Of a DNA stretch of 64,000 nt, positions 1 through 64,000 are shown one piece after another (position 1 is the first letter of the stretch; every line of letters begins with the position of its first letter). The notes under the pieces are model-generated. The model had not been told where the DNA came from. It searched no databases and saw nothing but the letters and a program-made list of their open reading frames with translations. Both the position numbers and the translations under genes were made by a program. The DNA comes from Haliotis rubra (Eukaryota). Location of the stretch: positions 1 to 64,000 of the forward strand of contig NW_025765438.1 of assembly GCF_003918875.1 (NCBI RefSeq), written 5' to 3'.

Positions 1-10
1 CTCCCTCTGT

Positions 11-390
11 CAGCCCTGATGACCCGTCACGGGGTCCAACTGTACTCCAACCACCTGTCACCAGTGCTGACCTGTCACCCAAATGCCAAGGTATTCAAGC
101 CTGCTGTCACCCCTGATGTGATGTCTGGGTCGGATGTCCCAAGTCGTCTGTCAGCAGTATGGATCGTCACCAAGGTCAAGTCACCCCTCCCCTCATGTCC
201 CAGCCCTGATGACCCGTCACCAAGGTCAACTGTACTCCAGCCCATCTGTCACCAGTGACGACCTGTCCACCAGAGTACCATTGTATTCAAGCCTGCTGTC
301 ACCCTGATGTGTGATGTCCTGGGTCGGATGTCCCCGAGTCGTCTGTCTGGTAGCGGATCCGTCACCAAGGTCAAGGGTCACCCACCCCTC
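11..390. repeat. Tandem ~190-bp duplication upstream of RT
   Basis: cagccctgatgacccgtcac at 11 and 201 with colinear downstream sequence. Confidence 0.75.
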
Positions 391-429
391 AACTGGATCG
401 GCGGCTGCCTAGGACCAGCCTACACAAGA

Positions 430-3400
430 TGGCTATCGTCGCCGGGCTGCAGACTTAGCAATTGATTTAACTCAAAGCTAGAAAGAAAACCTCACGCGCG
501 GGCAGGGACGCGTGTTTTCTTAGTTGCCATGGGGATGTGTTAAGCAAAGGACATCACAGAGCCGGTGCTACTCTTGTTGCCATTTGACACGGAACCGCAC
601 AAGCCACTCGTCAACACGGCCTACCTAGTATTTAAATGGCAGCCAGAAGAACTTGGTAAGCATTTTACAACAAATGTTTGGATAACGGTATGTTGGCTTC
701 ATCCAGCCTTCTCCGTGGGCTGCCCCAGTGCTACTGGTCAGAAGCGTGACCTTACGACACGCTTTGCGTGGACTTCCGCCGTTTGAATAAGATTTCGACC
801 CTCGAACGAACAGCTATATAACAGTGAATATTGACCGGTCGTTGATGTCCCTGGGTACCAGTAAATTTTGGCTGGATCTTAGCGCGTGCGGATGACCACC
901 CAAGTTCCGGCCGGGACAACCGGGAAAGGGCGACAGCCTTCATCGTCCAAGGCGAAGGAGCGTACCAGTTTAAGGATGTGCCGTAAACGCTTGGCTTCGA
1001 ACATTGTCGCATCATCATTGTTCTCCTCCATGTCCCTGGAGGATCTGTCATAGCTATTTGGATGACCTCCTCGACGCCGAAACGTTTGAAGACCATGAGC
1101 ATCTAGAGGCGGTCTTCGCCCAGAGCTCGAATGGCAAATTTACGGCTAAGAAACCCTCAAAGGTGCCATTTTGCCCTTTCCACTATGAATTACCTGGGTC
1201 ATGTGATCTCAAAGGAAGGCGTTGCTATGGACCCGAAGCCAAAGGTTGACAGTGTGGTCACCTACCCTCAACCCTACATGCACAAAGAGGCTCCCGCTCC
1301 TTCTTGGTGGCTGGATCACTATGGGAAATTCATAAAGGAGTTGCATCCCCAACATTGTCAGACCTCTACATGCGCCTACTGAGGGAAGGATACTCCCTTA
1401 TGCCTGGACGGCTACCACGGAACGGGCATTTGCAACTCTCAAGTCAGCACTCCACATCAGCCTATCTAGCATATCAGACTTCCACTAAGCCCTTCCTTAT
1501 TGGCGTGTGATGCCTCCGACAATGTGTTGGGTTTGTTTATCTCAAAGGGAGATGGCAGGAACGCAATCTCATTCGCGGGTAAAAGCTTATTATCTCCAAC
1601 ACAGAAGAATATTCCAATCACCGAGGGTGTCTGGCTATTGTATTTGGGCTATCAAACACTACCACCCATTCTTGGCGGACAGTCACTGTACGGTTGTCAC
1701 CCGACCGCGCAGCCCTACAATGCTTGAACTCCATCAAAGGGACGCCGCCGGACGACTCGGTCGCTGGAGCATACTGCTATCACAATGTGACCTTCACATC
1801 ACTTACGTCCACAGGCCCAAGAACGGCAATGCCGACGCCCTCTCAGCCGGCAGCCTACCCTCCCTAGAGGATAATGAACAAAGAGGAACTACTAGGGATC
1901 AGTACAATCAATACACCATACCAACAGCGGAACATGACGCGATCGGGTCCGGGCAGGAGACGGGCACCCGATGAGGATACACACCAACCACGAGGTACCC
2001 AGAAGGATTACTTCAAGATCAGCTACGCGGCCTACAACTCCAGGAGACCCTTCCTTCCGGAAATTATGGATTATGTGGAAAGGGGACACTGCAAGGATGA
2101 CCGACAGCCCGGCGTGTCATGCTTGAGGCCGAATTATGAAATGGATGAGGGACTTCTCATGCCACTTCTATACTCCCCAGAGATCCTTTGGAACTCCAGG
2201 GACATACAGGCAGATTTGTGTCCCTGCACCACTCCAGACCAAGGAACTATCGCGAGGCCTACCATGACCACCTCCTTGCTACACACCCTGGAATAGATCG
2301 TTTGCTATGCAGCCATTACGACTCAAATATTACTGGAAGGGATGTACAATTTTGTCCAAGATGGCCAGTTGCCACATGTGTACAATGCCAGGCTGCTAAA
2401 CGCGACTTTCGGTATCGCCCTGCCCGCAGAACCATTGCAGATCGTCGACGTGTTTGACCGGTGGTCCATAGACCTATTAGGCAAATTTACAACAACCAGC
2501 GAGGGGGTATCAGTATGTTCGCGAAGGGTCTGTGTCGACTCTGCTTCAAGATGGTGTGAAACCTCTCCAAACCAAAACAACCAAAGGAAGTCAGCTACGG
2601 CAGCATTCTATGATAGCATAAATCACCCATACTCTACCCGAGAGCTCTTCTGACAGATAATGGGGGTAGAGTTCATCTAAGCGCCTCCTCACAGAGCTCT
2701 ACCAAACAAGCAAGTCAAGCGACTCCGGACATCCCATTCCGCCCGCAGACTAGTAAAACGGAACAGATGAACAGTGTCATCGCTCAAACTGTCCCAGGGG
2801 TCTACTGTAGGGATGCTAGGGAAGCCTAGCCACATCGCCCAAGCATTATGGCGGGATACCGGCCGGGCCAGCCATCAACTACTGGCTACTCACCATACTT
2901 CGCATGGTCTATGGACGGGAACCCGGCTTATCGACAACATCTTACAACCTCTCCCAGATAGCCTCCATTACACAGTCAGGAACAGGGTTACCGCGCCAGC
3001 TATATGACAACTTGGATATTGCTCGACATATCGCTCCAGGAGCCAACGTTAAATCAGCACAAGAGACATACAAGGCCGAGATATGACCTCAAAGCCCGGG
3101 ACCCAGCTTCACGGTGGGACAGAGAAAGTGTGGCTAAAGAAGGAAATACAGCCTCGCATATTTCACGAGGTTCCGGGGCCTACACGGGTCCGATTTCACA
3201 TCGTCTTCGCGTACGAAACCCCAAACTACCTGCTACGCCGATGGTAGACACACGAACCACTTCGTTCCCCAGTCCATGCCAACCGCCTCCAAACCCATGC
3301 GGTCGGGAAAACCGCCCCGTGACTTACCCTACCGGATCGCACCGACGCTGGACAAACGGATACTGTAGACACTGATACGGAGGAAGACTGGAAGAGTTCC

Positions 3401-3650
3401 ATTGATGAGTACCACTCTCGGTCTTGCGTAGGAAAACCCGAAGAAACTCAACCACCGCCAGATTTGCCCCCAGGCCACGATCTCACCAGGGACAGACCAG
3501 TCGTAGAGAAGATTTTACAGTCTAGGTGTATGGGAGGGTGTCGACACTACAAAGGTAATCGCCGGTGAAACCGAACCGATGGGTTACCACACACTGTACT
3601 ACCCGACATGCTGATGGAAGACTTCCATGCCCGTCAGACATGGACTATGA
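430..3650 (+). mobile_element. Ty3/Gypsy LTR retrotransposon pol (RT-RNaseH-integrase, possible chromodomain), heavily frameshifted
   Basis: Motifs read across frames: SPWAAPV.LV..RD.T.RF.VDFRRLN (~710-790), YLDD (~1055), CDASD (~1507), GRLGRWSILLSQ.D..I..RP.NGNADALS (~1750-1850), integrase HH-CC (~2265-2390), WSIDLLG (~2460), PF..VYGREP-like (~2900), VVEKILQSR (~3500). Confidence 0.93.
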
Positions 3651-3959
3651 AAACCAGACTTAGGACGCGGCGGGAACAACAACAGTCACCCGGCGGTACA
3701 GGAGCACTCCAAACACAGCAACCACCGTGGGTACCTAGGCGTACCGTTATGACATAAGTAGCCTTACACTTATCACACACACACCCAGATTGACCACATG
3801 CCACATATTGAATACAAAGAAAGGGAGAGCCCAGCTGTCCTGACTAGTTGATGGGAGGCAGGGCGTATCAACCAGTCACACTATAAGCCCATCGGTTAGA
3901 CAAACGAATTCTTAGGGAGAAGTTAAGACATTGGCCTATTAAAGTGAGGAGTTATGTTT

Positions 3960-4450
3960 TTCAAGATGAGGTATATGTGCACAACCTGTTGAGGGCGCAT
4001 TCTTGTGGGACAGAGATATGTATTACGCCCGTGGAGGCCGAACTTCCTGGTTTCTTATTCGGGCAGCGATATGCTTATTAGCCGATGGAGGCGACTTTCC
4101 TATAGTTTCTTGTCGGACCGAGATATGTATTAGCCCGTGGAAGCGAATTTCCTCAGAATATGAGAGATTTATATTTTTATAAGTGAATTAGCCTGTTGAG
4201 GCTGAGTCTTAATCCGATGAGATATGAATTAGCCCTGTTGAGAGGCAGAGTGTATCCCGAAGAGATATGAATTCCAGCCTGTTGGCGTAATCATCCCGAT
4301 GGGACATGTTTAGCTGTTGAGGCTGAGGAGATATGTGTATTACATGAGGGCGGGTGTGTCCGATGAAAGATACATTAGTCTGTTCATTTTGGTCATCCTG
4401 TCCGAGGAGGTTATTGTTTATTAGTCTGCTAGGGTTAAATTCTGGTTGAC
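3960..4450. repeat. Degenerate ~40-60-bp tandem repeats between pol and env
   Basis: Recurring gagatatg(t/a)attagccc..gaggc units. Confidence 0.65.
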
Positions 4451-4879
4451 GTTTGCTTGGCGACCGAACCTGAGATAATAATTTACAGTATGGGATAGTA
4501 GCGATTCGATAGTGGCGGAATGGACGACAACATAGAGGTGAGTGTGCCACTGTCAAGTGCGTGATAGTCGGCATACATCCACGAGCCATACTGCAGCAGA
4601 TAGACTGGGACGATGCCTGCCTCTCTACTGATGTGTAGCTAGATAGAGATTATTAGAGCAATTGCTCCAAGCAAAGCTAAAACAAGTCTGCATAGAGACA
4701 CGGAGTCACCGAATCACGCATACTTACAAAAACCGAGGACAACGTTACCTAACCATACTGCTTGCAGCGCCGAAAACTGTATAAATCGAAATCCCCATAC
4801 AGGAATGTGTGACGGTAATTTTATTTGTGACCACACATCCCACAATGTCCCTTATTCCCGTATATTTTATTTGTTCTCT

Positions 4880-6850
4880 CAGACATGATGGTCCCCACAA
4901 TGGCTGTTGATGGCTATCATCTAGGAGGGTCTTAGATTATCTGGGGAGGCTGAATGCATAGAGGATGACGACATCCATGACTACATTTTGGGGTTTTGTT
5001 AAGAATCTAAGAGACTTGGACTTATGACCAAACGTGGGTACATGCTTTTGCCCTTACTTTACCAAACACACTCCCTACAGACCTCACCTTTACATTTCCA
5101 CGTTAGCATTAAGCTTCCTATAAAGGGCTCTATGTCATGGTGTAGACAAGGCAAAGGGCGCGCCAAGAACCAATACTAATTATACTTTCGCCCAATATAC
5201 ATAACGCCGCCACCACTCACATCACGGGATACCCTTGACACACTTAAACACTTTATTCGGGAGGAAGGCCAGGGAGCCAGTCCATAACAAAGCTTGTTAC
5301 CGATTTTCTGGGAGACATTGCTAAAGGTCTAGCAGAGGAGTCGCCACGGAAAGGGATTTGAAAATGGTACCGACCATGTTAGTTATTGGCAGGACAAATT
5401 TACATGAGGGACATCGCCTTTAACATCACAGGCCATGCCATGTCCTCCTTTATGTCTCAAATGAGATTCCCGACTGGATAATCACCGGATTTAGGATAAT
5501 AGTACAGATTAATCATGATGATGATCAAATAGTACGTGCCTCACAGACCACAATTCGTGAAGCCGATTGGTATAAAGAAGCTATTTTCCTACTGTTACTC
5601 TTGACTGCAGCAACTTCATCACCAGCAAGCTAAACTCCCAATCCACAAGACTTAATGCTAGAAAGTACATCTAAGTTGCTTAAAGGACAATTGCCACAGA
5701 GACTTGTCTACCCACACTTCATTGTAGTCTTGAATCGGATAAGAATTACAACTAGCTTCGATTTTGGGATTTGACTTGGTGTACAATGACCCTCGTGCGT
5801 ACTATTCCTCTATGCACGTACAAACCAGACGGAAGGGAAACGTATTGTTCCTGTCTATTTGGTTCCCATTACCTTCAAGGATGATATAACCCTCTACCCA
5901 ATCAACTACTGTTCTGTCCACTACGCGAGGAGTCTATTGTACCACCATAGTCCGGAACCTTTACCTATAGCCACGGGAGGAGGAAGCAGCTTCGTCGAGA
6001 TTTACTAAAGAGTTTGTAGATCCTGTGTAAGCACAACACACACGCACTGTCTAAGGTTACCGGCCGAGGAGAGAGAGTTTTGTCGAAAGCCCCTCTCCTG
6101 TACGCTAGCCATATTACTGAACATTGATTTGGTCCACAACTGAAGATTGTAATTTCCATCTCGTGCCGACAGTTACCCAACCCCAGTTATACGAAGATTA
6201 GACGAATCGGTACTGCTGTTAAGAATCTCAGGAGGTTTGTCTACGCATTAATCAAAACTCTACAAAATACAGCCAGGCTGTAACTTCTGCATAAGCGCCT
6301 ATCTATTGTTCATGCTACTTTCGTCCAAGGCCGAAGATAAGATGCTGCCTCTCGACTCCGCGGGTTGTCGCCAAGCCCAAGATACATCTTCCCTTAACTA
6401 TACCTAAACGTGGCCTTATTTTGGCATGCTGTCAAGACATCTTAGTAGGCTTTTTTGGCAGCATTTACCGATGAACCGGTACAATATAAAACAACAGCAG
6501 AATTCCATACAGCCAACGCGTCTTTCACTAAACTTAATATCCAAACAGACAAACCAATGAGGTAGCAAACCTCCGCCATTACAGTAATAACAAAAATGAG
6601 AAACTAATGTAAATAATCTATACTGACCCCACTGGCCCGTGTGTATATGAACGCAACTGACCAGTACGGTGGTGAGGGTGCTGACTGGTTTTCGGCTCCG
6701 TGGCTTATTCCTATTATCTGCATGCATGTGGCGCTTCATAATGATCCTAGCAGTTCTACTATTCCTCACTAACCGTCGCATGGCGCCGTACGTGTCGTAG
6801 TGCTATTAATAGAGGTCGGCTTTAGCCGTCAGCAACAGGGGCGGACTCCT
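4880..6850 (+). pseudogene. env-like membrane fusion protein of the Gypsy element, frameshifted
   Basis: Hydrophobic N-terminus; fusion-peptide-like DFLGDIAKGLA-G-VATERDL (~5300-5360); GQLPQRLVYP (~5685); C-terminal hydrophobic TM segment WLIPIIC..FIMILAVLLFL (~6700-6770); lies downstream of pol. Confidence 0.62.
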
Positions 6851-9499
6851 CAGCTCTCAGTAGCCCCTTAATATGGACGCCACCAACTTCACCACGGGAC
6901 GGACCAGCCACCACCCCAGCCCTGTCGGGGTCGCGGGCTTATGTACTCAAACCCTTGTGGAACCTCGAAATGATTGTCCTTTTTATTTTGTGATAACCCT
7001 CTTCTCGCTGCATGGCCATGTATACTTTTATAAAGATACAAAATAGTACGGCCTACCACAACTGTATTTAAGAAGTTTTTCTTCCTCCACCACAAATGTC
7101 CGAATCAGCGTTTCTGGTCGCATGCCCCACCAACCGTCCGTATCGCGAATTACGTACCAGCAACCACGGTATATCCCAGACAGCGTGCAGATCAAACCAC
7201 CACTGGTTCACATCAGAAATACACATCAAATGGCCCACCCGACAATGTATCCTTTATACAGCAAAAACACCGATACCTGCGGTAACTCCCCACCAGTGGT
7301 GTTAAACCGTTCCCGATACGTGGCCGGGCGTCTGTACAACATCTTTGCAAAGGCAAATGCCTGTGTATTTTTGTACTTAGTGCAATTTCGGTACGGCCTG
7401 CATCCGGTTATGGCTGGCACATCAGCGCCTCCTCCGGTTACAGGGGTTGACCAGTTCAATTAACAGAGGATGCTTACAGGGTCTCCTCATCCGTCTCTTA
7501 ATTGTTTAGGGGTCGTCCTGTAAGGGGTTACCTGATCACTTCAGCATTTACAGGTCACATCGACAATCCATCCACAGGCCTAATCCCATAACACATCTCC
7601 AACACTTACAATGGCATATACACCTACTACCACGAACACCTCCAGAAACTCAGTCATTTAGAAATGCGGTTGGTCTAGTTTTCACTTCAGATTCACGGTA
7701 ACACAAGGGTAATTAGAAACATGTGCCTACAGGCTAAATTTGGAGGTTCATGGAAGATGTAACATTCTTGTCTGCAGCCATTTTCACATGGCGAGGAAAA
7801 AAAAAAACCAGTGAGAGATATTCGTAGAGTCATTACGGTAAAGTTCGACGGAAATCATTGACAAATTAGCAATGTACCATTGGTGTTGATATTGTTGGAC
7901 GCACTCAAGCAGATCAACCTATTCCAGTTCGACAGAGTGTTACCCTGGGACTGGCAGAAAGAAAAATCTGTTGAGTATTATTTATCACTATTATTATATA
8001 TTACGCTATAGATCGAGTTATGGTGTATATCTAACTGTTTAACGGAGATTATTTCCACACGTACATTATATGGCCACTATTGAGTTTGCATTTCATATAT
8101 CTAGTGTTTGGTTGGCGTATTGCCCATATATTGTATCCTAATTTATTCTTTGTTATCAATCTTAAATAATCATGGGCTTCATCAATACACCGTGTGGTAG
8201 ATTACAGCAGCGACGACTTTGAAGACGATCCCCACCAATTAGCATTCCTACGATGTGTGGAACAAATTGTGTGTCGCTTCTCACTCGTTTTAAAATGCCT
8301 GTTTTCATATGTTTATAACATTAGGGACCCACCCGGAATTCAAATATTAAAAAGATCAGGCGGAATTATTAAACGTGCAGGAAGAAAATTAAGGAGAGGC
8401 GTCTTTTTCTTGGCAGCCAGCCATTCTTTACAGCCCCCTGATTTGTCTGACAGAATAAGGAGGGCCCTAATTGTAGCCGTAAGCGAGACCGTCACGCCTA
8501 GCCGCGAGAGACCCGTCCATCCAGAAAATATAGATCAGGCTTTGGATATCCGGTAGGTGCTGCCCTGATGTATGGCCTGTACTTTGATTTTTCCCTCCTC
8601 GTGGTCTGAACCGTTAAAGCGGCGTTTAGGGACAGGGACGTGACCATTCTATTCCAATTGACTCAACTCCATACTGAGCATAGAGTGCGGAACTACGAGA
8701 GATTCTGGCGAAATCCTTTGCAACTGCTACCCATTCCGAGAACAAGGGTTTGGAAAGCCCTCTCTAATCCAACATCGGATAAAGAGGTGGCAACAGGGGT
8801 CAGGCGAGCTGGCGTCCAGCTTCCATGAAAGTAGGATGGGATTTTCCTTCAGTAAAGGAGGCACTGAGGGTTTGCGCCCTGGTGTACTCAGGAAATATTC
8901 CCGATCCGAGACACCCGTAGGGAAATTTCTGCGCTCACATTCTGCAAATGAAGTGTCGACGTGTTCAACACACAGGGTGTGCGGCCACACTTTTTTGAAA
9001 GTAAGCTGGGTTCCGATTTCCGCCAGGTGACACGAAATGACATGGCACCAGGGGAGCAAACATACATATGCCTGGTTGTACCCCAAAGGCAACGGCATGG
9101 ACGGGTTGGAAGGCCTTTTTGGCTGGGGTCCCCACTCCACGTCTCCCAAGTTGGTTGAATGTCAACCAGTGCCCGGATTACAGGGTTCCTATGAGAGCCG
9201 TTTATCGGTGTCCGGACGACATGTCGTCCACCCTCCGCCAGCATCCAGTGTTGTTCCCACCCAGCAGCTTTTAAGCCGATATGGCGTCATGACGTTGACA
9301 AATTACTACCGCCCCGGAGAGTTAAAGTGGTCCCGGAGGAATCAATGGTCTGTTTTATTTAGGAACAGAGTCAGCATTGCCTGACCTTCCTGAACGCCTC
9401 CGTCTCCAGTATTAAAGAGACGGATGGCCCCTACCCAGTAGAACAGCTGGTCATGAAATTAAAGTTGTTCTACCCCCTCTAAAAACCAGGGCCGTATTA

Positions 9500-10384
9500 T
9501 AGGCATGAGATTATGGTCTTTATTACAATAAGAGATATACAATTAACATTATTAATGACAGGGGATTAAGGGGGCAGAAGATACAAATTGGGAGAGTTTA
9601 GATATTTAAGATATGAAGTGAGTGGTAACGTTGTAAGGTGGGAGGTAAGGTAGAAAGTCAGTAATGTAGGTAATGAACATGAAAGTAGGTCGCTGGAGCT
9701 GATGAGTGCATAGGGGGGAATGACTCATAGCTTAGATAGAGGAAAAAGCAACTATACTATCAAGATGGGGCGACGTGGCCGGGGACCTGGCCGGGGACCT
9801 GGCCACCAGTTCCTAGTATTCTACGAGCCATATATGGTTAGGGGAGAGAGACCCTGAGTTTCCTGGAATCCACCTCACGGTCGTACAAAAATGGTAGTGG
9901 AGGTACGAAATAGAGGTGGGGGAGAGTAATAGATAGTCAGATTATGGGTTATTGACCAATAGAAAAAAAGGAAAAGGTGTTGGCTGTGACGTAGGAACCC
10001 AGGTTTAAGCGGGAGCAAAGATCAGAAACGGCAGTCTGGTGCGGGCCTGCTCTTGCTGTTGGTCACTAGGAACCGTCTGAGAAATTATCTTGAAGCACCA
10101 GCATTTTGGCTTAAGACTGAAGCTTTGCGGCTGAAGTCTTATAGAGTGACCATAGAGTAGGTTGACCAGCAACACAGTTTCAATAAAAACTATTGAACGA
10201 AGATCATCGTCTTGTGTTTGCTGGATGAACTACGGTAGAGTTCCAAGGGCCCCGGGTACTGACACTGTACCTCTCGCTCATCCCATATCGTCAGGACCGA
10301 AGTACGGGGTATACCGTAGTTCAGGTAACGACACACCATCCCAGGTACGGGATACCGACAGGTAAAATACCATCTACCTGACAG
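9500..10384 (+). repeat. Probable 3' LTR region of the Gypsy element (boundaries uncertain)
   Basis: Purine-rich tracts, CCAAT (~9956), AATAAA at ~10182, ...GACA ends at ~10360/10383; no partner LTR in the window. Confidence 0.4.
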
Positions 10385-10599
10385 GTAAAGGTGCTAGTCG
10401 GAACGCCTTGGAAAGACAATGGCATTAAATCACTTCAACAAGCCGTTAAACTCAAACGTCAGTTGAATTACACGCTACGATTGCTGCCCAACGTCATCCC
10501 AATCACTCACGAAGACCCAACCAGAGGTTTCTAGCCTGACTGCTGGTCCAGCAGGACTCAGACCACAACTACCACATCACCTACCAGAGTATTTCCAGT

Positions 10600-11660
10600 G
10601 GTGGACGATGAAATCAAAGGTCCGGCGCAAAGATCTTCTGGGCGAGCTTAAATTTCAACCTGCATCTGTGAGTAGACGCGTCTCTACAGGATTGGGGAGC
10701 ACACCTCGACACAGATGTAACCTCAGGGCTGTGGTCTCCAGAAGAGAAGCACTTCACATCAATCACCGAGATTAGGCAGTTATCCGGAGCAATTAACCAC
10801 TGGGCCCCTCGACTGACCAATCGGTCATTGAAGACCAGGACAGCCAACTCATCCAGCTAGCAGGCAATCCGGTTCTCAAACCTTCTAACTTATCCCTCAC
10901 ATGAAGAAGCAGTATCAAAATCCGAGTGTCTTCTGATCTGCACGCATGGAGCATATCAAGAAGAACTTAACCAGGCGCGGTTATTCCAGCAGAGCAGAAG
11001 TTTTCCGGTCTCTATGCAGATCTACCCTGAAGCCTGTTTGATGATAAGTGGAAGAGTCTTGACCAATTTGCTGTGAAGTAAGGAGATTCCAGCCGATATA
11101 CAACCTCGAAACCTCAAAATCTCAAGACTGGGCTCTTAGCACCCATCAGCTCTGTTTCATCAACATGGTGAAGGCTCTGAACTCACTCAGAATGTCAGAA
11201 TTCCATTCTATAGACCTCAGCCTCACCAGATTTGATAAAGGTCCCAATACATCTGTGCATCTTGGCCTCCGTTTGGATTTTATTGCCAAAATCAGCCAGA
11301 CGGACAGTTTCACATCCCACTATTATCTTCAATGCTTCTGGCAATGAAGATAAGGAAGACTTTACCACTGCGTCTGGTCTTAGTCCCACGCATCTATCTA
11401 CGTAGAACGAGCACCAGACGTCAGGAAGTTAAGACGACTCTTCATCCCGCTCATGAGAGATGTCACAGCAGAAGTATCCAAAACAACTAAGATATCCTTC
11501 TGATGAGATCGGTGATACTTCGAGCACACGGAGATGTAGGCTTAGAACCTCCCTCTGCTTACAAACCCACATTGAAGTAAAAACCAAAGAGCACTATATG
11601 GCAACTGCTCGTTCCCTACCATCATGGAAGGATGCTTTAGGGATATTTTTCTTTTTATGT
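10600..11660 (+). mobile_element. DIRS-type tyrosine-recombinase retrotransposon fragment (RNase H + YR), internally deleted
   Basis: VDASLQDWGAHL..VTSGLWSPEEK.HIN (~10670-10765), LHAWSIS (~10940), YR-like LDFIAK..RIYLRRT..LFIP..VSKTT (~11270-11500). Confidence 0.78.
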
Positions 11661-11699
11661 TCAATCACTTTTATTTGATATTATTTGCGAAGAAAAATT

Positions 11700-11950
11700 C
11701 AATTCATGCCATCCCATCAACACATGTACAGCATGTCAAAGGGCAGCTTACCAGGCAGGTCATGTCATTCTTCCACAGCCTGAACTCCCATCTCAAAGTG
11801 AGTGATACAGAAGGAAAGTGGATAGTATGTTCCCTACTGGACGACACTACACCAGAATCTTGTCAGGAGTTGGTATCTTGTCAGTACAAAGGGATGTAAC
11901 AACCGATGCAAGTGTCCTCACTTACATGCACTGGTGCGAGAGCCAGTGTT
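11700..11950 (+). mobile_element. Fragment encoding the Cys-rich CXC/TCR-like C-terminus typical of dispersed invertebrate transposon-like ORFs
   Basis: QHVK.AAYQAGH..PQPELPS..W..YWTTL..SCQELVSC..KGC..RCKC..TCT across frameshifts. Confidence 0.55.
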
Positions 11951-12841
11951 CATAACATTGACTCAGCTATGTTTTCAAGATGTTTTAACCAGTATTTTGG
12001 GTCAGTATTTTTTAAGTCGTCCCATTATTGTAAATTGATGGCAGGCCCATAGCTATAATCGGGAGCCAGAAGAGGCAAAATATTATTTATCTACTGCGCA
12101 TGCGCAAATTAAATTATTTTGAGTGCCTCCCATATCCTAAAATGTTCACTATGTATCAGTCTATAAATGTGCAAACTTTCATGCTTTTATCATTAAGTGC
12201 ACATTTTATCTGCTTAACCGCTCCACTATTTGGATGTTTTGCCTTTTTCCTTTTTTGTTCAACGTCAAACACACTCATCAATATTCCCACATGGGTACAA
12301 TTTGTGAAGTCCATTTCTGGTTTCCCCAGCCGTGATATTGCTGGAATATTGCTAAAAAAGCGGCTTAAAACCATACTCGCATTCGCATCAATATCCTGTT
12401 CACATACTGATAAGACCTGGAAAAGTTGTGATCTTGTCACGACGGATAATTTAAGCAACATGCGAGCATCATGCGAGCAACAAACTGCAAGATAAATATA
12501 TAGGTTTTGGTTGGTCCTTTACTTATTTTGATCTGAATATGCGATTCACCAGAAGATCCCGGTAGGAATTGGTCTTCAGAAACCCGTGCTTGTCGTAAGA
12601 GGCGACTAAAGGAATTAGGTGGTCAGACTCACTGACTTGATTGAAACATGTATCCCACTTGCGTAGTTCGATGCTCCAGATGTTGATCACTGGATTGTCT
12701 AATCCAGATTCGATCATGTACAGACCACTGCAATATAGCTGGAATACTTCTGAATGTGGTGTTAAAAAACATGAACTTTTTAATGTTATAACTGGAATAT
12801 TGCATAGTTTGATATTTGATAAGTATTAGACGCATACTTAC

Positions 12842-15463
12842 CCCTTTCGCTAGTTATTTGTAAGGTGGAGAGAAGGAAATCATTGTCTGGTTTAGAGGAT
12901 CTGAAACAGGCAGGTTTCTTTCTGTCACTTGCAGGGATGGGTGATGCAACTAAGGTTTAACTTGTTGATGATATCCTTGAAAGGCTACGTNNNNNNNNNN
13001 NNNNNNNNNNNNNNNNNNNNNNNNNNNNNNNNNNNNNNNNNNNNNNNNNNNNNNNNNNNNNNNNNNNNNNNNNNNNNNNNNNNNNNNNNNNNNNNNNNNN
13101 NNNNNNNNNNNNNNNNNNNNNNNNNNNNNNNNNNNNNNNNNNNNNNNNNNNNNNNNNNNNNNNNNNNNNNNNNNNNNNNNNNNNNNNNNNNNNNNNNNNN
13201 NNNNNNNNNNNNNNNNNNNNNNNNNNNNNNNNNNNNNNNNNNNNNNNNNNNNNNNNNNNNNNNNNCTTCTGTATTATATTTTGACAACTGAAATCATTTC
13301 AAAGTATCAGCGTCAAAGTGAAAACAAAAAAAACACTGTAATCTGCTTTAACAAAAGTTCTAAACATCTGAATTGCTTATGTTTTGCACGGGATCGATCT
13401 CTAATTGGTAACGACACAATCTGGTTTATATTAAGGAACAAAATAAAATAGAACGAATAAAATCATACTTACAAATAGTATATGTCACGCTGCTGATTTT
13501 CCTTCGGGAGATATGCAACATTCAGGGACCAGGACTTACTGTAGGTGTCGCAGCTAAAGAGTGAATTCTTTGGCTTTTCACAGTACCACGGGAAACCGTC
13601 ATTTAGAGAAGTAAAGTTGCAGATGTCTCTTAGGTGGTTCCGTAACATGCTGCAGCTCGTACTCTCTTTCACCAAGAAGCCCCACCCGAACTCCCGTTTC
13701 AGCTGCCACAACGTTCCATGTTCAGCCATTATGGAATAGAACATCGCTAGTTCCTCCCTACGACGCTCAAGAAAGCAGCGAATCCTTCCCATGCCTGACC
13801 ACTGGACTCTGAGAAAACCCGTGTAGCTGCCGTTGTTGTTGTCGAAGACGTCTCCAGCAACTGCAACTTTGTCCTCTGTGTTTTCCATCCATAATCTAAA
13901 GAAATCGCCGCCAACTGTTTGCTTCTCGCCGTAATGATTATAAGTGTTGATCTCCACTTTTATGACGTCACCGAGTCTATACAGAGGCTGTGGATTTAAT
14001 AACGTCATTGTGGAGCGGTGTGCACTTGTGCACTTCCGGGTATCCCTTTGCTTACCTCCCTTGATCATGTTTGCCTCATTCAGATAGCGAGGAGCACCGC
14101 TTTCCACTCTTCCGCTGTTTGGTTCTACAATTATATGTACCTCAATTATGTCACTGAGGGGTACGTTTCTGCAAACACAATAATGATAAATGAGGTATGA
14201 ATTTTGATCAGTAAGGTTTGAAAAAGAAATCCATTACAGACCCATCCCCTTCAATTATCTTCTATCACTTTACAAATGTTGCTTGGAAACACCTTTTCGT
14301 ACAGATTGCACAATTGTTCATTTTCTGAATGCTCAACTATTCATCATTTGCCTTGCAATACGCCTGGTACATGTCATATTCATTCTTTCACTTACAGTTG
14401 GCTTGGCTCATGTCACGATCAGGTAGATTTTAATTACATGTAGTCATGTACCTATCATTCACCCAACAACTAACCAATCTTCTACCCACTCACCCAACCA
14501 ACCTCCTAGACACCCACCTATGCACCCAACCAATACATCTTCCAGCGAAAAAAAACAAACCAACAAACAAACAACCGAAATTGTCCCCAAACAACCAACC
14601 AACCAATCGATCAATTAATCGACCTGTCTATCAAATGTCCCATCAATGAATTTATGAAATCAACCACATCAAATTCACCAGTTAAAATCAAATCTAGAAA
14701 ACTTGACCAATTTAACCAAGTACGCAAGTTATTTATTAATAATCACATGCAACAAACCAAATAAGTATGACTTGACAAAAACCAGTAAAGCAAGTGCAAC
14801 ATTCAAATCATTAAATTAATCTTGTGTTGTTTGAACACGGGAAGGTAATATAGAGCACAGTTTACGTCCCCTGGGCAGGGGAATATTTAATCAAACTCAG
14901 CTGTAACAAGGTCAAAGATAAAACGGGAGTCCTTTAAAAATAACTGACTGTACCGCCAACAGGAGCCAACATATTACCCTGAAATGCGAACACTGTGTTC
15001 AAGCCTATATGTGTTTAGCATTAACTGTTGATCCAAGTCCGTTTCGTATTTTTAAATGAAGTGAAATGTAGTGTTATCATTGTTCATCTGTTTCTACATG
15101 ATCAATGACACTGTTTCAATAAATGATTTAGTAAATAATATAATATCGTACCTGTTTGCATCCACACAAAAAATATGATTATTTATGGAACATTAAAATT
15201 GATAATCCACTTTTTGTCCACTTATATGGGGAGAGAAGTGGATTTAGCATTTCACCATTTGAATTATTGGTTATTTTTGGTGTACATGGTTGAAATTGGT
15301 CTCGTCACTTTGGCTAAAATAATACATATATTTTCCATGTTTGTGTATATAGTAATTACCTGAATTTGTCCTCAAGTCTCTGCTTGTTCTTCCATATATA
15401 TACCACAATAACAGTCACGGTCAATATGCATAGGGTAAGAAAACATGATCTAGTCCGACTCAT
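12842..15463 (-). CDS. NXPE family protein, copy A; exons 15463-15360, 14168-13473, ~12900-12842; final esterase exon not in window
   Basis: Exon 1 is a signal anchor (MSRTRSCFLTLCILTVTVIVVYIWK); exon 2 carries GGDFFRL..D.NNGSY..W.G (neurexophilin domain); GT-AG junction phases match (2,2,1). Confidence 0.85.
12991..13265. other. Assembly gap (N run)
   Basis: N bases. Confidence 1.
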
Positions 15464-15998
15464 TTGTGAAGTTGGGTTGTACCCGATGTTCACCACTGAC
15501 ACGTTGGCTGTGACTATAAGGTCTGGTCTCTGCTTTTGAAATCCGAGCTGTATTGGATTTCAGGCTTTAATGGACATGTGTCTAAGGCATGCATGTCACG
15601 CTTTATAGGGTTAGGCCAACATGGCAACCAACATGGCAAGTAGGAATTTCTGTGGAAGACGGGACGGGGGAGCAAATGTGGAAATACAATCGGGGTAGGG
15701 CTGAGATAAGAGCCAAGGTTAGGATAGCGTGAGTTGGGATCATTAAGTGTAGAGGGGTGAGAAACATGCGTTCGGTCGGGAGTTCATGGCAGCCGGGATC
15801 GTGATTGGGGGTCGCAGGGGTAGGGGGTTGAATTCAGCAGTAATTTAGTTGTTGATTTTGGTATTCATCTCACAGTCCGTCTCCAAAGCGAAAGCCTAAA
15901 TGGATCAGGATAGATTTACCCCAGGTTCTAAATCACGCGTCACACTGGGGCTCCTTTTCAAATTAATTGGAATCATTGGTCCCTGTGAAAACTATATA

Positions 15999-17527
15999 TG
16001 CACCTCGTCAAAAGTATTGCACCACCCATTTGAAAGTCAAAGTAGAACTATCATTTTCGTTTTTTTATAGTACACCTAGATATGTAATATACAACACCAT
16101 CTGTGACCATAACATCACAAACAGACCCTGTTCCGAACTGCAAGTGCATGCATGCCTTAAGCATGCATGTTCCGGGGTCGGTTTGCTGTAAATGCAGTAT
16201 GCACATATCCTCTTTTGGCGTATGTTATGTTGGCAGACACAGCTAAAATTTGATTTTAGGCATAAATTAAGCTTTATTGTGACCAACTAGTGAAAAGCCC
16301 AAGCAAGGATGGCAAATTATTGGTATGCACCAAACTAGTATGTCATTTCGTGCTATTGGAGCACAACGGAACATTAATCACACTGTCATCAGGAGGTTGA
16401 TGCGTAAGCATGATGCTACCGGTGAAGTGAGGATGCACCGAGGTCTGGACGTCCCAGAAAAACCTAGGACAGGGAAGATCGTGCTTTACCTGTACACAGC
16501 TGCGACATGGATGGCATCCACACAACAGAGTGTCCATCAGCACCATCAGACGACGCCTAAATTCTGCAGGATTGAGAGCAAAACGACCAATCAGAAGTCC
16601 ACTCCTCAGAAAGTTGCACCGCTATGCCCGTTTAGCCTGCTGCCAAGCACGTGCTCGCTGGAACATGAGAACATGGAGAAGGATCCACTGGTCCGATGAG
16701 AGCCGTTTTTTTATCATTTCTGTATCATACAGACGGGAGGGCACGAGTTTGGAGGCACAGAGGCACAGCATATGATCAGAGGACGATTCAAGCTTAAGTT
16801 CCATTTGGGGGTGGATCCGTCATGGTGTGGGGAAGTTGTTCCTATGATTGTAAACTTGACCTCATCACAGTTCCCGGGGCATTGAATGGACAGAGGTAGC
16901 AGAACTTGATCCTGGACGGTGCTGTTGTGCCTCATTTCTATAGCCATGCTCTCGCTACACGTCAAGTCTTCGTGGACGATACTGCCAGACCACATCGTGC
17001 TCGAGCTGTTGTTCAGCATCTCCAACACAACGCCAGACACTACCATGGCCAGCCAGAAGTCCAGACATGAATCCTATTGAGCATTTGTGGGACATTTTGG
17101 GACGTAGGGTGAGAGCAAGGGAACCTCCAGTTCAGAACCGTCAGGAATTGACCCATGTATTGCATAATGAATGGCAGAGACCAATCAGACGTCTGGTGGC
17201 CAGCATGCGACGGCATGTAGAAAATGTATCAGGCGACACCGTTAGCCAGTCATTGTGGACCTTACCATGTTCAACATTAATGAAATGTTAACTGTGTTGT
17301 GTGTCTGTTGTAATGACCCGGGCAGTCATACTTATTGCACCGTATTTTACGGTGACTTTAGTGAACTTTGGTTTGCTACGATTAAACCTTCAATTCGGTC
17401 TTGTGTTGTTCACATGATGCCATCTAAACAGTTTAATGTGCTTTTGTAAGCACCATTTTTATGAGGTTGTAAATCCAGTTTTACTAAGTGAAAAAAGCTG
17501 TTGGTGAGATATTTATGACGAGGTACA
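15999..17527 (+). mobile_element. Tc1/mariner (DD34E-type) transposon, near full length, frameshifted
   Basis: Imperfect TIRs (tgcacctcgtcaaaagtattgcacc / ggtgagatatttatgacgaggtaca) in TA-rich flanks; WSDESRF, DDTARPHRAR, WPARSPDMNPIEHLWD. Confidence 0.92.
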
Positions 17528-19986
17528 TATATATATGTTCAGAGACTACCATTAGTTTAATACTGGGGTCACTGTCGGCGTATGATTAGTCTCAGAGGGT
17601 TGATGCTCGTGCCAGGGGTAGTCTGAGGTTCTGGAGCCAACTGGTTTAGTGGTAGGTGCTATTATGGGATTAAAGAGATCGGGGTAGGGGCTAAATGTGT
17701 GGTAAGGATATGTAGGCAGAACTCAGTGTGAACGAGTGTGTGCAATAGATGAAAACTCCTCATGGATATCTGTAGTCAAAAGACACAGGCTCTTGAGCTG
17801 GACTCTGTAATATGCAAGGTCCTCGAACCGTTTTGTGTCTGACAGATATTTTGTCTCTTTAATGCTGATTTTGATATTTAATAAAGAACCATAACTGGGC
17901 ACTCGCTTCAGTCGACTGATTAGAGTACTGAACTATTTGAGTAGAGTTGAAAACAGATATAACACGTGACTAGAATACATTCCCCCTATATCTCCTATCA
18001 CTGAAAGTCATCATACTGTAACATATTTGAGCAATCATTTGAAAAGAAATCATTATGAAAGGACATTACAACAACGAATACGTCGCTTTTCCGGTATATG
18101 GGCATTTGACGGAAATGAATTACAATTGGTTAATTGATGAGTGTCCAACAAGTGTCAGAAAAGGGTAAAAATGTTCAAACGTACAATGGGCGGAAAAGAG
18201 ATGCTCTTTTTCAACAAAACCAATTGGAGAAAGTCGTGGACGGTTAACACGGGGTCGTTGGAATGTTCACAGACCAGGGATTTGAACTGAGGGCAAATCG
18301 TGGATTGGAACAATTGATGAGCACACCTAGGGGAGACGGATCAGCTGACGAATTAAGGCAATGGCATCGGCTGGTTAAGTCGTATTCCCCACCCGTCTAT
18401 GACAGAGAAGAGACATCATATAGTGAACCATAGTTCTAACCGTTGATGTATCTGGATGAATGTGGTTTGGCCCAAGGCCACCGTCATATCCCAGTAGTCT
18501 ATATACACCACTCTGTGTGCAATAGATGAAAACTCCTCATGCAATATATCTGTATATAGCAGTCCCCAATAGGCCACAAGCTCTTGAGCCGGATTCCTGT
18601 AATAAGCAAAGGGTCCTCGAACAGCAAGTGTGACACCAGGTGCCCGTTTAAGGAGAGACGTAGCTGCCCGAACAAGTCGCTGAACATGTTGGCGGTATAT
18701 GTCCGGGTGGACTAAATTGAAGTGGACATATAAATACAGCACCACAATGTCCACTGTGTTATTGGGCAAAGATTCAAGAAGAATATGCTGTGCTCGGTTA
18801 GTTAATGGAGAGTAACGTTCCTGTCCATGAAAGAGTGGGAATTCATGAGCAAACAAAGCCACGGAAAAATTGTCTTGCTTGTCCTCCAAGAGCTGAGTAT
18901 TTCGATTTTGTAAGTTGAGTGTGACGTGAAGGGCCTCCTTGAATTGACGACTGGTTGAATCCCCGGGGATCCATAGTCGTCGGTTCCTTAAACACTGTCG
19001 ATATGCCCGGGCTGTAGATTCTAGGGTGTCCAAACACAGCGTGGGTTTCCACTTAGTTATGTAAATAACTCCAACAGGATACTTGCGTTGCCAGGTATAC
19101 TTCGGCGAAAGTTGACTGCAGGGCGTTTTAGGCGTGTCCACCTTTTTATTCCCAGTTTCTGAAAGATGCAAAAAATAGGTAATTCAAATGCCAGATTGTT
19201 TTTGGGTGTTTTGTCTTTTTTTCTGTTCAACACCAAACGCATTCATCAATATCCCCTAATGGGTAAATGTGTGAAGTCCATTTCTGGTGTCTCCTGCCGT
19301 GATATTGCTGGAATATTGCTAAAAGCGGCTTGAAACCATACTCGCTCTCGCTTCAATATCCTGTTCCCATAGTGACAGTACCACCAAAAGTTATATGTAA
19401 GTTTTGGTGTTAAACTTCTTTTAAGTAGAGCCCGTGAAGATCCGGGTGAGAATTGGTCTTCAGCAGCCAATGACTGTCGCCCCGTGAGGGCCAGGTTCGA
19501 TATGGTCTTCAAAAACCCGTGCTTGTAAGAGGCGACTAAATGGATCATGTGGTCAGGCTCACAGAGGTGATTAAAACATGTATCCCAATTGCGTAGTTCG
19601 ATGGTCCAGATGTTGATCACTTGATTGTGTAGTCCAGATTCGATCGTATACAGAACGCCGCAATACAGGTTGAATATTGCTGAGTGTGGTGTTAAAAAAC
19701 AACAACCTATTAATCCTATAATGGGAATATTGCATAGTTTGAGATTTGATATATATTTGACACATACTTACCCATTTCGCTCGTTATTTGTAAGGTGGGC
19801 AGAAGGAAGTCATTGTCTGGTTAAGATGATCTGAAACAGGCGGTTTCTTTCTGTTACTTGCAGGGTTGGGTGGTGCAACTGAGGTTCAACTTGTTGATGA
19901 TATCCTTGAAAGGCTACGTTATACGTACATGGTGCAGGAATATATTTTAAGTTTTCTCGTTGATGAATCCACTAGCACAGATACGG

Positions 19987-20214
19987 NNNNNNNNNNNNNN
20001 NNNNNNNNNNNNNNNNNNNNNNNNNNNNNNNNNNNNNNNNNNNNNNNNNNNNNNNNNNNNNNNNNNNNNNNNNNNNNNNNNNNNNNNNNNNNNNNNNNNN
20101 NNNNNNNNNNNNNNNNNNNNNNNNNNNNNNNNNNNNNNNNNNNNNNNNNNNNNNNNNNNNNNNNNNNNNNNNNNNNNNNNNNNNNNNNNNNNNNNNNNNN
20201 NNNNNNNNNNNNNN
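19987..20214. other. Assembly gap (N run)
   Basis: N bases. Confidence 1.
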
Positions 20215-20460
20215 ATGCCTGCCTGTATGCCTGCCTGTATGCCTGTCTGTATGCCTGTCTGTATGCCTGTCTGTATGCCTGTATGTATGCCTGTATGTCT
20301 GTCTGTATGTCTGTCTGTATGTCTGTCTGTATGTCTGTCTGTCTGTCTGTCTGTATGTCTGTCTGTATGTCTGTATGTCTGTATGTCTGTATGTCTGTGC
20401 GTGCGTGTGTGCGCGTGTGTGTATGTATGTATGTATGCATGTGTGTCTGTCTGTGAGTGT
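20215..20460. repeat. Compound microsatellite (TGCC/TGTC/TATG)n
   Basis: Direct inspection. Confidence 0.95.
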
Positions 20461-21591
20461 GAGACATATGTTTTTTATTTGGACCTTCCATTTTATTGTG
20501 ACAACTGAAATCATTTCAAAGTATCAGCGTCAAAGTGAAAACAAAAAAACGCTGTAATCTGCTTTAACAAAAGTTCTAGACATCTAAATTGCTTACATTT
20601 TGCACGGAAACGTTCTTTAATTGGTAACGACACAATCTGGTTCATATTTAGGAACAAAATACTATAAAACGAATAATATCATACTTACAAATAGTATATG
20701 TCACGTTGCTGTGTTTCCTTCGGGAGATATGCTACATTCAGGGACCAGGACTTACTGTAGGTGTCGCAGCTAAAGAGTGAATTTTTCGGCTTTTCACAGT
20801 ACCACGGGAAACCGTCATTTAGAGAAGTAAAGTTGCAGATGTCTCCTAGGCTGTTCCGTAACATGCTGCAGCTCGTACTCTCTTTCACCAAGAAGCCCCA
20901 TACGAACTCTCGTTTCAGATGCCACAGCGTTCCATGATCAGCCATGGTGGAATAGAACATCGCTAGTTCCTCCCTACGACGCTCGAGAAAGCAGCGGATC
21001 CTTCCCATGCCTGACCACTGGACTCTGAGAAACCCGGTGTAGCTGCCGTTGTTGTTGTCGAAGACGTCTCCAGCAACTGCAACTTTGTCCTCTGTGTTTT
21101 CCATCCATAATCTAAAGAAATCGCCGCCAACTGTTTGCTTCTCTCCGTAATGATTGTAAGTGTTGATCTCCACTGTTATGACGTCACCGAGTCTATACAG
21201 AGGCTGTGGATTTAATAACGTCATTGTGGAGCAGTGTGCACTTGTGCACTTCCGGGTATCTCTTTGCTTACCTCCCTTGATCATGTTTGCCTCATTCAGA
21301 TAGCGAGGAGCGTCGCTAACTACTCTTCCGCTATTTGGTTCTACAACTATATGCGCCTCAATGGTGTCACTAAGAGGTACGTTTCTGCAAACACGAAAAT
21401 AAGGTTTGAAAAAATTCATGACAGACCCATCCCCTCCAATTATATTCTATTACTTTACAAATATTGTTTGGAAACACCTTTTTGAACAGGTTTCTGAATT
21501 GTTCATTTTCTCAAGGCTCAACTATTCATCAATTGCCTTGTAATGGGTATAGCATATGTCACGATCAGGTAGATTTTAATTGCATTTGATT

Positions 21592-22340
21592 TAACCATCT
21601 TCCACCCACCCAACCAACCCATCTCCACCCTCCCAACCAACCCATCTTCCATCCACCCAACCAACCCATCTCCACCGTCCCAACCGACCCATCTTCCACC
21701 TATCCAACAACCGTTCTTCCACCCTCCCAACCAGCCCAACTCTACCCTCCCAACCGACCAATCTTCCACCCACCCAACCCACCTATCTCCACACTCCCAA
21801 CCAACCCATCTTCCAACTACCCAACCAACCCATCTCCACCCTTCCAACCAACCCATCTCTACCTTCCGAACCGACCAATCTTCCACCCACCCAACCAACC
21901 CATCTCTACCCTCCCAACCAACCCATCTTCCAACTACCCAACCAACCCATCTCCAACCTCCCAACCGACCAATCTTCCTTCAACCCAAACAACCCATCTC
22001 TACCCTCCCAACCGACCAATCTTCCACCCTCCCAACCAACCCATCTCTACTCTCCCAACCGACCAATCATCCACCCACCCAACCAACCCATCTCCACCCT
22101 CCCAACCAACCCATCTTCTAACTACCCAACCAATCCATCTCCACCCTCCCAAACAACCCATCTCTACGCTCCCAACCGACTAATCTTCCACCCACCCAAC
22201 CAACCCATCTCCACCCTCCCAACCAACCGATCTTCCAACTACCCAACCAACCAATCTCTACCCTCCCAACCGACCGATCTTCCACCCATTACCCAACCAA
22301 CCCATCTTCCACCAACCCAACCAACCCATCTTCCAACCAA
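21592..22340. repeat. C/A-rich minisatellite (ccaaccaacccatct(t)ccaccctc, ~25 bp)
   Basis: About 30 degenerate units; much shorter in paralog A (14460-14600). Confidence 0.9.
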
Positions 22341-22656
22341 CAAAACAAAACAACCGAATTGGCCCCAATCAAGCAGCCAACCAATCGATCAATTAATCGA
22401 TCTGTGGATCAAATGTCCGATTGAAATCAACCACAATGCCATCAAATTAGCCACTTATCAAAGCCATAAAACCTAACCAATTTAACCAAGTAAGCAAGTT
22501 GATATATTAACATTCATATGCAACAAACCAAATAATAATGAATTAACAAAAACTAATAAAGCAAGTACAATATTCTAATCAATATGTCAGTCCTGTATTA
22601 TTTCAACACGGCAAAGTAATATAGAGCACAGTTTACGCCCCCTAGGCAGGGAAATA

Positions 22657-22786
22657 TACTGGACAAAATAAGTTAGGGATATTGGTATTTTTATGACTGA
22701 TATTTTATCAGTGTGTCAATGAATAAGTAGATCATTATTCATAATTTCAAAATTTACATATATCCCAAACTATTTTTGTCTAGTAC
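22657..22786. mobile_element. ~130-bp Tc1/mariner-type MITE
   Basis: TIRs tactggacaaaataagttagggata / tatcccaaactatttttgtctagta; TA context; absent from paralog A at ~14880. Confidence 0.75.
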
Positions 22787-22846
22787 ATATGATCAAGTTC
22801 TGGTGTACCTGGTTGAAAGATGAAACTACAGTCCGTTACAAATTAC

Positions 22847-24887
22847 TACGGAAGCGTAGTAGGGCCACGGTGAAAACATTTTTTGGGGTCACTATCTCCT
22901 ACGTAGGACTTAATATCTCCTACGTAGGACTTAGTATCTCCTACGTAGGACTTAGTATCTCCTACGTAGGACTTAGTATCTCCTACGTTGGACTTAGTAT
23001 TTCCTACGTAGGACCCACCCACCAATCTCCTACGTAGGACATACTATCTCCTACGTAGGAGTTAGTATCTCCTACGTAGGACTTAGTATCTCCTACGTTG
23101 GACTTATTATCTCCTAAGTAGGACTTATTATCTCCTACGTAGGATTTACTATCTCCTACGTAGGACTTAGTATCTCCTACGTAGGACTTAGTATCTCCTA
23201 CGTAGGACTTAATATATCCTTTTTAAGGATGGTTACTAAGTTGAGAAATGTTTGGCTATGCAGGACGTGAGATAGTCGAAATGTGAGTCAGTGAATATGC
23301 ATGACACTAACGCAGTGTTACTGTACAGTGTTATTGTGTGTGTATTACGTTAGGGTGATGTGGACCCTGTTCTAATTGCAGTTATGGAGGTTTGGGTATG
23401 GTTATGGTTAATCTATCATACATACATCTATTCACACACAAACACACACACATACACAGAGAGAGAGAGAGAGAGAGAGGAGGGTGGGATGGTTGGAGTG
23501 AGGTTGTGATATGAAACTCGGGTTATAACACGACCTCCGCAAGTTGTTGCTTGTCTTGATGGGGCTAAGTTGGATCGGATGCAACGCTCGTTTGCGGTTT
23601 TATTCGTAATTGTTTGCAGGTTGACTTGACTGGGGTGGACAAGTGTTGAGTGCGGCGTCAAACAATACGAAATTCAAAAAGGCAAAGAATTGTCATTATA
23701 GTTATTTGTATAAATATAAGGGGATACGTACACATAGATTGCCACCGATAGTCTAAGACACGTCCGTACACGCAGATTATGATTCATGTGCAACGACCTC
23801 TGAAATATCCAATGCATAATAGTAAAGTGTAACATATAACAGTGAACTAACTGCAACGCGTAATAGTAGAGCAAACTGAACGCAAGGCAGTAAAGTATAA
23901 CAGTCGGTCCAACACAGTACTAATGTGCAACAGTTAGTTGAACACATGACTCTAATAGTGAAGGAAACAGTAGACTCTAATAGTAAATGAAACACATGAT
24001 AGTAGACTCTAACAGTAAATGAAACACATAACTGTAGACTCTAATAGTGAATGAAACGAATGACTGTAGACTCTTACAGTGACTGAAACAGTGGAACAGG
24101 AGATTGTGTGCGTGTCTGGGGCTTTAAGTCGACCGTTTCAGATTAATCCATAAAACGTATATCGATCATCTCATACAGGAAATATTAAGTACTACGTAGG
24201 AGATACTATGTCCTACGTAGGAGATAGTAAGTCCTACGTAGGAGATAGTAAGTCCTACGTAGGAGATACTAAGTCCTACGTAGGAGATATTAAGTCCTAC
24301 GTAGGAGATATTAAGTCCTACGTAGGAGATAGTAAGTCCTACGTAGGAGATGCTAAGTCCTACGTAGGAGATATTAAGTCCTACGTAGGAGATACTAAGT
24401 CCTACGTAGGAGATGCCCACCTAGGATATACTAACTCCTACGTAGGAGATACTAAGTCCTACGTAGGAGATATTAACTCCTACGTAGGAGATACTAAGTC
24501 CTACGTAGGAGATATTAAGTCCTACGTAGGAGATAGTAAGTCCTACGTAGGAGATAGTAAGTCCTACGTAGGAGATAGTAAGTCCTACGTAGGAGATAGT
24601 AAGTCCTACGTAGGAGATACTAAGTCCTACGTAGGAGATATTAAGTCCTACGTAGGAGATACTAAGTCCTACGTAGGAGATACTAAGTCCTACGTAGGAG
24701 ATACTAAGTCCTACGTAGGAGATGCTAAGTCCTACGTAGGAGATACTAAGTCCTACGTAGGAGATGCCCACCTAGGATATACTAACTCCTACGTAGGAGA
24801 TACTAAGTCCTACGTAGGAGATATTAAGTCCTACGTAGGAGATAGTAACCAAAAACATTTTCACCGTGGCCCTACTACGCTTCCGTA
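22847..24887. mobile_element. Non-autonomous foldback DNA transposon (IS3EU-type termini) with inverted subterminal 21-bp arrays
   Basis: 30-bp TIR tacggaagcgtagtagggccacggtgaaaa at both ends; 6-bp TSD aattac (22841-22846, 24888-24893); absent in paralog A. Confidence 0.88.
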
Positions 24888-25399
24888 AATTACTGACTGT
24901 ACCGCTAACAGGAGCCAATTTACCACAAGAAATGCGACGACTGTGTTCAAGTGTATATTTTTGTAGCATTCGCTGTTGATCAAAGTCCGTTTCGGTTTTT
25001 TAAATGAAGTGAAATTTAGTGTAAACACTGTTCATGTGTTTCTACATGTTCAATTACACTGTTTCAATAGAAGAATTGGTAAATAATATTATATCGTACC
25101 TGTTTGTGTCTACAAAAAAGATATGATTATTCATTTTAATTAATAATCCACTTTTTTGTCCACTAATATGGGGAAAGTAGTGGATTTGGCCTTTCCTCAT
25201 TTGAAGTATTGGTTATTTTGGTGTAAAAGGCAAATATTATGTATGACAACTTCTTCTTTATTGCATGGCACAACGTTTCTGGGCTATTCCTTGCCCCTTC
25301 GCCAGGGCATGCCCATTATCTGTACATCTTACTCTATCATCTCCCGTTTCTTATCCAATTTATTGTATATACATGCAACACTGGTTTCTTGTACATTTT

Positions 25400-25570
25400 G
25401 GGCGGTGGGGTAGCCTAGTGGTTAAAGCGTTGACTCGTCACGCCGAAGACCCAGGTTCGAATCCCCAGATGGGTACTATGTGTGAAGCCCATTTCTGGTG
25501 TCCCCGCCGTGATGTTGCTGGAATATTGCTAAAAGCGCGGCGTAAAACCAAACTCAGTCAGTCAGTCAGT
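25400..25570 (+). mobile_element. tRNA-derived SINE (family A)
   Basis: A box tagcctagtgg, B box ggttcgaatccc, tail gctggaatattgct..gcggcgtaaaaccaaac(tcag)n. Confidence 0.9.
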
Positions 25571-25604
25571 CTTGTACATTTAGTATATATACTCATTGAT
25601 ATAT

Positions 25605-25650
25605 CTTGACCTGACGAAGGGGCAAGGAATAGCCCAGAAACGTTGTGACA
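25605..25650 (+). ncRNA. Minimal type I hammerhead ribozyme motif
   Basis: CTGACGA-A-GGGGC-aaggaata-GCCC-A-GAAA-CGTT; palindromic AACGTT stem III. Confidence 0.65.
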
Positions 25651-27503
25651 TACAATAATGAAGAAGTTGTCATCCATAATATTTGCATTTTACTTGAACA
25701 CCAACTTCTAAAAAGAACCTTACCTTACTTTTGTGTAGGTAAAATTGGTCTCGTCACATTGGCGACGTTATATTTTCCGTGTTTGTGTATATAGTAATTA
25801 CCTGTATTGGTCCTCCTTGTTCTTCCACATAAATACCACAATAACAGTCCCGACCAATATGCATAGGGTAAGAAAAGATGATTTAGTCCGACTCATTGTA
25901 AAGTTGGGTATTGCCCGACTATCAACACTGACGTGTTGTCCGTGACTAAAAAACCCTTATCCACACGCATGTAAGAATGCCCATCTCTGATTGGTTCACG
26001 TGACCTTGAACAAAAGACCATGTATGCCTGGTACACCGCCCAGGCTTGGTATAATTGTTTACGAGGGACAATACGACAGTCACTGAACTGTAAAATGTGG
26101 TTCGGATCGATTAGTCAGTTAAATACTCGTAAGATATATGAATCAATTTCAGTTTCTTATGAGGTTATATTTACTTCATGATATATTTAAACACCGTATA
26201 CCCCCCATTACAGTACTGCAACTTACACCGTCTCTACCTATCGAAGGTCAGCTTTATTGTTCGAAAGTCAGGCTTGTGTATCAGGTAAAATGAACGGACG
26301 TTGCCAAGGCGTGCATGTCTCGCTTTATAGGGTTAAGCTACTAGTGTTACCTGGAACCAACATGGCCGGTATGAAGTTGGGAGTGGCTAACGGGAGGGGA
26401 AATACAATCGGGGTAGGGTTGAGTCAAGGTTAGGGTGAGTCAGTTGGTTTTTTCGTTAAGTGTAGAGGGGTGGTAAACAGGCGTTGGGTCGGGGAGAGAG
26501 TTCATGTAGAAGGCCTGGGTTAGAGGTACATTGTTTTTGGGGAGGGGGTGAGTTGAGTACATGTACATGGGGGGCAGTCAGGATCGTGATTGGGGTGGGG
26601 GTGAGTGGAGCTCAGCTGTAGTGAAGGTGTAGAATATGGGGTTTATATCACAGTCCCTCTACATTATTGCCCCTTCGGTCTGACATTTTCTCCAAAGCGA
26701 AAGCCTAAATGGAAGTTAGAGTGAGTGAGTTTAGTTTTACGCCGCACTCATCATTATTCCAGCTATATGGATATGATCAAGTTAGATTTTCCCCAGGTTC
26801 TAAAGGGTGTTGTTGGTGGGAGTTGGTGGGGTGGGGTAGGGTGTGTGTGGTGGTGGTGGTGTGTGTGTTTTTTTAACTATTTGCGGTAACAATGGAACAA
26901 ATAAAACAGCTGCGAGGCAGATCAATCAGTTTAACCACATATTGACTTAAGCAACCATGTGTTTGTAGCATGGCGGGACGGTAAGCGGTTACCTGGAGTC
27001 ATGATTACATTGCTACAAACATTGACACAGGTCAGTTCAAATATTAGAGAGACAGATTTGTTTCGCATACCTGTGATCTATTGCCATTAATGCCACATAA
27101 TTTTGCTAAATCTCAATACATTCATATTTAATAATATTTAATATATCTTCTCTCAGTTGACCTCTTAAGGCTAATTTACCCTTCATTTACAGTATAGATT
27201 GTCGTTGTGTTGGGTACCTTCAAATCTAAAGTATTTCATTCTAACATCTTTATACAATGAACATATTAGTAACAACGTCGTTGTGTTCGTTGTCTGTGTA
27301 ATGTTTGAAATATGGACAGATCGAACTGAAAATATCATTACCGTTGAGGTGTTTTGTTTTATTTGTTGTTTTAACGCAACAATCAGCAATATTCCAGCAA
27401 TATGGCGACTGTAAATAATCGAAGCCGGACCAGACATTCCAGTGATCAGCATCATGAGTATCGATCTACGCAGTTGGGATACGATGACATAGCTAGTGGC
27501 CAG

Positions 27504-27769
27504 GGCCCCGTTCCTCAAAGCAATCGTAGCGCTACGACAGTCGTAAGTCTATGTTAAAGTATGGGAGTTACGATCATCTTAGCGCTACGACAGACGTAAG
27601 TCTATGTTAAAGTATGGTAGTTACGATCATCTTAGCGCTACGACAGACGTAAGTCTATGTTAAAGTATGGTAGTTACGATCATCTTAGCGCTACGACAGT
27701 CGTAAGTCTATGTTAAAGTATGGGAGTTACGACTGTCGTAGCGCTACGATCGCTTTGAGGAACGGGGCC
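27504..27769. mobile_element. MITE (PIF/Harbinger-like, CWG flanks) with internal 53-bp tandem repeat x4, inserted in a family B retroposon
   Basis: TIR ggccccgttcctcaaagc.atcgtagcgctacgacagtc at both ends; gctacgacag at 27531, 27584, 27637, 27690. Confidence 0.82.
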
Positions 27770-27984
27770 CTGGGTTGCTCACTTGGTTACTTGGTTACTA
27801 AGTCAGCAATCCTGAACAATAGATACCGTTAGTAGCTTCTTACGACATGCATGAGATTTTTTTTTAAGCTGCAAGTTACGCCAAACGTTCAAAATGACAA
27901 GAAAATACATTACTTCAATATTGTATGCACTGTGTTAAATCTATACCAAGTGCGTCGATATGGTAGAATGACGTAACCAATACT

Positions 27985-28150
27985 GAGGTCACCAAGACTG
28001 AACGATCCGGTAAGCTCCATCGTAAAATGTAGAGTGTCACCCCAATGAAAGTAGTGAGGTCACCAAGACTGAGGTCACCAAGACTGAACGATCCGGTAAG
28101 CTCCATTGTAAAATGTAGTGTGTAACCCCAATGAAAGTAGTGAGGTCAAC
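27985..28150. repeat. Local tandem duplication (~85 bp)
   Basis: gaggtcaccaagactgaacgatccggtaagctccat occurs twice. Confidence 0.8.
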
Positions 28151-29105
28151 AGATATAGATCATGTGCTAGATTCGTTTCATCGACCGAGATAGATTGTAA
28201 TGTAAGCAGGGAGATTGCAGAGGTTGTAAAGTAAGCCAGATGGCCCGTTCCGTTCATTTGTCCCCAAGCATCGGGTAAATCTATCTTCTGCCGGGTTGCT
28301 ATGAGTCTGAATGCGTTGATTATATAAGCAGCCCTTGGGTGAGAATACTCTACAAAAGCTCACAAAAGGCATAATGTTTTGTTGAGATCGGTCCATTTTC
28401 GTTTCTGTCTGAAGAATTAAGAGACACCTCTGCGGGAATCACTAAAAAAACCTGAATGAAACCGTTACAGTGGCCCCAAAAATCTTTATTCTGTTCGATT
28501 TCACGAACAGAGTTAGTTTTATTTATTTTCCTTTTAAGTTACCTACATCCATTGAAAAAAACACACTGAAAGGGTGTGCCGCCACCAGGAATAGAACTGA
28601 AGGCTAACAAATGTAGTCTGGTCCAATATGGCCACATGGAAGAAACTTTAGGAAATAAACAACACTAATATGAAAATGTTTATGCGTTTATAAATAATGC
28701 AATACATGCATGTAATACGTTATTCTGTGAAGTGTACGTACTTTCCATAATGGTGATCGGGTAGTTATAATTGGTGACGCGGTTGACGAAGTTTACTTCG
28801 TGCTAAAGTTGTTGCATCAAAAATATATCATTCAAAGTTATAGGAAAGCTTTCAGGATGTTTTTCAACAGTGACGATAGTTCCGCATTTAACCCATCAGT
28901 TTCCAATACTCAAAATAATGCCCCATTTGTACAATATGTTTCCGATAAGGTTCATAAACGATTTCTTATAACAAAATCGAAATCGAGCAAATCGCTCTTC
29001 TTTCAGCAGACATTTCAAAACATTATGGAAAGGGATATGTCGCTATTCTTCTAATGTCACCTGAAAATACCCATATACTCAATGCATCTAAGCATTAAAA
29101 AGATT

Positions 29106-29270
29106 TGGGGTTGGGTAGCGTAGTGGTTAAAGCGTTCGCTCGTCACGCCAAATACCCGGGTTCGATTCCATGGGTACAATGTATGAAGCCCAGTTGTGGT
29201 GTCCCCCGCCGCGATATTGCTGGAATATTTCTGAAAGCGGCGTAAAACTAAACCCACTCATTCACTCACT
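29106..29270 (+). mobile_element. tRNA-derived SINE (family A)
   Basis: A/B boxes and family tail. Confidence 0.85.
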
Positions 29271-29392
29271 ATTAACCAGATTGCTAGTGGGGAAAGAGAT
29301 ATACGTATTGCTTGTCGTTGGTGTCGTGTATGATTGGGATGATCACAATGCCACTTATGGTGTCCCTGTCAGTGCATGATGGAACTCAGTAC

Positions 29393-32252
29393 TCAGTCCT
29401 CCGATAGCAGAGCGCCACCGAAATATGATGAACTTGGGTAGATATCACGTGAGAAGGCCATCTGCACCCACGTTTCCTCCCCCTTGTCCAGATGAGTTAC
29501 CGTAATGGCAGAAGCATCAGTTTCATCAATGCTCGAGTCCGTCTCCGTGTAGCCGTTGGCCATGATCACTCCTCCTGACTTGATGATGTCGAAGGACATG
29601 TTAGTGTTTGCATGCGTCAGTGCCAGATGTGTCCAGAAGACGTAGGTTCCAGAGACTGGAGCAGTGAACGTTCCCGTGCTGGTGCTGTAGCCAGAGCCTT
29701 CGTTGTAGAGGATGGTGCTGAATATCAATGGCGTGTTTTCGGATGATGGACTTGAAGGGTAGTTCACATTGAATGCCACATTTCTGGTCTTTACTTCTGT
29801 AGATTAACGCAAAAAACCCAACAACAATTAGATCACAAAATAAGTAGATTACCATTCAGCAAGTGGAATGTATCAGTGTAGTTTATAAATATCAAGACAT
29901 TTCTTTACCCCGGACGTATGAAAATGTTATAAAAACTTACAGTCAAGACAGTCAGTTCGGCAAATTGTTCAAAAGCATTGGATTGGAATTGAACATTTAA
30001 AATGCTTACACTGACTGACTGAGTTTGGTTTTACGCCGCTTTTAGCAATATTCCAGCAACATCACGGCGGGGAACACCAGAAATGGGCTTCCGCATTGTA
30101 CCCTTGTGGGGATTCGAACCCGGGTCTTCGGCGTGACGAGCGAACGCTTTAACCACTTGGCTACCCCACCGCCCCTAAAATGCTTACACTGACTGACTGA
30201 GTTTGGTTTTACGCCGCTTTTAGCAATATTCCAGCAACATCACGGCGGGGGACACCAGAAATGGGCTTCACACATTGTACCCATGTGGGGATTCGAACCC
30301 GGGTCTTCGGCGTGACGAGCCAACGCTTTAACCACTAGGCTACCCAACCGCCCCTAAAATGCTTACAAGACCAACCAGTTAACCATGAAACCAGAAAGTA
30401 ACCTTCATTTTTCTTTTTAAGAAGGGATACAATATGTCATACTCTATGACCTTATAGCCAATAAGGGTTGACATAATTAAGGAAACAGAAATAATGTTCT
30501 TTCTCATAACAGAATATGGTCATAAATATATTCCTGAGAGCATGATCATTATGCGTACGGCACATCGTGTGTTCGGTAACACTTCTGAAGCTAAAATGTC
30601 GACTAAATTACCCCTTCTGAAGTATGCTAACAGGACACAAAACAGATAAACGTACGATCATCAATGGAACACTATGTTTTCCGTAATATTATGGGAACAT
30701 TGTCAATCTTATGCACATCTACTTGCCTTTGAACAGAATCTATCTGGTATTGTTAACCGAAATTGAGGCATGCAATTGTAAGCCCTTCCCTGATATGGGG
30801 TGATCTTCTCCAAGACATTCATCAACGTTTAGTGACCTCGGTGAGGCGGGCCTGCATACATGCACAAGGTAGACACACGCTACTCTAGATGGGACTTGCT
30901 TGTGAACACCCTGTTGTGTTGCGGCCCATTTGCATATGCCAAATGCACTTTTATTATGGACTATTGATCGATACCGTACATTGAAATATTTGTCTTTTCA
31001 TGTAATAACATTTCATTTTCGTCACTAAACGTTTTTCACCAATTCTGGTTGTTGTTTGTGTGTCACAATACCTTTTTGACTTCGGTTATAAAAAATCGTT
31101 TAAGAGTAGTAATTAGAAACGAGCACTGACCATCCACTGAATCTAAGATGGTAGATTATGAATGGTTCCAGTTTAGATATCCTATTGAAGAAGATCTGCC
31201 TAGCTATTCTCGAAACGTTCGTATCCCTACGAACTTTTTAAGCCCATTATTAACACATTGGCTACGATTAGAGATAATAATTTCTAGGGCTACCCTCCTG
31301 GTAATGTAAATGGATGCACACGCGTTTTTACCGAATTTATCCTGAACAAGAGCTCACCTTGTAAAACCTTCAATAGTGATAGTTTGTTTTCCATGGACTG
31401 CTTCTCAACCACAGATAAGTTGTTTTTCAAAGTTAAAACATCGAAGATGGCCAGACTGAGGTTACTCTGTGCTAAGTGAAGATCCCTCCAGATTGAATGT
31501 ATATCCAGCCTGACAAGGGACATGTTGGAATAGGATGACTTCATATCGTCCTCAAGCTTATCGATATGTTTAGATGCAGTATGAGCTAGCAATTTGGCGG
31601 CTTGGAGTTTCATGCTTTCTTCCGACTGTTTCTCTGTGAATGTTTGCACCCAGGAAGACATATTTTGATAGAAACCATGTCCTTCTGTCTTTACGTCGTA
31701 CACAGTCGAGTTCACAAGATTTAGTTGTTTGTTTAACTGCTTGACATCAGACATTACCGCTTTTACCTGTGCCGTGTTCAAGTTCACATCGTGACTGATG
31801 GCATCCAGAAGTGTTTGATTATGATGAACACTATCATGCTGATAACCATGTGTCATATCCTCCACTTGTGTCTTGACCATGATGAGTTCATCCGATGTTG
31901 AACGAAGCTCTGCCTTCAGTGATGAAACTTCGTGTTTCAAAGATGATATTTCAGCAGCTGCCAACTGTTGTCGTGTTTCGCTCGACTGTAGTTGTGTTCG
32001 AGTTGTGTGTAAGTCGTTCATGGTAGTCTGAAGCTGTGACTGCGTGGCCTGGAGATCTTTCTTTGTGGCATGCAGTTCAGACTGGACTTGTGAGGTTGTT
32101 GTTTGAAGACTTGTCAAAGTTTGCTCAAGCAGTGACACATGATTCAAAAGACTGGGCATGTCTGCAGAACCATCTGAATTTGTCATTGGCAGGATTAGTC
32201 CCGACAGAGATCCCGCCAGCATCACACACAAAAATACAACCGCCACGTACAT
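29393..32252 (-). CDS. Secreted C1q-domain-containing protein (signal peptide + coiled coil + gC1q), ~432 aa; exons 32252-31358 and 29796-29393
   Basis: Signal peptide MYVAVVFLCVMLAG; heptad-rich coil; phase-1 GT-AG junction; gC1q motifs VAF..F..ILYNEG.GY..TG.FTAPVSG.Y.F..L.KG..TWV..F.G.LL. Confidence 0.92.
30011..30354 (-). mobile_element. Two head-to-tail family A tRNA-SINEs in the C1q intron
   Basis: Copies at 30011-30175 and 30189-30354; taaaatgcttaca at 29998, 30176 and 30355. Confidence 0.93.
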
Positions 32253-33134
32253 TCTACCGTGGACTCGTTATGACTTTAATTGGCATTATTATCAGCATTG
32301 GCAGCTGTCCGTTCACTTATCTTGGATCACGTGATAGGAGCGTCCTGTTGGAGATAACGACAGTCGTTACTTCTATCAATGGCTGTGTTTTGTAATGGTC
32401 AAACGTCGAATATATTATTTGGAAAGTAGTTTGCACAAATGATTGAATCAGAACGTATACAGGACGAACCACATGATTGTGCCATGGATGTGCCACATGC
32501 TTATGTTAGTATGTAATACGACTCTCCACCACGCAGAGTCGCAGCAGATTGTAAAATCGTGGCACCTGCACCTACCACCAAATAATACAACAAGTATATA
32601 GGACGAGCGTTTATACAGTAAAATAGGTTAAACCGGACCATAATTCGGTCATTATACCTGTAGGTCACCATACGCATTACATCATACGCGACTAATTATA
32701 AGAAATGTAATATCTGCCAGGAACCTCAATGTAGTTTGTTATATCCGTCAGTTATAAAGGTGTTTCTTACAAACAACGTTTACTGTTTATGTAAAATATA
32801 TTTTGTTAATTCAATATATACAGGTGCTGCTTGAGTGTGAAACAGAAAGCTCGAACTTTTTCGAGAAATGGTTACAGAACCGTAGAAAAGTGAAATTGGC
32901 ATAATTACACTTTACTGTTAAGATACTATCATGTTTCGGTATTTGTTGCGGTAAATACGCTTCCTGAACCTGTCCCCAGTAAGGTGCTCCAGCTTTGTTT
33001 GCTAGCGGTGAGCTAGATTTGCTTTACACAGACCAAGCGATTATGTTTTTTCATTTTAATGTGATTGCTAAACGTCCAAACTGCAATATTTACAGTTTTA
33101 CCTTCCCATTACAGACATATCTTGAGGTTTCTGT

Positions 33135-34055
33135 AGGGCGTGGTGGGCGAGCTAGCTAAGGCGGCAGGCTAGTGATCCAGCGAGCTTGAGGTGTCCGGAT
33201 CGAGCCCACCTGTGTCCGGGTGTAAAATCCTTGTCAGTTTTGTATGCAGACTCTATCAGTGTTGTGACAACCCCTAGTATAGCTGAAGGGGTCGTTGTCG
33301 GCACAGGTACTACAGATACCCCAGGTACATTTCTGTATACAGACATGTACCCTAAACAAACTACAGAAACGTACCCGGTACCCTAAACGACGGACTAGTC
33401 CATACTCCGCAACCCAAAACCGAAACCGTATGTAGTTATTCCCGTTCAGCTGATTGCGAGTGGTGTACGTTGTGCACCGTGAAATACTCGTTACTGTGTA
33501 TGCTCTTATACAACGCAATCAAATGCATCTAATACAACAACATGACAGTTCCGATCAAGAAATGTAGAATGGAATCGTCCAAGGGTACGTTTCTGTATTC
33601 TGATTTTTCCTAGGGTACATTTCTGTATACAGAAACGTACCTGGGGTACACATCTGTAGTACCCGTGCCGACAACGACCCATTCAGCCCTAGTATACAGT
33701 ACACAACCCTGTGCAGTTAAAAACACGAATCCGTTGGTATATGACCACATGGTGGTCACATGAATACGTGCAAACACCTAGTGGCGGGTACAGAAAATGC
33801 AGTAACCTTGGACAAAGTACTGTCACTATGTGTCCAAGTCCACCTAGATGTCAATGGGTACCTCGCAAGGATAAGAAAGCCGCAATAACTCGGTGCGCTT
33901 AATGGCTGAGAGTTGTATGATCCCCGTGGAGTTGAGATTGATAATACGATGTGCCGTTGAGATTGACATCCAATGATCGAGGGGAAAAATATCAGCGCCT
34001 TGAGCATGTACAAGTGGCGTGGATATGTGCGCTATATAAATATCCTATAATAATC
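33135..34055 (+). mobile_element. Long tRNA-headed SINE (family C) with conserved central domain and L2/CR1-like tail, interrupted by a MITE
   Basis: tRNA-like head; ccttggacaaagtactg..ccacctagatgtcaatgggtacc core; tail cagcgccttgag..gcgctatataaat; related copies at ~44395-44720 (-) and ~55385-55500 (-). Confidence 0.72.
33282..33687. mobile_element. Non-autonomous Mutator-like (MULE) MITE
   Basis: ~75-bp TIRs starting gctgaa..ggtcgttgtcggcac; 9-bp TSD cctagtata (33273-33281, 33688-33696). Confidence 0.88.
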
Positions 34056-37000
34056 TTCCTTCTACTTGGCTATCGTAGATGTTCTAATGGATGCCTATCG
34101 TAGATGATCTTCCTTATACTTGGCATTGCTAATGGATGCCTATCGTAGATGATCTTCCTTATACTTGGTATTGCTAATGGATGCCTATCGTAGATGATCT
34201 TCCTTATACTTGGTATTGCTAATGGATGCCTATCGTAGATGATCTTCCTTATACTTGGTATTGCTAATGGGCGCCTATCGTAGATGATCTTCCTTATACT
34301 TGGTATTGCTAATGGATGCCTATCGTAGATGATCTTCCTTATACTTGGTATTGCTAATGGATGCCTATCGTAGATGATCTTCCTTATACTTGGTATTGCT
34401 AATGGATGCCTATCGTAGATGATGTATTCTAATCCTATCGTAGATGATCTTCCTTATGGTATTGCTAATGGATGCCTATCGTAGATGATCTTCCTTATAC
34501 TTGGTATTGCTAATGGATGCCTATCGTAGATGATCTTCCTTATACTTGGCATTGCTAATGGATGCCTATCGTAGATGATCTTCCTTATACTTGGTATTGC
34601 TAATGGATGCCTATCGTAGATGATCTTCCTTATACTTGGTATTGCTAATGGATGCCTATCGTAGATGATCTTCCTTATACTTGGCATTGCTAATGGGCGC
34701 CTATCGTAGATGATCTTCCTTATACTTGATATTGCTAATGGATGCCTATCGTAGATGATCTTCCTTATACTTGGTATTGCTAATGGATGCCTATCGTAGA
34801 TGATCTTCCTTATACTTGATATTGCTAATGGATGCCTATCGTAGATGATCTTCCTTATACTTGACATTTGCTAATGGATGCCTATCGTAGATGATCTTCA
34901 TTATACTTGGCATTTGCTAATGGATGCCTATCGTAGATGATCTTCCTTATACTTGGTATTGCTAATGGATGCCTATCGTAGATGATCTTCCTTATACTTG
35001 GTATTGCTAATGGATGCCTATCGTAGATGATCTTCCTTATACTTGGTATTGCTAATGGATGCCTATCGTAGATGATCTTCCTTATACTTGGTATTGCTAA
35101 TGGATGCCTATCGTAGATGATCTTCCTTATACTTGATATTGCTAATGGATGCCTATCGTAGATGATCTTCCTTATACTTGGCATTGCTAATGGATGCCTA
35201 TCGTAGATGATCTTCCTTATACTTGGTATTGCTAATGGATGCCTATCGTAGATGATCTTCCTTATACTTGGTATTTGCTAATGGATGCCTATCGTAGATG
35301 ATCTTCCTTATACTTGGCATTGCTAATGGATGCCTATTGTAGATGATCTTCCTTATACTTGGTATTGCTAATGGATGCCTATCGTAGATGATCTTCATTA
35401 TACTTGGTATTGCTAATAGTTGCGCCTATCGTAGATGATCTTCATTCTACTTGACATTTCTAGTAGATGCCTATTGTAGATGATCTTCCTTCTACTTGGT
35501 TTGCTAGTGGATGCCTATTGTAGATGATCTTCATTCTACTTGACATTTCTATCGGATGCCTATCGTAAATGATCTTCATTATACTTGGCATTTGTAATGG
35601 TGCATCGTAGATGATCTTCATTATACTTGGTATTGCTAGTGGATGCCTATCGTAGATGATCTTCATTATACTTGGCATTTCTAATGGATGCCTATCGTAG
35701 ATGATCTTCATTATACTTGACATTTCTAATAGATGCCTATTGTAGATGATCTTCATCCTTATACTTGGCATTTCTAGTTGTGCATGTTGTAGCTGATCTT
35801 CATTCTACTTGACATTTCTAGTGGATGCCTATCGTAGATGATGTTCATTCTACTTGACATTTCTAGTGGATGGCTATTGTAGATGATCTTCATTCTACTG
35901 AGCATTTCTAGTGGATGCCTATCGTAAATGATCTTCATTCTACTTGGGCATTTCTAGGTGTGCATGATGTAGCTGATCTTCATTCTACTTGGCATTTCTA
36001 GTGGATGCCTATTGTAGATGATCTTCATTCTACTTGACATTCTAGTAGATGCCTATTGTAGATGATCTTCATTCTACTTGGCATTTCTATTTGTGCATCT
36101 TGTAGCTGATCTTCATTCTGGTTGGCATTTCTAGTGGGTGCCTATTGTAGATGATCTTCATTCTACTTGGCATTTCTAGTGGATGCCTATTGTAGATGAT
36201 GTTCAGTCTACTTGACATTTTAGTGGATGCCTATCGTAGATGATCTTCATTCTACTTGGCATTTCTAGTGGATGCCTATTGTAGATGATCTTCATTCTAC
36301 TTGGCATTTCTTGTGGATGCCTATCGGACATGATCTTCATTCTACTTGGCATTCCTAGATGTGCATCTTGTAGCTGATCTTCATTCTACTTGGCATTTCT
36401 AGTGTATGCCTATTGTAGATGATCTTCATTCTACTTGACATTTCTAGTGTATGCCTATCGTGAATGATCTTCATTCTACTTGGCATTTCTAGTTATGCCT
36501 ATTGTAGATGATCTTCATTCTACTTGGCATTTCTAGTAGATGCCTATCGTAGATGATCTTCATTCTACTTTGACATTTGTAGTGGATGCCTATCGTAGAT
36601 GATCTTCATTCTACTTGGCATTTCTTGTGGATGGCTATCGTAGCTGATCTTCATTCTACTTGGCATTTCTAGTTGTGCATGTAGTAGCTGATCTTCATTC
36701 TACTTGACATTTCTAGTGGATGTCTATTGTAGATGATCTTCATTCTACTTGACATTTCTATCGGATGCCTAACGTAATTGATCTTCATTCTACTTGACAT
36801 TTGTAGTGGATGCCTATCGTAGATGATCTTCATTCTACTTGGCATTTCTTGTGGATGGCTATCGTAGCTGATCTTCATTCTACTTGGCATTTGTAGTTGT
36901 GCATGATGTAGCTGATCTTCATTCTACTTGGCATTTCTAGTGGATGCCTGTGTAGATGATCTTCATTCTACTTGGCATTTCTAGTAGATGCCTATTGTAG

Positions 37001-37070
37001 ATGATCTTCATTCTACTTGGCATTTCTAGTGGATGCCTATCGTAGATGACCTTTCCTTACTTTGCGTTTC
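34055..37070. repeat. 45-bp satellite array, roughly 65 units
   Basis: Unit tatcgtagatgatcttccttatacttggtattgctaatggatgcc. Confidence 0.97.
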
Positions 37071-37177
37071 AAATGAATGCCTATATTAGTCAGGTAGGTT
37101 CCAAGCTATAACTGAGGTGACAAAATTAATGTTACAACTTGTGACTAACATATAACACTGAATTTCCGGATTTTATA

Positions 37178-39310
37178 GAGGTCAGCTCTGCCCTGCGTTC
37201 AATAGGCAAAACGTTACGGAACATTCGGGACGTTTTGTCTGTTGGACGACCCGTTTCCTCGCAACGCTACGATAAACCGCGAACAGTCTGACGAGGTTGC
37301 ACGCGAATTGACCAAGTTGGCGGACGATGCATCAGTGTCATCAGTCGGGACATTTTACAAGTGCTCCGTGTGTGGCATCTTCTTTGCTACGATGGAAGCT
37401 ATTGTTGAGCATGATTGTGGTGAGTCCTGAAGACTTTTGAAGTACTTATACAATGGCGGTAACTTAATATTACCTATGAACCCAACGAAATCGCGGTTGA
37501 CACATGCCGCCATTATGGCCAAGTTAAAAATGTCTTGTTATTAGGATACAGCACTCTACTTTTGCAGCATCATTTTAGATGTGATCATGCTATGTCTGCA
37601 TTTTACACGCTCAGTGTTCCAAAAATATGTTCATGTTGCAATATGTTTCAAGACAGACCACCAGGGTACTGAGAAAACTGCAACACCGACTGAAATCAGT
37701 GCCATTGACGAACTCGGGACAGATGACACTGACAACGTGGAGAATGAAGTTCACAGTAAGTGATTCAGAAGGAAAATGCAATAGACATAACAGACTACAT
37801 ACATTCCAGTCAGAGTAAATATTGTTTGCAAATAGATTACGTGTATATTATAGTTCCCTATACATGTCGCACAGTATGTAGTACACTATTTCTTTACAGC
37901 TTCTACCAACTGCACGTGGGGGTACTCTGCGACCATCCTTCTAATTCAAGTGAGTGAGTGAGTTTAGTTTTACGCCGCACTCCAGCAATATTCCAGCTAT
38001 ATGGCGGCGGTCTGTAAATAATCGAGTCTGGACCAGACAATCCAGTGATCAACAGCATGAGCATCGATCTGCGCAATTGGGAACCGATGACATGTGTCAA
38101 CCAAGTCAGCAAAACTGACCACCCGATCCCGTTAGTCGCCTCTTACGACAAGATAGTCGCCTTTTATGGCAAGCACATGGGTTGCTGAAGACCTATTCTA
38201 CCCCGGATCTTCACGGGTCCCTTCTAATTGAAACCTACAGAGATCTTCAATATATTTTTAAATCTTCTGCCTACAAAAAGATTGATGCTTGGAAACGAGT
38301 GGCCAAAGAGTTACAAAAACAGAATTATAGTTATACCGCAGATCAGTGTGACAAAAAATGAGAAGCTTGAAGTACAGGTAATTTTTGAGATGTCATTTGT
38401 CTAACTGAATAGATTGTAAACATTGTTGTCATCTTTGCTAAAAGTGATGCATTATGTTAGTGTTCATTTTACAAGATGATAATTCATATAAATGTATTAT
38501 CGGTAGGTAAATGACACTTCAATTGAAGAGTCACAGAAATTGTTTGTTTGATTTCTTTAAATCTAACTGGAAAAAAATGCTTAGTGTATTCACTTTAGAG
38601 TTAAAATGATAACTTTATATTTTGATCAGACTGATACGGCCAGTGTCTGTTATTAAATGTATTCAGTAAGTGTACGTCTTTATTCAGACACATGGTAAAA
38701 GTTGACGGAAACGGCAAAACTGGAAGGGGAAAACGGACTTGGGAATTTTTCGATCTTATGGAAGATCTGCAGGCTGGCAACCCATCAGTCCGGCAAACCA
38801 TAACAGTCTCTTCACTTGAAGGTATGTGCAAATGTTTCTCTGAATGACAAATTAAGAAGAATGATCTATAACCACTATGGGGTGACGGAACTCGTCACAG
38901 GTTCATTATAATTTTGCATGCCACAAATATAATGCTAATAAAAAACGATAGAACAAAAATTTTATGGATTGAAAGAGTAAACATATCTTTATTATATTTT
39001 ACTACTGTTGTTCACATTAGGTGTATGGTGTAGAAAACGTCTTGTTTGTGTATATTGTTGCAGGTGAAAAGCCCAAGAAACAACTTGTTGTGCTCCGTCA
39101 GCTTCAGAATCTCCCTCCACATCCTTAGCATCTTCATCGGCTGAGACACCATCTAAGGCTGGTCGGAAGCGACAAGCATCAGAATGGTTTAAGCAGTTTA
39201 CAGAGGAAAACAAAAACAGTCGTCCCAGTTGGTCATGCAACAAGCAACAGCAAATGAAGTAGCGGAAAGAAAGAAATGAAATATTGAAGGCTATCTTAAA
39301 CAAAAAGTAG
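37178..39310 (+). pseudogene. Harbinger accessory Myb/SANT-like (trihelix) DNA-binding gene with introns, disrupted
   Basis: C2HC finger YKCSVCGIFF..EHDC (~37360); W..LLIETYR..AWKRVAKELQ..YTADQCDKK.RSLKYR (~37915-38377, split by a SINE); GRGKRTWEFFDLME (~38725); convergent with the Harbinger transposase. Confidence 0.78.
37950..38219 (-). mobile_element. Full-length family B short retroposon (non-tRNA structured head) with ~13-bp TSD
   Basis: TSD ccttctaatt(c/g)aa; head gacccgtgaagatccggggtagaataggtcttcagcaaccc..gtcgtaagaggcgactaacggg; same tail as family A. Other copies near 12548, 19430, 27350, 44870, 49520, 52920, 57620, 61090, 63663. Confidence 0.88.
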
Positions 39311-39839
39311 AGGAGTATGTCTCTTTCATGTCTATTTTCTGGTTCCCGATGGACACTTTTTAGCCATACCTACTCAAAGGCTAAGGGTCATCCAAGCAGT
39401 AGTTATCTTTACAAGAACTTTAAATATTTGCAGCTTCCAGTTTTGGTTTTATTTTGATCCTTGTGAATATCAATGTTCATGCCTTACCTGAGACTTATCG
39501 TTTTTGATGTTTGAGTAATATATTTTCAGCAAACCATAACAGTGACCTTTGTTACAATTTTAGCAAGCCATGCTGTGGACATTAGTTAACCAGTGGATTT
39601 TCCAGTCTGAGGACATGTTGAAAACCAAAATGTTTATTTATTTTTGTTAACAGATCATGTAATCGCTGTTGACAAGTTGGGCCAAGTTGATGAAAAGAAT
39701 GAACAAAAAGTGCCAAACTTTTTTATTTTATTGTTTTATTTATTTTAATAAATAATTTAAAAAGCAGATTGTTATCAGTTTGTCTTTATTATTACATTGA
39801 AGTCACCATGAGTTAAGGGTCTTGAAAACACAGATTAAA

Positions 39840-40530
39840 TCTACAGGAGAAGGGCAATGTCATTCCTCTTTGCAACAGCATCAGCTGGCAACCCTCGAGT
39901 AGTGCCTCTTCATCGATCAACTCATCTGCCTGGTGATTGTCATCACCAATAATGTCATCATGAAACATTTCCCTCATGAGAATAAAATTATGCAACACAC
40001 ATGCTGCTACAATGAAGTTGCACATTTCCCTCTGTTAGCTGCATGTCAAGATACTTCAGCCTCCGAAATCTACATTTCAGGAGTCCTATAGCTCTTTCAA
40101 CATCCACCCTTGTTGATGCATGGCATTTGTTAAACTTCTTTTCTGCAAGGGATAAATGCCCATTGTCCTTGAATGGAACCATGATGTACGGAGCAAGTGG
40201 CTAGGCTGAATCACCAATAAGATGGAAGTCGGGTGGCAAATATCCTTGCTCAAGTTTGCGTCTTAATGGGCTGTTCTTGAAAATTCTGCAGTCATGAACC
40301 GACCCCAGCCAGCCTATATAAATGTCGGTGAACTGCAGTTTGGCGTCGCAAACGACCTGTAACTGCATGCTCGAGTAACCCTTCCTGTTGATGAATGCTT
40401 CTCTATTACAGGATGTACCAAAGATTGGAATATGAGTACCGTCAATGGCACCAATAACTTTAGGGAATCAACACCGTTTGGAAAATCCTTCAACCACAGC
40501 CCCTAGTTCATTGAGAGTAGGCAACTTTGC
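39840..40530 (-). mobile_element. PIF/Harbinger DDE transposase (HARBI1-like), 5'-truncated, with stops
   Basis: GAIDGTHIPI, NRKGYSSMQLQVVCD, GSVHD, LIGDSA, FN..H..TRV.VERAIGLLK.RFR.L, ACVLHNF. Confidence 0.93.
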
Positions 40531-41321
40531 AAGCGGGAAGAGATCAGTTATTGACGTCGCAAGAACAATGGGATGCAGCCGTCGTACAGTGTATGACTTG
40601 CGAGGTCGTCTACAACAAACTGGCACCACTTCTGATCGCCCAAGGTCGGGTCGTCCACGTGTGACGTCACGAGCAGAAGACCGTCAAATCGTCCTACGTC
40701 ACCCACGTGACAGATTTCTGCCGGCTACACGAACCAGGGCTGAGATGTTTAGAGGTCGACTGTCCTCACAGACCATTCGAAATCGGTTGCGGGCTGCCAA
40801 TCTCCATTCTCGACGTCCATATCGTGGGCCGATATTGACGCTGTTCGGATAGATTCGGGGGCGGCAGTTGCATGGTGTGGGGTGCTTTCTGTGGGAACAA
40901 CCGTTCCCGACTTCTGGTCATCCGTGGAAACCTCACAGCTGCTGTTTACCGCGACCAGGTGCTCACCCCTGAACTCGTTCCTTTCATGGCGGCTCATGGC
41001 CCAGGTCTACAGTTCCAGCATGATAATGCTCGGCCGCATACCGCGATGTTGACACGAAATTTCCTTCAAAACGCTGGAATCAACGTCATGGACTGGCCAT
41101 CGAGGTCCCCTGACCTTAATCCAATAGAGCACGTTTGGGATGCACTTGGGAGAAGGCTTCGTGGTCCTAGGAACAAACCTCAGAATTTGAAGGAACTTGG
41201 CGCTGTCTTGCAAGAGCAATGGCGCAGAATCCCCAACCACGTGTTCACAAGCATCAGGCAGTCGATGAGGAGACGGTGTTTGGCAGTGGTGAATGCTCGG
41301 AGCGGCCATACACGATATTGA
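40530..41321 (+). mobile_element. Second Tc1 transposase, internally deleted and 5'-truncated
   Basis: RSGRPRVTS..EDR.I, MVWGAF, FQHDNARPH, WPSRSPDLNPIEHVW. Confidence 0.92.
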
Positions 41322-41589
41322 ACTAAGAAATTTCGCATATTTATTCTTGTGACTTGACATTCTGTATACCCATGTTTTGGAACGGCGGTATAGCCTAATG
41401 GAACTGATTATGGCACTGTCAGTGTATCGAGTACATCACACAGATCTCAGCAATGACATAATAACAATTTAAAATCTCTCCATCTCTTGTTCTTTTATAG
41501 TGCCCTGAAGAAAGAATGTGAAGTTCCTTTTTTTGACTCAGTATAGTTAAGCTTCAACTTGTAAGATTCGTTAACCCAATTTAATGAAG

Positions 41590-41960
41590 TTGGTTTCATC
41601 TTGTAAACAGCTGGGGCAAGAGTTATCGCCCTGTAGTTTAGTGGGTCCAACTTGTCAACCGTCGATGATTTTGGTATTGGATTGATAATACCCTCCGACC
41701 ACATTCTTGGGATTTTAGCTGATCTGAAACATACATTAATTAGTTTGTGTAATAGTCCCACAGTTAATTCCCCTTTCAGCAGTTGTGTCGGTATCTCGTC
41801 CACGCCCGGTGCTTTCCCACTCTTTGCTTTCATAAGAGCTGACTTCATTTCTTCCAGACTGATCTCCTCATCTAACTCGGGCTGTGTCACGTCATCTTCA
41901 GACGCCAAGCCATCGTCCGTGACGTCATTTTTGTTTCCCGTTCCATTCAGAAGGAGTTCA
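41590..41960 (-). mobile_element. Non-LTR (LINE) reverse transcriptase N-terminal fragment
   Basis: EISLEEMKSAL..KSGKAPGVDEIP..W..GII.PIPK..DPLNYRAITL. Confidence 0.88.
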
Positions 41961-42351
41961 TAGTCTGAATACCATTCAAATGGCATGGGCCCTATACACA
42001 CAACACGAATGTAATTAAAGCCTCACTTGACGCCGTGGTCCAGACGGTCATACCCCACTTTGCCGGACAGCTGATGTGATGATAACGGATTAAGAGTAAC
42101 GGTCCGCTGGTTTGCCGGCTATAGTCTGTTTTCAGTGAGTAATTGTCACCTGTAGTCTCATTTGGGGACAGCAGAGTTTGGCAGCTGAGTTCGAACTCAT
42201 TATTACTAAGCATCAATTTGTTTGGAGGAACTCGATTTCAGTAACTAATTTGACTGACTGAACACGAATTATATTAAATTGAGTGAACCTTATTCCAAGG
42301 GCTATTTCTGCCTGTATATAAACACGGTAGACATGATTCCGTAATTGCAAA

Positions 42352-42455
42352 ATGGCAAACGCACAAGTTAACATTGAATTCATTCCGAATTCAAGAGGAG
42401 GTAGACACTTAATCTATCTTGGTGACAAGTTTAGGGTTAAGAGCACAAAAGGGAT
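42352..42455 (+). mobile_element. FLYWCH-like start of a second MULE fragment
   Basis: MANAQVNIEFIPNSRGGRHLIYLG resembles MANAQLDQRFIPTARGSRYLVVGG at 42867. Confidence 0.55.
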
Positions 42456-42586
42456 CTTGTCTCTAGCTGAAGTGTAGTGTGTTATACCGTTTGTTAGATC
42501 GAAACAGACTATAACTTAATCCCCTATTGTTATAGGGATTATCGCGCATCAGCGATTTTTATTCCGAACAAAAGCGTCCGGCAAAG

Positions 42587-43653
42587 TGGGAACGGTGTCG
42601 TCTCAGGACGCCGACCTTTCGATTTTCCACTAGTCTCAGGACGCCGACCTGCGGTTTCCTTTGAAGGTTAGGTTCTGATTAGGCTTAGTTAGCGTTGCGG
42701 ATAATCTACTCTAGATGTTTTGATAAGGTGAACTCGTCGCACATGTCACTTCCAATTGATTGAAAAGTTTACAATAACACTTAGTAGAGTGCCAATATTG
42801 AACATTGTTCATATCTTTGGTAGAAATATCTATGGAATGGCCAAAGGATTCACATTCTATTTCGAAATGGCAAATGCACAGCTAGATCAGAGATTCATCC
42901 CTACAGCTCGCGGCAGTCGTTACTTGGTTGTTGGCGGGTTCATGTGCAGAGTCAGCAAGAGAAAACGAGACTGGATATCTTGGATATGTACTGCAAAAGA
43001 CTGATGAAGACCGCTGCCGACAACTCGGAGACTACATGACCAACTTCTGGGTGGAGGGAGGTCTGCACACGACGCAATGGAACCACCACAACACAGATGG
43101 GCCAAGAACAAACAACCACCTAGAAGGGTGGCATTCACGCCTGAAGAAATACGTCGGCAAGGCTCATCCAAACATTTTCGAGATTGTGTCGTTCCTGTCT
43201 CGAGAACAGACCAACACCGAAAACAAGCTGGTTCAGTATGCTGCTGGCCAGAAGCGTCCGTCCAAGAAGAGGAAATACAGGGATTTGAGCGACGACTGGA
43301 TGACATTTGTCACCGGCTTGAACAAGGAACACTGTCCGTGAGGCAGTTTGCTGATTCAGCACCCCACCTATTGCATTTAGGTTAAAATCTGTGAAAAATG
43401 TATGCTATATGAATTTACGATGTATTTATTAAAAATGCTAAAAACTGTCAACTGATAAAAATCTGTCATCTGTTGTCATCTTCTCATTAGGTGCGCTCTC
43501 ATCCTCCTCTAACAACTCTTTGATCCTGCATTGTCCTCGAATCCATTATTAATTAGCAAAATGAAACTAGTCTCAGGACGTCGACCTTTATATTTCACTC
43601 TACCGTAAAGTTTGGTCGAAAGGTCGGCGTTATGAGCTTGAACCGTGGGAACC
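42587..43653 (+). mobile_element. MULE deletion derivative (FLYWCH fused to transposase C-terminus)
   Basis: FIPTARG..L...G....W.C; Y...W..WN..PRTNNHLEGWH.RL..HPNIFE; subterminal acgccgacctttcga in inverted orientation at both ends. Confidence 0.8.
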
Positions 43654-46600
43654 CGCCGTCCAGACTTGACGACATATTTTTTCACAAGATTAACCGGGAG
43701 AAACCTGAAATAATTAGTCAACATAAATGATTGATCAATCAATCAATCTTTACTCTCTTTAACCACCCACGGTGGTACAAGAGCATGGGATATATAGTAT
43801 ACATAAATTTAATTCCATTGTTGGAAGATCGTTGCATAATTTAAAGTTTTTAACTGCAAACATGAAAGATTTACTGTTTGACGTCATGCAACAGCTGTCA
43901 CTCTGAAGTATATTGCATCACTTCTTTCCGCTTTGTTAGTTATCCAGTGCATTCCAAACGATTACGCCGCTTCCATATCCAACCATGCATGTCAACATTA
44001 TGGCGTGGTCAGAGACCGAATAGAGATCCTGAGATCCATCCACGTGTTAACACTGACTTCTACGGAGCATCCAGATGATAACATAAAGGATGTACAATTA
44101 TGGATGTTAAGCTGCATTAGGAGGGACACGACGAACCTACGGGAGGTCATTGCCATCAGGAGTGCCCAGCTATCAACCGTGACCAAGGTAAACACCTGAG
44201 TATCTACTGTCTCCTGTTGTTAAGCCCCCAGCATTGTCCTCAAATCGACACGGGTATCTCAATCATTCTTGGCTTGTTCCTGCAGGAGTCGAGGGTAGAA
44301 TTGATCTTCAGCAAAGGCACGGCAGGTATTGACTAATGGCGTCGGGTGAACAGGCACTCCGACCTGATGTATGCATGTCCTGAAGGCATATGTTATTATT
44401 ATCATTATTATAACATATTTATATAGCGCACATATCCACGCAACCTGTGCTTGCTCAAGGCGCTGATATTTTTTCCCTCGATTATTGGATGTCAATCTCA
44501 ACGGCACATCGTATTATCGATCTCAACTCCTGGGGAGTACCAAGGCGCACCAAGTTAATGTGACTTTCTCATCCTAACGAGGTACCCATTCACAGATGGG
44601 TGGACTGGGACGATAGTCACAGTACTTTTGTCCAAGTTTACTGCACGTTGATGTACCCGCAACTAGGTTTTTTGCAAGTAATCATGTGGACACCATCTCG
44701 TCATATACCAACAGATTCCATTCCTAAATCGCAACAGATCCACATCTTAAAGATGGATTATATGTGGACATAGCTTTTGGCAGGTTTTTTTCTCTGATAC
44801 AAAATCCAATACCATGCTCATTTTACGACGGAAGAGTGAGGGGTGTGGTATTACAGAGATTTGACGTGGGGTTGTTGTTTTACGCCGCACTCAGCAATAT
44901 TCCTGCTATATGGCGGTGGTCTGTAAGTAATCAAGTCTGGACCCGACAATCCAGTGATCAACAGCATGACCATCGATCTACGCAACTGGTTACTATGCAT
45001 AGGATACATACATCTATAGGAAGATTTGTTAAACAACGATTATGACAATCCGACATAGCGTCTCATTTCATATGTGAAATAGGTAAGGTATAACTGCAGT
45101 GTATAAGTACAGCCGTTCTCCAAATGAACGATAAAAATAAGTCAGAAAAATGTTCCTCTAGCAAGACAATTGAGACAGTTTCATATGTCGTCCCGAAGCA
45201 TTTTGTTGTTGACGTGAATAATTTGGTCACACGACAGTGAGCTGGCTGAGTCACTAGTGCATTCATCTAAACACGAAGGGAAAGGAAATGCGGCTGACAG
45301 ACGGGTCATAGTACAGAATACATTATACACAAGTATTGTACAACATCCGATGCTGTCGTTGATACACTATAGGCAGGGCAAACGACATGGGTTCGTTCAT
45401 GTTTTACAACTGACCTTGGAAAAAGTTAATCACAGGTAAGTCATCATTAAAAAAGTCCAGATGATATGCAATTGTGGCCAGTTTAAGAAATCGAAAGAAT
45501 ACGTGGCAGACACGTATAACTGTGGATCGAATCCCACTTCTCTGTGATTCTGGTTTTAGTATTCCACCATCATAACACATTTCGTAGATTTCACCGAAGA
45601 CATCAGTAAAACTGTCAAACGGAAGTACTGTTGAAGGCGCCGTTAAAGAAATTCGCTCACTCATACTCAGTATTCTCCCTTTCTCACTGAATATATCGCT
45701 TTGTTGATCTCGCGTGATCGTGTGCGTAATATCTGACTGCAATTATTCTATAACCAGCGCGCTGAACATACAGATGGCAAACGGAAATAATATGACCTCC
45801 TGTTATAGGGACTAATTCAGGACAGCCATCGTCCAAATATTTAAAATGTAAAAACTCAAGACATGTGAGACTTTATTGTAATTATTTATATGATGCTAGT
45901 CTGTATTCCATTGTATTCCGCATTGTACATTGACTTGTCAGGCAATTAATTACTGTATATGACATTTATAACCTTTATTGGTCATCCCCTTGGCCGTGTC
46001 TGCAATCACATCAACTGGTCAAGGAAGTGCTATTGTTTTTCTATCTGTCCATTGTTGAGTCGTCGCCTGTCCATTGTTGTCAAAACTGTATATATACTTA
46101 GTATGCCCACATCTATACTGTGAAGGAGTACGAGTCTGGTATTCCGACTGGCTATGTTGGGACGACCACAAGCAGGATAATGCCGCTCGTAGGAAACGTC
46201 CTGGGGTTGAGCAGGTACTCCGCTCACCACATTTATGTCCAGTGTATTTGTTTGTCATGTAACTAAAGAAGTTTGAACTCGACGTATTCCTTCGTCTTGT
46301 CAACGTATTGTACGTACACCTCAACTTAAACATGAGCTTATTCCCCAGTCGACGCATATACCACGCGTTGACACTCATTACTCGCATTGCTGGACCCCAA
46401 GTCTAATGTAGGATTAACCTACTATACGTGTTGTTCCTGTTCTGGATCAGGCCTGTACGGGTCATTCATTATTTGTGTTGGGTTCGGTGCGAGGTCTTTG
46501 CGAAAGAATGTCCTTTCGTTGACACGTTTTAAAAAGTATATATTTATCATGAATTAATAACTATTTTTACTCACGAAATGGCTGCAGTAATGCCGCTGTG

Positions 46601-47040
46601 ACTATAAACTTTAACTCACTCACTTTGCTAAAGCCAAAATAGTTCATATCAGATAGCAAGGTTAAAAGTGAAGAGCAATTGAAAATGAGGAGTGTTTTAT
46701 TTCATTTTGAAATATACTGTTCATGACGTCAATTTCAGAGATTTGAACATTCGCTAGCAGCTTGATGACGCCGAAATTTGTACGGTTACATTTTACGAGC
46801 GTTGTGAGTTGGCGAGACATTGCAATCTGGAACTGCTTCTTTGATGGGCATTTTAGAAGTTGAGTTGATGAAGCATAATGACGCCTCCACAGAATAAAAG
46901 AAGTTGTATATCCATAATAATTGTCATTATTCTTAATCTCGAACTGGAAACAAAATTCAGATAATTACTAACATTTATAATTTTGACACATTTTATCTTT
47001 ATAAATATAACACACATGTTCATGAAATTTACTTGTCCCA

Positions 47041-47270
47041 ATTTGGGATTACACTTTCTTAGTAAAGTACAAATTCTAGGACTTTTTGAGTTGAGCCCCA
47101 TCCCATCTGGGATTCGAAATCACACCCTCAGAGTCAGGCACCTAATCACCAGCACACAAAGTCAGACGCCTAAGGTGTGAGTTCGAATCCCGGATGGGAT
47201 GGGGCTCAACTCAACTCAACTCCAAAAAGTACTAGAATTTGTACTTTACTAAGAAAGTGTTATCCCAAAT
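47041..47270. repeat. Foldback of a tRNA-SINE-like sequence (~85-bp arms)
   Basis: atttgggattacactttcttagtaaagtacaaattctag.. is mirrored at 47225-47270; B box gttcgaatcc in the arm. Confidence 0.8.
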
Positions 47271-49262
47271 ATAACATATGTTACATTTGACCTCTTTCTA
47301 AATGTCATTGTGTAATCGTCCCACATTTAAGCTATCTGTTTGTATTAATGTCGTCATCAACATTTAATCCTGAAACGTATTGTTCTAAAGTGTGTACACA
47401 TTTAATTACATCCCTAAAGAACGTTTGATATCTCATACAATATACAAACTAATGTTATTTGTATTCTTGAGGCGTTTGGTTTTTTTTGCTTGATAAATAC
47501 ATTCCCTCCATTGTATATATTTTGAACGCGGTCAGGGTGTCCGAATACAATGTGTGTGTAAAGTGTGCTTATTATATACATCCTCAACCAGTACACAGAA
47601 GAGACTGGACTGTCGAAAATAAATAAATACGGAAGTTGTAAAAATATTTTAGACAGTTGTGCAAATTATTTTACTCACTTTTCAATTAAGGTCACTTGGT
47701 CATGGTCCTTAAATTAAATCAATTTAAGGAATACAGCTTGCTCTATTTCTTTTCTCATATGCTAAATTTAATACACACAGGAATTATTCTAGGCAGAAAA
47801 CAAATAGAAAATCGACGGTGTCGTTGACCTAAATTTACAATCCTCGTACAGGGCTAACTGACGGGCTCTAACAGTAACGTGTCTGGAACCTGCCTCGTAT
47901 TATGTGTATTGTCAGTGTGTTTCAACTAGATGGTGACATCTGCGACCTGCATCCAGCTGATGATACCTAACATTATCACGAGCGTTGAACTTACAAACAA
48001 AAGGCGACATTAAGCCATATTTGCACACCCACTTAAAGACCAGTGTAACAGCTATTCGCAAGCCTACATTGTCATTCTTTGCTTAACTCCACACAGTTTG
48101 CCATTCATTTAATGCACAGCTGGAGAGGTCCAGGCTGTTTTGAAACGTTTGAAGTTTCAGCCCTTGCGTGTGCTACCCGCAGTTCATTTTTTCATTCATT
48201 CATATTAACGGAACATGCTATTACAGTCCATGACAAAAAAGTGACTGCACGACTGTATGACAGTGTCACTGTGTTCAAGTGAGCTTGTGTTTGATGAGTG
48301 TGTGATACGGACCAAACTGTGTACCTCGATAATGTGCAAACATTACCTCGTACTTGGCAATATACATGATCACCTTTCACAGTGATAAGCGATTTGGGTG
48401 TATTCACCGAGACACGTAGCTGATCACCATCTGGGTCACTGATAAAGGTTAGTCTGTTTTATTCCACATTTAACTTGAGGACGACTAGGTGAACGTCGTT
48501 CTGTACGCCACACAGTTACAGGAAACATCGACAAGGGGATTTGCCAGGCAATTGTTTAAATGGCTCTGTCAGTGAGGAAGTGAGACTATCAAGTGTATGT
48601 GAGTGTTTTGAGCAGTTTTTATGTTGTGTCATGGTGTGTCTAAAACCCATTTACAAAGTTTGTTTGATCAAGTTACAGCATTCAAGACCCCAGTAAAGTT
48701 TTTAAATTGCTTTATGGTAGACAGGTGGAGGGCATATCAAATACCAGTGACACCAAAAGATGCAAAATAAATCCCCATTGGAATCATTGCCTTTTGTTCC
48801 ATATTTTGAACACGACACTCAAAAGGTTTCTAAGCAGATTAGAGAGAGTGTGTATGTGTCGAGATAGTGGATGAAACTGAGTCAGTAAAGAGTCTACGGC
48901 AGATTGAAGACTGTGGCTACGTGGCGAGATAGTGGATGAAACTGAGTCAGTTTGGTTTATAAGACGGATTTGGGACAGTGTCTAAGTGTCGAGGTAATTG
49001 TTGAACCTGAGTAAGTGTAAAATGAACAGATCTGCTGGGTGAAAGGCAGCAGATGTGGGCGGGAAGTGTTTGATTCCGGGGTAAGCATGTATCCAGTAAA
49101 GGCGGGAAAATGTGAGAAAGAGTGGCTGACTGGCGGTAAATGAATGTGCCAGGTTCGTGAAACATTGGGAGTAAGTTATACTCCGTTTTGACGATCCATC
49201 CCAATAGGCAAACGTTGTTGTTGGGTGTGTCACTAATTTTATTTTTATTGTCGGTCGACAGA

Positions 49263-52200
49263 ATGAAGACAACACACGACGTAGACCGTGGATATGCCTA
49301 TGTCATTCTGCTGGCCTCGTACTGTGTGATGTTCATCTGTGGGGTGTTGGTGTACTCCACTGGGGTGATGAACACCGCAATCTTGAAAGAAGTTGACAGC
49401 GACCTCTCACGGACGTCATGGGTTGGCTCGACACTACTGGGGACCTTCACCTTCATTGGGTATGGTTAAGAGAATGTAACATACATGTTGCCAAATATAC
49501 CGTTAGCTTGGCTTCTCGTACCTGTGAGGACCCGCCTAAGAATGATTGGTTTTCAGCAACCCATGTTTGCCGTAAGAGGTGATTAACCGGATCGGGTGGT
49601 CAGGTTCGGTGACTTGGTTGATGCATGCCATCGTATCCCAATTGCATTGATCGATATTTATGGCATCAATCACTTGATTCTCTGATTCAGAGTTTAATAT
49701 TTATAGACCGCCGTCCCAGGGCCCATGCAGGAAGAAAATGCACTGTAAGTCACCATGGTCCCCAGTATGCTGGTCTACCTTCAGTTGTTGGCAATAGCCT
49801 GTTTTATATTGTATTGTCTTCTATAGTTAAAAGTTTTTAGTTTTTCATACTAGTTTTATATCTTCACCTGTGATGCTCTACTTATTTTACTGTCCTTCGT
49901 TGACAGGGTTTTATTATTTAACTATATTTATTACGGCTTTATTTCTTATTCTACTCCTCGTCACGATATGGCTGCAATATTGCCGATGTGACGTTAAATT
50001 TCACTTCCCTCACTCACTCACAGACCGCCGTCATATAGCTGAAATATCAAATGACAAACTGACATCCATGTACATAATTATTTTCAAAGTACAGATTCAG
50101 GATATTTGTCATTGGGGACTAACATTAATAGATTTGAGCCGCAGAATATGTTCTTTAAATAAATACACAGAGGCAACACATATACAAATAGGGTCAGATT
50201 AGTCTATTTTCAACAGTCTGAAGGACAATTATTTTTTAAACAATTCCTGGGACAATATATTTTTCGATGTAACAGGGTCACAATACCCTCCCACCCTGAC
50301 TCAGTTCTTCACACAATGAATACACGTCCAAGCAGACACCAGGCATTCAGTGTGAAGGACATACACAACGTGAACCATTTTCCAGGTCCCCTGGCGGGTC
50401 TGATCACAAAGAAACTCGGCTGCAGGCTGTCCTGTTTCGGAGGAGGAATGCTAATTTTGCTGGGACTCGCTGCGGCATCGTTTGTTCATGACGTTACTGG
50501 ACTCATCATTACATATGGAGTCATTGCAGGTGATCGTAGGAAGTACTAACCACCATAGCATGCATACTGATGTGTTAGAAATTCAGCTCCAAATATGTTG
50601 AACAATTACACGCTTTTTCAATGAAGCAACATTTCACTGGATAGGTCAATCCACAGAAAACAGCAGTGCATCAAATTGTAATAATCATTTTATGTGCATC
50701 ATTATTTTGTCGATTTCAAGACAACTATTTCCCTACATGCTGATTACCCATTACTCTCAATGTGCGAGAAAGATTCCATAGCATGGAACAATATCAGGAA
50801 AAACAAGCCATTGAGATCTGATGTATTTGTTCATGTTGTATCCGTTCGCTCGTTAGTTCTTTCATTTGATCTTCATTTATTGTCCTGGATTTTTCAGGGT
50901 TTGGCGTTGGTCTGGGGCTGAATTCCGCTGGCGTAGCTCCTGGCCATTACTTTATCAAAAAACGAGGTCTGGCGTTTGGCGTGACTGTATCAGGTGCTGG
51001 TATGGGCATGTTTGCAGGAGGTCCTCTATGTCAGATACTGGTCGAGGAGTACGGTTTAAGTGGCTGTCTTCTCATCTTAGGCGCCATCGCCTCCAATATG
51101 TGTGTTGCAGCCTGCCTCCTCAGACCCGCACCAAGCACCAAGCAGGAGATTATCATAGAAACCAAACATGAAGCGGACACTGGCATATCAGAAACATTCT
51201 TCAACGAGTCAGCTATATCAAAGCAAAAAAATGCGTGTTGATAGTGTCGACAGTGTTGATAGTGTCGCATCTGTAATAAAACCATTGATGTTGGACAATT
51301 GTAGTAATAGTGGTGGTGCAGTTCAACATTCCACGAACTATCGGGAAAAACAAATCAGAGTTGGACATAATGTAAAATGTGTTACATCGGAATGAGCTGT
51401 TCACTTCAAGTAATGAGGATGAAGGCTTCCTTGACCAGCGTAACCACATGGGCATGGAATCCAAAGAATATCGTTCACACAATAGTTCGGTTTATGAGGA
51501 AAAATCACCTGATCCTTTCCGAAATTGCCTCAAACGGATTAGAAGAATAACTATACTAAACAAATATGGTTTCATGAGCTATTGTGTCAGTTATCTGTTC
51601 TGGGCACTCGGGGAAGGAGCATGTCTGTTCCACCTTCCCAACTATGCCGAACATAAAGGCAGTACAGAAACTCAAGCAGCTAGTCTTTTACGGTCATGGA
51701 GTGACAAGTCTTAGTTCAAGACTCCTGACAGGGTTTGCAGGAAATGATGTCTCGGTGGATTACATGACACTTCACATGGGACTTCTGGGAATCTCTGGAC
51801 TCCTAACACTGTGTTTTCCACTTTTCTCAAACTCCTACGTTCTTCAGATGACATTTAGTGCTGCATATGGGATGTATAGTGGCGGCCCTAACTCTCTTGT
51901 CAGCCCAATAACGATAGAGCTTGTGGGTTTGAAGCATTTAGCTGTTGGAGTAGGGATCGAAAACTTCTTTTGTGGAATTGGTTTCTTCGCTGGCCCTCCT
52001 ATTGCAAGTTGGTATACCGTTAAATTTCTCGCTAATTGTATGTTTTATGAATTCTTGATAATTCTTTGCAATAATTCTTGCAAAGAAGAGTACTCTAAAT
52101 ATTGAGAAATGTCTTTAATTGAACCTATATATTTCGAATGTTAAATTTCACTTTGAATATGTTTTCAATTTGTTACTCAAGGTAGGAAAATGAACGGCAG

Positions 52201-53825
52201 TCATAAACGAGTAATGATAACGTGGGACTTCCTCTGAAAAATAGCTGATCGGTTACCAGAGGATATGTTCTTATTAACGCATTTTTCCAAAATGAATAAC
52301 CATTTCGATTGGCACTATCTTCGAATAAATTCTGTATTTCAGGTTTCATATATTCAGCGACAAGGTGTTACGACTTCACGTTCGTATTTGCAGGTGAGAT
52401 CAATACACTAAAGACATAAAGTTCTTTCCAAACAGTTTTTAAAATCTATTAAGAAAACAAGGAATTTATAATACTATGTTTAGAAAGCTTCGAGAGATGA
52501 TATTCCCAGGCTTCACAATATCTGGAACGTTGTCCTTCAGTTTAGGGAGGTGTTGAAAGTTTGGGAGAATTGAAAGCTGTTGGCAGCAGTTTATGGTACT
52601 TTTGGAAATTTAGTGAATAACAGTCCTCCCTTGTTAGTTCATGTACGTGCAGATCACAACTTACATGTACATCATATCCTGGAACCAAATAGCTTCCACG
52701 AAAACGAGGTAGGTCTGTCAAAGTTCAGTCTTCCTTTGTCCACTTCATTAAACACATACAAATCAAGATCCTGACATCCAGCACCCCATGCTTGTCGTAA
52801 GAGCGGATTTACGGGAGCGGGTGATCAGAATCGCTGGATCATAGTATCCCATCTGCGTATATAGATGCTCATGGTGTCAATCACTGGTCCAGACTCGATT
52901 ATTTACAGAATATTGATCTTCAGTAACCCATGCTTGTCGTAAGAGGCGACGGACGGGATCGGGTGGTCAGGCTTGCTGACTTGGTTGACACATGTCATCG
53001 GTTTCCAATTGCGCAGATCGATGCTTATGCTGTTGATCACTCGATGGTCTGGTCCAGACTTGGTTATTTACAGACCGCCGTCATAAAGCTGGAATATTGC
53101 TGTGTGGGCGTATAACTAAACTCACTAACTCACTATTTACAGACCGCCGCCATAAAGCTGGAATATTGTTGTTGTTGTCCCTTGTTCATTCATTTGCCAG
53201 TAAATGGTGCTGTTTGTTCCAGCCTATTTGTAGTTCATGCGGCAGCTATCTTGCGGCGTCTGAACAAGTAGTTAGATATGCTATATTTGAGCTTAACTTG
53301 GATGGGCTAATTTTAATTTGGTAGACTCATTATCTATTCATGAAGAAGCTAAGTGTCTGTTGAAATACATTTATTAAAAAGCATCGTGACAATTCCAATA
53401 TATATACTGTTTCGTGTGAGTCTCATGGTTTGGAATATGTTAACGTATGGCCTGTTAATTTGCACAAAGATAATTACACTTAATATATTATGACAGTGTT
53501 TGGAGATTTTCTTTTCACTATAACATGGTATTCAAGATCTTAAAATTGTTATTAACTGTTCGTGCGACATGAATAATGTTTTTCACACAAATCACTTCCT
53601 TGAACTGCCAACCAAACAGCTATGATTATTCAAACGCATTTTAGGGCAATGAAATGGTAGGTATTTTATGTATCATTTTCAACTTGATTATACATGTACA
53701 AAGCTGACTGTTGTTTTTTAGGATTACTTCTGCTACTTGCGGCATTCTTTGGTGCCCTTGTGGCAATATTTGGGAAGCACAGGCAACAGATGCAAGGTGT
53801 TCAGGCACCACATGAAGTAAAATAG
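49263..53825 (+). pseudogene. SLC16/monocarboxylate-transporter-like MFS gene, copy 1, several frameshifts; exons ~49263-49459, 50386-50529, 50898-52007, 52343-52393, 53722-53825
   Basis: DRGYAY, GPLAG, YFIKKRGLAFG; relative to copy 2 there is an extra base at the exon 1 donor and indels near 51230, 51390 and 51690. Confidence 0.8.
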
Positions 53826-56051
53826 GCTGTGGATGTGTCTTTGAAAGGATTGACAAGGATTGCCACAACATATGAGCTGACGTTCAAGGAAGTGACAGTC
53901 GAGAGGCTGCTCCTCCATGACAACCCCTACTACCAATGCCTTTACCTAGCAAGGACACCGTAGGTCGAAATGTATGACATGATTAACAGTTAACAATTCA
54001 ATTTATAAAACAATTATGAAATGACCTCAAATCACGTTGTTTCTTTTCTCTACAAAAGAAATCAGATAAGGAATACAAAAGAAATATTACTCTTTAGCGT
54101 AAGAATTGTTTGTATGTTGTTCCAAAATACGTAGTGGTAGTCCATACACAATCCTATGTTATACGTTAAGAGTGTTTCCTTTGTTCGAGTCACCTCTCAC
54201 AAACACGATCTCTGAAGCTGGAGAGAGCGCATAGCGGGAATATTGATGATTAAACAATGAAAAGAAAGAAACGATTCTGTGTGTCAATTGTTTCCTTTGT
54301 TCCATTCACCTCTCACAGGCACGATCACTGGACTGAGCGGGGTACACCAGATATGGGTTTCACACATTGTATCCATGTAGGGAATCGAACCCGGGTCTTA
54401 AACGAGACAAGCGAACGCTGTAACCATCGGGCTACCCTACCGACCATGGAACCTGGAATAAAGGGCATTGAAGCGTAAACATATCCACGTCAATGTCTAA
54501 TAATACCAAGTCTCGATTTACCGATGACGCCAGTCATTTGTTTGCAATGAATGCCATACATACAGTAGAGGTGTAGTTAGTTTATTAAACCGACACTTGG
54601 GCTCGTGAATACTTATGGATAAATCATAATACATGTGAAGACTTGCCAGAAGTCCAGAATACCGAGGCGGCGAGGATAAATCGGGTGGATACCCAGTCGG
54701 CGAGGATAAATCGGGTGGAAGTCTTAGCTGTGTCACATGGAATGTGTAGGACTGGCGTGTTCACAACGTCATGGTTGAAAGACAAGTGGGTCACTGCTAA
54801 AGGTTGGTCTATACTTTTAGCTTCACATTTCACACGATGAAGATGTTTGTTGAATCGCAAGATTTAGTTATGATATTCGAATGTACACACGATTTGTTTG
54901 TTGTTATCTGAAACAGAGATGTGGTGTTCAAATGGATGACTACATAAATAACATGGAATCACCCAAGGGGATCCACAAGGTGTAGTGTATTGAGTAGCAG
55001 GCGTGTGTTCGTCGACAAGACAGCGGCTGACTATCTGTGAAGGGACGTTATTGTTGAATGTCAATGTGCACGGGGAGAACGAGATTGAATCGGAGGTGAG
55101 TCAGTTTCCAATGCAGGTGAATAGTGGGTAGGGGGCGAGACGGCAGCTGCTACTGAGAAGGGACCTACGTCAGGTGGCAAAGTTCGTACTTTTTCAGTGT
55201 AGTGACTTCTTTGAGAGGCATTTAGAAGTAGGAGTACAAGGAAGTATTAGATGTACGGTAGCATAACCTCATTGCAATAGGTGGGACGTTTTGGTGTTGG
55301 TTCTGACACCGTTACCAAGCAGAAAACTTCGTTCATATTGTAATAAGGATGTTCTATGTGCATATATGTTATTTTTTTATTTTATGATTGTAGGATATTT
55401 ATAAAGCGCACATATCCAGGCAACTAGTGCATGCTCAAGGCGCTGGTATTTTTCCCTCGATCATTGGATGTCAGTCTCAACGGCACATCGTATTATCCGT
55501 CCCTGCATCATAGTGGTTGAGTCTCTGTAAACAGAGGTCTCAGGCTGGGGGATTATAGCATCTACCTGGCGGGATAGTGTCTGACTCTGAATGTGTATGT
55601 GTCGACAATAGTGAAATATAGTGTGTATGGCGACATGGTTTATGAATCTCAATAATCGTATTGGCGAGATAGAACGCAGTGGATTTAGGTGAAATAGACT
55701 TTGTTATTGTCTTCGAATATATCGAGAGTGTACGGAAGCACATTAATACCACTGTATATCGACATATACATCCACTTACATCTACGTGAACGGTACTAAC
55801 ATCTACTTAGGAGATACTTTTATCCACGGGGAAAATACTGCATCTGGGTAGATGATACTTTCAACTATGTACACGATATTTCTCTATACATAAATTATAC
55901 TTACATGTACTTAGATCAATTTATTCGGGCTCGGCTTTTTTTCACCATAACGCTGATACTTTGAAACGATTATAATTGTAAAAATAAAATACAGAAAAGG
56001 CCAAATGAAAACCATGAAAGTCTCTCTCCCTCACATGCACACATACGCACG

Positions 56052-56086
<35 letters not shown>

Positions 56087-56664
56087 TTGAAAAATCTATA
56101 TCTAACGCATGCTTAAACTATACCCAACTAGAATCGTAAGTCTCAGTAACGTCACCATTATAATGTCATATATTAAGGACATGAAAGTATCTTCTCCGAA
56201 GAAGAGAGTATCTTTCACACAAAGGAAATAATCTTCAAGATAGATAAAAGTATCGTCTACGTATGTACTATCTTCTATTTTGAATAACGCTTGGACATGC
56301 ATCTCCTTTAATTAGTGACTCTATAGGATTATCCAAAGGAGAATTGTCGTTTTTAGTATCTCGTATGTAGGAGGCAATGGTGGTCACATTTCACATGATA
56401 AATAATGTAGAAAAACACGGTGAAGAACATGAATGACAGGTTTTACAATGACCACGTACCAATCTGGTGTCTGTTGTTTGGGCAGGCTGTGTATACCTTT
56501 TGCAATTTAGTATATTTTAGTTCACAAGTGTTCTTCCCACATATACGTCTAGTGTTTACTGCGTGGACAGAAGGGCGTGATAGCATGGTATTTTAAACTA
56601 TCAAACTAAAATGCAGTTGTGTATGCAAACGTCATGAAATGTTTCCCCGCTTTCACGTGTCAGA

Positions 56665-59600
56665 ATGAAGCCAACACATGATGTAGACCGTGGATATGCC
56701 TGGGTCGTTCTGTTCGCCTCATTCTGTGCGATGTTCATCTGTGGGATGATGGTGTATTCGACTGGGGTCATCAATACCGCCATCTTGGAGGAAGTTGACA
56801 GCGACCTCTCGCGGACGTCATGGGTTGGCTCGACAATGCTAGGGACCTTCACCTTCATGGGTATGATTAATAAGATACTTTTAAAATACACTGTAGGTCT
56901 AGCTTCCTTGTGGACCTAAATGCATTTTATACAAGGTCATCTCCGGCCGCTGTAGGTTCTTAAAGATAGTTAGTTTGATGAAACAAAATGATTCGAATTA
57001 ACTTCTTCTAGTTCGCTAGTCACGACGAGTAAGTGAGTGAGTGAGTGAGTTTTAGTTTTACGCCGCTGTAAGCATTATTCCAGCAATATCAGGGCGGCGG
57101 GGGACACCAGAAATGGGCTTTACACATTTTACCCATGTGGGGAATCGAACTCGGGTCTTCGGCGTGAAGAGCGAACGCTTTAACCACTAGGCTACCCAAC
57201 CGCCCCCTAGTCACGACGAAGGCCCGGGTTGATTCCCTACATGGATACAATGTGCGGATCCCATTTCTGGTGTCCACGCAGTGATAATGCTGTAATATTG
57301 CTAAAAGCGGCGTAAAACTAAACTCACCGACTCACTCACTAAGTACTGTTGATGTGTCTTTGAATTCGTCACCCACTCCATTTTACATGGAATGCATTTT
57401 ATTAACTCTTTTTTTTCAGATACGCTGATCTTATCCCGCCTTTATCATTAAGAAATCATTTTCGACATTTTCGTTGAAAGTTTACTTATATTCGCAATTA
57501 ATTTCCGATTACAACTGTAACTCCATAATCACAATTCTCCTTGCTTCAGTATTTCTTTGGCTTATGTGAGTAAGCACTCTTTGTTTCTTTGTTGTTAAAC
57601 GCCTCTCATCACTGGCTAATCAAGATAGTATAATCAAAATAACCAAGTCTGGAACAAACAATCTAGTGATTGACATTATAAGCATCGATGTTCGGAGTTG
57701 GTATACGATGACATCTATCAACCATATCAGCGAGCCTGACCACTTCTTACGCAACGGGGTGAAAACGAACCAAGAGAAAAAACATTCAAACAAAAACCAA
57801 GCATTCACTGTGAACTATTCTCCAGGTCCTTTGGCGGGTCTGATCACCAAGAAACTGGGCTACAGGTTAGCCTGTTTCGGGGGAGGAGTACTCATCCTGA
57901 TGGGACTCGCTGCAGCATCCTTTGTTCATGACGTCACCGGACTCATCATAACATACGGAGTTATTGGAGGTGATCACGAGATGTATAGTCAATAATAAAT
58001 TTCTTGGAAAGCAAGTTGACGCTTCAGTAATCCTGGTGCTAAAAGTACGTTGAAGGGTCACAGATTGTTACACAACAAGCTTGGGCATAGGTATACAAAG
58101 AAGAACGGTTCCATCGTCTTAAGTACAGTAGCACTACTTATTACCATACTAAATTAATTTAGTACATTTTAGACAACAACATTTGACATATGTATAGGTA
58201 ATCGATGTATCGTTTTGTAATTATCCAATAATTTAACTATGTGCTAAAGAATTTAATTAAAATGCCAGAAAAACTACACAAAAAGAACAAGCTACTGTTC
58301 TACCTCAATCTGTATATATTCGGTTGTTAGTTGACTCGTTCATTCCGTCTGTTCGTAATTCATTGTCCTTTATATTGTCGATTTCAAGACAACTATTTCC
58401 CTACATGCTGATTACCCATTACTCTCAATGAGCGAGAAAGATTCCATAGCATGGAACAATATCAAGAAAAACAAGCCACTGAGATCTGATGTATTTGTTC
58501 ATGTTGTATTCGTTCGCTCGTTAGTTCTTTCATTTGATCTTCATTTATTGTCCTGGATTTTTCAGGGTTTGGCGTTGGACTAGGGCTGAATTCCTCGGGT
58601 GTAGCTCCTGGCCATTATTTTGTCAAAAAACGAAGTCTGGCGTTTGGTGTGACTGTATCAGGTGCTGGTATGGGCATGTGTACTGGAGGTCCTCTATGTC
58701 AGATGCTGATCCAGGAGTACAGACTCAGTGGCTGTCTTCTTATCTTGGGCGCTATCGCCTCCAATATGTGTGTTGCAGCCTGCCTCCTGAGACCCGTCCC
58801 AAGCACCAGAAAGAAAATGACAGATGACACCAACCATCAAGCGGGCACAGGCATTTCAGAAACATCTTTCAAAGATACAGCAATATCAAGAGAAGAATGT
58901 TTTGTCGACAGTGTAGAATTCATATCTGCAGTAGAACCACTGGTGACTGACAATTGTAGTGGTGGGACTGCACAACATTCCATGAATCATCAGGAAAACC
59001 ACATTAAATCGAAACATAAAGGTAACACGTTAGAAGGGAAGTTTCTCCCTTTGACATCCACTGATGACGAAGAATGCTTCATAGGTGCATCCAACAATTC
59101 TGGTAAGATGACCAAAGACAATAACACACACTGTAGTTCATGTTACGAGAAAGGATCGCCGAACCCTTTCAGAAATTGCCTCAAACGCATAAGGAGAATA
59201 ACTATACTAAACAAATATGGATTCATCAGCTACTGTCTTAGTTTTCTGTTCTGGGCACTCGGGGAAGGAGCATGTCTGTTCCACCTTCCCAACTATGCCG
59301 AACATAAAGGCAGTACAGAAACTCAAGCAGCTAGTCTGTTCACGGTCATGGGGGTGGGAAGTGTCATTTCTAGGCTCCTGACAGGGTTTGCTGGAAGTGA
59401 TGCCTCGGTGGATTATGTGACACTTCACATGGGACTTTTGGGAATGTCTGGACTCCTAACACTGTGTTTTCCTCTTTACTCAAACACCTACGTTCTTCAG
59501 ATGACATTTAGTGCTGCATATGGGCTGTATAGTGGTGGTCTTAACACTCTTATCTGCCCAATAACCATAGAACTAATGGGCTTGAAGCATTTAGCTATTG

Positions 59601-60724
59601 GATCGGGCATCGGGAACTTCTTTCGTGGAATTGGTTTCTTCGCTGGCCCTCCTCTTTCAAGTTAGTATTTTCCTTTCATATAATTTTGACCTTTCTCGTC
59701 ATATTATATTTTATTTGAAAAAATCAAATGGAAATGAATACGCATTTTTTTGCAACCATTAAGAGACCTCTGAAAACAGAATATGATTCTTTTTATTTGA
59801 TTTTATCTTGTGACACTCAGAGAACACGTGGCAGTCGTGAAAGCACAAGTCTAAGTGGATGATTCAGGTTGACCTAAACCAGGTGGATATTGTATCATAA
59901 ACGCTGATTAGCTGCTGTTATCTGATAACCTATGTTACGAATGGCCATTTTGCCCATTTGCATTAACTTTTGGAAAACTTCTCCATTTCAGGTTTCATAT
60001 ATTCAGCGACAAGGCGTTATGACTTTACGTTCGTATTTGCAGGTAAATTCAATAAATCACTTAGAACACTGAGAAAAATAACGTAATTTCCAAAATATAT
60101 TTAAAATATGTGATTCAAAATAAAGTATTTCGATGATTGAAAACCTGATACTTCTAAGCTTTTAATGTATGGCAACACCCGATAGTATTCCCAGACTTAA
60201 CATGCTGCCATTAACAATAGAAAAGGAAATAATTAAAATCTATGATGTACATATTTGATCGTAGCAAGTACATATCTTAAAACAATGTATCGTTGTGCCC
60301 GATGGTTGCAAATACTCATACAACATACTTACGATTTGAATTTAAAATGAGCATTAAAATCATAAGCAATGCTTTTTTTCATGTGTATATAAACATTTGT
60401 GTTAGTTTCTCGGAATCGTTTTGGTTGGTTTGTAGAATCCTGGCATTGATTATGCATGCAATCTGAATGCGGAACTGCAGCCACGTCACATAGTGCCAAA
60501 CCAAATAACTAACAAACCTAGAAGTGATAATGATTCAAAAATGGTTTCTCTTGACCACTTGATTGGAAACGTACAAAGCTGTTTTTGGTTTTGCAGGAAC
60601 TATTCTCCTGCTTGGGGCATTCTTTGGTGCCTTGGTGGGAATCTTTGGGAAACCATCGCAACAGATGCAAAATATTGACAAGTCTGAGGAAGTTCAAGAG
60701 GCTATTGAAGAGTCTCCAAAGTGA
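56665..60724 (+). CDS. SLC16/monocarboxylate-transporter-like MFS protein, copy 2, ~537 aa; exons 56665-56860, 57826-57969, 58566-59660, 59992-60042, 60597-60724
   Basis: MCT motifs DRGYAW and YFVKKRSLAFG; 12-TM layout with a long central loop; all junctions GT-AG phase 1; open frame. Confidence 0.9.
57029..57206 (-). mobile_element. Family A SINE nested inside an older + strand family A SINE (~57010-57340)
   Basis: TSD ctagtcacgacga at 57016-57028 and 57207-57219. Confidence 0.88.
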
Positions 60725-62098
60725 TAGGATGGGTGATATCCACAGCAAGTCTGAGTTGACGTTCAAAGAGCTCCGCTCCACAAGGTGGCTGCCAATGCAG
60801 CAATGACACCAATGCTACCTCATCAGTTGCCTTGCCAATACATGATCGGTCGAAATGTGCGACAGAAAGAATAGTTAACGCATCTTCATGATACAATTAT
60901 GGAATATTCAAAAACAACATTTTTGTTTGTTTGTATTTTTTCTCTTCAGGAGAATTCAGAAATGGAATAACATATGAAATATCTATGACTATTTGCTTTG
61001 TTAACATCACAGTGTAACTAATTCATATCGAGAGCTTTTCTGTTTTACCACAATATTGCCATGGCCTGCTGGTTTAACAACAGATATAACCGGTGAAGAT
61101 CCGGGTACAAAGTAGAATTGAACAAAACATGCTTGTCGTAAGTGGATCGCTGGCTTGTTTGACACATGTCATCGTATCCCAGTTACGTAGATCGATGTTC
61201 ATGCTATTGGTCACTGGGTTGTCTGGTCCAGACTCGATTATCAACAGACCGCCGTCATGGTGGGAATATTTCTGATAAACAAAACGACAGATATGTAGTC
61301 CGTTTGAGTCAAAATCTCCCCCAATGAATTGCACTCTAACTCAAAAACAAAGAATCGTAAATTACCCAAACCAACGGAAAGGTAAATAGGAAATACACAC
61401 CAATCCTGCAGAATTGTGTCATAAATTTTGTCTACAAAATAGAAAAGTCGTTTAACAAGCTATCATTGTTTTCATTTGCTTTATCACGATTTGTGACAAG
61501 GATGTAGCGACAGCTCAGGTGACAGCCATTTAAGCGTGAGACACGTGCAAATTTGTCACGTGACTGTTTATCCTACTGATTGAGCGATTGATTCATCTCA
61601 CACAAGTTCACTTGTGATGCTACGTTACTCAAACGGATCGTACCTTTGAATACACTTCAGAACGTTGTCCAATGTGACAATGCGATCTAACATCCGATGG
61701 CTTCTTCAAAAATGAAATTAAGACTGGTAGCCTAGTGTGCATACTTTGTGTAGCCCCCTGACATAAGGTAACTGGAGCTGCTCCGAAGGCCGAAAGCTGT
61801 ACATGCACGTTATCATATAGAAAGTGATCTAATGCCACAAATGTTATAGTTGGGATTATACTTTCTCAGTAAAGTGATGATTCTATTACGTACAGGGATT
61901 CGCCTTCACACTCTCACCAGTAAGGCACCAATTAGTCACCACACAAATTCTGCGATCTTACCCACTCAGCCACCGTGCCTTCAAAAACAAAATATGAAAG
62001 CCCGGCAACTGGTAATCCAGTCCATGTACTTTGTATACCTGTATCTCGCTATATTCCAGAATAACCCACTTTGCTTCAATTCACCTTCCACAAAGCGA

Positions 62099-62264
62099 GG
62101 GGCGGTGGGGTAGCCTAGTGGTTAAAACGTTGGCTCGTCACGCCGAAGACCCGGGCTCGAATCCCCACATGGGTACAATGTGAGAAGCCCATTTCTGGTT
62201 TCCCTCGCCGTGATGTTGCTGGAATATTGCTAAAAACAGCGTAAAACCAAACTCAGTCAGTCAG
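62099..62264 (+). mobile_element. Family A tRNA-SINE with 12-bp TSD; another copy at ~62385-62545
   Basis: TSD tccacaaagcga at 62087-62098 and 62265-62276. Confidence 0.9.
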
Positions 62265-63939
62265 TCCACAAAGCGATCGTAAGTCTAACCCGGCCGCCGT
62301 AGTGGTTGCATTGCTTCGTAATACAGGGACCAGATCGTCCACCGGTGTATCCTGTTTCCTTTTTTTAAGTATTTCCTTTGAGCAGGGGCTGTGGCTAGCC
62401 TAGTGCTCAAAGCGGTCGCTCGTCACGCCGAAGACCCGGGTTTAATTCCCCACATGGGTTCAGTGTGTGAAGTCCATTTCTGGTGTTCCCCGCCGTGATG
62501 TTGCCAAAATATTGCTAAAAGCTGCTAAAAAAGTCACCCACTCATAAAATAAAAGTATATATTGTCCAGGCAAGACATTTCCTCCTGAAAGTTAATGGAT
62601 TAGTACAATTAAGTTGATAATATATCTGAGGAGAATAGTATGAATGTACTCATTCGCGCTACATCAAAATTAACATGAAATTGGGCGTTGCATTTCGGTG
62701 AGCGTGTCCTGCCTCCAGAGTAACACAAAGGCATGTGAATTGTCCACCAGAAAAACACACGGGAATATATGATAAAAATCAAAGAAATGCAACGGCCATA
62801 CATTTGGTCACTGAGCTATGTCAAATTTGGTAATGTGTTCCACATGTCTCCTCTGAAACATTTCAACCTTGTGGAATCACCCGCCAACATCCCTCAAAAA
62901 CGATAGCTGCAAACCGTTCCTTCCTTCAAATAAAAATAATCTAAAGACTTATCTCTTTCAAAAGACTTTTCTCTTACATTCACCTTGTCTGAGCAGCGCA
63001 CACAGCATGCTACTTTGTGAACAGATGTGCTGTAATAATGCACATATTATTATAATATGCAAGGGCATACGATAACTGCCATACTGCTCAGTTCACTGAA
63101 CATGCGAACTGAAAGGCTGCCGATGTGAATGAACGTGTCGATCTCGCGCGACGTGCCAAGTCCCGAACGACAACAATCACAATAGCCACTACGCTGAGGA
63201 CAGAGACACGCACATAAATCAACCTGACCTACTTTCCCGCTACGACAAACTCACAGTAAGGTCAGGTTAACCTATAGCATAGTTTGTTCCCGTTCACAAA
63301 GACGCATACTGCATTGGTTATATTCAGTTGCTTGTTCAGTGAAGCATGTTGGGGTAAACGAACGCACAGCCTCACGGCTCGTTTCTATGTGTCTCGCTTT
63401 GCCTCTTCTCCGACGCGGTGTGATATATGTAAACTAGTTTTTTAAAGCAGTCTCAAGCCAGATTTAATTACTTCGATGTAAACTAACATTTACAAATATA
63501 GTGTTCTGCAGTTGGGTGGGAATTTGGGGGAAAAGTAGACTAACGCTTAGTCTCTGAATGTATATAATTTTGATAGTAACAAACAATACTCAAACATACA
63601 ACTCAAATATATTAAGTTATTGAACCTGGTGCACCAGAACGACGTGAACGATAGCCAGACTCACCCGTAAATATCCTAGGTCTCAGCAACCCATGTGCTT
63701 GAACTGTCGTAGATTAACGGGATCTTGTTTCACTGTATTTCATCAGTTCACAGACCTAGTGCTGTTGATCACTGGAGAAAGACGATTATTTGAACCGCCG
63801 CCATAGCTGGAATATTGCTAGTGCGGCAAAACTAAACTCAGACTTCATACAGACATGAACAGGGATAAAGTAATAACAACATGTTACTTAATCCCTGTTC
63901 ATGTATATATGTCTGTTCTGTGCTGTAGTACTTCACTCT

Positions 63940-63979
63940 TGCTTGACAACGGTGTAAGGATCCATACCGAAACGTCGCA
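63940..63979 (+). ncRNA. Minimal hammerhead ribozyme variant (U3-A8 core), Penelope pLTR-type
   Basis: tgc-TTGACAA-c-ggtgt-aaggatcc-atacc-GAAA-cGTC-gca, followed by aataaaagaagtt. Confidence 0.65.
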
Positions 63980-64000
63980 TCATATATAATAAAAGAAGTT

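Follow-up and report, generated by a model that had tools for sequence, protein, structure and literature searches.

A foldback-type transposon family of the blacklip abalone with arms of palindromic 21-bp units, 6-bp target site duplications, and a HECT-like cargo version

INTRODUCTION

A non-coding, non-autonomous transposon of the foldback type occupies positions 22847–24887 of the DNA analyzed here, the first 64,000 nucleotides of contig NW_025765438.1 of the blacklip abalone Haliotis rubra (hereafter, the window). The 2,041-bp element is one of roughly 300–400 copies of its family in this genome. It is bounded by perfect 30-bp terminal inverted repeats (TIRs; TAC...GTA) and by 6-bp target site duplications (TSDs), and its arms are two inverted arrays of a 21-bp unit built around a perfect 12-bp palindrome. 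Elsewhere in the genome, the same ends enclose much longer elements, including an 11-kb version that carries a HECT-like gene.

The explanation that best accommodates these features, and in which as a whole we have moderate confidence, is that of a cut-and-paste DNA transposon with foldback architecture whose transposase would be supplied in trans, most likely by a member of the IS3EU/GingerRoot group. Such an enzyme would recognize the 30-bp termini and integrate with a 6-bp staggered cut, a signature of integrase-like DDE enzymes such as those of IS3EU/GingerRoot, and would mobilize the 11-kb cargo version through the same ends.

AN INSERTION UPSTREAM OF AN NXPE EXON

The initial annotation of this locus proposed 30-bp TIRs with TAC...GTA ends, a 6-bp TSD (aattac), and an empty site near position 14940 in a paralogous NXPE copy, and each of these is borne out. 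The 30-mer TACGGAAGCGTAGTAGGGCCACGGTGAAAA has only two exact sites in the window, namely, 22847–22876 on the plus strand (starting with TAC) and 24858–24887 on the minus strand (ending in GTA), where none would be expected by chance. AATTAC is read directly outside both ends, at 22841–22846 and 24888–24893, and was recovered in the TSD survey described below. When the left and right flanks of the element are aligned with the paralogous DNA near 14.9 kb (76% and 89% identity, respectively), the unoccupied target appears there as a single AATAAC at 14939–14944, with neither element nor footprint. Because the paralogous site is empty, the element must have inserted after the duplication of the two NXPE paralogs.

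On the minus strand, the Neurexophilin-domain exons of these paralogs occupy 13469–14107 and 20685–21419; an NXPE4_C exon was placed at 18416–19171. The element sits 1.4 kb upstream (5′) of the exon at 20685–21419, in an intron or the 5′ flank. As an annotation of this locus, the element is an insertion of ordinary kind and fair age, located upstream of an NXPE exon. A C/A-rich tandem repeat with periods of 47, 70, and 117 occupies 22002–22339, between the NXPE exon and the element. The left flank (22612–22819) is an extremely high-copy repeat, with a word depth of ~600,000 in run X1 versus ~130 for the adjoining unique DNA, which places the insertion site within or next to a SINE-like repeat. 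Downstream, at 29393–29779 on the minus strand, lies an open reading frame (ORF) with a full C1q domain (E 7e-19).

ARMS, MIDDLE DOMAIN, AND FOLD-BACK POTENTIAL

Inward of the left TIR, a spacer of A, T, and G runs (22877–22892, plus strand), the length of which differs among copies, leads to the first array. Tandem Repeats Finder (TRF) reports period 21 in both arms, with 15.4 copies of the unit (TCCTACGTAGGA followed by CTTAGTATC) at 22893–23220 on the plus strand and 32.6 copies, inverted, at 24177–24848 on the minus strand, in line with the mirror-oriented arrays of about 15 and 31 units first noticed. The arms are mutually inverted at 91–94% identity. The perfect 12-bp palindrome TCCTACGTAGGA occurs at 41 sites in the window, all within the arms (12 left and 29 right), with 0 expected.

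The arms enclose a non-coding middle domain of 956 bp (23221–24176, plus strand), the conserved core of the short family, which includes a (CA)n(GA)n microsatellite and 3.9 copies of a 32-bp repeat at 23967–24090. It holds no ORF longer than 84 amino acids (aa) and has no Rfam match at gathering score. Rfam yielded nothing beyond sub-threshold, miRNA-like hits, which stem from the palindromes.

As had been surmised, the element has a strong predicted potential to form a long hairpin or double-stranded RNA. The minimum free energy calculated by ViennaRNA for the single strand is −1061 kcal/mol, versus about −535 kcal/mol for shuffled sequences, and the predicted fold joins 345 of the 380 bases of the left arm to the right arm, the longest perfect helix being 59 bp. 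The element stretch was found in none of the RNA runs.

GROWTH OF THE ARRAYS

The unequal arms of the window copy record how such arrays grow. A variant block had been reported twice in the right array, and GATGCCCACCTAGGATATACTAAC indeed recurs there at 24412–24435 and 24763–24786 (plus strand), 351 bp apart. This sequence is a degenerate, 36-bp-spaced unit that is a family-wide feature (family form GATACCCACTTAGGAGATACTAAC), and the window copy possesses two identical, privately mutated versions of it. When the right arm is aligned with itself, identity is 96.3% at a shift of 351 versus 88.8% at a shift of 21, and the arm amounts to ~1.9 copies of a 16-unit (351-bp) block. Duplication of this block in the window copy explains why the right arm is about twice the left and shows that the arrays grow by multi-unit (segmental) duplication. 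Across the family, the number of units per arm ranges from 1 to 99, and the two arms of a copy are usually unequal. Variable unit number together with private block duplication is the behavior of unstable tandem DNA without selection. In the favored explanation, the palindrome-bearing subterminal arrays are inherited family features that expand and contract by unequal exchange or slippage, involving single units as well as multi-unit blocks, and a block event of this kind made the right arm of the window copy twice the left.

Could the units instead serve a dimeric transposase domain as phased operators and be maintained by selection as a platform for cooperative binding? Subterminal repeats act as binding sites in the Ac, En/Spm, and P-type elements, the core of the abalone unit is a perfect dyad, and in most copies the first unit keeps a conserved distance of ~50 bp from the tip. 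The TIR, moreover, holds five of the six bases of the half-site, as GTAGGG. The spacing of the units is likewise regular, with exactly 21 bp in 913 of ~1,010 intervals between neighboring palindromes (~90%; 26 loci), but a fixed period is inherited automatically whenever a unit is duplicated. Nor does conservation single out the putative operator. All 21 positions are conserved at 95% or more except position 14 (T 86%, A 13%) and position 17 (G 65%, A 17%, C 16%), an estimate that favors the palindrome given that units were located by it, and spacer positions 15, 18, 19, and 20 are conserved equally with the palindrome. No greater constraint is visible on the palindrome than on most of the 9-bp spacer. 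Furthermore, copies with only 1–7 units per arm have perfect or 5/6 TSDs, just like copies with 30–66 units, and unit number is asymmetric and altered by block duplication. Selection for a phased platform is thus possible but unsupported, and we regard it as doubtful. Within the trans-mobilization explanation itself, the units may nonetheless hold half-sites for transposase binding, judging from the resemblance of GTAGGA in the unit to GTAGGG in the TIR.

The suggestion that the element could seed satellite DNA finds no counterpart in the assembly, where 3,438 perfect adjacent unit pairs (~72 kb) were counted and the largest array seen measures ~2.4 kb.

THE FAMILY IN THE ABALONE GENOME

A genome-wide search for the TIR, as the initial annotation had advised, returned 656 matches at up to three mismatches, versus 0 for the reversed control, and 215 of them are exact. 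The base flanking the exact matches is C in 124, G in 48, T in 22, and A in 21, the C count being inflated by the secondary amplification of one truncated fragment. With the 956-bp core as query, 405 candidate copies were recovered; 39 other copies that were scored are 90–96% identical, and all but one of these (38 of 39) cover at least 925 of the 956 bases.

Both ends were seen in 16 copies, which range from 434 bp to 22 kb and mostly measure 1.1–2.4 kb. All 16, the window copy included, terminate in TAC...GTA. Perfect 6-bp TSDs flank 13 of them (CAATAC, CAAACC, GATATC, GGTTGC, CAACCT, GCTATC, CTAAAG, GTTAAC, ATTTCT, CATTAC, CGTAAG, AATTAC, and GGTTTG), all unrelated in sequence; two further copies have TSDs that match at five of six bases, and one has none. 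The first description of the element hinged on whether other copies would share its arrays and 6-bp TSDs, and they have both.

Such dispersal bears on the alternative that the structure involves no mobile insertion at all and arose by local inverted duplication, or as an artefact of assembling a tandem repeat. Palindromic tandem DNA is easily misassembled, and the Logan unitigs fall short of spanning the element. Against this stand the hundreds of copies dispersed through the genome, which share the exact ends and a conserved core and differ in their 6-bp TSDs, as well as the clean paralogous empty site and the presence of family words in sequencing runs of at least three labeled organisms. 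The artefact reading is refuted, and its residual probability is negligible. The runs of organisms A and B abound in family words; in organism C, contigs of which match the core at ~91%, these words are rarer when compared with the flanking high-copy repeat.

Several rearranged forms accompany the standard copies. Two mini forms, at C1081:74972-75602 (631 bp) and C1458:69534-69967 (434 bp), are devoid of the core, and the former, which has no TSD, is essentially one array between two TIRs. Eight of 30 sampled exact TIRs (e.g., C2:4252763-4255792) share the outside flank AGGGTTTAGTAC and a further ~1.4 kb upstream, in which 117-bp repeats occur; they represent an old truncated copy, consisting of a TIR, a few units, and the edge of the core, that was re-amplified inside another repeat. 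At C7:261235-261663, a two-headed left end comprises a TIR, 10 units, and 54 bp of outside flank in tandem, such that flank and TIR recur 304 bp apart. It may be a product of aberrant repair or transposition.

LONG VERSIONS WITH A HECT-LIKE CARGO GENE

Following TIRs that have no near partner into 10–20 kb of adjoining sequence revealed long elements with the family TIRs and arrays. One, at C91:188179-210172, spans 22 kb and is flanked by the TSD GGTTTG; another, at C238:83135-94215, spans 11 kb and has lost 9 bp of its right tip. The two share a 7.9-kb interior that is 97–99.5% identical, and the C91 copy has an extra 11.7 kb of nested repeats. Within this nested block (L043:3969-6333) are ~13 copies of a 178-bp satellite-like repeat. 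When 7.2 kb of the long interior was used as query, collinear matches of 96–99% identity were found in C837, C1302, C2182, and C2841 and partial ones in C2506, C2555, C279, C1096, and C2464, with exact TIRs at the expected distances in C837, C2841, C2506, and C2555. The 11-kb version exists in at least six copies that are 96–99% identical. A 345-bp piece of the long interior (L048:8006-8351) also occurs at 20 or more dispersed loci at 93% identity; it is a short interspersed repeat that was nested in the ancestor of the long element.

The sole gene in the long interior is an ORF of the 650-aa class with a weak Pfam HECT match (C238:87995-89937; in C91, L044:3244-5253), broken at a different place in each copy. 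Its gene family has at least 40 loci in the genome, and its homologues are patchily distributed: a second H. rubra family (48%), the sturgeon Huso huso (50%), beetles, the pearl oyster Pinctada, and gobies, several of them with the Pfam HECT domain. One H. rubra protein among the homologues (P0001) matches the assembly at 100% identity, which independently supports blacklip abalone as its source. The patchy distribution suggests that the gene is carried by transposons and moves horizontally, and that it is not a piece captured from a host. A parallel is found in the Pack-type cargo transposons, such as Pack-MULEs and the gene-carrying GingerRoot elements, in that the 11-kb version ferries one HECT-like gene between the family ends and has transposed as a unit. 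Unlike in Pack-type elements, the cargo here constitutes an entire gene family, multi-copy in its own right.

THE SEARCH FOR A TRANSPOSASE

An autonomous partner encoding an IS3EU-type DDE transposase, as initially envisaged, was sought in the long copies, at sampled TIRs, and, by profile scans, near the listed TIRs of the genome, and was found in none of these. Between the family ends of the 11-kb and 22-kb copies, where all ORFs of at least 120 aa and most smaller ones were tested, there is no transposase; apart from the HECT-like gene, the ORFs scanned have no significant Pfam match and none to a transposase. At each of the 22 independent TIRs sampled, the sequence inward of the TIR proved to be the non-coding core, the HECT interior, or arrays. 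Among the exact TIRs listed by flanking base, no pair lies 3–10 kb apart.

Genome scans with the profiles rve_3, IS3 (NF033516), and IS481 (NF033577) gave many integrase-like hits, mostly retrotransposon integrases, and none falls within 20 kb of a listed TIR. The top IS3 hit, the one inspected, is the pol gene of an LTR retrotransposon and was rejected. The nearest hit, at C91:1711892-1712419, lies 23 kb from a TIR, about the distance expected by chance. It is one of several IS481-profile hits with long N-terminal coverage, the others being C404:107007, C1662:27194, C2148:944729, and C1335:44098.

One other locus juxtaposes a family TIR with integrase sequence. In C446:2204000-2213999, a 3.2-kb piece is repeated in tandem at least three times at 96.6–97.3% identity, and each repeat begins with a solo TIR and two units. 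These are joined directly to a Maverick fragment comprising a truncated polB (YTDTDS motif) and a c-integrase, beyond which lies a THAP-like ORF (3605–3970 within that interval). As the polB is truncated by the TIR and the whole piece is tandemly repeated, the TIR–Maverick junction looks like a rearrangement and not an element end, and the polB and rve ORFs were rejected as a partner.

WHICH ENZYME MOVES THE FAMILY?

The C446 junction nevertheless raises the question of whether a different or undescribed integrase-like enzyme, for instance a Maverick/Polinton c-integrase or an unclassified DDE transposase, mobilizes the family, in which case its IS3EU-like ends would be coincidental. The absence of an IS3EU-type gene near the TIRs among those listed is in keeping with such an enzyme, as is the fact that Polintons, too, generate 6-bp TSDs and insert by integrase-type chemistry. 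Polinton termini, however, are AG..CT, not TA..TA, and these elements measure 15–20 kb and encode polB and capsid genes; none of these traits occurs in the complete copies of the abalone family. Maverick sequence is present in 0 of the 16, and the sole TIR-adjacent polB/rve is the truncated tandem fragment at C446, with the look of a rearranged insertion. Membership in Maverick/Polinton was accordingly rejected, and we judge the broader alternative of a different enzyme unlikely. Dada elements, which make TSDs of 6–7 bp and insert into specific small-RNA genes, agree in TSD length but were rejected, as the 14 target sequences seen here are unrelated and lie in ordinary DNA.

The IS3EU/GingerRoot group provides the closest match. 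According to Kojima and Bao (2023, PMC10045372), TA..TA termini are invariable and 6-bp TSDs usual among complete IS3EU families, and GingerRoot, with 6-bp TSDs and mostly TA..TA termini, belongs to the same lineage. Frequent gene capture and relatives in Crassostrea gigas have been reported (Cerbin et al. 2019, PMC6839031). The abalone family resembles this group in its TA..TA termini, seen in every complete copy, in its usual 6-bp TSD, in carrying host-like gene pieces, and in the existence of mollusc relatives. The described members differ in being 4–13 kb long, with simple TIRs of 100–150 bp and an integrase-like DDE gene (PMC6839031; PMC10045372), in contrast to the unique 30-bp TIR, the tandem-array arms, and the lack of any transposase found here. 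IS3EU/GingerRoot is the best-fitting superfamily and probably the mobilizer, the enzyme class being deduced from the ends and target duplications; TSD length and two terminal bases have little power to classify an element, and the assignment is unproven because no autonomous partner was found. The foldback, non-autonomous TIR transposon of the initial annotation, with its arrays, TIRs, family-wide 6-bp TSD, and IS3EU hallmarks, stands; its IS3EU membership is probable, no transposase having been found in the long copies or next to the listed TIRs.

Structurally, the family belongs to the foldback class, with long inverted arms of tandem subrepeats and a variable middle domain. Within this class, FB and Galileo make TSDs of 7–9 bp. 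Those of Tetris are 8–10 bp (PMC4079207). Long inverted arms of tandem subrepeats around a variable non-coding middle are shared with Drosophila FB, Tetris (PMC4079207), Galileo (PMC3573991), Tm1 (PMC3169594), and sea-urchin TU, as are highly variable, asymmetric arms, an abundance of rearranged copies, and the usual absence of an autonomous partner. FB, Galileo, Tetris, Tm1, and the like belong to the MuDR/Foldback or P superfamilies, whereas the abalone family has a strict 6-bp TSD, TA ends, and a short 21-bp unit with a perfect 12-bp palindrome. The MuDR/Foldback superfamily, characterized by 8–10-bp TSDs and a MULE-type transposase, was rejected on account of the 6-bp TSD and the lack of a MULE domain in the ORFs scanned.

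IMPLICATIONS

No foldback form of IS3EU/GingerRoot was found in the literature searched, and a survey of mollusc transposons omits this superfamily (PMC10294476). A bolder proposal, which we put forward only tentatively, is that the abalone elements would constitute the first foldback lineage of IS3EU/GingerRoot, that the 21-bp units would be operator sites of the missing integrase-like transposase, and that the family was recently active, as the 96–99% identity of 11-kb copies bearing a transposon-borne, HECT-like ubiquitin-ligase gene may indicate. If this is true, the family would offer a tractable system for studying end recognition in a barely studied superfamily.

The family provides a clean record of subterminal array growth, in which block duplications are tagged by private mutations, and it associates these ends with a HECT-like cargo gene whose distribution is patchy and transposon-like. 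The combination of foldback arms with a strict 6-bp TSD and TA ends would, in turn, show that a third, integrase-like superfamily has independently evolved the foldback architecture.
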